Notes under the pieces: generated by a model
What the model was told of the DNA's origin: nothing
Seen by the model: the letters and a program-made list of their open reading frames with translations, nothing else
The model's database searches: none
Assembly: GCA_963665665.1 (NCBI GenBank)
Contig: OY762428.1
Coordinates: 1,760,001-1,824,000, forward strand
Direction: 5' to 3'
Source of the DNA: Candidatus Kapaibacterium sp.
GTDB taxonomy: Bacteria; Bacteroidota; Ignavibacteria; Kapaibacteriales; UBA2268
Length of the DNA stretch: 64,000 bases
Shown: in pieces, positions 1 to 64,000 of the stretch
How the letters are laid out: the number at the start of each line of letters is the position of its first letter
How positions within the stretch are numbered: position 1 is the stretch's first letter
Made by a program: the position numbers and the translations under genes

Positions 1-28
1 GAATTGCTTTTCGGCTGCATTTAATCCT

Positions 29-724
29 GTGGGCAATTACAGGCAAATATATAATATGAGTTTGATTAAATTTGCGGATCAAAAAATGGAAAAATCTGAA
101 AAATTTGAAGATATTTACTCCTCGCCGAATAATGCGCCGTGGACATACCCGGAAATCCCCGCTGAGTTTTACGATCTGATCGAAAAGAAGATAATCACGC
201 CGCCGGGAAAAGTCCTTGAGATGGGCTGTGGCGAAGGACACATCTCAATTTTCCTGGCAAAACTCGGATTCGATGTTACCGCCATCGACCGCTCCGCTAA
301 TGCAATCAAATTTGCCATGCAGAATGCAAACGCTCAGGACGCAACAGTCGATTTCAGAACCGGGGAATTTCATGAAATAGATCATTATAATGAAAGATTT
401 GATTTTATCTTTGACTGGAGATTCCTGCACGAGATTTGCGATGAGCCCCTGCGTGAAAAGTATATTCAATCAATAACTAAGCTGCTTAAGCCGGAAGGGA
501 TATATCTATCTGTATCATTTAGTGGTGATTCCGATTTCATGGGTTCCGGCAAACTCAGGACGTCGCCTGCAGGAATCGAGATATATTTCTCACCCCTTAC
601 CGATTTACAGAGTTTAGTTGGAAATTATCTTCAGGTTCTGGATTCAGGAATAATCATTGTACCCCAGAAACCCGACCTAAAGATAAAATCAAACTATATT
701 CTTGCTAAGAAGGTAAAATATTGA
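29..724 (+). CDS. Class I SAM-dependent methyltransferase (TPMT/Methyltransf_25-like)
   Basis: Motif I VLEMGCGEG, then VTAIDRS and FDFIFDW..LH; N-terminal PW. True start may be ATG 56 or 86. Confidence 0.85.
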   Translation: MGNYRQIYNMSLIKFADQKMEKSEKFEDIYSSPNNAPWTYPEIPAEFYDLIEKKIITPPGKVLEMGCGEGHISIFLAKLGFDVTAIDRSANAIKFAMQNANAQDATVDFRTGEFHEIDHYNERFDFIFDWRFLHEICDEPLREKYIQSITKLLKPEGIYLSVSFSGDSDFMGSGKLRTSPAGIEIYFSPLTDLQSLVGNYLQVLDSGIIIVPQKPDLKIKSNYILAKKVKY

Positions 725-772
725 AGAATTGGAGGATGATTTATTTAATGAGAATTATTGAATGGTAATTAT

Positions 773-1102
773 ATGGCAAATCGTTGGGGAATACCAAAGG
801 ATGTTGAAGAAATTGTAAGAAAAAGAGATACTGCATGTGTTTATTGCGGAGTAAAATTTTCGAATGATAACACTACTCGGGCAAGCAAACCATCATGGGA
901 ACATATAATAAATGACATTAGAATAAATGGTACAGATAATATTGCTCTTTGTTGTATATCCTGTAACGCAAGTAAGGGCGCTAAATTGCTTGAGGATTGG
1001 CTTGCATGTGATTACTGCAAGAAAAAAAATATTACGGTTGATTCTGTTGCAGAAGTAGTAAGAATGGCATTACTGCAACCACCAGGATTGAAAAACAAAT
1101 AA
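773..1102 (+). CDS. Small HNH endonuclease-family protein
   Basis: RD..CVYCG ... WEHI ... NIALCCISCNASKG zinc-binding HNH pattern; ATG at 773 within ORF 758-1102. Confidence 0.8.
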   Translation: MANRWGIPKDVEEIVRKRDTACVYCGVKFSNDNTTRASKPSWEHIINDIRINGTDNIALCCISCNASKGAKLLEDWLACDYCKKKNITVDSVAEVVRMALLQPPGLKNK

Positions 1103-1317
1103 ACCCAACACAAGATATAGTTAACAAGGGTTTAAGCGGTTAGCGCAATTTTATCTCCCGCTTTAGCTTTATCGTATAGAGCTGATATTTTTACAATTAT
1201 TTTTATATTTTGTATATTCAGGGGGTTGATAAATAGAAGTTGCTTTAATCGGGTCAACTAATTATTTCTGTTATCGATATTTGTTTCGTTTTTAAAACAA
1301 CTGGAGAATCATAGATT

Positions 1318-1791
1318 ATGAATTATTTAATAATCACAATTTTGTTATTCAGTTTAACTGTTGGAGCTTTTGGGCGGGAAGAAACCATTGAAATTAAACT
1401 AAATGAAAATTACGTCCTGATTCTAACAAAAATACCCTTTGACCCCCAGAAACATTCCATCAGGGATATCGGTAATTATACTTACATCATCGACGAAAAA
1501 CCGATATTTGGAAACGACGGGCATTTGCCGAGATTTGAATTGATTAATGCTCAACTTCAATTTGACGGAAAAAGTGTGAAATTGGATACAGATTCAATGT
1601 TCGAACCCTGGTTTGAAAAAAATATCAAAAAAGAAAGCTTTAAAATTAAATACGATGAGGCAGGACTAAAACTTTCAGGTTTATTTTCTGACGGAGCAGG
1701 TCTTTATGGGGCTGAATGGTTGATAGTTGACACTGTAAGTATTAGAACGATTATTACCAAAGATGAAGAAGTTTTGTTTGAATATTTTTAA
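1318..1791 (+). CDS. Hypothetical secreted protein
   Basis: 157-aa ORF with N-terminal hydrophobic signal peptide (MNYLIITILLFSLTVGAFG). Confidence 0.7.
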   Translation: MNYLIITILLFSLTVGAFGREETIEIKLNENYVLILTKIPFDPQKHSIRDIGNYTYIIDEKPIFGNDGHLPRFELINAQLQFDGKSVKLDTDSMFEPWFEKNIKKESFKIKYDEAGLKLSGLFSDGAGLYGAEWLIVDTVSIRTIITKDEEVLFEYF

Positions 1792-1888
1792 CAATATTCT
1801 CAGTTTACTATATTGTAACTGAGATAATGCAACCGATGTTCGAGTTGGAAAAACAGCAAATAATATTTAATCAATTTGAAATATATAC

Positions 1889-2563
1889 GTGAAAGAAGAA
1901 ATTACTCAATATTACAATGATTTGGCAAAAGACTATGATAATAATAGATTTAGTAATACTTATGGGCAATATATTCATAAGCAAGAGGACGAAATATTAA
2001 TTAGGTATTTGGGCAAGAAAAATACTGAGTTCAATTTAGATATTGCATGTGGAACAGGGAGATTCTTGAAATACACAGATTATGGCATTGATATCAGTAA
2101 GGAAATGGTGAAAATATCAAGGAAGAAATTTCCTAAAAAGAGAATCTCAATTGAAGATGCAGAATCTTTATCATTTGAAGATTCATTTTTTGACAATGTT
2201 ATCTCGTTTCATTTATTCATGCATCTAAATATTGTTTCATTCAAAACAATACTTATTGAAGTTTATAGAATCTTAAAAACTGGAGGATATTTTATTTTTG
2301 ATATACCTTCAGAAAAGAGAAGAAAACTTTCAGGATACCACAGTTCCAATTGGCACGGAGGCAATCAAATGAGTGTTAAATCAATAAGAAGCCTAATCGA
2401 TCCAGAATGGGAATTGGTTTCTTTTCACGGTATAGCATTTTTTCCTATTCATCGTATACCTAATAAACTCAGAAAAAGAATTGTAATTTTGGATAGTTTT
2501 ATGAGTAATTCATTCCTAAAAGAATATAGTTCACATTTAATTTTTATTCTCAAGAAAAAATGA
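1889..2563 (+). CDS. Class I SAM-dependent methyltransferase (Methyltransf_11-like)
   Basis: LDIACGTGR, YGIDISKEM, DAESLSFEDSFFD, RILKTGG motifs. Confidence 0.85.
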   Translation: MKEEITQYYNDLAKDYDNNRFSNTYGQYIHKQEDEILIRYLGKKNTEFNLDIACGTGRFLKYTDYGIDISKEMVKISRKKFPKKRISIEDAESLSFEDSFFDNVISFHLFMHLNIVSFKTILIEVYRILKTGGYFIFDIPSEKRRKLSGYHSSNWHGGNQMSVKSIRSLIDPEWELVSFHGIAFFPIHRIPNKLRKRIVILDSFMSNSFLKEYSSHLIFILKKK

Positions 2564-3267
2564 TAAACAGGATTATTCCATACTTCATAAAAGTTAGGCT
2601 TCAATTAATTAAAAGAAGAATATATGACATAATTATGGGGTATCATTATAACTATGCGAAAAAATTGAATTACAAAAACAATTTACCAAAAACTTTAACA
2701 ATTAAACAGGAATTAAAACCAAATAAATCAAAAATGAAAAATCTGGAAATAGCAATAAAAAGTATTGAATCTGTCCAAATAAATCCAAATGAAATATTTT
2801 CTTTTTGGCATATTTTAGGTAGACCATCACAAAAGAAAGGGTTTGTAAAAAGTCGTTCTTTGGTTAATGGTAAACTGGACAATTCTTTTGGTGGTGGTTT
2901 GTGCCAATTATCAGGTTTAATATATTTTATTAGTTTATTTGCCAACCTTGAAATACTAGAAAGACATAATCATTCCATGGATATTTATACTGATGAAACT
3001 CGTTTTACTCCATTGGGTTCTGATGCTACTGTTGCTTATGGTTACAAAGATTTAAAGATAAGAAACACATTAACTAGTCCAATAAGATTTGAATTTTCTA
3101 TAGAGGAAAATAACATAATAATTTACCTTAGGCACGAATGTTTAATAGAAAAAAATAAAGTTGAGTTTATAATAAATGAGATTGATAGTACTGTTATTGA
3201 AGTTGATACAAAAATCAATAATGTACTCATAAATAAATCGAAATATCAAAGACTTCAGTTAAGCTAG
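2560..3267 (+). CDS. VanW-family protein
   Basis: I.PNEIFSFW..LG, GGGLCQLS, LEILERHNHS, GSDATVAYGYKDL.IRN signature; ATGA overlap with the upstream methyltransferase. Confidence 0.85.
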   Translation: MINRIIPYFIKVRLQLIKRRIYDIIMGYHYNYAKKLNYKNNLPKTLTIKQELKPNKSKMKNLEIAIKSIESVQINPNEIFSFWHILGRPSQKKGFVKSRSLVNGKLDNSFGGGLCQLSGLIYFISLFANLEILERHNHSMDIYTDETRFTPLGSDATVAYGYKDLKIRNTLTSPIRFEFSIEENNIIIYLRHECLIEKNKVEFIINEIDSTVIEVDTKINNVLINKSKYQRLQLS

Positions 3268-3483
3268 ATAATATGCATCCTAAAAAGCTGAAACAGTCTT
3301 AATTTATTGCAGTTAAACCTATTAATACAACAGCAATTCGCTTTGCAAGCACAGGTTTATTAAAAATTAGCCGTTATTTAAGCTCTGTATTTCCCTATCC
3401 AAATCATTCCACATGACTTTACTGTTAACCATATATTTTGTATATTCAGGTATTGATAATCCTGCTGAAGGAGGAAGATTTTA

Positions 3484-4512
3484 ATGAACACAGCTATGCA
3501 AAAATTCGAGAATGATTTTTATAATAAAGTTGCCGATTTATTGAAAGAAGCGCGGCAGAACGTTGTTCAAACAGTCAATAAAACTATGGTTCGCGCTTAT
3601 TATGAAATTGGGCGAATGATTGTTGAAGAGGAACAAAACGGAAAAGAACGCGCAGAATATGGCAAATCTCTATTGAAGGGACTATCCCAAAAATTGATAT
3701 CTGAGTTTGGAAGGGGGTTCTCGGTTACAAATCTCCAACAAATGAAGAATTTTTATGCTATTTATGGAAAACAACAGACACTGTCTGTTAAATCTGAACA
3801 TAAAGATATGAGTTTTCGGCTAAGCTGGTCTCATTATTTGTTTTTAATGCGAATAGACAGTATTGAAGAAAGAAAGTTCTATGAGATTGAAGCAATAGAT
3901 AACAATTGGAGTTTGCGCGAGCTTCGCAGGCAATTCGATGCCTCGCTATACGAAAGGCTTGCATTAAGTCGGAACAAAAATGGAATAAAAGAACTTTCTG
4001 AAAAAGGACAGGTAATCGAAAATGCAAGGGATAGTTTGAAAGATCCATATATTCTTGAATTTATCGGTCTGCCGGAAACGAACAAATATTCCGAAAGTGA
4101 ATTGGAACAAAAGTTAATCGATAAATTGGAACATTTTCTCCTTGAATTGGGAAAGGGCTTCACATTTGTTGGCAGGCAGGTTAGATTTACATTTGATGAG
4201 GAACATTTCAGGGCAGATTTGGTTTTTTACAATCGACTTTTGCAATGTTTTGTTGTTATTGATTTGAAAATCGGAAAATTAACACATCAGGATTTGGGTC
4301 AGATGCAGATGTATGTTAATTATTACGACAGATTTGTAAAACTTGATTCGGAAAATAAAACTATAGGGATAATTTTATGTAAAGACAAGAAAGATACGCT
4401 TGTGGAAATAACTTTGCCGGAAAATAATGACCAGATATTTGCGAGCAAGTATCAGACAGTATTACCCAGTAAAAAAGAATTAAAGAAATTGATTGAGAAT
4501 AAAGAAGATTAG
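3484..4512 (+). CDS. YhcG/DUF1016-family PDDEXK nuclease-domain protein
   Basis: YYEIGRMIVEEEQ.G..RAEYG, LSWSHY, KDPYILEF, FLLELGKGF, DLVFYNRLL.CFVVIDLK, DLGQMQMYVNY. Confidence 0.92.
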   Translation: MNTAMQKFENDFYNKVADLLKEARQNVVQTVNKTMVRAYYEIGRMIVEEEQNGKERAEYGKSLLKGLSQKLISEFGRGFSVTNLQQMKNFYAIYGKQQTLSVKSEHKDMSFRLSWSHYLFLMRIDSIEERKFYEIEAIDNNWSLRELRRQFDASLYERLALSRNKNGIKELSEKGQVIENARDSLKDPYILEFIGLPETNKYSESELEQKLIDKLEHFLLELGKGFTFVGRQVRFTFDEEHFRADLVFYNRLLQCFVVIDLKIGKLTHQDLGQMQMYVNYYDRFVKLDSENKTIGIILCKDKKDTLVEITLPENNDQIFASKYQTVLPSKKELKKLIENKED

Positions 4513-4646
4513 CAAAACTTAAATTTTTTGAATATTCAGGAGTTAGATGTAGTAATTATTGAGTTTATGTATGGAATATTTAATCGATTATGTTTAATTG
4601 AAAGACTTATGATTGAAATTTCTCAAATTCTAAAGGCCGGATACCA

Positions 4647-4943
4647 ATGGGTAAGACAAAATTAAAAGTTAATGAGTTAGAAATTGTTCTTTATAAACTA
4701 AATGAGGAAGAATATATCTCATTGACTGATATGGCAAAATTCCGCGACTCTGACAGAACAAATTATATCATTCAGAACTGGATGAGAACCAGAAACACAA
4801 TAGAATTTCTGGGACTTTGGGAACATCTGCATAATACTAATTTTAAAAGCATCGAATTCGATGCTTTTAGAAATGAATCAGGTGCAAACAGTTTTTCTCT
4901 TACTCCAAAGAAATGGATTGATGCTACAAAAAAGGCCTGGTAA
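4647..4943 (+). pseudogene. Truncated KilA-N domain DNA-binding protein
   Basis: YISLTDMAK, IIQNWMRTRNTIEFLGLWE.LHN.NF, F.LTPKKWI match KilA-N; the ORF stops before the usual GRYGGT.AH segment. Confidence 0.7.
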
Positions 4944-5177
4944 AATAGAGCCTAAGCAACGGCAAGATAATTTTTTAAATTTTTGGGTATGTAATAATAA
5001 GGCTGCAATCCGTTTCAATTCTCAGGCTTAATGCACAAAGAAGGAATGAAATTTTACCTACCCGCAAACGGAGTCTGGCTGACTGAATTTGTAGCACATA
5101 GATTTATTGCAGAAGAGTAGAATTTAGTTTTATTATCAAATAATTATTTGTTTCAAAATTTATAAAGGGTTGTTTCA

Positions 5178-5627
5178 ATGAAAAGATTGATTTATTCAGC
5201 ATTTGTGATTGGCGTATTTGTAATGTTTGGCTCGTCGGTAATAGCAAAGAATGCAATGAATATCGATGAATTTACCAAGGAAATCAGCAAGGCTGTTCCA
5301 AAGGAGTTCAAGTTTGATGAAAAAGGAACGGATAAAGGTAACCTGTACGTGGTTTATAAGAAAAGTCCGCAGGAAGTAATGACGGTGAATTGGCAAAAAG
5401 AATATGATATTGAGTTCCCGGACCAGGAAACAACAACTGTTAAAGGCCATAAAACAATTTTTTATTATATGGGATTCAAAAAAAGCGCGGGGATTGTTGT
5501 ATTTTTAAAAAATAACGCAGGATATCTTGTGGTTGGATTCAACAAACCCTATATGGGCGAAGAGATAGTGAAAAAGGAAGAGCTTATTGACATCGTAAAG
5601 AAATTGGATTTAAGCAGGTTTGAGTAA
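5178..5627 (+). CDS. Hypothetical secreted protein
   Basis: 149-aa ORF with signal peptide ending VIA; followed by a terminator-like hairpin. Confidence 0.75.
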   Translation: MKRLIYSAFVIGVFVMFGSSVIAKNAMNIDEFTKEISKAVPKEFKFDEKGTDKGNLYVVYKKSPQEVMTVNWQKEYDIEFPDQETTTVKGHKTIFYYMGFKKSAGIVVFLKNNAGYLVVGFNKPYMGEEIVKKEELIDIVKKLDLSRFE

Positions 5628-5639
5628 AAAAGAAGAAGA

Positions 5640-5680
5640 CATGCGCTTCAGAGCAAATACTTTGGAGCGCATGTTTTGTT
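5640..5680 (+). terminator. Intrinsic terminator
   Basis: CATGCGCTTC...GGAGCGCATG stem followed by TTTTGTT, directly after the stop at 5627. Confidence 0.65.
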
Positions 5681-5910
5681 TGAAAACCGATTCCAATATT
5701 TCGAGTATTTATGATTTGTTTAGATAATTTGTGTTTTTATGGTGCTGTAAAATAAGTAGAAGAACAAAAAACAAAAAATGCAAATAACAACTAATCTATG
5801 TTTATTGCATTTCGACTATTGAGTGCGCCCGCTTGTAGTCTCAAATTAACTATATGCCTCCGGCAGACTTTGAAAATTTGCGGCTTTAACCTCCAAAGGT
5901 TTGGTAAAAT

Positions 5911-6010
5911 AGCTCCGTAGGAGCGACACAAAAAGCGATATGCCGCAGCTACGGGGCTTATACATGTGATTGGGTAATAAATTCTACAAAAATGACGCAG
6001 CTACGCTGCT
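5911..6010. repeat. REP-like non-autonomous copy of the IS200-like element ends
   Basis: AGCTCCGTAGGAGCGACA ... GCAGCTACGGGGCTTATACAT ... CTACAAAAATGACGCAGCTACGCTGCT; closely matches 61545-61645 and 63420-63521. Confidence 0.8.
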
Positions 6011-6167
6011 TGAGAATTGTTGAATTTTATTGAAATATAAGGTTTGGATACCCTTTTTCACTGCAAAGAATCGGCATCGGCTGGCATTATCTGCGTGATT
6101 TGATGCAGATGAAAATTATTTGTATATTATTACGTATAGGAAAGTAACAAAGAAAAGGCATATTATC

Positions 6168-6392
6168 ATGGAAACAATTTCAATTTCAAAGGAAGAATAT
6201 TTGTCTCTTAAAAAAGAGAATGAATTGCTTAAAGACCAGGAGCTTTTGAACAAAATGAATATTCTTATTGATATATTGTTCGAGAAAAAATATGGCCTTT
6301 ATCTTGGCGATGACACCAGGGATTTAACTGAAGCTTTATTAGATAACCTGCCTGAGTGGAAAACCGACAGCGAGGCATGGGATGGAGTTTAA
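6168..6392 (+). CDS. Putative antitoxin paired with the MazF/PemK toxin
   Basis: Small acidic ORF (METISISKEEY..., ending SEAWDGV) overlapping the toxin start; ATG 6168 within ORF 6120-6392. Confidence 0.65.
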   Translation: METISISKEEYLSLKKENELLKDQELLNKMNILIDILFEKKYGLYLGDDTRDLTEALLDNLPEWKTDSEAWDGV

Positions 6393-6735
6393 GCAGAGAG
6401 ATGTAGTATTAGTTCCATTCCCGTATTCCGACCTCACTTCTGTCAAAAGAAGGCCGGTTCTAATTATTTCTAATGATTCCTATAACAATAAAAGGGAAGA
6501 TGTTATTGTATGTATCCTTACAAGTAATACCTTTATTGATGAATATTCTATCCCGATATCAAATGATTCTCTGGAATACGGGCTTTTGCCGGAACCATCG
6601 GTAATCAAAGCCGCAAAGTTGTTTACAATTCATAAGGCAATGATATTGAAGAAATTTAGCGTGGTTAACAAGGAAACTTTTAAAGAGGTGGTTTCGAGAT
6701 TGTCAAAAATATTCAAAAACAATGGCAAAAAATAA
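6382..6735 (+). CDS. PemK/MazF-family toxin (endoribonuclease)
   Basis: DVVLVPFPYSDL...KRRPVLIISN..YN ... L..PSVI...KLFTI. Confidence 0.88.
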   Translation: MEFKQRDVVLVPFPYSDLTSVKRRPVLIISNDSYNNKREDVIVCILTSNTFIDEYSIPISNDSLEYGLLPEPSVIKAAKLFTIHKAMILKKFSVVNKETFKEVVSRLSKIFKNNGKK

Positions 6736-6787
6736 TCTTATCAGTTCTTTGAAATTACGCATCCATCCCAGGGAAGATTTTGCATTC

Positions 6788-6889
6788 AGCTCCGTAGGAG
6801 CGATATTTTTGTAGAAAACATAAATCCCAAACGCATTCCCCAAGCTCCGTAGGAGCGACACAAAAACGACATATCCCAGCTACGCTGCT
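6788..6889. repeat. REP-like non-autonomous copy of the IS200-like element ends
   Basis: Two AGCTCCGTAGGAGCGA hairpins (first followed by TATTTTTGTAG) plus CAGCTACGCTGCT. Confidence 0.8.
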
Positions 6890-6953
6890 GATGTATTATT
6901 AAATTTTTGGAATTTTTGATATTAACTCCGAAAGGTTTTGGCAGGTGGATTTT

Positions 6954-9900
6954 TTACTCTACTATCAGCCTTTGGGAATAAATATCTGTTCCGGTTTTTA
7001 ATAATAGCATGTAAATTCCCGACGGGAAATCAGTTAAGTTCAGGATGTAATCCCCGTTGGTTTCTATATCGATATTTTTTATACAGTTGCCAAGTAGGTC
7101 ATAAATACCGAGAATGGTATTATTTATATTTGTTGAATTTATGGATATAGTCGCCCGGGCGTTTGCCGGATTCGGCGAAATAGTTAGCGGAGGAGCCGAA
7201 AACACTACTCCCCTTAAATCCGGGGCGCAGTATTCTTCTATCGTAAGCGAACCGGGCTGACGTGTTACTGTTGCTGTTGGAAAAAAGTTTACCGCATCGA
7301 TATTAACAACATTATTCATGGTGTTAAAAAGTAATAATTTACCCGATATTTTCGCAAGTATGGTATTCTCATTGCTCAGTTTGCCCTGCGATCCACTGAA
7401 TCTGATGATTCTATCGTAACCTTCTATACTATTCGAAAGTTCGTCGGCGCCCGATATAGTTAAAGGCAAAAACATAGATGCATCGTAGCTTATTGTACAT
7501 TCGTAGTTAATATCTGTTATAACAGTATTTTCATTTTTTGTCCTGGCATATACGGGAATTTCAAAATTGTCAGTTCCGGGCTTTCCTTTCAAATCCGGAA
7601 TACTGACGATAATTTCGTTATTTACAGCCTTTCCCGTGCCGCTTATCTCCGCGGAATATTTTCTTTCGCAAGGCGAGCTTACGTAAATATACACGCTGTC
7701 GGTATATTCCTGCTCCAGATCGGGCGAAAAAACAATATCAAAATCCAGCCCTGCGCCTGAAGCTATCGCTCCGGGTTCATTCCCTTCAAGCGTAAATACA
7801 TTTCCTGATAATCCTTTCAGGCTGATCGATCCCACTACGATTTCAGTATCTCCGGTATTTGTGATATTGACTGTTTTTCTGTCGCTTAGGCCGATATCAG
7901 CGGAGGGGAAATTATAATCGCTCAGGCCTTCAACTGAAATAAGCGTTTTCTTTGTAGTAAATTCTGTGCGGCCTTTGCAGCCGCTTGAATTTGTAACTTC
8001 CACCCAGAAATTGCCTGAATCGTCCATTAATATCGAAGGCGTGGTTTCGCCTGTGCTCCAGAGATAATCTTCATATACTTTTTCTAATTTTATTTCTATC
8101 TGGCCTCCTTCGCAGAAAGGAATATTACCCGTAACTTCAGGTTGCGGTTTGGGCGATTCTGTAATCCGAAAAATATCAGAAGTCCCGTCGCATCCGGAAG
8201 CGCCGCTTACTCTGACGCTGTAATCTCCGGCTTTGTCAACAATAATTTCTCTGACTGTCTCTCCTGTTGACCAAAGATATGTGTCATATTCCTGTTCTGT
8301 TTTCAGCGTTATACCCGGCCCGTCTTCGCAAATAATATCAGAGCCGATTATTTTCGGATGCAGGCTGTCGGCTATTTCAACATAAAGAGTATCCGAAGCC
8401 GCGCAGCCTGTAACAGGGTTGGTTTTAGTTGCTATCAGTTCGCCAAGGCCTTTCTGTGGCCAGTCTGTTGCAACATTGTCTTTATCGCTGTCCGAAGTTA
8501 TATTGCCGAAATTACAAGTCCATTCCACTAAACAATTATCGCTATTATCGATAGTATAAATATTACCTTCGCTTACGCAAACTTCCCGAGGGCCGCTGAT
8601 TTTAATTTCCGGAAGGGGAAGGAAATTAATCTCTACTTCATCGGATACGCCTTCGCAGCCCTGCGAGGAAATTACAGAAACGTAATATATGCCGGATTTA
8701 TTTACTTTTATCGCAGCCGAGGTTTCGCCTGTGCTCCATTTATAACTATCGTAATTTCCATTTACTTTCAGTTCAATTTCTTCGCCTTCGCATTTATCAT
8801 TGTCGCCGATAATTAGTATTTCAGGTTCGGGAGCAGGATAAACCGCCAGGCTGACGCTATATTCGTCGCTGCATCCTTGATTATTAGTGATTTCTACCGT
8901 GTATTTGCCGGATTCCTTTGCATAAATTTCTTTTGTTTTTTCCCCGGTTGACCAAAGGTATGAATTATCCGGATCATCCGGAATACTGTAGGCAGTAAGT
9001 TTCAGGCTGTCTCCTTCGCAAAAAGCATTATCTCCGCCATTATCAATTTTAGCCGTAGGCTGCTTTCCAACAATAACATATACGGAATCCCCGACGGTAA
9101 AATTATCATTTGTTGCATTAACGTGGTACCAACCGGAGAAAGAAGTAATACAATTTTTTCTGACAGGCGACGCTTTTTCCGATTCAAAATAATCCGGGCC
9201 GGTCCATGAATAGCGCATATCTCCTATAGGCCGCGATAATTGCCCGGACAAAAGCAAGTCCTCGCCTTCGCAGATTTTAATTGTATCTCCGGCATCTATT
9301 GAAACATGATAATCGCTGTTTAAAAACCTTGGATAAGAATAATTACCAACTTTTGTCGAACCAATATTTATTGTGTCAAGTTTGCATTCTGAAATATCAA
9401 AATTCGGTTTATCTATACATCCCAGATAATAAGGTTTAACATAACCATTTTCTGTTAGAACCTGACCTGTTGATAAATGAAAATATAACTGTCCGTCAGG
9501 TCCCATTAAATTATAATGAAACTCCAAATATTTAGAAAATTCCGGCGGAATCATAATTACTTCAGTATCTCCCAACGATAGTTCATCCGGGGTCACATTC
9601 ATATCTATTTGTGTAATACAATTATTATTAATAAAAAACCATAGTTTGTTTCCGTCCGGAGAAAAATCCAACAGTTCTACCGCATCATGTATTTTATATT
9701 CCTTCTTCAGTTCCATCTCTGCCGTTTCGGGATTTAAATCATAAATCGCTATTTTTGCTATTTTCTTATCCATATCTTCTCCCAATAAGGTCGCATATTT
9801 GTTTCCGTCAAGAGAAACAATATCATTATTAATTATCCAATATCCCCAATGTTTAGGGGATGCAAATTCTCCATTAATTGAATGCGAATAGCTTATCGAA

Positions 9901-10484
9901 TTTTTTGTTACATTGTAAATACAAAGAGAGTCATAACTATATGAAGAAGATTGGTTGGAATCATATCTAATAAGGCAGAAAAGCCAATAATTATCACTAT
10001 CAGGTCTATTAACAGGAGTCAATTTTAATAGCAGTGCATTTTCCTCCAATATCTTTATTTCTTTAATATCGCCAAGTCCTCCATCAAGGTCTATATCAAT
10101 AACAGCACAGGCAAATTTATGATGATTATTTTCATCCTGTTCATAGAAGAGATAATATTCATTATCACTTCCGGGTTTTTTGTGCGCAAAACAAGCGTTA
10201 TAATCTGTACTTGGATATAAAATGTTACTATTTGGCATTATTTCAAATTTTTTGTTATAAACATAATTCCCATCAAAATAAAATAGTATTTTTCCTTCAG
10301 AATCTGAAATGATTGCATGCCTTCTGCTACCATAGGAATTAATCATTATAGGCTTTGGATTTACACCATTGGGATTAAATGTAATGCCAATATTTTCTGC
10401 AATACTCCAATTATAGGTTTCTTTTTGTGCAAAAGAAGCGGACAGGCTGAATAAAATCAGAAAGGCAGTAATACAATATTTCAT
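6954..10484 (-). CDS. Large T9SS-secreted surface protein (beta-propeller-like N-terminus, Ig-like repeats, ASH/choice-of-anchor-like and cohesin-like domains, CTD)
   Basis: Signal peptide; repeated Y.WSTGET...I.V..SG.Y.V.V....GC modules; ITNTG..I; C-terminal ISPNPA...IYDLLGN...PSGIY...LIVE sorting domain. Confidence 0.85.
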   Translation of the reverse strand: MKYCITAFLILFSLSASFAQKETYNWSIAENIGITFNPNGVNPKPIMINSYGSRRHAIISDSEGKILFYFDGNYVYNKKFEIMPNSNILYPSTDYNACFAHKKPGSDNEYYLFYEQDENNHHKFACAVIDIDLDGGLGDIKEIKILEENALLLKLTPVNRPDSDNYWLFCLIRYDSNQSSSYSYDSLCIYNVTKNSISYSHSINGEFASPKHWGYWIINNDIVSLDGNKYATLLGEDMDKKIAKIAIYDLNPETAEMELKKEYKIHDAVELLDFSPDGNKLWFFINNNCITQIDMNVTPDELSLGDTEVIMIPPEFSKYLEFHYNLMGPDGQLYFHLSTGQVLTENGYVKPYYLGCIDKPNFDISECKLDTINIGSTKVGNYSYPRFLNSDYHVSIDAGDTIKICEGEDLLLSGQLSRPIGDMRYSWTGPDYFESEKASPVRKNCITSFSGWYHVNATNDNFTVGDSVYVIVGKQPTAKIDNGGDNAFCEGDSLKLTAYSIPDDPDNSYLWSTGEKTKEIYAKESGKYTVEITNNQGCSDEYSVSLAVYPAPEPEILIIGDNDKCEGEEIELKVNGNYDSYKWSTGETSAAIKVNKSGIYYVSVISSQGCEGVSDEVEINFLPLPEIKISGPREVCVSEGNIYTIDNSDNCLVEWTCNFGNITSDSDKDNVATDWPQKGLGELIATKTNPVTGCAASDTLYVEIADSLHPKIIGSDIICEDGPGITLKTEQEYDTYLWSTGETVREIIVDKAGDYSVRVSGASGCDGTSDIFRITESPKPQPEVTGNIPFCEGGQIEIKLEKVYEDYLWSTGETTPSILMDDSGNFWVEVTNSSGCKGRTEFTTKKTLISVEGLSDYNFPSADIGLSDRKTVNITNTGDTEIVVGSISLKGLSGNVFTLEGNEPGAIASGAGLDFDIVFSPDLEQEYTDSVYIYVSSPCERKYSAEISGTGKAVNNEIIVSIPDLKGKPGTDNFEIPVYARTKNENTVITDINYECTISYDASMFLPLTISGADELSNSIEGYDRIIRFSGSQGKLSNENTILAKISGKLLLFNTMNNVVNIDAVNFFPTATVTRQPGSLTIEEYCAPDLRGVVFSAPPLTISPNPANARATISINSTNINNTILGIYDLLGNCIKNIDIETNGDYILNLTDFPSGIYMLLLKTGTDIYSQRLIVE

Positions 10485-10573
10485 AACATATCCTCATTTA
10501 TAAATTCTCCTTACCTCAATGACACTAAAAAGTGAAAAAGGTCTCAGGGAATTGAAAAATTAACAGGATATGA

Positions 10574-11104
10574 TCAATCTATATCTATCTTTTTTCTCAG
10601 GCGGAAAAGCATTGTGAATATGGCTATCACAGTGGTATATGAGGATATGGCGATGCCGTATTTCATAACGAATGCCAGGTAGTCAATCTCGCTTGGTTTT
10701 ATGTAGAAGAAGAAGTAAACGATATTATGGAAAAATGAGGCAAGGAAAACAATGTACAGGAAACGGTAGCGGCCTATTTTGTGCTCAAGGCTGCCCTCGC
10801 GGCAGAAAAGCCCGGCAATATAAACTGCAACCGTTTTGGCAAGAGCGTTGGTGCCAATCACGTCGGCGGATATGATATCAAACATTATACCCACCAGGAA
10901 ACCGGCAAAAAGCCCCTTCAGGCGCCCCTCGGCAAGAGTAAACCATACGCAGAATATCAGCAGCAGGTCCGGTGTGATGTTCTGCACGGAAATGAAACGC
11001 AGGAATACGATATGCAAAATAACAAGGAATAACGCTGTTATGGCGTATTTAATATATTTTATTATTGCATCTCTTGTGCCTTTTGGCGTATCGAATTTTA
11101 CCAT
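10574..11104 (-). CDS. mreD: Rod shape-determining protein MreD
   Basis: Hydrophobic protein with TPDLLLI and GF..GI.FDI....IG.NAL motifs; immediately after mreC. Confidence 0.9.
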   Translation of the reverse strand: MVKFDTPKGTRDAIIKYIKYAITALFLVILHIVFLRFISVQNITPDLLLIFCVWFTLAEGRLKGLFAGFLVGIMFDIISADVIGTNALAKTVAVYIAGLFCREGSLEHKIGRYRFLYIVFLASFFHNIVYFFFYIKPSEIDYLAFVMKYGIAISSYTTVIAIFTMLFRLRKKIDID

Positions 11105-11108
11105 GCCG

Positions 11109-11963
11109 CTATCTCCTGCCCGTTCTTGCTTTTAATCTTTGTTCCATCTCTTCTATCAGCTGCTGCCGCTCGGGGTCGGGCGTGTGCAATATCACAAAAA
11201 CTTCTTCAATTGTATTGAAATCAACAAATGGCTTTACTTTTATTTTCAGAAACAGTGAGGATTTATCTTCTTCAATCAAAATAATCTGCCCGATGGGAAT
11301 GCCTTCAGGAAATTTATTACTGAAATTCGAGGTCATAACAATGTCGCCTGTCTGAACGTCGAATGATCCCGGGATGTTTTTCAGCAGGAAGTTATTGCCT
11401 CCTTCCCATGCCAGTATGCCGTTAATATCAGTTCTCTGGATTTTAGCCGAGATTTTAATATTCCGGTTGGCGATAAGCTCCACTAAGGAATAATTTTCAC
11501 TTACGCCTACCACCACTCCGCAAAGCCCCGCATCGGACCTTACGGTCATCCCGCGCCTGACACTGTCCGCGGCACCCGAGGCAAGTGTGAAATACTGACG
11601 CATTTCCACGGTAGTTTTGCCGACAATTTCCGATGTGATATATGGTCTTTCCTGCGCCTCTTCAAGCTCCATCAGCTTACGCAGCTCCTTGTTTTCTATC
11701 AGGGCATGGCGCATCCTTGTAACTTCGGATGATAACTTAAGGTTGAGTTCCCTAAGCGCTTTGTTTTCGCTTTCCAAAGCTCCCGGGTTGGGAACCCATG
11801 AAAAAAGCTCCTGCAGCCAGCCTGTAGCGCCGATAACCACGGTGCGGAAACCGCCTATCTGAGATACATTGCCCATGGAAATAAGAGACAAACTAATGAT
11901 AATCAACGCTGCAAACGTTATCATTTCCTTGAATCTGACTATCAGCTCAATTAGTCTCTGCAT
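11109..11963 (-). CDS. mreC: Rod shape-determining protein MreC
   Basis: N-terminal TM, coiled coil with EN..LR repeats, GL.GVV, GDIVMTS.....FPEGIPIG, VKP.VDF..IEEV. Confidence 0.93.
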   Translation of the reverse strand: MQRLIELIVRFKEMITFAALIIISLSLISMGNVSQIGGFRTVVIGATGWLQELFSWVPNPGALESENKALRELNLKLSSEVTRMRHALIENKELRKLMELEEAQERPYITSEIVGKTTVEMRQYFTLASGAADSVRRGMTVRSDAGLCGVVVGVSENYSLVELIANRNIKISAKIQRTDINGILAWEGGNNFLLKNIPGSFDVQTGDIVMTSNFSNKFPEGIPIGQIILIEEDKSSLFLKIKVKPFVDFNTIEEVFVILHTPDPERQQLIEEMEQRLKARTGRR

Positions 11964-12050
11964 AGGGTAAGTTTAAATAAATAATATAATTTGTAATTAT
12001 GTTTCACTGAAGAATTTTTCAATTTTCAACTTTATCAATGTTTGTAATTC

Positions 12051-12326
12051 CCCGACAGGTCACCGATAAATCGGTGCAGGCAGGGGCAGGCTTCAGGAGC
12101 GAAGCGACTGAAGAATCCATTTCCTACTTTCTTTATCAGAAGAATAAACTCTTCGCTCGGCTCAGAGTGACAACATCATCAGCTTATGAGACAGCCTCCT
12201 TTTGCTCTTAGCCATCCCCTTCGGGAAGACGACAGTCTTTTCGAGGGTTTGGGAGGGATCAAGTGTAAGAGACTTATTAAATTTTCAAAAATTTCAATAC
12301 AATTTCTATAAACCTTCGGAAGGTTA
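12051..12326. repeat. Cluster of palindromic repeat remnants between mreB and mreC
   Basis: CACCGATAAATCGGTG hairpin; GAGCGAAGCGACTGAAGAATCC ... CTTCGCTCGGCTCAGAGTGACA (family also at 14670 and 22877); AACCTTCGGAAGGTT at 12311-12325 (identical at 63360). Confidence 0.65.
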
Positions 12327-12341
12327 ATCTAAAAATTTCTA

Positions 12342-13367
12342 TCAATATCTTGTATTCTTGATCAATACCGAGGAATAATCATTCAGAGATTCCAGGGCTT
12401 TTCCTGTTCCGCGAGCAACGGCAAAGAGTGGTTCTTCGGCAACATTTACCGGAAGGCTGGTTTCGCGCCTGAGCCTTTCGTCAAGTCCTTTCAGCAATGC
12501 ACCGCCGCCGGAAAGCATAATACCGCGGTCGAAAATATCAGCCGATAGTTCCGGTGGAGTTTTCTCCAAAAGGCTGCGAACGGCATCAACTATCTCTGAA
12601 ACTGCCTCGGAAAGGGCTTCCCTGATATCAACCGATGTAACCTGGATCATTCTCGGGAAACCTGAAACCAGGTCGCGTCCCTTCACTTCAATCTCGATTT
12701 CTTCTTCCAGTTCCACAGCCGAGCCAACTTCACATTTTATCATCTCGGCAGTTCTGTCGCCGATCAGGATATTGTGCTGCCTGCGGAAATACTGCACGAT
12801 AGATTCCGTCATCTCGTCGCCGGCCACCCTGATGGATTTGTCGCTGACTATACCGGAAAGAGCAATCACGGCAATTTCTGTTGTACCGCCGCCGATATCA
12901 ACTATCATGTTGCCAATCGGCTCATGCACGTTCAGCCCGATACCGATTGCAGCAGCCATAGGTTCCGCAATCAGGTGTACTTCTTTGGCACCGGCATGCT
13001 CGCAACTGTCCCTTACAGCGCGTTTTTCCACCTCGGTAAGCCCCGAGGGAACGCAGACCACAACCCTGCGCGCGGGCTGCCAGCTAAGCGATACCTTGCG
13101 GATAAAAGCCCTGAGCATACCTTCTGTAATTTCGAAGTCGGCGATAGCGCCGTCCCGTAGGGGACGAATAATTTTAATATCTTTATGTGTTTTACCCACC
13201 ATAGCCTGCGCTTCGCGCCCGATAGCGATAATATGCTTGCTGGAACGGTCGAAAGCAACAATGGATGGTTCGTTCAATACTATATTTTTCCCTTTCATCC
13301 AGATAAGGGTATTGGCGGTGCCAAGGTCAATTGCTACGTCATTGGAGAAGAATCTGAAAGAAGCCAT
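12342..13367 (-). CDS. mreB: Rod shape-determining protein MreB
   Basis: AIDLGTANT, EPSIVA, RPLRDGAIADF, EPMAAAIG, VDIGGGTTEIAVI, SGGGALL. Confidence 0.98.
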   Translation of the reverse strand: MASFRFFSNDVAIDLGTANTLIWMKGKNIVLNEPSIVAFDRSSKHIIAIGREAQAMVGKTHKDIKIIRPLRDGAIADFEITEGMLRAFIRKVSLSWQPARRVVVCVPSGLTEVEKRAVRDSCEHAGAKEVHLIAEPMAAAIGIGLNVHEPIGNMIVDIGGGTTEIAVIALSGIVSDKSIRVAGDEMTESIVQYFRRQHNILIGDRTAEMIKCEVGSAVELEEEIEIEVKGRDLVSGFPRMIQVTSVDIREALSEAVSEIVDAVRSLLEKTPPELSADIFDRGIMLSGGGALLKGLDERLRRETSLPVNVAEEPLFAVARGTGKALESLNDYSSVLIKNTRY

Positions 13368-13416
13368 GAATTTATCGTTTCGTTATTATGTTTCAAAAAT
13401 GCTTTTATTCCATTTA

Positions 13417-13424
13417 CAAAAATA
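13417..13424 (-). promoter_or_regulatory. Bacteroidota-type -7 promoter element (TAnnTTTG) upstream of mreB
   Basis: TATTTTTG on the minus strand ~50 nt before the ATG. The same motif precedes rpmH (32773-32780), 34420 (34370), 35784 (35738) and prx (47311). Short motif in AT-rich DNA. Confidence 0.4.
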
Positions 13425-13789
13425 ACAGAATTATGAGAGTTTTTTTAATCTAAATACAATATAAATGAAAAAATTTATAATAATAAGTGATAATCAAGAA
13501 TTGTGGAGCTATAGTTTAGGCAAAAGAAAGGATTTTTAAAGAAATAAGGCATGGGAGGTTTGGAGTAAATTCGGATTTTACATCTGAATGGTTTTGATTG
13601 AAATTTAATATTCCGAATTGTTCATTGAATAGAATATTGATGTCAATAATTATTAAATTCGGATCAATTTTTCTCGAGATTATCTTATATGTATTCAAAT
13701 AACCTGAATCTGAAGTAACAAAATAAAAAATTGATTCATCGCAATCGGATTGAGCAAAAAGTATAGAATCATTGGGAATTATAGCTCGG

Positions 13790-14340
13790 AATTGCTTCAA
13801 CACAGGCCATCCTGCTCGATCCAGGAATGCCTACTAATACTTTCACGGGTATTCTCTCTTTGTTGTTTCTGTCTGTCAGCTACAAATGCTTTCCGTTATA
13901 GTCAACATACATCTTATCGCCGTCCTTGTGCTAAAAATGCGTTACCGACTGCTTCTTTTGCAGTTTGTTGTTCAGGTGTGCAGAACCGGGTATAGTTATA
14001 GCCTCCGGGGATTTCCTTTTTATATTCTATCCATTATAAGAATTTGTTCACGCTCGTTTTTGTCAGCCCTATCCCAAATACATGAAAATTATTTGCAGGG
14101 TCGGCATAGCTATCTTCAGGGGGCATATCTGCTTATGGAATAAATTAAATAATTCGTCATTGCTCATATTACTTATGCCAGAATAGTTTATTCCTGCCGA
14201 ACCTGCCAGTACCAGGCAGCGGCTCAATGTTTTCCTCGATACTCCTGCTATAGTTGATGTTTTACTTTTACTTACCTTCACTCTGCCGAGCCTTAATATC
14301 TGTCTTATATCAATCATACTGAAACTCGTTTTAGCAATAA
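13790..14340 (-). pseudogene. istA: Decayed IS21-family transposase IstA (5' part)
   Basis: Manual minus-strand translation across frameshifts and stops: MIDIRQILRL...SKTSTIAGVSRKTL; LTKTSVNKFL*WIEYKKEIPGGYNYTRFC; HF*HKDGDKMYVDYNGK..; IPVKVLVGIPGSSRMACVEA. These are collinear with IstA motifs. Confidence 0.85.
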
Positions 14341-14415
14341 TTGTTTCCTGTTATGTGAATTGTTTTTTTATCATGGGGATTAGCATTATTCGTGCAATTT
14401 TTGGCTAAAAAAAAC

Positions 14416-14484
14416 GGGCCTTTACTGCGAAATAAACATAGAACATCCTCCGAAACAAGGTTGGACTTTGAAGCGAAATATACA
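14416..14484 (-). mobile_element. IS21 left end with internal repeat
   Basis: Minus strand TGTATATTTCGCTTCAAAGTCC starting at 14484 and a second copy TGTTTATTTCGCAGTAAAGGCC ~46 nt inside; a TG start plus multiple sub-terminal repeats is typical of IS21 ends. Confidence 0.65.
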
Positions 14485-14669
14485 GCTAAACCCTCCTTTC
14501 TTCTTCATACCCCCGTGCCCTCTCATTCATAAGCCGTGGACAGCCATAGTTTCAATTTCCTGCTTCCCGGGTTGCACTTTGGAATTCTGAAGCTCATATC
14601 CAAAGTAGAACTTTGCAGGAAATATTCCTTCCCAGGTACAACTTGGGAAGGAGGCTTTAAGGGTGTATT

Positions 14670-14870
14670 GTCATTCTGAGCGCCAGCGAAGAATCCATTC
14701 TTAATACCTAATCTGCAAAGAAAGATGGATTCTTCGGTCGCTTCGCTTCGTCAGAATGACGGATGGAAATGTCCCCCGCTGGCGGGGGTGGATTCTTAAA
14801 ATTCCCCTCGTTGAGGGGTGGCGAGCGCAGCGAGTTCCCGACACGTCGGGACAGGCAGGGGTGGATTCTT
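14670..14870. repeat. Composite palindromic repeat block (partial extra copy)
   Basis: GTCATTCTGAGCGCCAGCGAAGAATCC...GGATTCTTCG...TCAGAATGAC, CCCCCGCTGGCGGGGG, CCCCTCGTTGAGGGG, CCCGACACGTCGGG; recurs at 14941-15132 and ~16337-16528. Confidence 0.85.
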
Positions 14871-15428
14871 TTTCCGTAACCTCCCTTATCCACGAGCTAA
14901 AGCACGTGGCTATTGAATTTGACGATTATAAGGCTGGGATGTCATTCTGAGCGCCAGCGAAGAATCCATTCTTAATACCTAATCTGCAAAGAAAGATGGA
15001 TTCTTCACTTTGTTCAGAATGACGGATGGGAATGTCCCCCGCTGGCGGGGGTGGATTCTTAAAATTCCCCTCGTTGAGGGGTGGCGAGCGCAGCGAGTTC
15101 CCGACACGTCGGGACAGGCAGGGGTGGATTCTTCACACACTATCTGCAAAGAAAGATGGATTCTTCGGTCGCTTCGCTCCGTCAGAATGACAACATAACA
15201 CCTCATTCTTTTGCTCAGTTTACCCGTTCTTCCACCCAAATGAACAGGCCGCCGGCCTTAATTCCCCAACCTGTGGTTTCAATGAATCGGATAATTTCCT
15301 TATTTCAATGCTGTTTTTAATCAAAACCATGATGTTTGGGCTAATTGCTTTGTTGGCAGGGCTTTAAACTGCCTTGGCCGGAGTTATTGAACTACTGTTT
15401 GGCCTTAATGTAGTGAAATTTGGCCTCA

Positions 15429-15575
15429 TTGAACACTTGGTTGACCTTATTGAACACTTGGTTGACCTTACTGAACACTTGGTTGACCTTATTGAACACT
15501 TGGTTGACCTTACTGAACACTTGGTTGACCTTACTGAACACTTGGTTGACCTTACTGAACACTTGGTTGACCTTA
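15429..15575. repeat. 21-bp tandem repeat, 7 full units
   Basis: Unit (T/C)TGAACACTTGGTTGACCTTA, head-to-tail, no spacers. Confidence 0.95.
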
Positions 15576-15592
15576 CTGAACATGTTCTTTGC

Positions 15593-16112
15593 CTCCGACC
15601 AAGAGTTCAATGACTTCGACCAAGGCGTCAATAAAGCAAAACATTGCTGCAATAGTGTCGACCAAGAGTTCATTATCTTCAAACATCAGTACAATGATTT
15701 GAAACAAGGCAGCAATAACTTCGAACAAGGCAGCAATGACTCCGACCAAGGCATCAATGACTTCAACCAAGGCGTCAATAACTTCAACCAAGGCATCAAT
15801 AACTCCAAACAAGGCATCAATGACTTCGACCAAGGCATCAATAACTCCGACCAAGGCATCAATAAAGCAAAACATTGCTGCAATAGGTGCAAACAAGAGT
15901 TCATTATCTTCAAACAAGGCGGCAATAAAGCAAAACATTGGTGCAATGACTTCAACCAAGGCAGCAATAAAGCAAAACATTGCTGCAATAGTGTCGAACA
16001 AGACCTCAATACCTCTGACCCCTCCCAAACCCTCCCCGAAGGAGAGGGCTTTGAAGAAGAATAAGGCGGCAATGAGTTAGAACATCAGTGCAATAACTTA
16101 GACCAAGGCAGT
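15593..16112. repeat. Degenerate 21-bp-period array, inverted relative to the 15429 array
   Basis: Approximate consensus TTCAACCAAGGCATCAATAAC; its reverse complement ATTGATGCCTTGGTTGAAGTT aligns with ATTGAACACTTGGTTGACCTT. Confidence 0.85.
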
Positions 16113-16824
16113 AATAGGTTAAACCATTGGTGCTTTGCTTTCGACACTTTCTACCTCCCCCCGCCCCCCTCCTTCAAAAGGAGGGGGAGTTAATTCTATG
16201 ATATTTAACTTCTTATCCCCTCCTCGGGGAGGAGGGGAATAAAGGGGTGGTTTTCTTGCTTTGCTTTGGGTCAGGGCACATTTATCCACGCGCTAAAGCA
16301 CCTGGCCATTGAATTTGACGATTATAAGGCTGGGATGTAATCCTGAGCACCAGTGAAGAATCCATTCTTAATACCTAATCTGCAAAGAAAGATGGATTCT
16401 TCACTTTGTTCAGAATGACGGATGGGAATGTCCCCCGCTGGCGGGGGTGGATTCTTAAAATTCCCCTCGTTGAGGGGTGGCGAGCGCAGCGAGTTCCCGA
16501 CACGTCGGGACAGGCAGGGGTGGATTCTTCACACACTATCTGCAAAGAAAGATGGATTCTTCGGTCGCTTCGCTCCGTCAGAATGACAACATAACACCTC
16601 ATTCTTTTGCTCAGTTTACCCGTTCTTCCACCCAAATGAACAGGCCGCCGGCCTTAATTCCCCAACCTGTGGTTTCAATGAATCGGATAATTTCCTTATT
16701 TCAATGCTGTTTTTAATCAAAACCATGATGTTTGGGCTAATTGCTTTGTTGGCAGGGCTTTAAACTGCCTTGGCCGGAGTTATTGAACTACTGTTTGGCC
16801 TTAATGTAGTGAAATTTGGCCTCA

Positions 16825-16992
16825 TTGAACACTTGGTTGACCTTATTGAACACTTGGTTGACCTTACTGAACACTTGGTTGACCTTATTGAACACTTGGT
16901 TGACCTTACTGAACACTTGGTTGACCTTACTGAACACTTGGTTGACCTTACTGAACACTTGGTTGACCTTACTGAACACTTGGTTGACCTTA
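16825..16992. repeat. 21-bp tandem repeat, 8 full units
   Basis: Same unit as 15429-15575 with one extra copy. Confidence 0.95.
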
Positions 16993-17009
16993 CTGAACAT
17001 GTTCTTTGC

Positions 17010-17529
17010 CTCCGACCAAGAGTTCAATGACTTCGACCAAGGCGTCAATAAAGCAAAACATTGCTGCAATAGTGTCGACCAAGAGTTCATTATCTTCAAA
17101 CATCAGTACAATGATTTGAAACAAGGCAGCAATAACTTCGAACAAGGCAGCAATGACTCCGACCAAGGCATCAATGACTTCAACCAAGGCGTCAATAACT
17201 TCAACCAAGGCATCAATAACTCCAAACAAGGCATCAATGACTTCGACCAAGGCATCAATAACTCCGACCAAGGCATCAATAAAGCAAAACATTGCTGCAA
17301 TAGGTGCAAACAAGAGTTCATTATCTTCAAACAAGGCGGCAATAAAGCAAAACATTGGTGCAATGACTTCAACCAAGGCAGCAATAAAGCAAAACATTGC
17401 TGCAATAGTGTCGAACAAGACCTCAATACCTCTGACCCCTCCCAAACCCTCCCCGAAGGAGAGGGCTTTGAAGAAGAATAAGGCGGCAATGAGTTAGAAC
17501 ATCAGTGCAATAACTTAGACCAAGGCAGT
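17010..17529. repeat. Degenerate 21-bp-period array, second copy
   Basis: Translations identical to those of 15593-16112 at offset 1417. Confidence 0.85.
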
Positions 17530-17964
17530 AATAGGTTAAACCATTGGTGCTTTGCTTTCGACACTTCCTACCTCCCCCCGCCCCCCTCCTTCAAAAGGAG
17601 GGGAAGTTAATTCTATGATATTTAACTTCTTATCCCCTCCTAAAGTAGGAGGGGAATACAGGGGTGGTTTTCTTGCTTTGCTTCCGGTCAGGGCACATTT
17701 ATCCACGCGCTAAAGCACCTGGCCATTGAATTTGACGATTATAAGGCTGGGATGTAATCCTGAGCACCAGTGAAGAATCCATTCTTCACACACTATCTAA
17801 CTAAAGAAGATGGATTCTTCCGTCGCTTCGCTCCGTCAGAATAACAGATGAAGAGTACGCTGCTGCCATGCAGAAAATGTGATGGAATATTATCATTACA
17901 TAATCATCTTATAATCTATTACCTGCTTACAATTATATATTACATTGAACCGTTCATAGTTATT

Positions 17965-19401
17965 ATGAAAATATTAGTAACCGGCGCTACAGGATATATC
18001 GGAAAAAGGCTGATCCCTATTTTATTACAAAAGGGACATAATGTGATATGTGCTGTCAGGAATGTATCCAGATGGATTAAATATGATATGCCTGAGGGAA
18101 ATATAACACCTGTTGAAATTGATTTTCTTGATTCTCCCGAAAACTATCCCGAAATTGAAGCTGATGCTGCTTATTATCTGATTCATTCCATGAGCAGTTC
18201 ACTGAATGAATTCCGGGAAATGGAAGAACGAACAGCACGCAATTTCAAACAATTTGCTGTTAAAGGCAGGGTTCGACAGGTAATTTACCTGAGCGGTATT
18301 GCAAATGAGAACGAATTATCAGAACACCTGCAATCACGAAAAAACACAGAAGACATTTTAAAATCTGATAAATACTCTTTGACGGTACTTCGTGCAGGAA
18401 TAATTGTCGGGTCGGGTTCCGCCTCTTTTGAAATAATCCGCGACCTGGTAGAGAAACTGCCGTTTATGATAACACCAAAATGGCTGAACACAAAAATACA
18501 GCCAATTGCCATCAGGGATGTGCTGAAATATTTAGTTATGACGATTGAAAATCCGGAATTCAAAAACAGAACCCTGGATATTGGCGGGCCGGATATTATG
18601 ACATATAAAGAAATGCTGATGGGATTCGCAGAAGTCAGGCAGTTGAAAAGAATGATCATAACATTGCCTGTTATGACTCCGAGATTATCTTCCTACTGGC
18701 TTTATTTTGTCACGTCAGTTTCGTACAAGCTTGCCGTGAACCTTGTTAAAAGTATGAAAATAGAAGTTGTATGCCGTGATAACACTGCTGCGGAACTATC
18801 CGGATTCGAACATATTTCTTATAAAGACTCGGTAAAGCTGGCATTCACAAAAATCGAAAATCATGAAGTTCCGTCCAGTTGGAAGGATTCGCTTGTAAGC
18901 AGTTCTGCCAATCCCTCATTTATGAACAGGGTATCGGTTCCCAGGCATGGCTGTTTTAAGGATATTCAAAGTATAAGGATAATTGACAGAGAAAAAACTA
19001 TACAAAACATCTTCTCCATTGGCGGTGATAATGGCTGGTACTACCTGAATTTTCTATGGTCAATAAGAGGATTCTTAGATAAACTTCTTGGCGGCGTCGG
19101 GTTGAGAAGGGGCCGGACTGATACTGAACATATCTCGTCAGGTGATGCACTTGATTTCTGGCGTGTACTTTATGCAGACAAACAGGCAGGCCGGCTTTTA
19201 CTCTATGCTGAAATGAAACTACCCGGCGAGGCCTGGCTGGAATTCAGAATTGAAGGCGAGGGCAAACGGCAATATCTGGTTCAGGAAGCAACATTTCGCC
19301 CGAAGGGATTATCGGGCAGAATGTACTGGTATTCTATGCTACCGTTTCATTTTTTTGTTTTCTCGGGTATGGCAGCTGCTATTGCTTCAGAAAAAAATTA
19401 A
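17965..19401 (+). CDS. YbjT-like atypical SDR/NAD(P)-binding oxidoreductase with C-terminal DUF2867
   Basis: MKILVTGATGYIG, AYYLIHSM, LRAGIIVGSGSASFE, QPIAIRDV; C-terminal IGG.NGWYY, GDALDFWRV, AEMKLPGEAWLEF. ATG 17965 within ORF 17848-19401. Confidence 0.92.
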   Translation: MKILVTGATGYIGKRLIPILLQKGHNVICAVRNVSRWIKYDMPEGNITPVEIDFLDSPENYPEIEADAAYYLIHSMSSSLNEFREMEERTARNFKQFAVKGRVRQVIYLSGIANENELSEHLQSRKNTEDILKSDKYSLTVLRAGIIVGSGSASFEIIRDLVEKLPFMITPKWLNTKIQPIAIRDVLKYLVMTIENPEFKNRTLDIGGPDIMTYKEMLMGFAEVRQLKRMIITLPVMTPRLSSYWLYFVTSVSYKLAVNLVKSMKIEVVCRDNTAAELSGFEHISYKDSVKLAFTKIENHEVPSSWKDSLVSSSANPSFMNRVSVPRHGCFKDIQSIRIIDREKTIQNIFSIGGDNGWYYLNFLWSIRGFLDKLLGGVGLRRGRTDTEHISSGDALDFWRVLYADKQAGRLLLYAEMKLPGEAWLEFRIEGEGKRQYLVQEATFRPKGLSGRMYWYSMLPFHFFVFSGMAAAIASEKN

Positions 19402-19609
19402 AGCCATCTCATACTAAAACCGGAATGTATCAATTTATAATTACAGATTAATAAGCTGAATTATTAATAATTCAGCCTGCAGCCTGAAATAATTATCTGA
19501 TCTACTATATAATTGCAGCAAGCATCATTCCTGGAAAATCAAAGCTGAAATTACACGTCAAAAAGTATTAAGTAGTTTGTTATTAAATTTTTACAAATAA
19601 GGATAATAT

Positions 19610-20203
19610 ATGAACGATTTTTGGAACAAAAGATATTCAGATAAAAATTACGCTTATGGCAAAGAACCGAATAAATATTTTAAAAAGTTTATTGACAAAC
19701 TCAGCCCGGGTAAAATACTGCTCCCCGCAGATGGCGAAGGCAGGAATTCTGTATATGCTGCCGAACGTGGCTGGGATGTATATGCTTATGACGGCAGCAG
19801 CGAAGGGCAAAAAAAAGCATTGCTGCTTGCCGAAGAAAAAAATGTGAAAATTGAATATAAAGTATCAGATGTACAGGATTATAAAACAAATGAAACCTTT
19901 GATGTCATTTCCACTGTGTTCCTGCACCTCCCACCGGATACCAGGGCGGGATTCCATTCAACGCTGCCATCGTTTATAAGGCCCGGCGGTGAAATTCATA
20001 TACTTGGATTTTCAAAAAAACAAATTGAAAACAATACAGGTGGGCCAAAGAATATTGATTGGCTCTATTCATCTGAAATGTTGACCCGGGACTTCCAGGA
20101 TCTGAAAATAATTAAATGCATTGATTTTGAAGATCCAATCAGCGAAGGGCCACATCATTCCGGGCCTGCCGCAATGATTGAATTTATTGCCGTGAAGCAA
20201 TAG
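19610..20203 (+). CDS. Class I SAM-dependent methyltransferase
   Basis: FWN.RY....YAYGKEPN, LPADGEGRNSVY.A..G, GGP motif. Confidence 0.9.
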   Translation: MNDFWNKRYSDKNYAYGKEPNKYFKKFIDKLSPGKILLPADGEGRNSVYAAERGWDVYAYDGSSEGQKKALLLAEEKNVKIEYKVSDVQDYKTNETFDVISTVFLHLPPDTRAGFHSTLPSFIRPGGEIHILGFSKKQIENNTGGPKNIDWLYSSEMLTRDFQDLKIIKCIDFEDPISEGPHHSGPAAMIEFIAVKQ

Positions 20204-20603
20204 TAAAAAGCATTTTAAAAATATTTTCAACGTTTTGTGATCCTCAAAAAGGGAGTAGTATGAAATACAAGATAATTTTAATTGAATTTTATATTATAAT
20301 ACCCTTTCTAATTCAAATCAGTTACACGAATCCCAAAGCAATATTCAGGAACAGATTCCGCAGCAGTCAGAGTTCCTTTTTTCGTGGATTCGCCCCGCAA
20401 TGTTAGCCTGATAAATATCTTGTGGTTTTGCTCATAAAAACCAGGCCTAACGAATTCATGCCTTGATGTTTTTCAATAACAGCTGTTCGGGATCAACTAA
20501 ATGCCCGGGGATTTTTATATTATTGCAAAATAATATCTTTACTTTTTCAATTCTTTTTTTTAATATTAGCAATCTTTAATTGTGATAATTGAAAGGTATC
20601 CCT

Positions 20604-22769
20604 ATGAGAATTCCCTTACGAACTTCGAAATGTATATTCCGGATTATTCCTTTTTTACTTTTTTTCATCCATATCAGCTTGTCGGCACAGGATCCGAGAT
20701 ATATCAACACCAAAGACCATTCTGTTCTGATAAATGCCTTAGCGAATGAAGCGGACAATTCAATAACCCTGAGTTGGCTGGAGAATGACCTGGAACTGGG
20801 ATATAAAATTGAAAGAAGAAAGCTCGGAGCCTCCTATTTCCCGATATCGCCACTGGCAGAGCTGGAAGGAAAGATTCATGAATTTGTTGATAATGGTGTT
20901 GAACCTGGGCAAATTTATGAATATAAGATTACCGGCCTTCGCAATGGCTCTGTATCTCTTACCTTTGAAAGACAGGACGGAACTGAATTCGATTCGGCTG
21001 TTGCATTTAATTTCAATTCCTACGGCTATATTCTTGCAGGAGTAAAAGCAGTTAGCGATAATCAGACTGGCAGGCTGCTTTTGCTTGTTGATGAAACAAT
21101 TGCCGAACCTTTGCAAGCTGAAATTGAACGATACAAAATTCAGGCAGCCAACGAAGGCTGGGATGTTGTCAGCCGTGAAGTCCCGAGAACTGAAAAATTT
21201 GACGGGAACGCCGTTGTTCAGGTAAAATCAGTGATACTGGATGTATATACTGAATATCAGGATCTTAGCCATATATTTATTCTCGGCAGGGTGGCAGTCC
21301 CCTATTCGGGCAGAATCAATCCCGACGCACACAAAAATCATATTGGTGCCTGGCCTGCTGATGTTTATTACGGAATTGCCTACGACAACAACTGGAAAGA
21401 TCAGACAATATATGATACTTCCGCTTCACGCCAACAAAACAGGAACATACCCGGCGACGGAAAATTCGACATATCAATGCTTAGTACCGCGATAGTTAAT
21501 TTCGCCGTGGGCAGGGTTGATTTTTATGACATGCCGGAGTTTGAAGAAAATGAGATCGAACTTCTCCGGAACTATCTTGACAAGAACTATCAATACAGAA
21601 CCGGTAATACCGCTTATCAGACACGCGGCCTTGTTGATGACAACTTCGGTGCCAAAAAATATCTGGAAGGCTTCGGATCAAGCGGCTGGAGAAATCTTGC
21701 GTCTCTTTGCGGAAAAGACAATGTAGTTTCGCTTGACTGGTTTACTACACTTGAAGAACAGTCATATCTGTGGGCTTACGGTTGCGGTGGCGGCACATAT
21801 ATTAAAGCCGGAGGAATAGGATTTACGGAGAACTTTGCAAACGCCCCCGCCGTGAATGCTGTTTTCACTATGCTTTTCGGATCTTATTTCGGAGACTGGG
21901 ATTCTCAGAACAATTTTCTAAGGGCATCACTTGCATCGAAACCTTCGATTCTGACATGTGCCTGGGCCGGTAGGCCGCCCTGGTATTTTCACCACATGGC
22001 AGCTGGTATGAATATTGGTTTTTCTACTGTGCTTTCGCAAACAAATTCCACTGAATACCTGCCAAATGGTTACTTCCTGAATGGCCCGAATGGAAATGCA
22101 AGCGTTCAGCAATACGGCACTAAGCAGGTACACGCAGCCCTGATGGGCGACCCTACACTGAGAATGTTTATGGGAAATAAAGCCCCGGAAAATTTCAAAG
22201 TTACTAGCAATGAAAACGGTACTGCTCTTCTTACCTGGAACAGCCCCGATGGTGTTTCTGATGATCACTATTTTGATGTTTACCAGGACTATCTGCCTGA
22301 TAACGAAAGTTTTGAAAAAATTAATATTGAACCTGTCAGAACAAATAGCTTTGATATTGGTTATGAAACCGACGGAGACTATAAATTCAAACTTGTACTG
22401 ATGGAACTTAAGGAAACCAATACCGGATCGTTCTACATGCAGGGAGAATGCAGCACAGTGCAGGCCACCCTGCTTGACGTGCCTGAAGACGAGAGGGCAA
22501 ACAGCCTGATATCCCAACCTAATCCTGCCACGGATAATTCTACAATTACAATAAGCATGGCCAATCCCGCCGAACTAAGGGTTGTGGTTTATGATATTGC
22601 GGGTTTGCCTGTAAAAACACTGTTCGGCGGCAGGAAAGCGGCAGGAAGCCATAGTATAGCCTGGTCTCTTACTGATGATGGCGGACACAAGCTTCCCGCA
22701 GGAGTTTACTTTATACATTATTCAATCGGAAGCCAAAGCGGTTCTGAAAAGATAGTAATATTAAGGTAG
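20604..22769 (+). CDS. T9SS-secreted protein: FN3 domains flanking a gingipain/peptidase C25-like domain, plus CTD
   Basis: Signal peptide; FN3-like ITLSW..YKIERR..F.D..VEPG..YEY; FILGRVAVPYSG, ADVYY, AVGRV, LMGDPTLR; CTD PNPA...VYDIAG...LPAGVYF...KIVIL. Confidence 0.75.
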   Translation: MRIPLRTSKCIFRIIPFLLFFIHISLSAQDPRYINTKDHSVLINALANEADNSITLSWLENDLELGYKIERRKLGASYFPISPLAELEGKIHEFVDNGVEPGQIYEYKITGLRNGSVSLTFERQDGTEFDSAVAFNFNSYGYILAGVKAVSDNQTGRLLLLVDETIAEPLQAEIERYKIQAANEGWDVVSREVPRTEKFDGNAVVQVKSVILDVYTEYQDLSHIFILGRVAVPYSGRINPDAHKNHIGAWPADVYYGIAYDNNWKDQTIYDTSASRQQNRNIPGDGKFDISMLSTAIVNFAVGRVDFYDMPEFEENEIELLRNYLDKNYQYRTGNTAYQTRGLVDDNFGAKKYLEGFGSSGWRNLASLCGKDNVVSLDWFTTLEEQSYLWAYGCGGGTYIKAGGIGFTENFANAPAVNAVFTMLFGSYFGDWDSQNNFLRASLASKPSILTCAWAGRPPWYFHHMAAGMNIGFSTVLSQTNSTEYLPNGYFLNGPNGNASVQQYGTKQVHAALMGDPTLRMFMGNKAPENFKVTSNENGTALLTWNSPDGVSDDHYFDVYQDYLPDNESFEKINIEPVRTNSFDIGYETDGDYKFKLVLMELKETNTGSFYMQGECSTVQATLLDVPEDERANSLISQPNPATDNSTITISMANPAELRVVVYDIAGLPVKTLFGGRKAAGSHSIAWSLTDDGGHKLPAGVYFIHYSIGSQSGSEKIVILR

Positions 22770-22876
22770 CTCATCTTTCCGATATTGATACAATTTTATC
22801 AGGATTATGTATGTATCGTAACCATTCGGACTGTGTTAAACTAATTGAATATTTTACAAAATAACAGCTGAAAAGT

Positions 22877-22983
22877 GTCATTCCCCGATAAATCGGGGCA
22901 GGCTTCCGCATTTTGCGAGTGAAGAATCCACGTAATATGCAGAATATGTTGAAGAATGGATACTTCGCTTTGCTCAGTATGAC
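22877..22983. repeat. GTCATT...GAAGAATCC / GGATACTTCG...CTCAGTATGAC palindromic repeat with an inserted mini-hairpin
   Basis: Same family as 14670-14760; interrupted by CCCCGATAAATCGGGGCAGGC. Confidence 0.65.
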
Positions 22984-23111
22984 TGCTTTCTACAATTTAT
23001 CAGATTTATATTGTTCAGCTGAACAGCAACAATGATTTTAATAATATAGCTTGCATATTTGATCATGATAATTATATTTTGCAGGAATATTTTATTAAAG
23101 GATAAAAATAC

Positions 23112-24182
23112 ATGACTGAACTTATAAAACTTCTTTCCATTTCAGATTTAAAATGGGTTAACGCACCTATTGTTCTGGCACTTTATGTTGTTATTGCAAT
23201 AATTATCGACCTGATTATACGCAAAGTACTGATAAAACTTACAAAATTTACCAAATCGAATATCGATGATAAAATTGTAATGCTCCTACGCAAGCCGATA
23301 TTCTATTCAATTTTAGCAACAGGCCTGCTTGGTGCTTTAAAGATCCTTGAGCTGTCGGGAAATTATGAACTAACTTCAAGAAGAGTGATTTATTCCATTG
23401 TTGTTCTTATCTGGATAATAGTAATTATCAGGGCTTTGAAGCATGTAATCAGCGAGGCTATATATAAACTATCCGACCATACCGGCCTTGGGAAGGACAT
23501 TGTTCCGCTGATAACGAATATTGCCAAAATTGCAGTAATAATTGCCGGTGTAATGACGCTGCTTGCAGTCTGGCATGTGGATATCACACCTATATGGGCA
23601 TCGGCAGGTATAGCCAGCGCTATTATTGCCCTGGCAGCAAAAGATACCCTGGCAAATTTCTTTGGCGGTATAAGTGTCTATTTCGACAAGCCTTATAAAG
23701 TGGGCGACTATATTGAACTGGATCAGAAGGAACGCGGCGAGGTTGTTGAAATTGGTATCCGCAGCACAAGAATAAAAACCAGGGATGATATTTTGATTTC
23801 CATCCCGAACAGCATTATTGCCAATTCAAAAATAGTAAACGAAAGCGCACCTGTTGAACATTTCCGCGTTAGAATACCTATTGGCGTTGCTTACGGATCG
23901 GATATTGATAAAGTGGAAACATTGCTATTGAGCGTAGCATTAGAAAATGATAATATTATAGAAGACCCCGAGCCGCGTGTGCGTTTCAGAAATTTCGGAG
24001 ACTCCAGCCTGAATTTCGAGCTGCTCTGCTGGGCCAAGGAGCCTGCCCTGCGCGGCCTGACAATACATGAAATGAATAAAAAAATCTATAAACTTTTTGC
24101 AGAAGAAAATGTTACAATACCCTTCCCGCAAAGAGATCTGCACATTATCAGCCATAAGCGGGACAAAAGCGATAATAATTAG
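23112..24182 (+). CDS. mscS: MscS-family mechanosensitive channel
   Basis: Multiple TM segments; ALAAKDTLANFFGG, DKPYKVGDYI, G.V.EIGIRST.I, IPNS, GVAYGSD, FGDSSLNFEL, IPFPQRDLH. Confidence 0.92.
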   Translation: MTELIKLLSISDLKWVNAPIVLALYVVIAIIIDLIIRKVLIKLTKFTKSNIDDKIVMLLRKPIFYSILATGLLGALKILELSGNYELTSRRVIYSIVVLIWIIVIIRALKHVISEAIYKLSDHTGLGKDIVPLITNIAKIAVIIAGVMTLLAVWHVDITPIWASAGIASAIIALAAKDTLANFFGGISVYFDKPYKVGDYIELDQKERGEVVEIGIRSTRIKTRDDILISIPNSIIANSKIVNESAPVEHFRVRIPIGVAYGSDIDKVETLLLSVALENDNIIEDPEPRVRFRNFGDSSLNFELLCWAKEPALRGLTIHEMNKKIYKLFAEENVTIPFPQRDLHIISHKRDKSDNN

Positions 24183-24207
24183 AAATATTTCTTTTGGGAT
24201 AAAAATG

Positions 24208-24243
24208 AAAAGCCGTCCAAACTGTTTAAGTCCGGGCGGCTTT
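24208..24243. terminator. Bidirectional terminator between convergent genes
   Basis: AAAAGCCGTCC...GGGCGGCTTT stem between the mscS and Yip1 stops. Confidence 0.55.
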
Positions 24244-24269
24244 GCAATATTTATTCAATATCAATCAAA

Positions 24270-25103
24270 TTACATCATCGTAAGAAATGACAAAAATGGC
24301 ACTGCCTGGGCCAAAGCAAATAAAATAAGGCCAAATCCAAGCCATGTTGCAAATACTGCAATAATAAACTTTGTTGAATTTTCAGACCTGTACATCTTGG
24401 CAAGGCCTAATCCAAGAACCCAATAGAACCAAATCCTTAACGGGTCGAGTTTTGATGTAATAAAGAAAGTGAAATCTCCGGGTTCAGAACCCATTACGGC
24501 AGCAACACTTGTGCCCATAATAAATTTACCGGCTATCATAGTAATAAGCAAAATAACAAGTAGCTGAATACTTGTGATAAGTGTGGCTAACCCGTACACG
24601 GAAAGAGCCGAAGAATACGATCCTTCTCCCCTTAATATAAATCTTGCTAAAATAAACCAAACCAGCCCAAGCAGGAATACCTGCAGGAATGCCCAGATAA
24701 CAACTCCTATCATATTCATTATCGGGCCGGCCTCAAATTGTTTTTCCACCTGGGCATAAGCAGCATCCATTGCACTGTCTGCCTGCTCTTTTGTTAAAAA
24801 GCCTGCTTCCACCTGTTTGTCGATAGATTGCTCTGCCTGGTCCAAACCGAATTCTTTCAGTTGCTGTTTTATCTCAGGGCTTGAATACATCATAAATGTT
24901 GAAACAAAACTAACAGCAATCATTATTATAACGGGAATCAGCCAGTCAACAGCTTTTGGCTGGTATTTTGCCATTTTACCAAATGTTGCCGAGGGCGAAC
25001 TGATAACACCGACCAGTTTATCGGCAAGCGACGGTTCGTCTTCAGGGTTTGCAAATGGCGGGATATCCTGAGTTTCAGGCATTTGAGTATCATTTTCAGT
25101 CAT
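24270..25103 (-). CDS. Yip1-family membrane protein
   Basis: GVISSPSATF..M....P...W.IP motif followed by about five TM helices; start MTEND at 25103 preferred within the ORF to 25139. Confidence 0.75.
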   Translation of the reverse strand: MTENDTQMPETQDIPPFANPEDEPSLADKLVGVISSPSATFGKMAKYQPKAVDWLIPVIIMIAVSFVSTFMMYSSPEIKQQLKEFGLDQAEQSIDKQVEAGFLTKEQADSAMDAAYAQVEKQFEAGPIMNMIGVVIWAFLQVFLLGLVWFILARFILRGEGSYSSALSVYGLATLITSIQLLVILLITMIAGKFIMGTSVAAVMGSEPGDFTFFITSKLDPLRIWFYWVLGLGLAKMYRSENSTKFIIAVFATWLGFGLILFALAQAVPFLSFLTMM

Positions 25104-25343
25104 ATTTTCTCCATGATATTGCGAAAATTGTTTCTTCACCGGAATACGTAAAATAAAAAAAATTGTTCTACGGACAAATTGATAATAAAAAATGGGGCGC
25201 TCTATTCTCGGAAAAGTTAGCAGAAGCTTTAATATTTTTTACACAAATATAAGAGTCATAAATAATCAACAATATTATTTTGAATATTTGAAATATTTTT
25301 ATATGTTGTTATTATTGAATTACAATCAAATAGCGAGGAAATT

Positions 25344-26969
25344 ATGCCCAAATTTATCTTATTTTGTATTATTGCTTTTAGCTTTGTCTCATCGCCTCAT
25401 CTTAAAGCTGACGAGGATTCCCGTGAAGGAGATTCTCTGGCCCTGGTAGCACTGTATAATTCAACAAACGGCCCGGAATGGTATGATAGCAGAAACTGGC
25501 TCAGCAATGAACCTATTGACAAATGGGAAGGAATTGAAGTTCGTAATAACAGAGTTTTCTGCATCGATTTAATACGTAATGATTTGGTTGGTGAATTACC
25601 TGATGAGATTGGCAACCTAAAGTGGGTGCACTATTTTGCTTTGGCATTTAATCGCCTGGAAGGATCAATACCTGAAACTATTACAAATATTGGAAATTGC
25701 CAACTTCTTTATCTTAATGCTAATTGCCTGACTGGGCATATTCCAGATTCAATTTCTAAACTACAAAATCTTTTATGGCTTGATCTTAGTAATAATCGCC
25801 TGACTGGAAAGATTCCGAATTCTATATGTAGTATGAAAAAACTATCATCCATAGACCTTAGTCACAATATCATTTTTGGCGAATTGCCTGAAAAATTGTA
25901 TGAAATGGAAAATTTATCGAAATTAATATTAAGTGATAATAAAATAAGCGGCAATTTTATCGAACCCCTGCAAAATGCAAAAGAACTAAAGGAATTGTAT
26001 TTGAACAATAATGACATGATTGGAAGTTTAACTGATGATCTGTCTGGTTTTACCCGATTAGAAGTTTTAAATATCAGCTATAATAATTTTAGCGGATCAA
26101 TAACAAATAATCTTTCCGCTTTTTCAAAATTGAAAATCCTTGATATTAGTAATAATTATTTTTCAGGGACTATCCCGTCCGGGTTAAGTGCTTTAAAGGA
26201 TTTAGAAAAGTTTGATATATCAGGAAATAATTTTTCGGGCCAAATACCGAAGGAATTAACTGAATTACCTGAACTATCAGTTCTAAATCTGTCTTATAAT
26301 ATGTTTCAGGAAAAGTTTGACTTTGAATTAGATTCTCTGAAAAATTTAGACTATCTATATCTCGGAAATAATAAATACCAGTTTGATATGTTCGAAGAGA
26401 TTTATTCAGTTTTCGATCGACTGGACTATTATTGGATATCTCCTCAGGACTCAATCGGAGAAGCCCAAACCATTATAGCTGATCTGTATGATAATATAAT
26501 CCTATCGGCAGAATGCAGGGGGCTAAATAATATTTATCAATGGTATAAAGATAGAAAAGCTTTCAGTGAAAAATCGGATAACCCATTTCTTGAAATAAAT
26601 AATTTTTCTAAAATTGATACAGGTGTATATATTTGTAAAATAACCAATTCTTTAATTAAAGGTTTAAGAATCTATAGTAAACCACAGGTATTAAAATTAC
26701 CTCCTATGGGAATAAACGAAAACAATCAGGTTGTTAAGGATGATTTTGAAATATTTTTGGATTCTGAAAACCATTTGGCCGCAAAGTGGAACAATTTTCT
26801 TAGGGATGTGATTTTATATATTCACGATATTCGGGGCAGCAAAATATATGAAATCAATCCAGAAGGCAATTGTACAAATATCCCTGTGAATAACTTTTCA
26901 CCGGGAGTTTATATCTGTACAATTTCCGATGGCCTTAAATCATTTTCTAAAAAATTCATTGTCAGGTAG
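25344..26969 (+). CDS. Leucine-rich-repeat protein with Ig domain and T9SS CTD
   Basis: DSLALVALYNST.G..W cap; plant-like LRRs L.LS.N.L.G.IP; YQWYKD...DTGVY.C Ig motif; C-terminal IHDIRG...SPGVY...KKFIVR. Confidence 0.9.
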   Translation: MPKFILFCIIAFSFVSSPHLKADEDSREGDSLALVALYNSTNGPEWYDSRNWLSNEPIDKWEGIEVRNNRVFCIDLIRNDLVGELPDEIGNLKWVHYFALAFNRLEGSIPETITNIGNCQLLYLNANCLTGHIPDSISKLQNLLWLDLSNNRLTGKIPNSICSMKKLSSIDLSHNIIFGELPEKLYEMENLSKLILSDNKISGNFIEPLQNAKELKELYLNNNDMIGSLTDDLSGFTRLEVLNISYNNFSGSITNNLSAFSKLKILDISNNYFSGTIPSGLSALKDLEKFDISGNNFSGQIPKELTELPELSVLNLSYNMFQEKFDFELDSLKNLDYLYLGNNKYQFDMFEEIYSVFDRLDYYWISPQDSIGEAQTIIADLYDNIILSAECRGLNNIYQWYKDRKAFSEKSDNPFLEINNFSKIDTGVYICKITNSLIKGLRIYSKPQVLKLPPMGINENNQVVKDDFEIFLDSENHLAAKWNNFLRDVILYIHDIRGSKIYEINPEGNCTNIPVNNFSPGVYICTISDGLKSFSKKFIVR

Positions 26970-26976
26970 GAAATTG

Positions 26977-27001
26977 CAGCCTCCCCGATAAAAGGAGGCT
27001 G
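26977..27001. terminator. Hairpin between convergent genes
   Basis: CAGCCTCC-N9-GGAGGCTG. Confidence 0.6.
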
Positions 27002-27009
27002 TTTAAATT

Positions 27010-27765
27010 TTACGGACTTTCTATCCTTACAGACTGCACTATCTGGTTCTGCCACATTGAATATAGCGTAGTTTTTATCTCTTCTTTCAATTTGTCATTA
27101 AGTTCCGGTTCATGTCGTTTTTGTACTTTGTATAAAGAATATTTATCAGCCTCCTGAATTGGTCCGACAATCTCACCTTCGTCGGCAGTAAATACTTTTC
27201 CTTCAATTTCCGGCGCAAGCATTCCCCTGCGTATATTACCGATATTTCCACCTGACATCTTCAGGCCCGGATCTTCGGAATACTTAGTGGAAAGCCCGGA
27301 AAAATCCTTGCCGTCGTCACGTGCTTCCATCAGCAGTTCCTCGGCCTCTCCTTTTTTTGAAACTAAAATCTTCAGCAGGTCCACGGTAAGGTAGAGCATT
27401 TTATTCTGAATAAAATACTGCTCAATTTTATCATCGCCAATGATTGTTTTTTTTACCTTGGTTTCAAGAAATTCAAATTCTATGCTATCTATCCACTGGT
27501 CAGAGGTAATTCCCATCTGGGAAAAATACTGCTGCGTTTCCTTCGCTGATATTAGTCCGAGTTTTTTTCGTTTATCATTAACGTAATTTTGCAACTCATC
27601 ATCACTAACTTCAATTTTCTGATGCTTGGCAAAATCCTGGATAGCCCTGATTCTGATCAGATCCTGAAGGGCCTGGCGAAACTTCCCCTGTGTTTTCAGC
27701 AGGATAAGTATGTCATTCTGGGTAACCTCAGCATCATTTACTTTAATAATTACATTGTTTTCCAT
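27010..27765 (-). CDS. PpiC/parvulin-type peptidyl-prolyl isomerase (PrsA/SurA-like foldase) without signal peptide
   Basis: N-terminal helical module IEVSDDELQ..VN..R...GL.SA.ET; rotamase motifs ILV....EAEEL......G.DF..L..KYSED......GG.IG...RG.L.PEIE..VF....GEIVGPI. Confidence 0.85.
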   Translation of the reverse strand: MENNVIIKVNDAEVTQNDILILLKTQGKFRQALQDLIRIRAIQDFAKHQKIEVSDDELQNYVNDKRKKLGLISAKETQQYFSQMGITSDQWIDSIEFEFLETKVKKTIIGDDKIEQYFIQNKMLYLTVDLLKILVSKKGEAEELLMEARDDGKDFSGLSTKYSEDPGLKMSGGNIGNIRRGMLAPEIEGKVFTADEGEIVGPIQEADKYSLYKVQKRHEPELNDKLKEEIKTTLYSMWQNQIVQSVRIESP

Positions 27766-27785
27766 ATTCGGAATCCTGTTTAAAT

Positions 27786-27819
27786 AAAAAAAGCTGCCCC
27801 GAATTCTTTCCGGGACAGC
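27786..27819 (-). terminator. Intrinsic terminator-like hairpin between the two chaperone-like genes
   Basis: Minus strand GCTGTCCCG-GAAAGAATT-CGGGGCAGC followed by T7. Confidence 0.7.
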
Positions 27820-27837
27820 CTGTAATTTAGTTTGGAT

Positions 27838-29124
27838 TTACAATGAAGCAGCATAGTTTTTAAATGCAGCTTCTTTCACCATGCTCATGAAAGCCTCATT
27901 TTCATTAAGGAATTTCATAATATCGTCAGCGCCGGTTTTCGCCTCATAGAATTTATTTATTGTTGCGCCTTTTTCGCACATATCAGCCCATGTATCTTCG
28001 CAAATTGCATGAGCATCAAGCCATGCGCCGGTTTCTGCAGCGTTGTGCAGTCCGTTCATTCTGCGCAGGTTGTCCGAAAAATCATTTATTTCTTTATCAG
28101 TTGCTTTAATACCTTCAGTACCGGCAGCATTGAAGAGTTTAGCATAAGTTACCATATCGTTCAGGGCAGCTGCAAATTCTTTTGAAGCCAGAACAGCTTT
28201 CACGATTTTCTCATCATTGAAAAGTTCAATACCGTCTTTGGCAAATTTGCGTTTCAAAAGCTCGGTAACTACCATGTACTCGAATTCATCCATGCTGAGC
28301 CCTGTGGAATTCAGCCATGTTTCGAAAGTAGCAACAGAGTGAAGTTTCATTATCCTGCGGAAATTATCTACAAATTCCTGGATTTCGTTTTCTTCAATGT
28401 CAATATTGTTTTTCTTTGCTTTTGCATGGATAATCTGGCCGAAGAGCATATCGGAAATCAGGCTGTTCAGCACGGGATACTTCTGTAATGCATTAGCAAT
28501 CTCATTCCTGAAGAATTCTTCCAGGTTTTCATCCTGAAGCTGATTAAGTACAATACCAGAATGTACATGTTTTTCCCAGTCGTCTTCATTCATACGTACA
28601 GCCGCAAGGAATGTCTGAAATTCTTCCAGGCTGTGCATACCCATAATCCTGCGAATATCGTCGGATGTTTCCTGAAGAATTTTGTCATCGGCTGCAATAC
28701 CTTTTGCTTTGGCCTTATTGATAATTTCATCAGTAATATGATTTCTAACTTCAGGAATACCTTTTACAAGTTTCCATGCATCAGCCATTACAACTGAATT
28801 ACCAATAGCAGCACGGGCTTTTTCCCTGAACAATTCATTTTCCAGGGTTTCTTCCCATTCGTCAAGAGTAATTCCCAGCGCTTCAAAGAAATTATTTGTT
28901 TCATTTGCATTGTGCAGCCCGAGTTCCAGCCGCCTGAGATCGGAATATGCCTGCAAAGTTTCGTCGCTTATCTGCAAACCGCCATGAACCGCGTGGTCCC
29001 TGATAACTTCGTTCATAACGACAGTTCTGCGAGCATTGTGGTAAGAGCCGTTCATTTTCATAAATGCCAAAACATCTTTTGCTGTGATTTTGGTTCCGGC
29101 TATGTCGCATAAAGTTTTGTCCAT
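27838..29124 (-). CDS. Protein of four tandem SurA-N-like helical modules, no rotamase domain
   Basis: Four ~100-aa repeats centred on SDLRRLELGLHNANET, SDDIRRIMGMHSLEEF, VDNFRRIMKLHSVATF and SDNLRRMNGLHNAAET; each resembles the N-terminal module of 27010-27765. Confidence 0.75.
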   Translation of the reverse strand: MDKTLCDIAGTKITAKDVLAFMKMNGSYHNARRTVVMNEVIRDHAVHGGLQISDETLQAYSDLRRLELGLHNANETNNFFEALGITLDEWEETLENELFREKARAAIGNSVVMADAWKLVKGIPEVRNHITDEIINKAKAKGIAADDKILQETSDDIRRIMGMHSLEEFQTFLAAVRMNEDDWEKHVHSGIVLNQLQDENLEEFFRNEIANALQKYPVLNSLISDMLFGQIIHAKAKKNNIDIEENEIQEFVDNFRRIMKLHSVATFETWLNSTGLSMDEFEYMVVTELLKRKFAKDGIELFNDEKIVKAVLASKEFAAALNDMVTYAKLFNAAGTEGIKATDKEINDFSDNLRRMNGLHNAAETGAWLDAHAICEDTWADMCEKGATINKFYEAKTGADDIMKFLNENEAFMSMVKEAAFKNYAASL

Positions 29125-29304
29125 TGTCTCTCCGGGTGAATGTGTATAATGTATTTTCTACTTGGATAGCCATTTTTTGAATTTACATATAGTGAATATA
29201 AAAAAAAACTTTATATGATAAAAAAAATTTATTATCTTTTCCTAAGAAAAATTATACATTCAGAACCTATTCAAGATTTTTTCATCATATCAGGGATAAA
29301 AATT

Positions 29305-29772
29305 ATGGCAAAGATTAAAATCAATGACCTGGAACAAAATTCCGAACTTGATGCCAAAGCAATGAAATCAGTAGTTGGCGCAGGCCTTATTGATCAAAGC
29401 AGCGGAATAAGCGGCAATACCGGACACAAAACCGGGGGCTCGGCAACAAACCAGGGCGACCAGACAGGTGGTGCCGGCGGAGCAGGCGGAAGCTCATTTG
29501 GTATTAATGATACAGATAACTTCGGAGGCCACGGCGGAGGTGCAAGCCAATATACCGGAGGCGGCCATCACGACTGGTGGGGCTGGGGTTGGGGCGGCGG
29601 TGGCTCTATTACCGGTTCGAACGCTACCGGCGGAGCAGGCGGCGGTGTAACAAGCATTGGCGCAGTTGGCGGAGCAGGTGGTGCAGGCGGTGCTGCAGTA
29701 GGAGCAATGGGTGGCGCTGTTTCTGATAATGTATCAACATCCATCTCAATGCCCGTTACCATGAATATTTAA
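29305..29772 (+). CDS. Gly-rich precursor protein with double-glycine-type leader (155 aa)
   Basis: MAKIKINDLEQNSELDAKAMKSVVGA has L(-12), M(-7), V(-4) and GA(-2/-1); Gly/Ala/Ser/Thr-rich core; AGGGA before ATG 29305; own terminator. Confidence 0.8.
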   Translation: MAKIKINDLEQNSELDAKAMKSVVGAGLIDQSSGISGNTGHKTGGSATNQGDQTGGAGGAGGSSFGINDTDNFGGHGGGASQYTGGGHHDWWGWGWGGGGSITGSNATGGAGGGVTSIGAVGGAGGAGGAAVGAMGGAVSDNVSTSISMPVTMNI

Positions 29773-29792
29773 TTAATCCGGTTATTGGAACT

Positions 29793-29824
29793 AAAAAAGG
29801 CAGGATTTTCATCCTGCCTTTTTT
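29793..29824. terminator. Bidirectional intrinsic terminator
   Basis: AAAAAA-GGCAGGAT-TTTC-ATCCTGCC-TTTTTT between the precursor gene and yidC. Confidence 0.9.
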
Positions 29825-29827
29825 AAT

Positions 29828-31771
29828 TTATTTTTTCTTTTTACCGCCCTGTTTCGGAGATGATTTTTTTACATCTTTTTTCTTGGGTGGAATATATCCT
29901 TTTCTTTCAGTTCCGCCCGAACCGGCCTTCTTGCCCGGAACAGTCTTGCCCTGGGAAGCAGCTACTTCCTGTGCCTCGCGGAGTTTTTTCTGGAACCAGC
30001 CTTCCTTCTTAGGTGCTTTTTTAAGATCATCCAGGGTAAGCTGATTTTTTGAAAACTTATTAATATAAACCTGCTGAATAATACCTACCAGGTTGAACAT
30101 GAAATAATAAAGGTTCAAACCTGACGGGAAGCTTGAGAAAAGAAGGGTGAACATGACAGGCATCATGTAAACCATTGCTTTCTGCCTCGGGTCGGTTATT
30201 GTCAGTTTCTGCTGGATAAACATTGTTACGCCCATGGCAAGGGCCAGCCCGCTGAACTGGTCGATATTAAAAAGCGGTATCCTGAACGGCAACGAAACAA
30301 GTACATCCGGTACCGAAAGGTCATTAATCCACCAGATAAATTCCGTCTGCCTGAGATCAATGGCCGAGCGGAGGATTGACCATAGCGAATACAGGATTGG
30401 CATCTGCAGCAATAACGGCAGGCAGCCGCCGGCGGGGTTTACTCCGTACTCGGAATAAAGTTTCATAGTAGCCTGCTGCTGTTTTGTGTTGTCGTCCTTG
30501 TATTTCTCCCTCAATTTCTCCATTTCCGGCTGGAGAAGCTTCATTTTGTTGGCGCTTCTCATCTGTTGGATGGATAGGGGATAGAGAAGAATTTTTATCA
30601 GAATAGAGAACAGAATTATTGCCACGCCGTAATTGGGTACAAAATCATGTATGAACTGAAGGATCGGCAGCATGAAGAACTCGCCTATTGGCCTTACCAG
30701 CCATTTCCAGCCCATATCAATAGTTTCACTCAACCCGTATTCCGAAAGAATATCATATTCCATCGGGCCGATATAAACCATAAATTTATTGGTGCTGGAA
30801 GCATTCCTGTAAGGAATTCTGTAGGACATATTGTATTTTTCTACAAGGCCTTCGTTTCTAACTGCTTTTTGCCTGCCACTCAAATCGATAGTGCCATCAA
30901 AATCTCCCTGTGGCCGGGGCATAATAGCAGCAACAAAATACTTCAGCTTTATGGCAGTATAATCCACGATGCCTGTAGGTGAAATACGCTGCTCTTCGGA
31001 TTCATCGGCGTTCAGGTATTCAATTTCCCCGTTCATCGAGGCCATGGCTTCTGCGGAATTGGATTCATCAACAGAATTCTTTTCCTGGTAGCTCAGGCCG
31101 TCGGACCATATAAAATTGTAACCGCGTTCAGGTATAAAAGACTGCATATTCTGAAGGCTGATATCCGTATTTATATGATATTTATCGGCGTAAATAACAA
31201 AAGTTTTATTGATATACTTATCAGGAGCAACATTCAGCCGTGCATTAAGCAGAATGGAGTCTTTACCTGATATTTGATAATAATCTTTATCAAGATTAAA
31301 ATCGAAGAACAGGTCGCGGGAATCAATTTTCTTGCCTTCATAAGTAAGGAATTCAAGGAAAAGTTCACCTTTCTTATCAGAGATAAGCTGTGTTGGTTTC
31401 TTATCCCATTTTTTATAATTTTTCAATTCCCATTTTACCAGGTCGCCACCCATTGTAGAGAACTTTGCAGTAACAAGGTCAGTTTCAATAGTAATAACTT
31501 TCCTGTTACCATTGGCAAATGGTGCAAAAGTTTTTCCGAATTTGAGCTCATTGACGTTACTTGCGTTTGCTGAAGTTGCAGAATCGCTAAGGATATCGTC
31601 AGCTGAATCAGCAGAAGCAGTGTCGGTCTGTGCTTTTTGCTCAACAAGTGTTGAATCATTAATATTTTGATTTTTTTCGGGCAGGTCCGGCGCTGTCATC
31701 TGATTATAAATGAGCCATGCCGCAACTATCAGCGTAATTAGCAGAATTGCCAGTAAATTATTTCTGTCCAT
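29828..31771 (-). CDS. yidC: Membrane protein insertase YidC
   Basis: N-terminal TM, periplasmic domain (YIGP), NYGVAII..., [37 protein letters not shown]; synteny with yidD-rnpA-rpmH. Confidence 0.97.
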
Positions 31772-32030
31772 GCCGCTTTAATTTTTTAATTATGAAATTA
31801 TTATTGTCATTATCCGGTTCCGGTACCGGATCAAAACCACCCGGGTGCAGGGGATTACACTTCACGATTCTTTTGGCTGCCAATAACGAACCTTTGGCTG
31901 CCCCGTGTTTTTCAATAGCTTCGTAAGCATAGTGTGAACATGTGGGATAAAATCGGCAGGAATCGGGAAACATTGGCGAAACTCCAACCTGATAAAGCCT
32001 TATTATATTCTTTAATATGTGTTTCACCAT
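31758..32030 (-). CDS. yidD: Membrane protein insertion efficiency factor YidD
   Basis: YQ..VSP....[18 protein letters not shown]......RI.KCNP...GG.DPVP; ATG 32030. Confidence 0.95.
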
Positions 32031-32031
32031 T

Positions 32032-32508
32032 TTATTTTTCCCCCGTTTCATTTACGGGTTTAGCGCTATCCGGTTTGCGTCTTTGTTTTCTGATAAAAAC
32101 GTTCGTGTAATAATCCAGAGCATTGTAAATCAGTTTTTCCACAGTTGGCTGAATGTCCTGAAGCGATATCATACGTGGAAGCTTCGGAGCTTTTCTCCAA
32201 CTGATAACCAGCAGGTGAAGCGGAAACTGATCGTCAAAATCAAGTTTATTCAATGTAATCCGGACGCTTTCGCGCAGTAGTCTTTTCACCCTGTTGCGGG
32301 TAACAGCTCTTTTTGCTGATTTTTTTGATATTGTAACAGCAAGATATGTAATGCTGGCAGCAGGATGTTTCTTTTTGATCAAAACTTTTTTGCATGGCCT
32401 GAAGCAGGCGGCAAGAGTAGCCTCGGGACATGTAAACCTCCTGCCGTACCTGAAGACGGCAGGAATGGTTTTATATCCTTTTATGCTTTTTAGCCTTTTT
32501 TTAATCAT
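32032..32508 (-). CDS. rnpA: Ribonuclease P protein component
   Basis: [20 protein letters not shown] (RNR motif); lies between rpmH and yidD. Confidence 0.92.
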
Positions 32509-32551
32509 ACCGCTGTGCGGCCGGTTAATTCAAAGAACATATTTATTTTGC

Positions 32552-32698
32552 TTACATGGAATCGCTTACAGAAAGCCTCATGCGGCCTTTTGCCCTGCGG
32601 CGGGCAATTGTTTTACGTCCGTTTTTAGTAGCCATTCTTGCCCTGAAACCATGCTTGTTTTTCCTTTTACGCCTGCTTGGCTGAAATGTTCTTTTCAT
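32552..32698 (-). CDS. rpmH: 50S ribosomal protein L34 (missing from the ORF track)
   Basis: Manual translation [48 protein letters not shown]. Confidence 0.98.
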
Positions 32699-33022
32699 CT
32701 TGTTACTCCTTGCATTTAATATTATAAATTATATATTATTACTTATTTACAAATATCTATTCCAAAGAACTACAAAGATAGAAATAATTTTTCAATTTTT
32801 AAATAATAATAGTATTATAACATGATTTTTTTTGGGCCAGGGGAACTTTGATTTGCTAAAGAAAAATCAAATAAAGCCGATTTTATAATTAATGAAATAT
32901 TTTCTATTTTAACAAGTTAATAATTTTAGATATAATAAATGATGAATAAAATTAAATTTTATTACTATTTAGAAAAAAATTTCTATTTTAGCGACGAGAG
33001 CATTTAACAGTATTGGTGTAAT

Positions 33023-34225
33023 ATGAGCATAAAAGTTCCTTTTATAATAGTTGCTGACGACGACTCAGTGTCAGCTCAGTTTAAGGGTTTGATTCAAAAA
33101 GTATTCCCGGATGCTAACGTATATAAATATTACGATGGTATTGAAGCATGGGAACACATCCGTTCGATGAAAAGACGCAGCATCATTATTTCAGAATATT
33201 TCATTCCAAAATTTTCCGGGCTTCAAATACTCAAAAATTTGAGGAAAGACAAACACGCCGCGGATTCCTACTTTATTATGGTTTTTGATGATAAAGATGA
33301 AGACAGCGAGATCGAGATCCTGCAAAAGGGGGCCGACGACGTAATGAAAAAGCCCCTGAACATTGCCCGGATGATCACAGCATTAAGGAACAGCCACAGC
33401 GTTTATTCTTTGAAGGAAAGCCTGGAAATTGAAACTGCTAATATCAGGCAGCTTGAAAAAGAATTATCCTCGTTTGTGGACAAAGTAAGAGAAGTTCTGC
33501 AAATTACGATTAAATCCAGAATACCCAAATCCCTTGTCCCGAGCGATAAAGTTGTGAAAGCTTCCGCCTGGGTTGCATCACGTTTCCAGAATATGGATGC
33601 AGTAAAAATGAAAACAATAATCACCGCTGCTGAACTTTGCCACCTGGGCAGACTGGCTCTATCGGATGAAGATATCAGCAAACCTCATCTGAAAAATGGA
33701 ATGGTGTATAGGGAACTGATGTCGAAATCACCAAAATACGCAAGTGAAATTCTTTCCCGGATCAGCGGGCTGGAAGAAATCGGCCAGATACTGCGTCATG
33801 TATATGAAAATCATGACGGTAGCGGCATGCCAGACCAGTTCAGAGCATCACAAATACCTCTTGGCTCTAAAATTCTCCGGGTGATTTTAGATTTCGAGGA
33901 AAAAATGGATGAAACCCGTGGGCGGGTAAAAAAATCAATGGAACACATCTATTTAGAGTCAAAACGCCTTTATGATTATCATGTTGTTGCTCTTTTCGAC
34001 CAGTACCTGGCTGAAAACAGGATTAATGACGGGAATTACCGCGAAGAAGGACTTGAACTGGATAAATTAGTTAAAGGAATGACAATTTCCCGGCATATTA
34101 TTACCCGTTCGGGGCATAAAATGCTTTCCGGCGACCAACAGCTTGACGACGATAAGATCAATAAACTTAAATCCCTAAATAAAAGAGATCCGATTATTGG
34201 CAAAGTATATATCCGGAAAAAATAG
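33023..34225 (+). CDS. Receiver domain plus HD-GYP-like domain protein (degenerate motifs)
   Basis: IIVADDD...DG.EA...IIISEYFIP..SG...GADD..KKP receiver; AAELCHLG, HVYENHDGSGMP, IPLGSKILRV. Confidence 0.8.
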   Translation: MSIKVPFIIVADDDSVSAQFKGLIQKVFPDANVYKYYDGIEAWEHIRSMKRRSIIISEYFIPKFSGLQILKNLRKDKHAADSYFIMVFDDKDEDSEIEILQKGADDVMKKPLNIARMITALRNSHSVYSLKESLEIETANIRQLEKELSSFVDKVREVLQITIKSRIPKSLVPSDKVVKASAWVASRFQNMDAVKMKTIITAAELCHLGRLALSDEDISKPHLKNGMVYRELMSKSPKYASEILSRISGLEEIGQILRHVYENHDGSGMPDQFRASQIPLGSKILRVILDFEEKMDETRGRVKKSMEHIYLESKRLYDYHVVALFDQYLAENRINDGNYREEGLELDKLVKGMTISRHIITRSGHKMLSGDQQLDDDKINKLKSLNKRDPIIGKVYIRKK

Positions 34226-34419
34226 TCATAATAATATTAAATATTCCAACTCATCCGGTTTGATATATCGGGTGAGTTTTTTAATTATGCAAATTCAGGT
34301 AAATCATTTATTATTATTGGAATTTATAACAAATTATCATCAACTGCTGTTTGTTTCCCAAAATAATAATATTTTTGTGTCGTTGGTTTTAACGGATTGA
34401 AAATAATAAAGACGGAAGA

Positions 34420-35679
34420 ATGAAATTTATCAAAATTATAGCACTAATGATATTATTCAGCGGAACTGTGCGGGCATCTAAAATCCTTATACCAATGGAT
34501 CTTGCCCAGACAGACCATCTGAAAGCTTACGGGCTTGTTTACTGGGTACTGACCCAGGGAGCTCAGGCAGACTGGCTGCTAAATTACAGGGGCGGTGCAT
34601 TCATGACGGATGGTTCCGACCTGATAGCTGCAGAATGCCGTATCAGGGGAATATATTTTGAATCAATTGACGGTGCTACGGCAGCCTCGATATACAGCCA
34701 GGCAAAAAGCGAAGATGAGAACATGGATGTGGTCAGGCTGGAGAAAGCACCGAAAATTGCTGTTTATGCCCCTCCGGGTTCCCAGCCATGGGATGATGCT
34801 GTAAGGCTCGCGCTGGAATATGCTGAAGTGAAACATGAAATTATCTGGGACGAAGAAGTAGTTTCCGGCAAACTATCGGAATATGACTGGCTTCATCTTC
34901 ATCATGAAGATTTCACCGGACAGTACGGAAAGTTTTATGCAAATTTCCGAAACCAGCCATGGTATATTCAGCAGGTACAACTTAACGAAGCTATGGCAAA
35001 AAAACTTGGTTTTCCAAAAGTATCACTATTGAAATTAGCCGTTGCCAAGAAGATTAAGGAATATGTGGCAAACGGCGGATTCCTCTTTGCTATGTGCAGC
35101 GCCACTGATTCTTACGACATTGCACTTGCAGCCGAAGGCGTGGATATTTGCGAAACTATGTTCGACGGCGACCCTGCCGACCCAAATGCAAATAAAAAAC
35201 TTGATTTTTCGAAAACTCTTGCATTCGAGAACTTCCAGTTGAAGATGAATCCTTACGAGTATGAATTCTCGGATATTGATGTCCGCCCGGAAAACGGAAT
35301 GGGAAACCCCGACACTGATTATTTTACCTTATTTGATTTTTCTGCCAAATATGATCCCGTACCAACAATGCTTACCCAGTGCCATGTTAATGTGATTCGT
35401 GGATTCCTGGGGCAGACTTCAGCCTTCCACAAAAAATTTATCAAAAAATCTATAATAACAATGGGTTTAAGGGATGGAACCGACGAAGTGAAATATATAC
35501 ACGGGAATTTCGGGCGCGGAACTTTTACCTGGTTCGCGGGGCATGACCCCGAGGACTACCGCCATGCAGTAGGCGACCCCCCAACGGAATTGAAACTGCA
35601 CAGAAACTCTCCGGGATACAGGCTGATTTTAAATAATATCCTTTTTCCGGCTGCAAAAAAGAAAAAACAAAAAACTTAA
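34420..35679 (+). CDS. Conserved secreted protein of the FCB family often labelled asparagine synthetase B (class I glutamine amidotransferase-like fold; function unknown)
   Basis: ILIPMD..QTDHLKAYG, WLLNYRGG.F, YDWLHLHHEDFTGQYGKF, GGFLFAMCSATDS, GHDPEDY, SPGYRLILNNILFPAAKKKKQKT. Confidence 0.8.
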   Translation: MKFIKIIALMILFSGTVRASKILIPMDLAQTDHLKAYGLVYWVLTQGAQADWLLNYRGGAFMTDGSDLIAAECRIRGIYFESIDGATAASIYSQAKSEDENMDVVRLEKAPKIAVYAPPGSQPWDDAVRLALEYAEVKHEIIWDEEVVSGKLSEYDWLHLHHEDFTGQYGKFYANFRNQPWYIQQVQLNEAMAKKLGFPKVSLLKLAVAKKIKEYVANGGFLFAMCSATDSYDIALAAEGVDICETMFDGDPADPNANKKLDFSKTLAFENFQLKMNPYEYEFSDIDVRPENGMGNPDTDYFTLFDFSAKYDPVPTMLTQCHVNVIRGFLGQTSAFHKKFIKKSIITMGLRDGTDEVKYIHGNFGRGTFTWFAGHDPEDYRHAVGDPPTELKLHRNSPGYRLILNNILFPAAKKKKQKT

Positions 35680-35783
35680 TATTGCTTATTTTTGTAAAAA
35701 AATTATTTTATGGTTTGATTAGCAACCGTTGATATGCTATATTTGCCATAACATTAAATAATTAACCGGAGAAGAATACCCTG

Positions 35784-36614
35784 ATGAAAATATCCAAGTT
35801 ATTGATTATTTTTTCAATATTATTTCTTTCAACAGCAATCTCTGTTTTAGCTCAGCTAAGTATTGAAATTGCTGATACCACACTACAAAGAGGAGAAGAC
35901 AATAAAATTCTACTCCCTGTAAAAATCAACCTGCCCCCCGGTGATATAAATTCAGTAACTATAAAATTCAAATACGATGCGAGGATAATTGATATTAGTT
36001 CCGTTTCCGGCGGTACTGACTATATTATGCTCAGCCAGGCCCCTGATATTAAAAAAAGCTTTTCAGTTCTTGAGGAAGCTGACATAACTGTTAGTGACAA
36101 TACAATAGCGCCGGACAATGGCAATATTCTTTGTGTTTTTGAAATTGAAGGCCTTGCCGCCGAAGATTCAATAGCTTATATCGAACCGGTCGAGCTATAT
36201 ATCGATAATGAATTAAAAGAAGAGGCTGAATTGGCCAGAGCCACGATAAAAGTTACCGGGGATGCGATTATCAGGATTCTGCCAGAGGGCCTTGGGGATA
36301 ATTACCCCAACCCCTTTTACCAGAACACCAGGGTAATTTTCAATATCAAAAAAGAAACAAATGTAACGTTTTCACTTTTCTCTGTTATTGGTGAAAAAGT
36401 AGCCGATTCGGAAAGCTCCACTGAAGAGATAAAATTTGAATTTTTTACAAAAGACGGTACACCACTTGATGTAGAGAGCAACCCCAGGCTGCAACCCGGA
36501 AAATATGAACTCCTTCTGACTCCCCTAAACTGGAAATTTGCAAGCGGCCCTTATTACCTGCTACTGGAAACCGGTAGCGGAGCTTACAACAAATCAATAT
36601 TATATCATAAGTAA
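35784..36614 (+). CDS. Secreted cohesin-like domain protein with CTD-like C-terminus
   Basis: Signal peptide; LPV.I.......S....F.YD cohesin-like strand pattern; NYPNPF...T...F.I...ASG.Y CTD-like tail. Confidence 0.65.
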   Translation: MKISKLLIIFSILFLSTAISVLAQLSIEIADTTLQRGEDNKILLPVKINLPPGDINSVTIKFKYDARIIDISSVSGGTDYIMLSQAPDIKKSFSVLEEADITVSDNTIAPDNGNILCVFEIEGLAAEDSIAYIEPVELYIDNELKEEAELARATIKVTGDAIIRILPEGLGDNYPNPFYQNTRVIFNIKKETNVTFSLFSVIGEKVADSESSTEEIKFEFFTKDGTPLDVESNPRLQPGKYELLLTPLNWKFASGPYYLLLETGSGAYNKSILYHK

Positions 36615-36621
36615 TGAAAAA

Positions 36622-39027
36622 ATGAAAAACTTCAAATATATACTGCTGTTTACTATATTACTAACCTGCTGCCGGGTTGATGTCGTTGCACAGGAAGACA
36701 GCAGCGATGTTGTCAATAAATTGTTGAAAGTTAAGAATCCCGAGGGCGTTGACTTCTGGTTGTGCTTTATGAAAAACTTCAAAGAGCCGAAAACTATTAC
36801 TACATCCAACGCACTGCATCTTGAATTATTTATTACCGGTGATGAAGATGCGAATGTTGTAATTGAAGCAAAAAATATTGGCCTCAAAGAAGAATTGTTT
36901 GTTCCTGCCAGAACAATTAAAAGTATTAAAATTGACCCTAAAGCTCAAATCCAAAGTTCGGAGATACTTGAAAAAAGTGCTGCTGTTCACATTACATCAG
37001 ACAATCCAATATCTGTATACGGCCTGAACCGCAGATTCCAGACAACCGATACTTACCTGGGCCTGCCCAAACGGGTGCTTGGCAATGATTACCGTGTTAT
37101 GTGTTATTCCGTATCCGACGGGCTTATGGCACAATTTGCAATTGTGGCAACAGAAAACAACACTATTGTAAAAATTGATCCGGCTGCAAATACCACAATA
37201 TTTCCTGATAAGGAAGAAAACAGGAAAATGCACAGCAAGGGAGAAATATTCCAAATAAGGATGAACAAAGGTGACGTTTATCAGGTAGCTTCAAGGTTTG
37301 AATCAGGAGACTGCGACCTGACCGGAACCAAGATTTCGGCAAATAAAAAAATTGCCGTATTCAGCGGGCATCAGTGTGCTTATGTGCCCAAAAAAGTTAT
37401 AGCGTGTAACCACCTCGTGGAACAGCTTCCGCCACTGCCGTCCTGGGGCAAGCATTTTTACCTTGGTATGCTGAAACCAAGATCAAAATACACATACCGT
37501 GTGCTTGCAAATGAAGACAGCACAAAAGTATTTGAAGATGCTAAACTTACAAGGATATTAAAATCAGGGCAGTTTTTCGAAAAAACAATCGAAAAGAATG
37601 TTCAGGTAAGTGCAGACAAACCAATCCTGGTATCCCAATATTCGCAGGGCTTCAGGAATGGCGATTCTATCGGAGATCCGATGATGCTTCTGATTAGCCC
37701 TACACAGCAGTTTCTTCGCAAATACAGGTTTGCAACCCCGATTAACGGCTCGTGGAAGCACTACGTTAACGTGGTTGTTCCTACAAATTCTATTTCCACC
37801 ATGCGGCTGGACGGACGAGGAATCGACACTGTTCTTTTCGAACGCCTCGGGCTAAGCCGGTACTCCATTGCATATCTCAGAATACCATTTGGCACTCACG
37901 TTATTGAAGGCGCAATGCCTTTCGGGATGTACTCATACGGCTTCGGTTACGGCGCAGATGCCTTTGATGCCTACGGAACTATGGGAGGACAGTCCTTCAT
38001 GGATTACGAACCGGCAAGAGATACATTGGAACCAATGGCGGAAGCCTTGTACGAAAAAGAGATTATGCAGATTATCTTTCGCGATGACCGCGTGGATGAT
38101 ACAGGTATAAAAAATATTAAAATACTTGATGCTGTTGGTATCAGGGCTGTTGTTCCTGTTATTGAAGAAGGCTCGCCGCAGGTTTCGATGAACGTGCGGC
38201 CTGTTAATCCCTCTGCTCCCGGCAGAATGATAATCGAAGCAACGGATATTGCCCTGAACACATCAGTTTTCACTCTTTGCTACGTAAAGGACAGAAAAAC
38301 CAAACTATTTGATTTCGAACTGAATGAAGGCGCCGAAGAGCAATGCCTGCCTGAACCGGGATGGGATCTCGGATTATTCGGAAAAATGTCTGTTTTTATG
38401 CATTCCGCTGATTTTTCCAGTTCCGGAAAAATTGTTTCTAAAGGAAAATTTTCTGATGCAATAGGATTTGGAGGATACGGAGGTATCATTCTTAGCAGGT
38501 ATGTTAAGCCAAATCTGACTTTAAGCGGCAGGCTTTCCTTCGAAAATTATGGCGGAGTAATTTCTGCTCCGGACAGTTCACTTTCACAAATCCGTGAAGA
38601 TACAACAGGCAAGTTGCTTCCTTACCAGGAATCAAGAGATTTAGAGCTTAAGGGTATTTTCATGCACATTGGCTTTAGTGCAGAATGGTACTACAAGGAG
38701 CATCTTTATCTGCTTGGCGGATTAAATTTCTCTTTAGCCCTGAGCAAATCTGTTGATTATTATCAGAAAATATTAATACCCGATGATATTACTTTTGCAA
38801 ACGGCAGCCGTGTTCGCGTACCCGATGATGCTCCTGATAGTTTTGATAATATCAAAACATTAAGGCTGGGGATATTTGCAGGGGCAGGGTTTTCATACCC
38901 CATATACCACCGGGTTACAGCCTTTGCAGAAGGAATTTTCGGCTATCATTTCGGCAGCCTGATTTCGGATGGAGACTGGGGAATGAGCCAGCTTTCGTTT
39001 GTTATTGGTGCAAAATACAATTTATAA
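36622..39027 (+). CDS. IgGFc-binding N-terminal domain protein with C-terminal outer-membrane beta-barrel
   Basis: G.DFWLCF, HITSDNPISVYG, LP...LG.DY, FAIVATENNT.V, DLTGTKI.ANKKIAVFSGH.C, HLVEQLPP..SWGK, GDPMM; C-terminal amphipathic strands ending FVIGAKYNL. ATG 36622. Confidence 0.8.
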   Translation: MKNFKYILLFTILLTCCRVDVVAQEDSSDVVNKLLKVKNPEGVDFWLCFMKNFKEPKTITTSNALHLELFITGDEDANVVIEAKNIGLKEELFVPARTIKSIKIDPKAQIQSSEILEKSAAVHITSDNPISVYGLNRRFQTTDTYLGLPKRVLGNDYRVMCYSVSDGLMAQFAIVATENNTIVKIDPAANTTIFPDKEENRKMHSKGEIFQIRMNKGDVYQVASRFESGDCDLTGTKISANKKIAVFSGHQCAYVPKKVIACNHLVEQLPPLPSWGKHFYLGMLKPRSKYTYRVLANEDSTKVFEDAKLTRILKSGQFFEKTIEKNVQVSADKPILVSQYSQGFRNGDSIGDPMMLLISPTQQFLRKYRFATPINGSWKHYVNVVVPTNSISTMRLDGRGIDTVLFERLGLSRYSIAYLRIPFGTHVIEGAMPFGMYSYGFGYGADAFDAYGTMGGQSFMDYEPARDTLEPMAEALYEKEIMQIIFRDDRVDDTGIKNIKILDAVGIRAVVPVIEEGSPQVSMNVRPVNPSAPGRMIIEATDIALNTSVFTLCYVKDRKTKLFDFELNEGAEEQCLPEPGWDLGLFGKMSVFMHSADFSSSGKIVSKGKFSDAIGFGGYGGIILSRYVKPNLTLSGRLSFENYGGVISAPDSSLSQIREDTTGKLLPYQESRDLELKGIFMHIGFSAEWYYKEHLYLLGGLNFSLALSKSVDYYQKILIPDDITFANGSRVRVPDDAPDSFDNIKTLRLGIFAGAGFSYPIYHRVTAFAEGIFGYHFGSLISDGDWGMSQLSFVIGAKYNL

Positions 39028-39703
39028 AGGCATAAATTTGCTTAAGCAGGGAATAGCGGTACTTAAAAAGGACCTGAAATCTGAATTCAGAACCAGGTAT
39101 GCATTATCATCTGTTATTCTTTTCGTACTTATAGCCGTAAGTGTATTGCTTTTTTCCCTTACCGGCGAAAAAATCAATGTGGAAATATCATCGGCGCTAT
39201 TGTGGGTAATAATGTTTTTCGGTTCCATGAGCGGCCTTTCCAGGGGATTTGTCAGCGAATACGAACGCTCCACAATGATGCTGCTTGAACTTTCGGCAGG
39301 TAACAACCCGATTTATATCGGCAAGTATGCATTTAATGTGTTTCTGTCACTGGTAATCAATATATGCAGTTCACTATTATTTTTCCTGCTTCTGTCTCCT
39401 CCCCCGCTGAAAATGCCGGTTGCTTTTATAATATTAATATTCCTTGCAGCCCTGGGCCTTGCTTCTTCAACTACAATCATTTCTGCAATAATTTCTGCGG
39501 CAAGGGGAAAGAATTCACTCTTCCCGATATTATCCCTGCCGGTTACACTGCCCCTTATACTTATCGGAGTTGAAACAACTCAATGGTGTTTCAATGGAAC
39601 AGAAACAATATCCATGTTGAGAAATTTTACTGTAATATTGGCTTATTCTGTAATTTTAACAACTGCTTCGTTTCTTCTATATGATTTTGTAAGGGACGAA
39701 TAG
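38999..39703 (+). CDS. ccmB: Heme exporter protein CcmB
   Basis: KKDLKSEFRT, LLW..MFF....GLSR.FVSE.ER.T, IY.GK, LFPIL.LP..LP; true start probably TTG ~39038. Confidence 0.88.
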   Translation: MLLVQNTIYKGINLLKQGIAVLKKDLKSEFRTRYALSSVILFVLIAVSVLLFSLTGEKINVEISSALLWVIMFFGSMSGLSRGFVSEYERSTMMLLELSAGNNPIYIGKYAFNVFLSLVINICSSLLFFLLLSPPPLKMPVAFIILIFLAALGLASSTTIISAIISAARGKNSLFPILSLPVTLPLILIGVETTQWCFNGTETISMLRNFTVILAYSVILTTASFLLYDFVRDE

Positions 39704-39782
39704 ACATTTCTTTTAAATTGGAAATATTTCTTTTTTTTCGTTATATTGAAATAATATTCTGAATATTATCACCGGGAAATTC

Positions 39783-42700
39783 ATGGCTCTGAACAAAAAA
39801 ATATTGGCCAAAATGACGCAACAGCAAATATTTGATCTTCTTAGGGATTATCAAATAAAAGAAAAAAAATGGAAAGAACGTGAGCAGGAGCTGATTGATC
39901 AGGAAGAAAACTACCGTTTGCTATATGAAAACGCCCCACTCGGATATCAGTCTCTGGATGAAGAAGGCAATATTATTGAAGTGAACAAAGCCTGGCTGGA
40001 TATTTTAGGTTACAAAAAAGAAGATGTTATCGGAAAGAATTTTGCTGATTTTCTGCCAAAAGAATTTCAGGAGCATTTTAAAAAGAATTTTCCGCAGTTC
40101 AAATCAATGGGATATATTCTTGGTATTGAATTCGAGATGATAAAATCAGACGGCAACGATGTAATAGTTTCCTTCGACGGGAAAATTGGTAAAACAAAAG
40201 AGAATAAATTCATAAGAACACACTGCATACTGAGGGATATTACAGGAAAAAAGAAATCCCAGGATTACATTTATAAAAAAAATGATCAAATCGAGAGTTA
40301 CAATAAAGCAATAATTGATATATCAACTGATGACGATGTAAACTCCGGAAATTTTTTTCAGGCAGCCCAAAAGATCTGCAAGAAAGCTACTGAATTAATG
40401 GATATTGAATATTCAAGCATCTGGTTTTTTAACAAAGACCATTCTGAACTAAGGATGCTGACACGACACAAAAGAAGTGAAAATTCATTTGATAAAGATA
40501 TTGTGATCAGCAGAAAAAAATATCCCAAATACTTTAGCGCTATTGAAAAAGAAAGGATCGTTATTGCTCAATCTAATTCGGATGATGAAATTTCACGGGA
40601 ATTTCTCCATAACTATTTTAAGTCCAACGATCTCCATTCAATGCTCGATGTAACTATCAGGTCAGGAACCGATATAATCGCTGTTATCTGTTTTGAACAG
40701 TCACGGCTTAACAAAGATTGGAATGATGCTGATATCATGTTCTCTGTTGAACTTGCAGACCAGGCAGCCCAGGCTTCGGCAATTTCCCAAAAAGTAAAAG
40801 CCCTTGAGAACCTTGAAAAAAGCCGTGATGAACTTGAAGAAAGCCAGGCAACAATTGAAGGAATATTAAATGCAGCGCCCATTGGTATTGGTATTGTTAA
40901 GGACAGGATGCTGGGATGGACAAACAGGTTTTTTAAAGAATTCACCGGCTACACGGATGAAGAGCTGAATGGCAAAAGTGCAAGAATAATATATCCGGAT
41001 GAAGAGGAATACAACAGGGTTGCTGAAATAAAACATCCAAAGGTGGAAAGATTCGGTTATGGTGATGTTGAAACCAAAATTCAAAGGAAAAACGGGGAAA
41101 TAAAAAATGTAATTATGAGCAGCGCGCAAATTGCTCGCGGCGATAGTTCAAAAGGATTGATATTTACTGTTTATGATATAACAGATTTTGCAAATACCAG
41201 GAAAGCCCTTGAAAAATCGGAAAAAGAAAAAAACCTTATTTTATCCACTGTTACTGAAAGCGTTATTTACCTTGATACTGACATGAACATTATCTGGGCC
41301 AACAAAGCAGCAGAAAAATTAAGCGGGAAAAATTATGAAGAAAACAAAAATTTAAAATGCTACCAATACTGGTATGGGCAAAATGAAAAATGCATGAATT
41401 GCCATATCGAAACTGCAATTAAATCAGGGGTGCTTTCACGTGCTGAAAGATTAACTTCCGACGGAAAATTTTATGATATAAAAGCTATACCTGTTTTTAA
41501 TAAAAACGGGGAAGTAAGCGGTGCTATTGAAACGGTATCCGATATATCGGATATAAAAACCTTATCGATAAAATTCGACCGCGAACTAAAAATCAACCAG
41601 GCATTGGCGGATGTATCTGCAAAGCTGTTGGAACCCGTACTTGAATTCGAAGATTATGCTGAAATAATATTAGACGAAGCGCTAAAACTAACAGCAAGCC
41701 CTCATGGCTTTATAAGTGCTATTGATGAATCTAACGGCAGTAATATATTATATGCCATGACGGATATGTTCGATCAGTTTTCCGGTATGAAAAATGAAGA
41801 CGGGTATATCGTGATGAAACCGGATGAAAATGGCTTTTATCCCGGATTTATCGGGCATGTTCTGAATACCGGCGAACCAATGTTTACAAACAATCCCCAC
41901 AATCCCGATGATCAATCGCCCGAATGCCTTTTGAACGTGCAACGTTGTGTTTGTGTACCGGCAAAATATGGCGAAACGATCCTTGGCCAGATTGCAGTTT
42001 TCAATTCCGCCAGAGATTATAAATCCGAAGAAATGCATATTGTTCAGAAAATTGCCAATTTATATGCCAGTATGCTTAAAAGAGTCATGGCAGAAAACGA
42101 TCTGAAAAATCTGAACAGGGAACTTGAAAAACGAGTTGCACAAAGAACCGAAAAACTGAACGATGCTGTAGAATATCTGAGAATTGAAGTTGAAGAAAGG
42201 CATCAGATACAGCAGGAACTTATGATTGCCAAGGATAAAATATCTGAAACACTGGAAAATGAAAAGGAAGTTAATAAAATGAAAACCAGGTTTATTTCAA
42301 TGGTTTCTCATGAATACAGAACCCCCCTGACGGTTATTTTGTCTTCCTCGCATTTGATCGGCAGATATTCAACCGGCGAGCATAAGGAAAAAATTGACAA
42401 ACATCTCAGGAAAATCCAGAATTCAGTCAGCCAAATGACAAAACTGATAGATGATGTACTGATTGTAGGCAAAAGCGAGGGGCGTTCTTTCACTGTAAAT
42501 TCATCAATTATCGATATAGTCTCGCTGCTCAAGGAAATTTACGAAGAAAGCAAAGTAATTGATTCCGGCAAACATTCTATTGAATTTTCCTGCGATACAC
42601 CAAAGATGAACTTTTTTACCGACAGGGCAATCTTAAAACAGATACTGACCAATCTGATATCAAATGCTTTGAAGTATTCCCCGAACAGCAAAATCGTAAA

Positions 42701-42974
42701 ACTTACGATGGAGCACAACGAAAAAGAAGTTGTGATAAAAGTAAAAGATCAGGGAAACGGAATTGCACAACAGGAACTGAATCAACTGTTTGAACCTTTC
42801 TTCAGGAATCCGGGCTATATTGGCAATATTCCCGGAATAGGCCTGGGGCTTGCAATTGTTAAAAGGGGTGCAACCGCACTTGGCGGGAAAATTGAAGTTG
42901 AAAGCATACCGGATAAAGGCACTGAATTCATTTTAACCCTGCCGGTGAAGAAAATTGATGCTATTAAAAAGTAA
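39783..42974 (+). CDS. Cytoplasmic multi-PAS/GAF sensor histidine kinase
   Basis: Three PAS domains (YENAPLGYQSLD..G.I..VN..RDIT; NAAPIGIG..DIT; YLD.D..I.WAN) and two GAF-like regions; H-box FISMVSHEYRTPL, N-box NLISNALKYS, G1 D.GNGI, G2 GIGLGL. Confidence 0.93.
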   Translation: MALNKKILAKMTQQQIFDLLRDYQIKEKKWKEREQELIDQEENYRLLYENAPLGYQSLDEEGNIIEVNKAWLDILGYKKEDVIGKNFADFLPKEFQEHFKKNFPQFKSMGYILGIEFEMIKSDGNDVIVSFDGKIGKTKENKFIRTHCILRDITGKKKSQDYIYKKNDQIESYNKAIIDISTDDDVNSGNFFQAAQKICKKATELMDIEYSSIWFFNKDHSELRMLTRHKRSENSFDKDIVISRKKYPKYFSAIEKERIVIAQSNSDDEISREFLHNYFKSNDLHSMLDVTIRSGTDIIAVICFEQSRLNKDWNDADIMFSVELADQAAQASAISQKVKALENLEKSRDELEESQATIEGILNAAPIGIGIVKDRMLGWTNRFFKEFTGYTDEELNGKSARIIYPDEEEYNRVAEIKHPKVERFGYGDVETKIQRKNGEIKNVIMSSAQIARGDSSKGLIFTVYDITDFANTRKALEKSEKEKNLILSTVTESVIYLDTDMNIIWANKAAEKLSGKNYEENKNLKCYQYWYGQNEKCMNCHIETAIKSGVLSRAERLTSDGKFYDIKAIPVFNKNGEVSGAIETVSDISDIKTLSIKFDRELKINQALADVSAKLLEPVLEFEDYAEIILDEALKLTASPHGFISAIDESNGSNILYAMTDMFDQFSGMKNEDGYIVMKPDENGFYPGFIGHVLNTGEPMFTNNPHNPDDQSPECLLNVQRCVCVPAKYGETILGQIAVFNSARDYKSEEMHIVQKIANLYASMLKRVMAENDLKNLNRELEKRVAQRTEKLNDAVEYLRIEVEERHQIQQELMIAKDKISETLENEKEVNKMKTRFISMVSHEYRTPLTVILSSSHLIGRYSTGEHKEKIDKHLRKIQNSVSQMTKLIDDVLIVGKSEGRSFTVNSSIIDIVSLLKEIYEESKVIDSGKHSIEFSCDTPKMNFFTDRAILKQILTNLISNALKYSPNSKIVKLTMEHNEKEVVIKVKDQGNGIAQQELNQLFEPFFRNPGYIGNIPGIGLGLAIVKRGATALGGKIEVESIPDKGTEFILTLPVKKIDAIKK

Positions 42975-43150
42975 TGATATTACAACAATTAAAGGTAATA
43001 TTTTACAAATGTGGCATTTATATTAAACTTACTGATAAAATACATTTTTATTATAACAAACTTTTCTTATATTGCATCTATTGTTCCACTGTAAATTACA
43101 ACTGCCCCTAAAAAATCATTGGATAATTGTACAACTATGGTTTATATGAT

Positions 43151-43687
43151 ATGCAGAATTTCGAAAATAACGCGGTAATTAGGGTTATACATAACAGAAA
43201 GAGCGTCAGGACATTTATCAAACAGGCAATTTCCAAGCAGCAGGTGATGGCACTTGTCAGGGCAGGAATGGCAGCTCCTACTTCGAACAACAAACAACCC
43301 TGGGGATTCATTGTTATTAATGACCGGGATAAACTTGACAAACTTGCAGAGGAACTACCTTATGCAAAAATGCTTGCTGATGTTGATTCGGCTATTTGTG
43401 TTTGTGGCGACCTGACCAAAACTCTGCCGGACTGGGAAGCAGATTTCTGGATTCAGGACTGTTCCGCAGCTACTCAGAATATTCTTCTTGCCGCAGAAGC
43501 CCTTGGGCTTGGTGCAGTATGGACAGCTCTGTATCCGGCAACGGACAGGGTGCACACAGCACGTGAAATACTTGAAATACCATTCAATATCGTCCCGCTG
43601 AATATTATTCCTATTGGTATGCCCATGGGCAAAGAAAAACCAAAAAACAAATTCAGCATGAATTCAATACACTGGGACAAGTGGTAA
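43151..43687 (+). CDS. Nitroreductase-family protein
   Basis: RKSVRTF, AGMAAPT..NKQPW.F, QDCSAATQNILLAAEALGLGAVW; ATG 43151 within ORF 43127-43687. Confidence 0.92.
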   Translation: MQNFENNAVIRVIHNRKSVRTFIKQAISKQQVMALVRAGMAAPTSNNKQPWGFIVINDRDKLDKLAEELPYAKMLADVDSAICVCGDLTKTLPDWEADFWIQDCSAATQNILLAAEALGLGAVWTALYPATDRVHTAREILEIPFNIVPLNIIPIGMPMGKEKPKNKFSMNSIHWDKW

Positions 43688-43751
43688 TTAATCCGTTTCA
43701 GGAAATTTTGAAAAATCAAATATCCCCTTTTTCCGGGGATATTTGTTATAT

Positions 43752-44567
43752 TTATAATTTGCCTTCGCAAAGTATTTTATAATAACTCATAAATTTCTTT
43801 ATTCTTATATCATCCGGTTCATTTTCCCAATTACCGGCCTTTTTGAAGTGCGAGCCAACAATAAAACCATCAAGAAAGGGGAAATACTCCGCAAGGTTAC
43901 CCCTGTTTATTCCCGAACCTGCAAGAACCGGGATATTTGATTTTGTTTTCACCATTTTTATTTCTTCAACATCAGCTTTTTCCCCGGTGGCCCTGCCCGT
44001 AAGGATCAGCCCGTCAGACAAAAAGAACTCAGCAGCCTTTGCGGTTTCTGCTATATCAACATCAGAGCTTATAGCATGCGAGGAATGCTTTTTCTTAATA
44101 TCGGTTAAAATTGAAATCCCGCCTGCCCCGATGCTTTTCCTGTATCTCAGCAAATCAGCAGCACAAGAATCAATATATCCCTCATCAGCGAGGTGTCCGA
44201 ACACGAAACCTTCCGCACGGATAAAATCCAATCCGGCGCAATAAGCGGCAGCAAGCGCTTCTTTATTCGCACCGGCAAGTATTTGTATTCCGCAGGGCAG
44301 CCCTGTAGCCTGCTTCACTTCACGGCCAATAACTGACATCATCGATACAATTTCCGGCCCGGCAGAATTTTTCCGGTAGGGCCTGTCATGCATATTCTCG
44401 ATCATTATTGAATGTACTCCGCACTTTTTATATATTTTGGCTTCCTTCAATGCCTGCTCAATTATCTGTTCCGGAGTAGTGCCGGACTTCGGGGCACCCG
44501 GCAAAGCCTGGACGTGTATCATTGCAATAACAGGTTTTGGAGAGCTGAATATTTTTAGGAAATCCAT
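43752..44567 (-). CDS. BtpA/SgcQ-family TIM-barrel protein
   Basis: IAMIHV.ALPG.P, IENMHDRPY, GIQIL, FIRAEGF, DIKKKH, DGLILTG..TG, GSG, IVGS.FK..G. Confidence 0.92.
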   Translation of the reverse strand: MDFLKIFSSPKPVIAMIHVQALPGAPKSGTTPEQIIEQALKEAKIYKKCGVHSIMIENMHDRPYRKNSAGPEIVSMMSVIGREVKQATGLPCGIQILAGANKEALAAAYCAGLDFIRAEGFVFGHLADEGYIDSCAADLLRYRKSIGAGGISILTDIKKKHSSHAISSDVDIAETAKAAEFFLSDGLILTGRATGEKADVEEIKMVKTKSNIPVLAGSGINRGNLAEYFPFLDGFIVGSHFKKAGNWENEPDDIRIKKFMSYYKILCEGKL

Positions 44568-44594
44568 ATTTCACCCTTGAAGAAAATTATTTAT

Positions 44595-44888
44595 TTACAA
44601 AATCTCAATTACTTTGCCATATACATTTTTTGTCCACCCGTTGATTCCCCCGTGGTTATTTCCTATCAGCAGGCCCCGCTTTTCATTCTTCCCTTTCACT
44701 TTATGGGTATAGTAATTACCCTTTACTTTGCAATACACAATATCCCCGGTGCGGCATTCCTGCCAGCAAGCCGGAGCTATCCTGCACGGCTGTCTGGATT
44801 TTAATACAGGTTCCATCGAGTTGCCGGGTTCCCTGGATACTATAGTCTCGCCACGCTGTAATTTTTCAACTTTAAAGTTTCTATACAT
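44595..44888 (-). CDS. Stand-alone peptidase S24/S26-like domain protein
   Basis: GNSMEP motif, then GDIV.C and Y.THKV, then IGNN.G. Confidence 0.65.
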   Translation of the reverse strand: MYRNFKVEKLQRGETIVSREPGNSMEPVLKSRQPCRIAPACWQECRTGDIVYCKVKGNYYTHKVKGKNEKRGLLIGNNHGGINGWTKNVYGKVIEIL

Positions 44889-45151
44889 AATTCAGTTATA
44901 CATTAAGTTAGATTCAAATTTTACTATAAATATAAGAAATAATATTGATTGCAATATTATAACAGCGGAGAGAGGCATATAAAAGTATCCTTTTTTTATT
45001 CAATTGATTATATTTTTTGGTTCCTTGAGACTTTTTCTTATTTTATATGTTATTATATAAAATAAGATAAACAGCTGCGCGATATTTTTTTGGGATTTTC
45101 TCTCTCAAATTAAAGCTAAAAATTTCGATTGATAATTATTATGGAAAGGTT

Positions 45152-47248
45152 ATGAAAAAATTACTACCAATCTTCATATTCATCATAAATACTTCGATAC
45201 TTACTGCTACTGATTTTTGGGAAAAAGCTGATGTGCCGGATATTCCGCCTGTAGCTTCGATTGTAAAGAATGCTAACGGGGATATATTTGCCTGTTCGCA
45301 CTGGGTTTCAAAATCTACCAACGGAGGCGAGAGTTGGGAAGACGCTAATACGGTTGTTTCGGGGAACAGCAACTATAACTTATATGACCTTCCTTATTTC
45401 TATAACAAAATAGTTGTTGCCGGCAACGGCTATTTATTCATCGCGCCGCCAAAAGGGCAAATGCTAAGGTCAACGGATTATGGTGCATCATGGCATATAA
45501 TATCGGAAGAATTTGAACCGGAAGAAGTACTTTGCATTGATAATAACGATGTATTATATTCACAAAATGACAATGATCTGTTTGTGTCAACGGATTATGG
45601 TGATACCTGGGAAATAAAATATTACCCCAAACTCTTTTCGACATATTTTATCTTTGATATAGTGTGCAACAGCAGCAACGATATTATTATTGATGGTTGC
45701 ACATCTCTGAAGTATAAAAAAGCTGACGGTGAATGGAAATATAAATGGCCATTTACATCTGATTTAGAAAATACTGTGGATCTGACTTGCAATGATCAGG
45801 AAATATTTCTGCTAACATCCGAAGCATTTCACTATTCTCCTGATTTCGGGAAAACATGGACAAGAATTTATCACAAATTTTCATTTCATGATGTTGCTCT
45901 TCCGGAAATCAACTATATAAACGGAACAATATATTTAACTTCAGAAAGCGGAGTTCATTTTAAAACAACGGATAATGGAAAAACCTGGGAAGAGGCTTTG
46001 CCGCAATTCAAATTTATTCCTATCTATGATATTGCACAATATGAAGATGAAATATATATCTGTGGCCCCGGACTTTGGAAATCGACTGACAGTTTAAAAA
46101 GCTTTGAAAAACTACCCGTGCAACCCGGTTATACATTCGGTACGATACAGGCTGAAGATTCTGATAACAATCTTTATTGCATTATGCCGGGCGGGATTTA
46201 TACTGGAAAAGATACTGAATGGAACATAATGCCTATGCCCGAAGGATTAAATCCCTATTTTACCGGCAGCCTTTATTCCACATCTAATTTTGACTTATGC
46301 CTTAATTATAATCATATCCATGACTATGAATACTTTTATTCTGAAAATGGACAATACTGGCAAGCTATGGGACTCGATAGATATTTTAAAAATAGTTCAC
46401 TGGGTAAAAAAGGTAAATTTTTCTTCTGGAGCAGTAAGGCTCTTGTTTATACTTCCAATGGATATGATTTTACTGAAATCGAGGTTCCTACGACAATAGG
46501 GGCTGTTTATATCGGAGAAAATAATGAAATACTTAATCGTAATGATACTATATTTAATGTTTCTACTGATTTAGGATTAAGCTGGAATAATTATACAACA
46601 ACAAGGAAAATAACCTGGTGGAGAATTTCCGACTTTGCTTTTGTAAATAATGTGATTTATGTAATTTATCAGGACGGAGTTTATTATTCCTCTGATTACG
46701 GAAAAAACTGGACGGGAATTGACATTATTAACAGCCTGCCGCAATACACAGATTGGATTGCCGGAAGCTTCTATGTTAACGGCCAGGAAATATATGTATC
46801 GTGCGATAAAGGCGCATTCAGAATAAATGCCGAAGATAATACAACAGAAGACTTAAACTCAGGACTTGATTCAAAAGTAGTCAGATGCATATTCCATGCC
46901 GCTGACGGTTATTTATATCTTAGTTCCAATAGCGGAATTTACAGAAGCAGGCAAACAATTGCCGGAGTCGAAGACAGATATAATGATTCTGATTTCTCAC
47001 TACAGGCAAATACTGACAATGATTACTCCATGCTTGATTTAACGATAAGCAGTAGTGATTCAGGAAATTATTCAATCAGCATTATCGATATTAACGGAAA
47101 AATTGTTTATACATCTGATAAATACCTAACTGGCTATACATCAGCAATTCGTGATATAGATATTTCACGTCTTGCATCCGGAGTTTATATCATTAATTGC
47201 AGTTCGGAATCAGGCGCTGCATCAGCAAAATTTACCATAGCAAGATAA
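45152..47248 (+). CDS. T9SS-secreted BNR/Asp-box beta-propeller protein
   Basis: Signal peptide; many S.D.G.TW repeats (STNGGESW, STDYGASW, STDYGDTW, SPDFGKTW, TTDNGKTW, STDLGLSW, SSDYGKNW); CTD IIDING...LASGVY...KFTIAR. Confidence 0.88.
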   Translation: MKKLLPIFIFIINTSILTATDFWEKADVPDIPPVASIVKNANGDIFACSHWVSKSTNGGESWEDANTVVSGNSNYNLYDLPYFYNKIVVAGNGYLFIAPPKGQMLRSTDYGASWHIISEEFEPEEVLCIDNNDVLYSQNDNDLFVSTDYGDTWEIKYYPKLFSTYFIFDIVCNSSNDIIIDGCTSLKYKKADGEWKYKWPFTSDLENTVDLTCNDQEIFLLTSEAFHYSPDFGKTWTRIYHKFSFHDVALPEINYINGTIYLTSESGVHFKTTDNGKTWEEALPQFKFIPIYDIAQYEDEIYICGPGLWKSTDSLKSFEKLPVQPGYTFGTIQAEDSDNNLYCIMPGGIYTGKDTEWNIMPMPEGLNPYFTGSLYSTSNFDLCLNYNHIHDYEYFYSENGQYWQAMGLDRYFKNSSLGKKGKFFFWSSKALVYTSNGYDFTEIEVPTTIGAVYIGENNEILNRNDTIFNVSTDLGLSWNNYTTTRKITWWRISDFAFVNNVIYVIYQDGVYYSSDYGKNWTGIDIINSLPQYTDWIAGSFYVNGQEIYVSCDKGAFRINAEDNTTEDLNSGLDSKVVRCIFHAADGYLYLSSNSGIYRSRQTIAGVEDRYNDSDFSLQANTDNDYSMLDLTISSSDSGNYSISIIDINGKIVYTSDKYLTGYTSAIRDIDISRLASGVYIINCSSESGAASAKFTIAR

Positions 47249-47443
47249 GTTTAATTATCATGATTGGTTTCTAAATTATTTCTTGCTTCAATTTGAATGA
47301 TTTTGTATTTTATCTTTGAGACTCATTGATGATATTCTTGGCAGGCAAAAGATCAAACAGTATCAGACAATTCACATAAACTGTCGGATTATCATTCATA
47401 CTCGAAAATTCTAACATATTTTTAACATTTTATTGGAGTTATC

Positions 47444-48163
47444 ATGGAAAACGAACAGAATGAAGTAATCAGCATGCCAAGAATAGGCGATCCGGCCCCC
47501 GAATTTAAAGCTGTTACAACACAGGGAGAAATTAATTTCCCTTCTGACTATAAAGGAAACTGGGTAATACTGTTCAGCCATCCGGCAGATTTTACTCCTG
47601 TATGCACATCTGAATTTATGACTTTTGCCTCGATGGAGGATCAATTTGCAAAAGCAAACTGTAAGCTGGTAGGGCTTTCTGTTGACGGATTATACAGCCA
47701 CATTGCATGGCTTAGAACTATAAAGGAAAAAATTGAATACAGGGGAATGAAAGATGTTGAAGTAAAATTCCCGCTAATAGAAGATATATCAATGAATGTT
47801 GCAAAAAAATACGGTATGATACAACCAAATGAAGACACAACCAAAGCCGTAAGGGCAGTATTCTTTGTTGATCCTGCCGGTATCATCAGGACAATTATTT
47901 ATTATCCGCTTAGCCTGGGAAGAAATTTTGATGAACTTTACAGAGCCCTGATAGCACTTCAGGCATCCGATGAATTCGGAGTAGCAACGCCAGCCGACTG
48001 GCGTCCGGGTGACGATGTTATTATCAGCCCTGCCGGTTCATGCGGAGCTGCTGCCGACAGGATGGACGGCAAAGACGATAATATTGATGAGTGTAAGGAC
48101 TGGTTCTTCTGCACAAAGAAAATATCTAAAGAGACGGTGCTTGATAAGATCATTAAAAAATAG
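47444..48163 (+). CDS. Peroxiredoxin, Prx6 class
   Basis: FSHPADFTPVCTSE active site, GLSVD...SH..W, VRAVF, YP...GRN.DE, TPADW, C-terminal CKDWFFC. Confidence 0.95.
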   Translation: MENEQNEVISMPRIGDPAPEFKAVTTQGEINFPSDYKGNWVILFSHPADFTPVCTSEFMTFASMEDQFAKANCKLVGLSVDGLYSHIAWLRTIKEKIEYRGMKDVEVKFPLIEDISMNVAKKYGMIQPNEDTTKAVRAVFFVDPAGIIRTIIYYPLSLGRNFDELYRALIALQASDEFGVATPADWRPGDDVIISPAGSCGAAADRMDGKDDNIDECKDWFFCTKKISKETVLDKIIKK

Positions 48164-48248
48164 TATTTGTTAATACCATCAAATTTCTGAGGTAGATCAG
48201 AAATTGAGAGATTTTATCGAAGTATATATCTCCATGAATTGAATTAAT

Positions 48249-48283
48249 AAAAAAGCTCCATCCTATTACAGTTGGAGCTTTTT
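48249..48283. terminator. Bidirectional terminator
   Basis: AAAAAAGCTCCA...TGGAGCTTTTT between convergent genes. Confidence 0.75.
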
Positions 48284-48305
48284 CATAAAATATCGAACTT
48301 AGCTG

Positions 48306-51300
48306 TTATTTGATATTTATCATCAATTTTTGCAGAATATTATTCTCGTGAGTGAATATCAGGTAATATGCACCGGCGGGAAGGTTTTTGGCTTTAAACT
48401 TATATCTGCTCTCTCCCGGAATAACTATACCCCTGAATACATCAAACACCCTGCGCCCGGATGCGTCTACTATAAATATTTCTGCTTCAAGATTTTTATC
48501 ATATTTATTTGTGCACACGGCTTCTGCTTTGGCGCTGAATGGGTTGGGAACTATCTCGATACTGATATTATTGTCAAATTCAGCAAGTTCCTCAACATCG
48601 GTTGGTATTCCTGTTGCTTTTACAATAATACAGCTTGTAGTATCCATGTATGCATCAGATCTTACACACATATCATATTCGTATTTTTTGTCTTCGGCAG
48701 GTGTAAATCTTAGAGTTATTGTTTTTTCTACAGACGGCTCAAGAACAAACGGAAATCCTGCACCAGGGAATGTAAAAATTTCATCATAATCACCGTCAAG
48801 ATAAATATTCTCAACAAAAACAGCCTGTTCTCCTTCATTTACAATAGCAAATTCTTTCTCTTTATAGTCGCCAATTTCGGTTTTGGTAAAGGACAGGAAG
48901 GGCTTGTCAATATTTAAAATACCAATAGGGCCGTCAGAAATTCCATTCAGGTAAACAATCTGTTCTGCACCGTTAAAGGCATTTGAATTTATCGTGAGCC
49001 TGCCTGTAAATTCCCATTTTCCTGCCGGCAGGAATTCAACAGTAATTTCCTTACTGCTGAAGGCATCAATTGTTATGTTGTTATACTCCTTATCGAGCGA
49101 AAACACTTCATTCAGATCATTAACAACAGTAATAGTGCTAATTTCAAGAGCTTCCTCACCCTTGTTTTCAATTGTCAGTGTTTTGGTTTGAAGTTCGTCC
49201 TTCATTCCGTCAACATATTTTAATGTATCGTTGCTGAGTATCATGAATGGTTTGGGGCTGTAACCATATCCCCATATATCATGATATGATACTGGAGCAT
49301 TAACAGCGTCCGTTGTAAATTTGATAGTTCCGAAGTAATCCTGTCTTTTTATCGGAGCAAAATTGACTTGATAATCAAGTTTTTCACCGGGATTTATTAT
49401 CTGAGGCATAGCAATATCACCTATCGAGAATACTTCGTCAGGATTGTCTCCTATGCTCATGCTTGTAATATTCATCGGAGCATCGCCAACATTAATAATA
49501 GAAAATGTCATATCCTTGCTGTTTCCTGTGTAAACAGTATCGAATCTTGTTACAGAAACGTTATATTTAACAACCGGTTTGTCGCCTTCCCAGGTTTTTA
49601 TATATCCGTCATACCCGTCTTTGTCAATATTAATAACTACATTGATAGGAGGATTTTCGATAGTAGTTACATCAATATCAGCGTTCGGCCAGCGAACTTT
49701 TATAGAATCAATTCCATTTGTTTTATCAATTCCAAAGTTCCTGATAAAAGGTTTCTGTCCTCCGAAATGCCCCTCGCCCGCCTGAATTTCACGGATTTGA
49801 GCAATGCCACCTGCGTAAGTTGTTATTCTGGCGCCCATTGCATCACGATTGCAACCCTCGGGAACGTTAGTCAGTTTAACGGAAGTCCAGTTTTTCTCGT
49901 TTCCGATTTTATTTTCAAGAAGAACCATTCTTAGTCCTTCTGTCGGGTCGTTGTGACAGACAAATAAGTCTTCGTCGCCGTCAAGGTCGAAGTCAGCCCC
50001 AACTGCTTCAGATGCATCCACCACCCATGAAAGGCCGAGATCCGCAGTAACATCATAAAATTCATTATCGTCACGCTGAATACATGCGTAAAGCCTGCGG
50101 GACTGAGGAGTATAGTATCCTTCAGCTATACAAATATCCTGCCATCCATCGTTATCCATATCAATAAACAGGCCGCCATAATCGCCAAGGTGAGCATAAG
50201 CAGGTGCATTCCTGTGAATGAGCGACATATCCCATTCCAGCCTGTAATCCGGGTATCCGGTGTTAACAGCTATATGTGTATGGCCTTCGGGTTTGCCGTC
50301 CCTTTCCTCGTATCCGCCGTGGATAAGGCATTGCAAAACATCAATATCACCGTCATTATCAAAATCGGCAGTAGGGGCTTCCCACTGGCAGAGTGGTTTC
50401 TGCACCCAGACACCATCGCTCTGATACCAGTCTCCACCGTATTTTTGTGATGTATAGTGTGCCTCGTTCTGTGCATCTGTAAAATTGCCGTTTTTCATAT
50501 TTTTCAGAAGGCGTCCACCCGTTCGGCAATAAGGAGATGTAAGAACATCCTGCCATCCGTCGTTATTCCAGTCTGTTACGTTTACTCCGTAAAGCGGTTC
50601 AGCAACAGCCTGCACGCCATTGTTCTTAATATAAGTGTAAGATCCGTCGCCGTTACCTTTAAGCAGTACATCCGGAAAATTTACACCGTATCTATAATCC
50701 ACGAATTTCGTAGCTACGTATACATCAAGAATACCATCATAATCATAATCAAGGTAGGACATACCAACTGCATCTATCAGGCCGTTCGGCAAGGTGCTGT
50801 AATACTGAATATCATTAATTCCGGAATCTTCTTTCAGTGTGAACTTACCGGTTCCGTCATTCAGGTAAACTTCCGGCCTGTCGGAATGTCCCGGCTGGAA
50901 CCATTCTAAACGGTGATAATAAAAGAATGTAACAAGGTCCCTGTCTCCGTCATTATCAATGTCTGCAAGAACAGCAACATCGAATTCCCTGTAATCTTTT
51001 TCAGGATCACGATTTTTATTAATTCCGGATTCATCTGTAAAATCAACAAAAACTCTTTTCAGGCCTGAATTTGAATCAGGGTTGGGAACGTTCAGGAAAA
51101 GTGAAAAAGTTGAACTGTTTCCGGCAGTAAGGCCGGCTGTACCAACGAGAATATCCGGGTAGTTGTCCCCATTAATATCGCAAATCTGAATTTTATCAGT
51201 CGGCAGGCCCGTAAGCCCGGCATTATCAGTAATATTGCTGAACCACGTCTCGTCCTGCGCGAAAGAAACAGAATACGCAATGAATAAATATGCAAATATC

Positions 51301-51341
51301 AGGCTGGTAAATCCCTTAACCGGGGCAGGTAAGTTTCTCAT
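48306..51341 (-). CDS. T9SS-secreted FG-GAP/CRTAC1-like protein with ASPIC-UnbV domain and three ASH/choice-of-anchor-like domains
   Basis: About seven D.D.DG..D repeats (DINGDNYPD, DIDNDGDRD, DYDYDGILD, DWNNDGWQD, DFDNDGDID, DMDNDGWQD, DFDLDGDED); NRDAMGARI...FG......IKVRWP; three I.N.G...L.I...F.P modules; PNPF CTD. ATG 51341 preferred. Confidence 0.88.
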   Translation of the reverse strand: MRNLPAPVKGFTSLIFAYLFIAYSVSFAQDETWFSNITDNAGLTGLPTDKIQICDINGDNYPDILVGTAGLTAGNSSTFSLFLNVPNPDSNSGLKRVFVDFTDESGINKNRDPEKDYREFDVAVLADIDNDGDRDLVTFFYYHRLEWFQPGHSDRPEVYLNDGTGKFTLKEDSGINDIQYYSTLPNGLIDAVGMSYLDYDYDGILDVYVATKFVDYRYGVNFPDVLLKGNGDGSYTYIKNNGVQAVAEPLYGVNVTDWNNDGWQDVLTSPYCRTGGRLLKNMKNGNFTDAQNEAHYTSQKYGGDWYQSDGVWVQKPLCQWEAPTADFDNDGDIDVLQCLIHGGYEERDGKPEGHTHIAVNTGYPDYRLEWDMSLIHRNAPAYAHLGDYGGLFIDMDNDGWQDICIAEGYYTPQSRRLYACIQRDDNEFYDVTADLGLSWVVDASEAVGADFDLDGDEDLFVCHNDPTEGLRMVLLENKIGNEKNWTSVKLTNVPEGCNRDAMGARITTYAGGIAQIREIQAGEGHFGGQKPFIRNFGIDKTNGIDSIKVRWPNADIDVTTIENPPINVVINIDKDGYDGYIKTWEGDKPVVKYNVSVTRFDTVYTGNSKDMTFSIINVGDAPMNITSMSIGDNPDEVFSIGDIAMPQIINPGEKLDYQVNFAPIKRQDYFGTIKFTTDAVNAPVSYHDIWGYGYSPKPFMILSNDTLKYVDGMKDELQTKTLTIENKGEEALEISTITVVNDLNEVFSLDKEYNNITIDAFSSKEITVEFLPAGKWEFTGRLTINSNAFNGAEQIVYLNGISDGPIGILNIDKPFLSFTKTEIGDYKEKEFAIVNEGEQAVFVENIYLDGDYDEIFTFPGAGFPFVLEPSVEKTITLRFTPAEDKKYEYDMCVRSDAYMDTTSCIIVKATGIPTDVEELAEFDNNISIEIVPNPFSAKAEAVCTNKYDKNLEAEIFIVDASGRRVFDVFRGIVIPGESRYKFKAKNLPAGAYYLIFTHENNILQKLMINIK

Positions 51342-51661
51342 AATTTTCCCACTAAAATAAAACACGTTTTTTGTTCTTTTCAAGATATTAAATATAAGTA
51401 TTTAACATGAACAGGACAATTTTTTCGACAGATAAATATATGATAATCTGGATTTTTATTTATAATTACCACTCTAAATGAATAAAAGGAAATATTGTTT
51501 GCCCTAATAATTCGTTTGCACTGAAAAATTTTATCAATTTTTTCTGATAAGGAGACTGGAGAAAAGCCCCAACCCATGCGAACATCGGATTAACCTAAAA
51601 GCATAGTGGCTCATATCGGTGAAGAATATGTTAACTAATTATCAGAGTATAATCGGGAAAA

Positions 51662-52495
51662 TCACCAGCCCAGAAAGTTTCGTTTTATCTTTTTAAACGC
51701 ATTTATACCAATTCCAATAGGATTTTTCAGGGCATAAACCTTCCAATTATCCAAAGCATCGATATATTTTTTATCGGTATTGTTTTCAGCGGCCCATATT
51801 CGGAAATTATCAAAACATTTTTCCTTAACATCAGAAATCCCAAGATTTTTCGTTCTGACGCTTGCAGCCGGTTCATCTAAGTAATTAACAAGGCATTCGT
51901 TTACAAAAGTAAAACCGGTTTGGGTAGCAACTCGCAGCCACAAAGCATAATCCTCTATAGCCCTCATTGCTTCCTCTTCCGGGAATCCACCTGATTTTAA
52001 TACCAGTTCCTTTTTTACCATTGCAGAACTGTTAATAACTACATTCCCGACTATAAGGTCAAAAAACGTGATTATGCTTTTGTTCCAGTAAATAAACTCT
52101 TCGTATGGCGGGTTTTTTCCGGGAATAACCCGAAAAGCATTTGTGCTGACAGCTTGTGTGCCGGTATGCTCCGCTGCTTTGAATTGCTTTTCCAATTTAT
52201 CGGGCAGCCACTCATCATCAGAATCCAGAAAAGCCAGCCAATCAGCTCTTGCAGCCTTTATCCCCCTGTTCCTTGGGGGTGCAGGACGTCCGGCACGCTC
52301 TCCGGGCAGCCAGATAAGGCGTGTGTCATCTATTGAATTAATGATTTCAGAAGTATCATCATCTGAGCCGTCGTCGCAGATTAATACTTCAATATTATCA
52401 AAGGTCTGGTTCAGGGCGCTTCTCACAGTTTTTTCAATTACGTCGGCCCTGTTCCAGGTTGGTATAATAACGGATATTTCAGGTGTATTATTCAT
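51662..52495 (-). CDS. Family 2 glycosyltransferase
   Basis: ISVIIPTWNR, ICDDGSDD, RNRGI, AFLDSDDEWLPDKL, EDY.LWLR. Confidence 0.93.
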   Translation of the reverse strand: MNNTPEISVIIPTWNRADVIEKTVRSALNQTFDNIEVLICDDGSDDDTSEIINSIDDTRLIWLPGERAGRPAPPRNRGIKAARADWLAFLDSDDEWLPDKLEKQFKAAEHTGTQAVSTNAFRVIPGKNPPYEEFIYWNKSIITFFDLIVGNVVINSSAMVKKELVLKSGGFPEEEAMRAIEDYALWLRVATQTGFTFVNECLVNYLDEPAASVRTKNLGISDVKEKCFDNFRIWAAENNTDKKYIDALDNWKVYALKNPIGIGINAFKKIKRNFLGW

Positions 52496-52500
52496 AACTA

Positions 52501-53289
52501 TTAACTATTTATTTTATATATTTTTGGGAATACATAACTTAAAACCAGAGAAGGGAGAATTCTGCCGAACTTTTCGAACGGAACTATCAATGATTCAAAT
52601 AATTTTAAAAATTTTCCAACTTTTAAAAATTTGTTCATTCCTTCTTTTCTTTCGCGGAAAAATGCATCCCTGTTTGTTTTATCTGAACTTATTCCATCAA
52701 GGTTATATACGCAGAAAGGAACAGGTATGTGCTTGTAGGAATATCCAGGATCAAATATTATCCTTAGCGATATAACATAATCTGAAGCATAAACAAGCGA
52801 AGTATCGTAGTATCCAAGTGATTCAAGGCATGATTTCTTCGTTAGCGTTGCCTGATGAGGGATACTGTCGGCAAGCATATAACTTTTCCTGATTTTAGCC
52901 GGAGATTTTTTAAGCAGCCTTTTCCCGTTTTTTAATAATACAACAAGATCAGCAAAAACAAAGTCCTCTTCTGAAACCTGATTAAATAATTTTTGCAAAA
53001 CGAACGAATTAAGAAGAAAATCCCCACTGTTAAGGAAAAACAAATAATCTCCGCAGGCAACTTTTGCACCCTTATTCATAGCATCATAAATTCCCTTATC
53101 TTTTTCTGATATAAATGTGTCAATCCTGTCGGAATATTTATTGATTATATCAACCGTACCGTCTGTTGATCCGCCGTCGATAACGATATATTCAAAATCG
53201 GTAAAAGTCTGGCCTACAACGCTTTTTATTGTTTTTTCAATTGTTTTGGCCTCGTTAAAGCAGACAGTTATGATGCTTAATTTCTTCAT
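52501..53289 (-). CDS. Family 2 glycosyltransferase (WcaE-like)
   Basis: SIITVCFN, YIVIDGGSTDGT, SEKDKGIYDAMNKG, FLNSGD, PHQA, GISS. Confidence 0.93.
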   Translation of the reverse strand: MKKLSIITVCFNEAKTIEKTIKSVVGQTFTDFEYIVIDGGSTDGTVDIINKYSDRIDTFISEKDKGIYDAMNKGAKVACGDYLFFLNSGDFLLNSFVLQKLFNQVSEEDFVFADLVVLLKNGKRLLKKSPAKIRKSYMLADSIPHQATLTKKSCLESLGYYDTSLVYASDYVISLRIIFDPGYSYKHIPVPFCVYNLDGISSDKTNRDAFFRERKEGMNKFLKVGKFLKLFESLIVPFEKFGRILPSLVLSYVFPKIYKINS

Positions 53290-53425
53290 TCATCTTTCGT
53301 ATAAACAAAAAGATAAAATTAAGCAATTAACCGGAGTTAGAAAAATGCGGGAGAATGAAAATATTAAAATGAACATTTATGTATGCTTTCCCGGACAAAG
53401 TCCGGGAAAGATATGAAAGTTAAGA

Positions 53426-56158
53426 TTACTTTACCACCCTGATGTTTATTGTCTTCTCGAAACTGCCTGAACTCATCCGGCAGATATACATTCCTGAGTT
53501 CAGCTTTTCAATCGGCAGGCGGACAGAATAATTACCCGGCTGTTGCAGGTTTGAAACAAGCGTAGATACAATGGTTCCGTCCAGGCTGAACAATTCTATC
53601 TTCACATCCGAGTATGACCCAATTGAATAATCAATAGTAGCTCCGGCAGCGCCAACGGGATTTGGCCGCACTTCTTCAAGAGCGAATTCCATTCCGGGCA
53701 GAACTGCCGAGGGTTTCTTGGATTTTGCCACGAGATCGACTGTGTCCCGCCCGCTCTGATTATAATATACAATCAATCTGTTATTAAATATTCCTTCGTC
53801 AGCAGACGTATAAGATATTTTACAATCAGCGCTTTCGTCAGATGCAAGTATCTTTCCGTCCATGGGTTCAGGCAAAGTGAACAGACCGTCTTCATTATCC
53901 AGCCTTAGGCTGTCTATCGTTACCGGGAAATAGTCAAGGTTCGTAATAACCAGTGTATCTTCTTTGCTCTCGTTTATTTTATTTTCTCCCAAATCCATAG
54001 GATTACTGTTATACGATAATGGTGGTACTATATCCCTGACTACAGCGACAACAGAAGCGGTAATTTGCCGCGAATCTTCATACGTGATTATTACATTATT
54101 ATTGAAACTCCCGTGCATATCGCTTGTGAATGCAATTGTTTCCGCGTATTCTTCATCCGGTTGGAGCGTGAATTCAGTGCCGAAATCCTGCAAAGTAAAA
54201 TGCCCGTCGTTTGTTTCAAGCTCAATATTATTTATCGTAATTTCTTTTGCGCTGATATTTTTTAGCGTCAGTTCCTTCTCATTGTCGTATCGCGGATCAA
54301 CATTTCCAAAATTTACAGTATTCGATGACAACGATAGATACACCCCCTGGTAATAAATATCGATGAGGGTATCATTTCCGGCCCTGTCAACAAAACCAAT
54401 TAAAGCCCTGGCATTTTTTTCTTTATTAATTACCGTCAGATTCCATTCTGTTTCCGAGTCAACACCAGGTATAAATTCATCGTAGCTGAAAGTGCAATTA
54501 AACGTACTGTCCCTATATAAGATTAGCTTAGCCAAATTCGACCTTAATTCGGGATCCAGCGGATAATCCCTTACAATCGCATTGATTATATCGCCATACT
54601 CATCCTGAGTGTATTCCGGAACAGGCGGCAGTGTATCTTTAGGATCCAGGTCGTTGAATAACGCGCCGCCAGGGTAACCATAAGCTCTCACGCCATAAGT
54701 ATTTTCTTTGGCGCCAAAGATATAGGCGGCCAAAGGGCGGTCGGCTTTTACCCCACAAAATTGATCGACTCCCGGGTAAACTACCGTTACATACTGACCG
54801 TAATAATCTTCACCAACTTTTACAGGCGTCGGATTAGTATAGTCTAAATGCATACTTTCCCATATTATTTCGTCATTCTCAACCCGTCCCAATGAAATAT
54901 CGTCGGGAAGCATCATATAATTCGAATCGCATTTAAAAACAATTATCAACTGATTTTCCACGGGAATGTAGCTTCCTGCAATATCAGGGATATTGAATAA
55001 TATTTTTTTTCTGAACTGCTCTATCGGGATAACCGGAAAGGTAAACGGGCCGGAATTCAGAGAATGATCTTCCTCTTGTGTGCCCTGATTGTAGAAGTTT
55101 ACACCAATTGGCTTATCGCTGCTGATGTAAGTCGGCTGATAATCTGATATTATTTTGTCATCAGGCAGCCTGATCTCGGCATAACCCGCGCCACACTTGC
55201 CCCCGCTTTCCGACAGGTGGAGTTTCGGCTGGCCGTTGATATTTATTATTGTGTTATCTTCGCTTGCGTAAACACGGGCAATACCCGGATTCAACCGGCC
55301 GGGAATAACAGGAACAATATATTCTTTTCCGAATGAAAAGACAGGAAAAGTCATTTCAATTATATAATCGCACCATTTGTTTCCTACGGGAATATCCGCA
55401 CATTGATTTGCGGCAACTACCGAAACCGGTTTATTAGAAAGAATCCTGCTTCCGCTCAGGTCGCCTGCATATCCCTCGGACATAAAAACCCAAACGTCAC
55501 CTTTTTCGAGAGTATTACTGACAACTTTTCCGGGGGTAAGGCCACCGGCAGTTTCAGTTTCATCATTCCCAGCGAGTGTGAAGGAAACTTCAGTATCGTC
55601 CTCGGTTGCAGTTATGCAGCAAATACCGGGCAGGTTCATATTAAACTGTTCGCTGAAACCTGGATCCTCGTTATACCCGGAAACAATATATTCCGTTCCG
55701 AGTGATGATTTCGGTATTGCTAAAAAACCGTCGGCAACGGAAGAATAATTAACGCCAACAAATACCGATACGGGATTATCGGATATTACTTGTATTCCGG
55801 AATTTTTATATACCATTTCCGGCAGGGGAGCATCGGCATTTGATTTAATAACCGGATGCGCCTGTGCAGGTGTAAGTTTAATTGTTTTTGAATCAAACAC
55901 GCCTAAGCTTAATGTACTGTAGTAGCCTTTTCCATCAATTTTTATCTCAACATTTGATTCTTCGGTAGAAACCACCTGAATTAATATCTCATTGTCATTA
56001 GTTTCAAGCAAAGCCGGGGGAATCGAGAACCAGAATTCCGTACCGTAATTTGAATTCTGTATTAAATAGCCAGTATTTTCATCGGCTATGACTGTATTGG
56101 CGAGGCCAGATAAAAGCAATATGACAATCATAGCAAAAAGTAGATTTCCTATCTTCAT
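53426..56158 (-). CDS. T9SS-secreted IgGFc-binding-domain protein with two ASH-like domains
   Basis: GTEFWFSIPP, SDNPVSV, GFLAIP.SSLGTEY, ITATEDDT.V, DLSGSRI.SNKPVSV..ANQCA; two L.I.N...I.I modules; PNP CTD. ATG 56158 preferred. Confidence 0.85.
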   Translation of the reverse strand: MKIGNLLFAMIVILLLSGLANTVIADENTGYLIQNSNYGTEFWFSIPPALLETNDNEILIQVVSTEESNVEIKIDGKGYYSTLSLGVFDSKTIKLTPAQAHPVIKSNADAPLPEMVYKNSGIQVISDNPVSVFVGVNYSSVADGFLAIPKSSLGTEYIVSGYNEDPGFSEQFNMNLPGICCITATEDDTEVSFTLAGNDETETAGGLTPGKVVSNTLEKGDVWVFMSEGYAGDLSGSRILSNKPVSVVAANQCADIPVGNKWCDYIIEMTFPVFSFGKEYIVPVIPGRLNPGIARVYASEDNTIININGQPKLHLSESGGKCGAGYAEIRLPDDKIISDYQPTYISSDKPIGVNFYNQGTQEEDHSLNSGPFTFPVIPIEQFRKKILFNIPDIAGSYIPVENQLIIVFKCDSNYMMLPDDISLGRVENDEIIWESMHLDYTNPTPVKVGEDYYGQYVTVVYPGVDQFCGVKADRPLAAYIFGAKENTYGVRAYGYPGGALFNDLDPKDTLPPVPEYTQDEYGDIINAIVRDYPLDPELRSNLAKLILYRDSTFNCTFSYDEFIPGVDSETEWNLTVINKEKNARALIGFVDRAGNDTLIDIYYQGVYLSLSSNTVNFGNVDPRYDNEKELTLKNISAKEITINNIELETNDGHFTLQDFGTEFTLQPDEEYAETIAFTSDMHGSFNNNVIITYEDSRQITASVVAVVRDIVPPLSYNSNPMDLGENKINESKEDTLVITNLDYFPVTIDSLRLDNEDGLFTLPEPMDGKILASDESADCKISYTSADEGIFNNRLIVYYNQSGRDTVDLVAKSKKPSAVLPGMEFALEEVRPNPVGAAGATIDYSIGSYSDVKIELFSLDGTIVSTLVSNLQQPGNYSVRLPIEKLNSGMYICRMSSGSFEKTINIRVVK

Positions 56159-56285
56159 GATAAGCCTCCGGATATAAATTGATAACATTCTTATATATAA
56201 ACAAATCAAAGGATTGAAAGTTGCATAAATATTTTTCCCGAACGTTTATTTGAAAAAATCACTAATTAATTATTCGTTGATTTGT

Positions 56286-56310
56286 AAAAAAAACCGGCGA
56301 GAACGCCGGT
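56286..56310 (-). terminator. Intrinsic terminator
   Basis: ACCGGCG-AGAA-CGCCGGT stem with a T-run on the minus strand after the stop at 56342. Confidence 0.7.
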
Positions 56311-56341
56311 CTTTCCATAAACAGATTTCTAAAATGAAAAA

Positions 56342-58771
56342 TTACTTTACCACCCTGATATTTATTGTCTTCTCGAAACTGCCTGCACTCATCCGGCAGA
56401 TATACATTCCTGAGTTCAGCTTTTCAATCGGCAGGCGCACAGAATAATTACCCGGCTGTTGCGGGTTTGAGACAAGCGTGGATACAATGGTTCCGTCCAG
56501 GCTGAACAATTCTATCTTCACATCCGAGTATGACCCAATTGAATAATCAATATTAGCTCCTTCCGGGCCGGCAGGATTGGGATGAATTTCATTCAATGCG
56601 AACTGGCAGCTTTCTGTAACGGCGCTGGAATTTTTTACCAGAATGGATAAATCTGCGCTTTCCGATCTGTTCTCATCATAGCTGACTATAATCTCATCCT
56701 GATAGTAACCGGGTGAATCCGACTGGAATTTTACTGTCAGTTCTATTTCATTTTGACTTTCCAATATTTCATCGCTAATCGTATTTTCTATTTGAAAATT
56801 ATTATCGTCATATTTTAATGTGATTTCATTTATGGTAACATCCTGAAAACATACATTTCTTATCTTAATTTTTTTCTCATTTTCTTCGCCGGTTTTCGTT
56901 TCCTCGAATTCAATTTCTCCCGGATTGATTTTTACAAGACGTTTGAACACATTTATATCAACCAGGGTGTCGTTTCCGGTTTTATCAAAGAAATAGATCA
57001 ATCCCCTGGAATTTTCGGATGTGTCAGTTTGCTCCAGAGTCCATGATACGGCCCGATCCAACCCCGGCATAAAATCACCACAAGTGAAATTAAAATTATA
57101 GCTGCTGTCCGGGATCATCATAATTCCTGCCATGTTGGAACGTTGGCCTTCATCTTCCGGGAAATCTGTTATTGTTCCGGAAAATGTAGCAGTATTTTCA
57201 TCAAAGGAATATTCCGGAACGGGCGAGGCCGAATCTGCAATATTCAGAAATTTCGTCCCGGCAGCAGAAGGAAATCCATAAGAATCGCACCAGTCAAATC
57301 CGAATGAATAAGCCGCAAACGGGGCTTGGGATTTTATCTTATAAAACCCTGTTGCAGGTAAAAAAAGCGTTTTTAGCATATAATTCTTTCCGTCGGTGGA
57401 ATCAGCAAATTGCTTATTAAATTTGGTTCCAATAATCTGATTGTTCTGAATATTCTGCCAGTTGCCATATTCATCCATAATATCGATTAATTCAATATTT
57501 TCAGAAGCGTTACCAAGAGAATCTGATTCATATATTAAAGAAATATAATTCTGATCATATCCCGCCCTATGATCAATGCCTGGCTGAAAAATATTTAATT
57601 CCTTTTGCAAATTTTCAATCGGATATATATTCATTTGGAAAGGATCTGAATCAGGCAAGGGATAACTGTCCTCCATACACCCTGTATTATATAAAGATAC
57701 TCCGATCGGTTTGTCTGCCGTGATAATTGCCGGATGGTTCGGGTATTCCTCTGTTTTCTTGCAAACTCTTGTCTCTATATAGCCTTCGTTTATCAAGCCC
57801 CCGCCTGTTGTCAGAAAGCCAATATGGTTTCCGTCCAAGAACACATTCGTACTGTCTTCCGATGCATATATCCTTACGATACCCGGATTTTTCCTTATAG
57901 GAACAAAAGGAACCAGATATTTTTTTCCCCAGCAATCAACTGGCAGGTCCGCTTCTACAATATAACCGGCATATTTATTTCCAAAGGGAATCATTGCACA
58001 ATAATTCCCGCTTACAACAGCTACGGGCTTATCCGAGCTTACAACCGATCCGCTTAGGTCGCTTTCGTCGTTTTTGCTCATGAACATCCATACGTCGCCT
58101 TTGTTCAGCGTTGCTGTTTTTTCTTCTCCCGGAAGCATTCCGCCTCCGGTTTCAGTCTTTGAATTTCCACCGAGTGTGAATTTAACCTTGGTATTATCAT
58201 ATACAGATGTGATACAACTAACACTCGGGAAACGAAGGCTCCAATTTTCCCTCAGCATAGGGTCGGTGCCGTAGGAGGAAATAATATATTTCGTTCCAAG
58301 CGACGAAACCGGGAGAGCAAGAAATGCTCCCGAAGAAGCTTGGAATCTTACAAGAACATATACCATAACAGGCGCTGCAGATTTAATTGCAATGCCGTTC
58401 CCCTGGTAAAGGGCCTCCGGTAAAGATTCTTCATTTTGATCTTTTATTATCGGGAATCCCAATTCCGGTGTTAAATCAACATGAGATACAGTGTTTGATG
58501 TAAGTTCGATACTTTTTGAATAATCTTTGCCACTGATACTGATATCTACATTAGTATTGAATTGCGAAGCAATAAAAATTCTTAAAAAATATGTCTCGGA
58601 ATATTCCAGCATGGCAGGCGGAATGGAAAAATAAAATTCTGTGCCGGTGTTATTTGAATTAAGGAGATGCTTCAAATCCTCCTCTATTTTGCTGATATCC
58701 TGCTGTGCAAATGTAGCCGATGGAAGAATCAAAACAAAGAACAATACAAGTAGTTTGTAGCAGTAATTCAT
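56342..58771 (-). CDS. T9SS-secreted IgGFc-binding-domain protein with one ASH-like domain (tandem paralog)
   Basis: GTEFYFSIPP, FLALPVSSLGTKY, L.KGDVW.F, DLSGS.VSSDKPVAVVSGN.CA; CTD nearly identical to that of the neighbour. Confidence 0.85.
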   Translation of the reverse strand: MNYCYKLLVLFFVLILPSATFAQQDISKIEEDLKHLLNSNNTGTEFYFSIPPAMLEYSETYFLRIFIASQFNTNVDISISGKDYSKSIELTSNTVSHVDLTPELGFPIIKDQNEESLPEALYQGNGIAIKSAAPVMVYVLVRFQASSGAFLALPVSSLGTKYIISSYGTDPMLRENWSLRFPSVSCITSVYDNTKVKFTLGGNSKTETGGGMLPGEEKTATLNKGDVWMFMSKNDESDLSGSVVSSDKPVAVVSGNYCAMIPFGNKYAGYIVEADLPVDCWGKKYLVPFVPIRKNPGIVRIYASEDSTNVFLDGNHIGFLTTGGGLINEGYIETRVCKKTEEYPNHPAIITADKPIGVSLYNTGCMEDSYPLPDSDPFQMNIYPIENLQKELNIFQPGIDHRAGYDQNYISLIYESDSLGNASENIELIDIMDEYGNWQNIQNNQIIGTKFNKQFADSTDGKNYMLKTLFLPATGFYKIKSQAPFAAYSFGFDWCDSYGFPSAAGTKFLNIADSASPVPEYSFDENTATFSGTITDFPEDEGQRSNMAGIMMIPDSSYNFNFTCGDFMPGLDRAVSWTLEQTDTSENSRGLIYFFDKTGNDTLVDINVFKRLVKINPGEIEFEETKTGEENEKKIKIRNVCFQDVTINEITLKYDDNNFQIENTISDEILESQNEIELTVKFQSDSPGYYQDEIIVSYDENRSESADLSILVKNSSAVTESCQFALNEIHPNPAGPEGANIDYSIGSYSDVKIELFSLDGTIVSTLVSNPQQPGNYSVRLPIEKLNSGMYICRMSAGSFEKTINIRVVK

Positions 58772-59050
58772 AAAATTTTCCTCTTTTTTTTTTGTTTTTC
58801 CAGTATATATTTTTCAATTTACAATTTTTAAACATATTAATGAAATTTGTGCAGGGATATTTATAATATTACCATGATATTATCTGTTTTCAAATTCCAA
58901 CAAAAGAAAATGTTTTGTAACCGAAAAAGTTTTTCTAAGCCGTAAATTTTAAGTATATTGAAACTTGCGGCAAATTTGATTTGGATTAGTCTGCAACAGA
59001 AAATTGAATAATTGTAATTCAGGCATTAAGCCATAAAAGGAGTTTTTCGG

Positions 59051-59923
59051 ATGAACAAAATTGTTGAAGCAAGGTTTATCGGCCCCGATGTGAAGCTGTT
59101 TCGCATTGATGCCCCTAAAATTGCCCAAAAGAGAAAAGCAGGACAGTTCATTATCCTTCGCGTATCGAAGGATGGTGAGAGAATACCTTTAACTATAGCT
59201 GATTCTAATATTGAGGACGGCACTATTACTATTATCGTTCAGGGAGTTGGCAAAACCACACGCCACCTGAACGGCCTTGAAGCCGGGGACTTTATACAGG
59301 ACCTGGTTGGTCCGCTTGGCAAAGAGTCTCATATCGAGAATTTCGGTACTGCTGTAAGTATTGGCGGCGGAGTTGGTACTGCCATTGCTTTCCCTACTGC
59401 CAAAGCGCTGAAAGAAGCAGGCAACAAGGTTATCGGTATTATTGGAGGCCGCTCTAAGGAATTCGTTATCCTTGAAAAAGAAATGGGAGAAGTCTGCGAC
59501 GAAGTTTACCCGACTACTGACGATGGTTCCTACGGCTTCCACGGATTCGTTACACAGAAACTTCAGGAGCTTATCGACTCCGATACAAAAATTGACTTTG
59601 TTCTTGCAATCGGCCCTATCCCGATGATGAAAGCCGTTGCAGAAGTTACAAGGCCTTATGGCATAAAAACAGTTGTAAGCCTTAACCCGATTATGGTGGA
59701 CGGCACCGGTATGTGTGGCGGTTGCAGGGCTGTTGTTGATAATAAAACTGTTTTCGTATGCGTGGACGGCCCTGAATTCGACGCCCACCTTGTTGATTTT
59801 GACGTGCTGACAAACAGGAATAAAATGTATCTCGAGCAGGAACACGCATCACTCGAAAAGCACAAATGCAATATTGACAGGATGTACGATAAGGCTAAAA
59901 AAGAAACCGGGAAGGAGGCTTAA
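59051..59923 (+). CDS. nfnA: NfnA/SudB small subunit of the electron-bifurcating transhydrogenase
   Basis: AP.IA....AGQFIILR....GERIPLTIAD, GPLG, GGGVG.A, TDDGS.G, AIGP.PMM, SLNPIMVDGTGMCGGCR, CVDGPEFD ([2Fe-2S] with Asp ligand). Confidence 0.9.
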   Translation: MNKIVEARFIGPDVKLFRIDAPKIAQKRKAGQFIILRVSKDGERIPLTIADSNIEDGTITIIVQGVGKTTRHLNGLEAGDFIQDLVGPLGKESHIENFGTAVSIGGGVGTAIAFPTAKALKEAGNKVIGIIGGRSKEFVILEKEMGEVCDEVYPTTDDGSYGFHGFVTQKLQELIDSDTKIDFVLAIGPIPMMKAVAEVTRPYGIKTVVSLNPIMVDGTGMCGGCRAVVDNKTVFVCVDGPEFDAHLVDFDVLTNRNKMYLEQEHASLEKHKCNIDRMYDKAKKETGKEA

Positions 59924-59926
59924 ACC

Positions 59927-61378
59927 ATGGCTGAAATGACAAATAAAGAAAGAATGAAAATCCCCCGCCACCACATGGCAGAGCAGGATCCGAATAAAAG
60001 AAATAAGAATTTCGAAGAAGTAAACCTTGGTTACGACGAAGCAACTGCTATGGCTGAAGCCGACAGGTGTATCCGCTGCAAGAAACCTCTTTGCATTGCA
60101 GGATGCCCCGTGGCAGTGAAGATTCCCGACTTTATAAAAATGGTTTCCGACGGTAAATTCAAGGAAGCTGCAGCAATCCTTAAAGAAGACAACGCACTAC
60201 CCGCAGTTTGCGGCCGCGTTTGTCCTCAGGAAGAACAGTGCGAGCAGGTTTGCGTGGTTGGTAAGAAACACGAACCGGTTGCTATAGGCTATCTGGAAAG
60301 ATTTGTTGCCGACTGGGAAAGAAAAAATGTCGGTATTCAGGTTCCTAAGATCGGCGAGAAAACAGGCAAGAAAGTCGCAATCGTTGGCGGCGGCCCGGCA
60401 GGACTTAGTTGCGCAGGCGACCTTATCCAGATGGGACACGACGTAACGGTATTCGAAGCCCTTCATTCTATCGGCGGCGTGCTGGTTTACGGTATCCCGG
60501 AATTCAGGCTGCCTAAGGAAATAGTTCAGGCCGAAGTTGACGCCCTGGAAAAAGCAGGAGTTAAATTCGAAACAAATTATGTTGTGGGAATGATCGAAAC
60601 AGTTGACGAACTTCTTGAAGAATACGATGCTGTATTCGTTGGTGTGGGAGCAGGGCTTCCCTACTTCCTGAATATTCCCGGCGAACACCTGAACGGCGTT
60701 TACTCTTCAAATGAGTTCCTTACCCGTGTAAACCTGATGAAAGCATACAGCTTCCCGAATACCGACACTCCCATGTTCAACCTTGTTGATAAGGAAGTAG
60801 TTGTGTTTGGAGGCGGTAACACTGCTATGGATGCCGTAAGGACATCGCTCAGGCTAGGCGCTAAGCGCGCGATTATTGCCTACCGCAGGACAGAAAAAGA
60901 AATGCCTGCAAGGATTGAAGAAATCAAACACGCCAAAGAAGAAGGCGTTGAATTCATGCTCCTGGTATCACCACTGGAATTCCTCGGCAATGAAGACCAC
61001 AGGCTTCGCGCTATAAAACTTCAGAAAATGGAACTTGGCGAACCGGACGCTTCAGGGCGCCGCCGTCCCGTTCCGATCGATGGCGCTATCGAAGAAATCC
61101 CCGTTCAGGCTGCTGTTGTTGCTATCGGCAACGGATCGAACCCGATCATCAGCCAGACAACACCCGACCTGAAAGTGAACAAATGGGGTAATATCCTTGT
61201 GGATGATAAAACTATGAAATCCAATAAGAAGGGCGTTTTTGCCGGAGGCGACATCGTTACGGGCGGCGCCACGGTTATCCTTGCTATGGGCGCAGGCCGC
61301 ACAGCCGCCGCAGCTATAGACGAATACCTGAAAAACCCCGACACATGGGAAGAAAAAGAAGAAGAAACTGCTGAATAA
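59927..61378 (+). CDS. nfnB: NfnB/SudA large subunit (GltD-like)
   Basis: EA.RC..C..P.C..GCP, PAVCGRVCPQEEQCE..C, VGGGPAG, YGIPEFRLPK, GGGNTAMD, YRR, FAGGDIVTG.ATVILAMG.G; 3 nt after nfnA. Confidence 0.9.
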   Translation: MAEMTNKERMKIPRHHMAEQDPNKRNKNFEEVNLGYDEATAMAEADRCIRCKKPLCIAGCPVAVKIPDFIKMVSDGKFKEAAAILKEDNALPAVCGRVCPQEEQCEQVCVVGKKHEPVAIGYLERFVADWERKNVGIQVPKIGEKTGKKVAIVGGGPAGLSCAGDLIQMGHDVTVFEALHSIGGVLVYGIPEFRLPKEIVQAEVDALEKAGVKFETNYVVGMIETVDELLEEYDAVFVGVGAGLPYFLNIPGEHLNGVYSSNEFLTRVNLMKAYSFPNTDTPMFNLVDKEVVVFGGGNTAMDAVRTSLRLGAKRAIIAYRRTEKEMPARIEEIKHAKEEGVEFMLLVSPLEFLGNEDHRLRAIKLQKMELGEPDASGRRRPVPIDGAIEEIPVQAAVVAIGNGSNPIISQTTPDLKVNKWGNILVDDKTMKSNKKGVFAGGDIVTGGATVILAMGAGRTAAAAIDEYLKNPDTWEEKEEETAE

Positions 61379-61400
61379 TATTTCAGCATAATATATTTGA

Positions 61401-61428
61401 AAAACCCGGCCAAGGCCGGGTTTTTTTT
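61401..61428 (+). terminator. Intrinsic terminator
   Basis: AAAACCCGGCC-AA-GGCCGGGTTTTTTTT. Confidence 0.85.
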
Positions 61429-61491
61429 GCTATAAATGGTTTTATTAGTATATTATAAAATGTTCAACAGTTCTTTGGTATTTATATTCTT

Positions 61492-61645
61492 AGCTCCGTA
61501 GGAGCGAAATTTTTGTAGTAATGTGATTTAAGAAATTAAATAAAACTCCGTTGAAGTGACACCAAACATTTTCTATGCCGCCCCTACGGGGCTTATACAT
61601 ATCATTGGGTAATAAACACTACAAAAATGCCGCAGCTACGCTGCT
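61492..61645. mobile_element. Non-autonomous (tnpA-less) copy of the IS200-like element
   Basis: Left-end block and right-end block as in 61731-62341, joined by ~13 nt instead of tnpA. Confidence 0.8.
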
Positions 61646-61730
61646 GTTGGAATATTAGAAACCCTTTGAAATAAAATAAAATATGTTTAAATTTAGGGCA
61701 AGTAATCAGCTCTTTTTGAATTGTATTCCA

Positions 61731-62341
61731 AGCTCCGTAGGAGCGAAATTTTTGTAGAAAAAGGATATAAGAAATTAAACAAAACTCCGTAGGAGTGACA
61801 TATCATGGCTAATAAATACACACAACTTCTTGTTCAATTGGTTTTTGCTGTTAACGGGCGGGAATGTATGGTAAGAGAAAGAGTGCGTCCTGAAGTTGAA
61901 AAATATATTATGGGTATAATCAAAAACAATTCTCATAGTCCTTTATCAATCTTTTGTATGCCGGAACATATCCATATTTTACTTGGCCTTAATCCAAATC
62001 AGTCAGTAGCAGAAATTGTTAGGTTAATTAAAGCAAACAGTTCAAAATGGATAAATGATAAAAAGTTGATACCATTTAAATTCAGTTGGCAGGAAGGATA
62101 TGGCGCTTTCAGTTATTCCAGAAGTCATTTGGACAGAGTTGTTAATTATATTCTGAATCAGCCGAAACATCATAGAAAAAAGACATTTAGAGAGGAGTAT
62201 ATCGAGTTTTTACAAAAATATGATGTTGTTCATGAAACTAATTATCTATTTAACTGGCTGGATTGATTCTATGCCGCCCCTACGGGGCTTATAAATGTCA
62301 TTGGGTAATAAGTACTACAAAAATGCCGCAGCTACGCTGCT
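61731..62341 (+). mobile_element. IS200-like / REP-associated Y1 transposase element with hairpin-bearing ends
   Basis: Left: AGCTCCGTAGGAGC and ACTCCGTAGGAGT hairpins; right: GCCCCTACGGGGC and GCAGCTACGCTGC hairpins; tnpA in between. Confidence 0.85.
61805..62266 (+). CDS. tnpA: IS200/IS605-family HUH (Y1) transposase
   Basis: MPEHIHILL (HUH), IKANSSKWIN, FSWQEGYGAFSYS, YILNQ..HH (catalytic Tyr-x3-Gln). Confidence 0.93.
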   Translation: MANKYTQLLVQLVFAVNGRECMVRERVRPEVEKYIMGIIKNNSHSPLSIFCMPEHIHILLGLNPNQSVAEIVRLIKANSSKWINDKKLIPFKFSWQEGYGAFSYSRSHLDRVVNYILNQPKHHRKKTFREEYIEFLQKYDVVHETNYLFNWLD

Positions 62342-62436
62342 GTTGGGATTTTAAATATAAATGAAGAAGAAAAAGAGGTTAAGAGAAAAACTTTTGATAT
62401 AGATACAGAATTTGTCCTATTTAAATTGAAAATATT

Positions 62437-62880
62437 TTGGATTTGTTCATGAATGGAAACTTTTATTATTATATTTTTTATCGATATTTAACAGGTTGGC
62501 TTATAAGAAAAAAAGTCGTTGGATATAATGAAATTAATTCAGGGCTTTTCTCTACTGTATTAAAAATATATATGCTCCAAGGTTTTATTTTATCAATAAT
62601 TATTTTTTCTTTAATTCTTATAGGCATTGATTTAACATTTTATATTAAGAAACTTGGTGAAACTTTATGGTTGGCTATTGTTATGCCAATCTATTTTTTG
62701 CAATACTTTTTTTTCAATTATAATCGTAGAGCTGAAAAGATTTATCATTTTTACAAAAACAAGTTAAATGAATCCGAAGAAAGAGAATGGGGTATACAGT
62801 TGATTTTTAATATTTTATTACTTATTACTTTTGTATTCTCAATGACTCTTTTCTTTATTGCAAATGCACTTTATACATGA
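62437..62880 (+). CDS. Hypothetical membrane protein, very AT-rich
   Basis: About three hydrophobic helices; start uncertain (TTG 62437 or the following in-frame ATG). Confidence 0.55.
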   Translation: MDLFMNGNFYYYIFYRYLTGWLIRKKVVGYNEINSGLFSTVLKIYMLQGFILSIIIFSLILIGIDLTFYIKKLGETLWLAIVMPIYFLQYFFFNYNRRAEKIYHFYKNKLNESEEREWGIQLIFNILLLITFVFSMTLFFIANALYT

Positions 62881-62976
62881 CTAATATTTTTATTGGAAGA
62901 AATTTAATTTCATTTTACATAAGATAGATTATACTGCAAAATCCGGGAGGTTTTCGGCTATTTACTTCTTTTTTTT

Positions 62977-63240
62977 CTAAGATATTAGGTTCAAAATATC
63001 TTTTTTCAATTCTTCAGGGTTTTCCTGTACAAATACCGGAATTTTATATTTGGCAAGCAGTTCCATAAACTCAATTCTTGTAATTCCCAAAACCCGGGCC
63101 GCCGTCCCGGAAGAAACCCGGCCAGATTCAAAAAGTTTAACCAATGAGTTTATCTTTATTTCCATTTCAAACTCTTCGCTATTCAATTGCAAAGAGTCTG
63201 CAAGAAATTTCGGATATTTTATATTTATCATTCCTTCCAT
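62977..63240 (-). CDS. UPF0175-family protein (antitoxin-like HTH)
   Basis: VKLFESGRVSSGTAARVLGITRIEFMELLAKY.IP.....EEL..D; ATG 63240 preferred. Confidence 0.8.
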   Translation of the reverse strand: MEGMINIKYPKFLADSLQLNSEEFEMEIKINSLVKLFESGRVSSGTAARVLGITRIEFMELLAKYKIPVFVQENPEELKKDILNLIS

Positions 63241-63419
63241 ATTAATCTCATTTTTTAATATCATCTCTAAATATTATGATACAAAATATTTAGATTTATT
63301 GCAATAACTGATTTTATTCATTAATTTATAAATCAATCAGTTCTTTGGTATTTCACGTTAACCTTCGGAAGGTTTGTGTTTTATATCGCCCTTATTATCA
63401 ACGGCATGTTTATAAAAAC

Positions 63420-63680
63420 AGCTCCGTAGGAGTGACACCAAACATTTTCTATGTCGCTCCTACGGGGCTTATACATATCATTGGGTAATAAACACTACAA
63501 AAATGCCGCAGCTACGCTGCTGTTGGGAACAATTATAAAAATTTGAAATGATAATAAATATGTTTAATTTAGGGTAAGAAATCAGCTCTTTTTGAATTAT
63601 ATTCTTAGCTCCGTAGGAGCGGAATTTTTGTAGAAAAAGGTCACTAGAATACAAATATGAAAAATTCCACTCCTACGGAG
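63420..63680. repeat. Further REP-like copies of the IS200-like element ends
   Basis: 63420-63640 closely repeats 61545-61765, including the AT-rich linker; additional inverted pair AGCTCCGTAGGAGC (63607) / ACTCCTACGGAG (63669). Confidence 0.85.
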
Positions 63681-63740
63681 ATGAGGAAAGATCTCAAAAA
63701 CAATTAAGGTATTGGATATCTGAAGAAAATGTAAGAAACT

Positions 63741-63769
63741 CATCGGATGACAGGCAGTCATCCGATGAG
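63741..63769. repeat. Perfect palindromic hairpin (REP-like, or terminator for the minus-strand gene)
   Basis: CTCATCGGATGAC-AGGCA-GTCATCCGATGAG. Confidence 0.6.
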
Positions 63770-63797
63770 CAGATATTTGGTCAATCGTAAATAAATT

Positions 63798-63998
63798 TCA
63801 GCGATAATACAGGTTGTCGTATGCTTTTTCTTTGTCCAAATGTATTGGCATTTTTAGTTTCGCCAGGTCAATTCCCGGGCTCAACCCCTGCGGAAATCGG
63901 CAATACATATTAACAATATCCCATTCTATTCCGGTATAATAATCGTCGTGGCTCATATCATAGCGGTTCAGCATTGATTCCGAACTTGACGCCCCTAT
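63798..63998 (-). CDS. 3' end of an unidentified gene running off the window
   Basis: Open minus-strand frame from the window edge: ...IGASSSESMLNRYDMSHDDYYTGIEWDIVNMYCRFPQGLSPGIDLAKLKMPIHLDKEKAYDNLYYR*. Confidence 0.5.
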   Translation of the reverse strand: MGASSSESMLNRYDMSHDDYYTGIEWDIVNMYCRFPQGLSPGIDLAKLKMPIHLDKEKAYDNLYYR

Positions 63999-64000
63999 CC

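Follow-up and report, generated by a model that had tools for sequence, protein, structure and literature searches.

We identified a three-gene locus beside yidC in a window of 64,000 nucleotides (the whole stretch of DNA that was analysed), in which the gene for a Gly-rich precursor with a double-glycine-type leader lies divergently to two genes encoding SurA-like proteins. The SurA-like genes are both on the minus strand: one encodes a protein of 251 aa with a SurA_N and a parvulin-like domain (27010..27765; ORF and Pfam) and the other a protein of 428 aa with four SurA_N repeats and without a PPIase domain (27838..29124; ORF, Pfam and TIGR04500). The precursor frame on the plus strand has a full extent of 29215-29772, and an internal ATG at 29305 gives a protein of 155 aa. 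It consists of a 26-residue double-glycine-type leader (MAKIKINDLEQNSELDAKAMKSVVGA; 29305..29382), predicted to be helical, and a Gly-rich core, recognized by composition and family alignment, whose 129 residues and stop codon occupy 29383..29772. All three ORFs are present where the original prediction had placed them, and the divergent gap, which it had put at about 180 bp, is an AT-rich intergenic region of exactly 180 bp (29125..29304) in which the promoters are presumed to lie. Matches to sigma-70-type promoters showed no excess (7 in the real sequence compared to 7.4 in shuffles) and alignment of four orthologous or paralogous upstream regions revealed no conserved motif.

The hairpins that were predicted to bound the locus were recovered in different ways. 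A terminator-like hairpin 3' of the precursor gene (29792..29825, plus strand; 15 pairs, a loop of 4 and a T-run after it) was found in the terminator scan and is common to the convergent yidC gene. At the other end, an inverted repeat (GCAGCCTCC...GGAGGCTG; 26977..27002) separates the 251-aa gene from an LRR/T9SS gene and may be a bidirectional terminator; it can be seen in the sequence but is absent from the list of the terminator scan of the window. The same scan indicated, by consensus match alone, a further terminator-like hairpin in the spacer from the 428-aa gene to the 251-aa gene (27791..27821, minus strand; 13 pairs, 7 GC pairs and a T-run after it). The YidC gene (29828-31771, minus strand; PF02096, 204.8 bits) is followed in the window by the genes for YidD and the RNase P protein, and belongs to the conserved rpmH-rnpA-yidD-yidC block. 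An Rfam search of the window gave no match.

The leader of the 155-aa protein has hydrophobic residues at the predicted positions (L at -12, M at -7 and V at -4) and GA at -2/-1, and could be aligned with the leaders of 11 relatives, all of which terminate in GG or GA. It scored 15.3 bits against TIGR04149 (GG_sam_targ_CFB, a leader of radical SAM-modified RiPPs), which is under the cut-off of 25. The core contains 44 Gly among its 129 residues (34%), a single Pro and no Cys, Arg or Glu, has a pI of 4.7 and a mass of 11.7 kDa, and ends in a C-terminal motif, (I/M/V)P(V/I)TMN(I/L), which is conserved in the family alignment. Fold prediction of the precursor with AF2 (pLDDT 36.2, pTM 0.14) gave no confident fold; the low-confidence model has a helix over leader residues 7-24. 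A polyglycine-II or collagen-like core fold was considered and rejected, as the period-3 signal of Gly spacing (z 0.9-3.4 in 12/12 cores) is too weak for such a claim. Maturation of the radical SAM, YcaO or LanM type was also rejected, as the core lacks Cys and none of these enzymes was seen among the neighbours; no radical SAM gene was present among the neighbours that were read. A word-indexed protein search with the precursor returned no match, not even the query itself, and an exhaustive profile search found five representatives of the family among 1.84 billion proteins. Since orthologs in other genomes are conserved (54-75% identity), the Gly-rich ORF is more than a chance reading frame. 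It represents a novel and very rare family of putative Gly-rich cargo proteins of 115-130 aa.

The 251-aa protein contains a Rotamase domain (PF00639, 46.7 bits) and a SurA_N_3 domain (29.3 bits); among solved structures its closest relative is PrsA (6vj6, E 9.9e-11), and its architecture is PrsA-like. Catalytically active parvulin PPIases are defined by two conserved active-site histidines. At these positions, as located by alignment to chains of PrsA and PpiC, all five orthologs (5/5) of the 251-aa protein have K/R (residue 132) and S/T (residue 210). Its designation as a PpiC foldase is therefore doubtful in the sense of an active enzyme, because both histidines are replaced. The 428-aa protein was correctly predicted to contain four SurA_N-like repeats. 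It matches SurA_N_3 (45.3 bits) and, in four stretches, TIGR04500 (86.8 bits); the 251-aa protein scores 46.9 bits against the latter model, both values being under its cut-off of 180. The repeat motif was located at residues 150, 248 and 346 by regular expression, and the alignment places an additional, first copy near residue 57. By hhalign, repeat 1 and the N-module of the 251-aa protein are homologous (probability 99.3%, E 2.7e-20). Relatives of the 428-aa protein are rare (14 among 5.8 billion clusters), and a search against PDB by sequence gave nothing useful. Neither frame offers an earlier start codon and the Kyte-Doolittle maximum (12-residue) of both N-termini is below 1.0, indicating, as predicted, that the two proteins have no signal peptide. 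Co-folding of the 428-aa protein with the precursor gave no answer (scores 0.01 and 0.00) and is evidence neither way. Both the four-repeat SurA_N-only protein and the parvulin domain without either conserved histidine are novel here.

A transporter had been predicted to act in trans, from outside the window. The whole genome contains one C39 domain, located in an exporter (C1:3941744-3944815) with cNMP_binding (2 stretches), Peptidase_C39 (118.9 bits), ABC_membrane and ABC_tran domains, and a 466-aa ORF directly upstream of it encodes HlyD (HlyD_3, 37.4 bits). This pair lies 2.15 Mb from the window locus and is also found in the related genomes G015 and G023. In an alignment of the C39 domain to PCAT1 (4ry2), Gln, Cys, His and Asp, which we take to be the active-site residues, are in register, and the domain is classed as a predicted proteolytically active C39 as opposed to a C39-like one. 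A leader HMM run against 128,791 ORF starts matched three precursors alone (E ≤ 1.2e-12; next best 0.53); the HMM was built with these three, and the informative part is the absence of further matches. Besides the window copy there are two paralogous precursors at C1:3150168-3151639, and the leaders of the three end in GA, GA and GG. The set is thereby split over three loci in the genome, at 1.789, 3.150 and 3.942 Mb.

A DUF6252-like lipoprotein gene is located between the two precursor paralogs (37% identity between the source genome, G000, and G015; E 5e-31), and a gene for a 335-aa protein (C1:3149006-3150013) adjoins them. The AF2 model of this protein (pLDDT 79.4, pTM 0.81) has alternating helix pairs and strand pairs in five alpha-alpha-beta-beta units, the PT-barrel of ABBA aromatic prenyltransferases. 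The matches listed by Foldseek for the model (ranks 1-47) are all aromatic prenyltransferases (best E 1.3e-8; TM 0.41-0.55). Residues R183, K314, K325 and Y327 are conserved and located in predicted strands, R183 being invariant in 7/7 sequences. The family had no Pfam match at E ≤ 5 (PF11468, PF11991 and PF19156 included) and no PDB sequence match; a word-indexed search with the protein returned itself alone, and its language-model neighbours score 0.88-0.89. The claim that there is no modifying enzyme therefore stands for the window and is put in question by this neighbour of the paralogs, whose predicted fold matches that of ABBA aromatic prenyltransferases and would be a novel link between such a fold and double-glycine cargo. 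The PT-fold gene was found in three of the five system-carrying genomes (the source genome, G015 and G650) and not in G023 or G649, which are both fragmented assemblies.

The distribution of these genes was analysed in 61 genomes, namely the source genome and 60 relatives. The profile of the 428-aa SurA_N-repeat protein matched 3/61 genomes (the source genome, G015 and G023), and the precursor profile matched the same three, with three copies in each. A search with residues 1-500 of the exporter, which span both cNMP domains, the C39 domain and the beginning of the membrane domain, gave matches in 15/61 genomes at E ≤ 1e-10; the match extended over residues 3-500 or 10-500 in those same three alone (55-57% identity), and in the remaining 12 of the 15 it covered the C39 part alone (≤36% identity). 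Among 300 further genomes from the class sample, none (0/300) had the chaperones. Occurrence in three of 61 relatives and in none of these 300 indicates that the chaperones are not housekeeping genes. Two further genomes with the fourfold SurA_N protein, G649 and G650, both hold Gly-rich precursors, and the genomes with the system include a Fibrobacterota-labelled one. Full-length orthologs or paralogs of the precursor with conserved leader and C-terminus are present in at least five genomes and one metagenome contig.

Related loci, searched with the 11 closer sequences of the alignment, join the parts that are dispersed in the source genome. One cluster (L002) combines three precursors, the lipoprotein, the PT-fold protein, the SurA_N-repeat protein and the PpiC-like protein. 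The divergent pairing of precursor and chaperone recurs in L002, L003 and the metagenome contig L035, in which no PpiC-like gene follows the SurA_N-repeat gene. In L004 and L036 the genes for the SurA_N-repeat protein, PpiC-like protein, HlyD and cNMP-PCAT are consecutive on the same strand; L037 and L040 contain PCAT, HlyD, PpiC-like and SurA_N-only genes followed by GG-leader peptides with the same leader type and other cores. The same module was found on a Tolypothrix plasmid and a Caballeronia megaplasmid. Cargo and chaperones are thus adjacent in the window, L002, L003 and L035, and chaperones and exporter in L004, L036, L037 and L040; in the source genome, G015 and G023 the exporter adjoins neither. 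The co-occurrence together with the synteny in other lineages indicates that the Gly-rich cargo, the SurA/PpiC-like pair and the C39 exporter form one functional set with the exporter in trans, and the anticipated linkage of chaperone homologs to GG-leader ORFs and PCAT/HlyD genes was borne out.

The window locus is probably one part of a double-glycine secretion system (type long PCAT + HlyD + SurA-like protein) whose genes are dispersed over three loci. Three paralogous Gly-rich proteins would be made in the cytoplasm with a helical leader of 26-28 residues. The fourfold SurA_N protein and its paralogous partner with SurA_N and degenerate parvulin domains may act as cytoplasmic holdases or escorts, which would keep the long, disordered and aggregation-prone cargo export-competent and pass it to the transporter. 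The fourfold SurA_N repeat, the loss of the PPIase histidines and a long, disordered cargo with a single Pro argue for such a putative holdase or escort role rather than proline isomerization. The ABBA-fold protein may, speculatively, first modify an aromatic residue of the cargo. As expected from its family, the sole C39 exporter would cut after GA/GG and, with HlyD and one of the TolC-like proteins of the genome, export a mature protein of about 115-130 residues. The mature proteins may be conserved structural or self-assembling components of the surface or matrix, like the PteB-exported EbfG1-4, and we tentatively prefer such an extracellular structural role to that of a fast-evolving toxin.

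A bacteriocin role of the Gly-rich proteins is in our view rather unlikely. In this reading they would resemble class II microcins, unmodified or lightly modified, would be cleaved and exported by PCAT/HlyD/TolC, and would have the DUF6252-like lipoprotein as immunity protein. Class II microcins have a GG leader, a mature peptide below 10 kDa, their usual size, and an adjacent immunity gene. The GG leader, the acidic Gly-rich core without Cys and the PCAT and HlyD exporter are consistent with a bacteriocin, as are the conserved lipoprotein between the paralogs and a patchy spread across phyla (3/61 relatives and 0/300 others, yet present in a Fibrobacterota-labelled genome). A weak language-model neighbour, a cyanobacterial tandem bacteriocin family (0.77), is a lead only. 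However, the core of 11.7 kDa exceeds the usual microcin size, no small membrane immunity gene is located beside the window copy, and Pfam/TIGR profiles revealed no similarity of the precursor to named bacteriocin families. Moreover, distant genomes retain all three paralog types as sets of orthologs, and the conservation of these cargo proteins exceeds that of the machinery: between the source genome and G015 the cargo shares 68-70% identity, compared to 46% for the SurA_N-repeat protein, 45% for the PpiC-like protein and 55% for the PCAT, although low-complexity Gly runs may partly account for the higher cargo identity. This conservation makes an arms-race toxin an unusual fit. Neither an immunity-like nor a matrix-related gene settles the role of the cargo.

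We consider it improbable that the SurA-like proteins, rather than being export escorts, are obligatory partners of a modifying enzyme, here the ABBA prenyltransferase-fold protein, to which the cargo would be presented by them, in the way that MirC is for MirB. Both give weak matches to TIGR04500 (PpiC_rel_mature), the MirC family, and the L002 cluster joins the PT-fold gene and the chaperones; the scores are, however, 46.9 and 86.8 bits against the cut-off of 180. Passages on MirC (PMC13097080) describe it as cytoplasmic, needed for modification and encoded in a cluster with a PCAT. In L004, L036, L037, L040 and the Tolypothrix and Caballeronia plasmids, by contrast, the SurA-like genes adjoin HlyD/PCAT, and the stretches read contain no PT-fold gene. 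This gene was also not found in two of the five system-carrying genomes, and no ATP-grasp ligase gene is present among the neighbours that were read. Quite improbable is the further reading of a protein-sized, prenylated RiPP-like product, in which an ABBA-fold enzyme would lipidate a conserved Trp/Tyr of the core while the SurA_N-repeat holdases keep the core soluble, and a cNMP-gated PCAT would cleave and export three co-assembling paralogs to give a lipid-anchored Gly-rich surface or matrix polymer. If true, it would provide the first assigned function for the SurA-like companions of long PCATs in different phyla. Chance adjacency of housekeeping foldases to yidC, or a Gly-rich ORF that is no gene, is exceedingly improbable: the conserved rpmH-rnpA-yidD-yidC neighbourhood and the empty word-indexed search would agree with it, but it is already contradicted by the co-occurrence profiles, the family alignment and the recurrent divergent pairing.

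The gene set can be compared to several known systems. The ABBA prenyltransferases IptA, PriB, NphB/Orf2 and CloQ share the predicted fold of the 335-aa protein at about 10% identity, but the latter would act on a protein and not on a small molecule. Cyanobactin F-family enzymes prenylate peptides. For MirC (TIGR04500), passages of PMC13097080 report a SurA-like chaperone domain in a cytoplasmic protein that is the partner of the graspetide synthetase MirB (rosaritide) and is proposed to be a chaperone or substrate presenter. Both are leader-peptide systems with a PCAT and a cytoplasmic SurA-like protein, whereas MirC, according to these passages, carries an RRE-like domain at its N-terminus and lacks a recognisable PPIase domain. 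The SurA-like proteins of this RiPP cluster have, in the same passages, so far been shown as partners of the modifying enzyme and not of the exporter.

HetC of Nostoc PCC 7120 is a cNMP + C39 + ABC exporter whose cNMP domain is needed for function and binds ppGpp in vitro; the passages on it (PMC10986499) name no HlyD gene nearby and no substrate, whereas the present system has an adjacent HlyD and three candidate substrates. In Synechococcus elongatus PCC 7942, EbfG1-4 are secreted with the help of the C39 peptidase transporter PteB and act in biofilm formation outside the cell, not as antibiotics, as passages of PMC4997328 report. The likeness is one of motif and route, as in both systems a few small paralogs bear a GG or GA motif for secretion; organism and cargo composition differ, and the passages on EbfG mention no SurA-like role. 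Our analysis provides three defined candidates for the substrates of an exporter of the HetC/PteB type and a putative prenyltransferase-fold protein linked to double-glycine cargo.

The closest resemblance is to the cyanobacterial groups I, II and VI, for which passages of the survey by Wang, Fewer & Sivonen (2011; PMC3140520) describe a long CAP_ED+C39 ABC transporter, HlyD, a SurA-like rotamase and GG precursors, which measure 28-164 aa and have a high content of Gly, Ser and Thr. According to these passages, SurA-like rotamase genes are found beside long cNMP-C39 exporters in nearly all cyanobacteria surveyed, and such clusters are called bacteriocin clusters, a naming in line with the toxin reading. 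An annotated Tolypothrix plasmid likewise has two 'peptidylprolyl isomerase' genes beside HlyD and a peptidase ABC transporter. The present genome has the same set, with a long CAP_ED/cNMP-C39 ABC transporter, HlyD, a SurA-like rotamase and three precursors with GG/GA leaders. Because this set was already defined for cyanobacteria in 2011, the original prediction of a candidate new system was not upheld. In the literature searched, SurA was tied to C39 clusters by genome mining alone, and there was no experiment on what SurA-like proteins beside long PCATs do. SurA-like genes beside long exporters occur also in Burkholderiales, in Bacteroidota-type genomes and in the Fibrobacterota-labelled genome, and the present variant is a sharp test case for their role. 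It differs from groups I, II and VI in that it lies outside the cyanobacteria with its genes in three loci instead of one cluster, in that one SurA-like protein is without a rotamase domain but enlarged to four SurA_N repeats, and in that the cargo, which is linked to a PT-fold protein and a lipoprotein, is a distinct Gly-rich family with three conserved paralog types, compared here to cyanobacterial precursors as described in those passages. The system is therefore an unusual and rare variant of a secretion system known from cyanobacteria and not a new kind.

We confirmed three open reading frames at exactly the positions of the original prediction. Two genes on the minus strand encode a PpiC-like protein (27010-27765; 251 aa) and a SurA_N-repeat protein (27838-29124; 428 aa), and a Gly-rich precursor (155 aa, N-terminus MAKIKINDLEQNSELDAKAMKSVVGA) starts with an ATG at 29305 on the plus strand, divergent from the 428-aa gene with a gap of 180 bp. 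The YidC gene adjoins the locus and is followed by the genes for YidD and the RNase P protein. A terminator scan identified a terminator-like hairpin at 29792-29825, 3' of the precursor gene, and a second one between the two chaperone genes. The boundary hairpin that had been placed at 26977 is visible in the sequence as an inverted repeat, but it was not recognized by the terminator scan. Directly upstream of the locus lies a gene for a 541-aa leucine-rich-repeat protein (25344-26969, plus strand), which combines an Ig-like part with a C-terminal sorting domain of the T9SS type (Por_Secre_tail, 33.4 bits). Elsewhere in the window, a tandem pair of units with a spacing of 1396 (about 1.4 kb) lies at 15357-17563; the two are 98-100% identical, and each holds arrays of 21-nt (7-codon) repeats; related DQGSNNF-like peptide repeats were listed by tblastn at many further genome positions.

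The 251-aa protein contains a Rotamase domain (46.7 bits) and a SurA_N_3 domain, and the 428-aa protein a SurA_N_3 domain (45.3 bits) in Pfam searches. The NCBIfam model TIGR04500 aligned with four stretches of the 428-aa protein, at 86.8 bits, which is below its cut-off of 180. A regular expression for the repeat motif LQ.Y.D..RR..GLH...W matched at residues 150, 248 and 346 of the 428-aa protein and once in the 251-aa protein; the earliest copy in the 428-aa protein, near residue 57, was read from the alignment. By hhalign, repeat 1 of the 428-aa protein and the first 107 residues of the PpiC-like protein are homologous (probability 99.3%). A signal peptide is impossible in both proteins, because each begins at the first start codon of its frame and the N-termini are not hydrophobic. 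The parvulin domain of the 251-aa protein resembles that of PrsA (6vj6, E 9.9e-11), and the two conserved parvulin histidines are replaced by K/R and S/T in all five orthologs analyzed. As these histidines are replaced and the core of the precursor holds a single proline, a role as holdase or escort is more likely for the chaperones than isomerase activity.

Only 14 relatives of the 428-aa protein occur in 5.8 billion clusters, and the precursor family is rarer still, with 5 representatives (E<=0.001) among 1.84 billion proteins searched. No Pfam domain was found in the precursor, and its leader matched NCBIfam model TIGR04149 weakly (15.3 bits, cut-off 25). A search of 128,791 ORF starts in the genome holding the window (G000) with a leader profile returned three precursors only, the next best match having an E-value of 0.53. 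The single proline of the core is invariant and lies within a conserved C-terminal motif, and the cores hold conserved Trp or Tyr positions. Structure prediction gave no confident fold for the precursor except the leader helix (pLDDT 36), and co-folding with the chaperone gave no answer. One database representative of the family (P0015, 217 aa) carries about 70 additional N-terminal residues foreign to the family, which may reflect a run-on in gene calling and not a true fusion.

To define the distribution of the components, G000 and 60 relatives were searched. The chaperone profile matched three of these 61 genomes, and the precursor profile matched the same three, with three copies each. With residues 1-500 of the exporter as query, 15 genomes matched; near-full-length matches (55-57% identity) occurred only in the same three, and the other 12 were limited to the C39 part at no more than 36% identity. 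These counts are not independent events because the genomes are related to one another. Among 300 other genomes sampled evenly from the class, none matched the chaperone profile. Two genomes found by other routes, with records titled Chitinispirillum and Kapaibacterium, hold both chaperone and precursor. In locus L003 (7806-7990) and in L042, from a Kapaibacterium-titled genome, runs of N occupy the places where Gly-rich genes are expected, and only C-terminal ends are visible. The locus and its linked genes form a real, coherent system, and chaperone-assisted export, the mechanism originally proposed, is the best supported one.

G000 contains a single C39 domain, and the protein that holds it (1023 aa) also has two cNMP-binding domains. 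Its Gln, Cys, His and Asp residues align with those of PCAT1. An HlyD gene lies directly upstream of this exporter gene. About ten TolC-like genes (19 domain matches) were found, none of them adjacent.

In locus L002 of a second genome (G015), one cluster encodes both chaperones (SurA_N-repeat and PpiC-like), three precursors, a lipoprotein and a 361-aa protein, and only the exporter is missing from it. The public title of this contig names Hyphomicrobiales, yet the parent genome is placed in the same family as G000. The corresponding gene set of G000 is divided between the window and contig C1 (3149006-3151639), where a 335-aa protein, precursor 2, a lipoprotein and precursor 3 are encoded. 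The DUF6252-like lipoprotein (162-165 aa) always lies between precursor types 2 and 3 (L005:5701-6189, plus strand; L002:760-1257, minus strand; L021:1936-2430, minus strand); immunity, anchor and receptor are candidate roles. In loci L004 and L036, HlyD and a cNMP-cNMP-C39-ABC transporter come directly after the genes for the SurA_N-repeat and PpiC-like proteins; in L036, which derives from a metagenome, the transporter is in turn directly followed by a sigma-54-dependent activator (15189-16421). The more distant loci L037 and L040 have the order transporter, HlyD, SurA_N+PpiC protein, SurA_N-only protein and two small GG-leader peptides, whose leaders resemble those of the precursors in type (M.RI.LKDL.......EM..V.GG) and whose cores are unrelated. 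Downstream of these peptides is a 361-aa Cys-rich protein (L037:10017-11102; L040:10022-11107) in which nothing but a very weak PqqD-like match (E 0.054) was seen. The same module and leader type also occur on a Caballeronia megaplasmid, and on a Tolypothrix plasmid two genes annotated as peptidylprolyl isomerase adjoin those for HlyD and for a 'peptidase domain-containing ABC transporter'. Because the pair lies beside the exporter in several lineages with differing cargo, the SurA-like proteins belong with the exporter and would serve cargo of various kinds; the Gly-rich family occurs together with the SurA_N protein that has four repeats.

The neighbour of precursor 2 with the predicted PRENYLTRANSFERASE fold (335 aa; C1:3149006-3150013, equal to L005:4006-5013, minus strand) shares 23% identity with its ortholog in L002 (E 2e-16), and no sequence match was found in Pfam, NCBIfam or PDB. 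Modelled with AF2 from 7 sequences (pLDDT 79.4, pTM 0.81), the protein has a predicted ABBA prenyltransferase barrel of five alpha-alpha-beta-beta units. Among the Foldseek matches listed from PDB (ranks 1-47) all were aromatic prenyltransferases, including IptA, PriB, Orf2/NphB, CloQ, AmbP1 and FgaPT2 (E down to 1.3e-8, TM 0.41-0.55, identity about 10%), and a language-model search pointed likewise to prenyltransferases (0.88-0.89). Prenylation of the cargo by this protein is possible. The family occurs in 7 of 401 genomes of a phylum sample. Among the five genomes carrying the system it is present in G000, G015 and G650, in the last of which it does not adjoin a precursor, and it was not found in the fragmented assemblies G023 and G649. 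Further members, covered by no Pfam model, occur at L029, L030, L031 and L034; the member at L029 directly follows a JmjC/cupin protein, and another at L032 a DUF7005 protein.

With respect to the role of the cargo, a bacteriocin is the somewhat less likely reading. The cargo is more conserved than the machinery (68-70% versus 45-57% identity, although low-complexity sequence inflates identity), and three orthologous paralog types are kept across genomes, which tilts the balance towards a structural extracellular role, tentatively suggested here from sequence conservation. Biofilm proteins are known as cargo of such exporters from EbfG1-4/PteB, where a GA site is usable (PMC4997328). Further papers describe that the cNMP domain of HetC matters and binds ppGpp (PMC10986499) and that MirC, a cytoplasmic SurA-like partner protein, acts in a RiPP pathway (PMC13097080). 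A literature search found no paper testing the SurA-like proteins of long-PCAT clusters.

The system had been put forward as a candidate new one, but it is instead a variant of a known architecture. Wang, Fewer and Sivonen defined groups I, II and VI of the cyanobacterial clusters by a long-type (CAP_ED + C39) ABC transporter, HlyD, a 'SurA' with a rotamase domain and GG precursors that are 28-164 aa long and contain much Gly, Cys, Ser and Thr; group I is in 42 of the 43 cluster-bearing genomes (PMC3140520). New here are a SurA_N protein with four repeats, a parvulin domain that has degenerated, the dispersal of the genes, a very rare Gly-rich cargo with three paralogs and the link to a predicted prenyltransferase fold.
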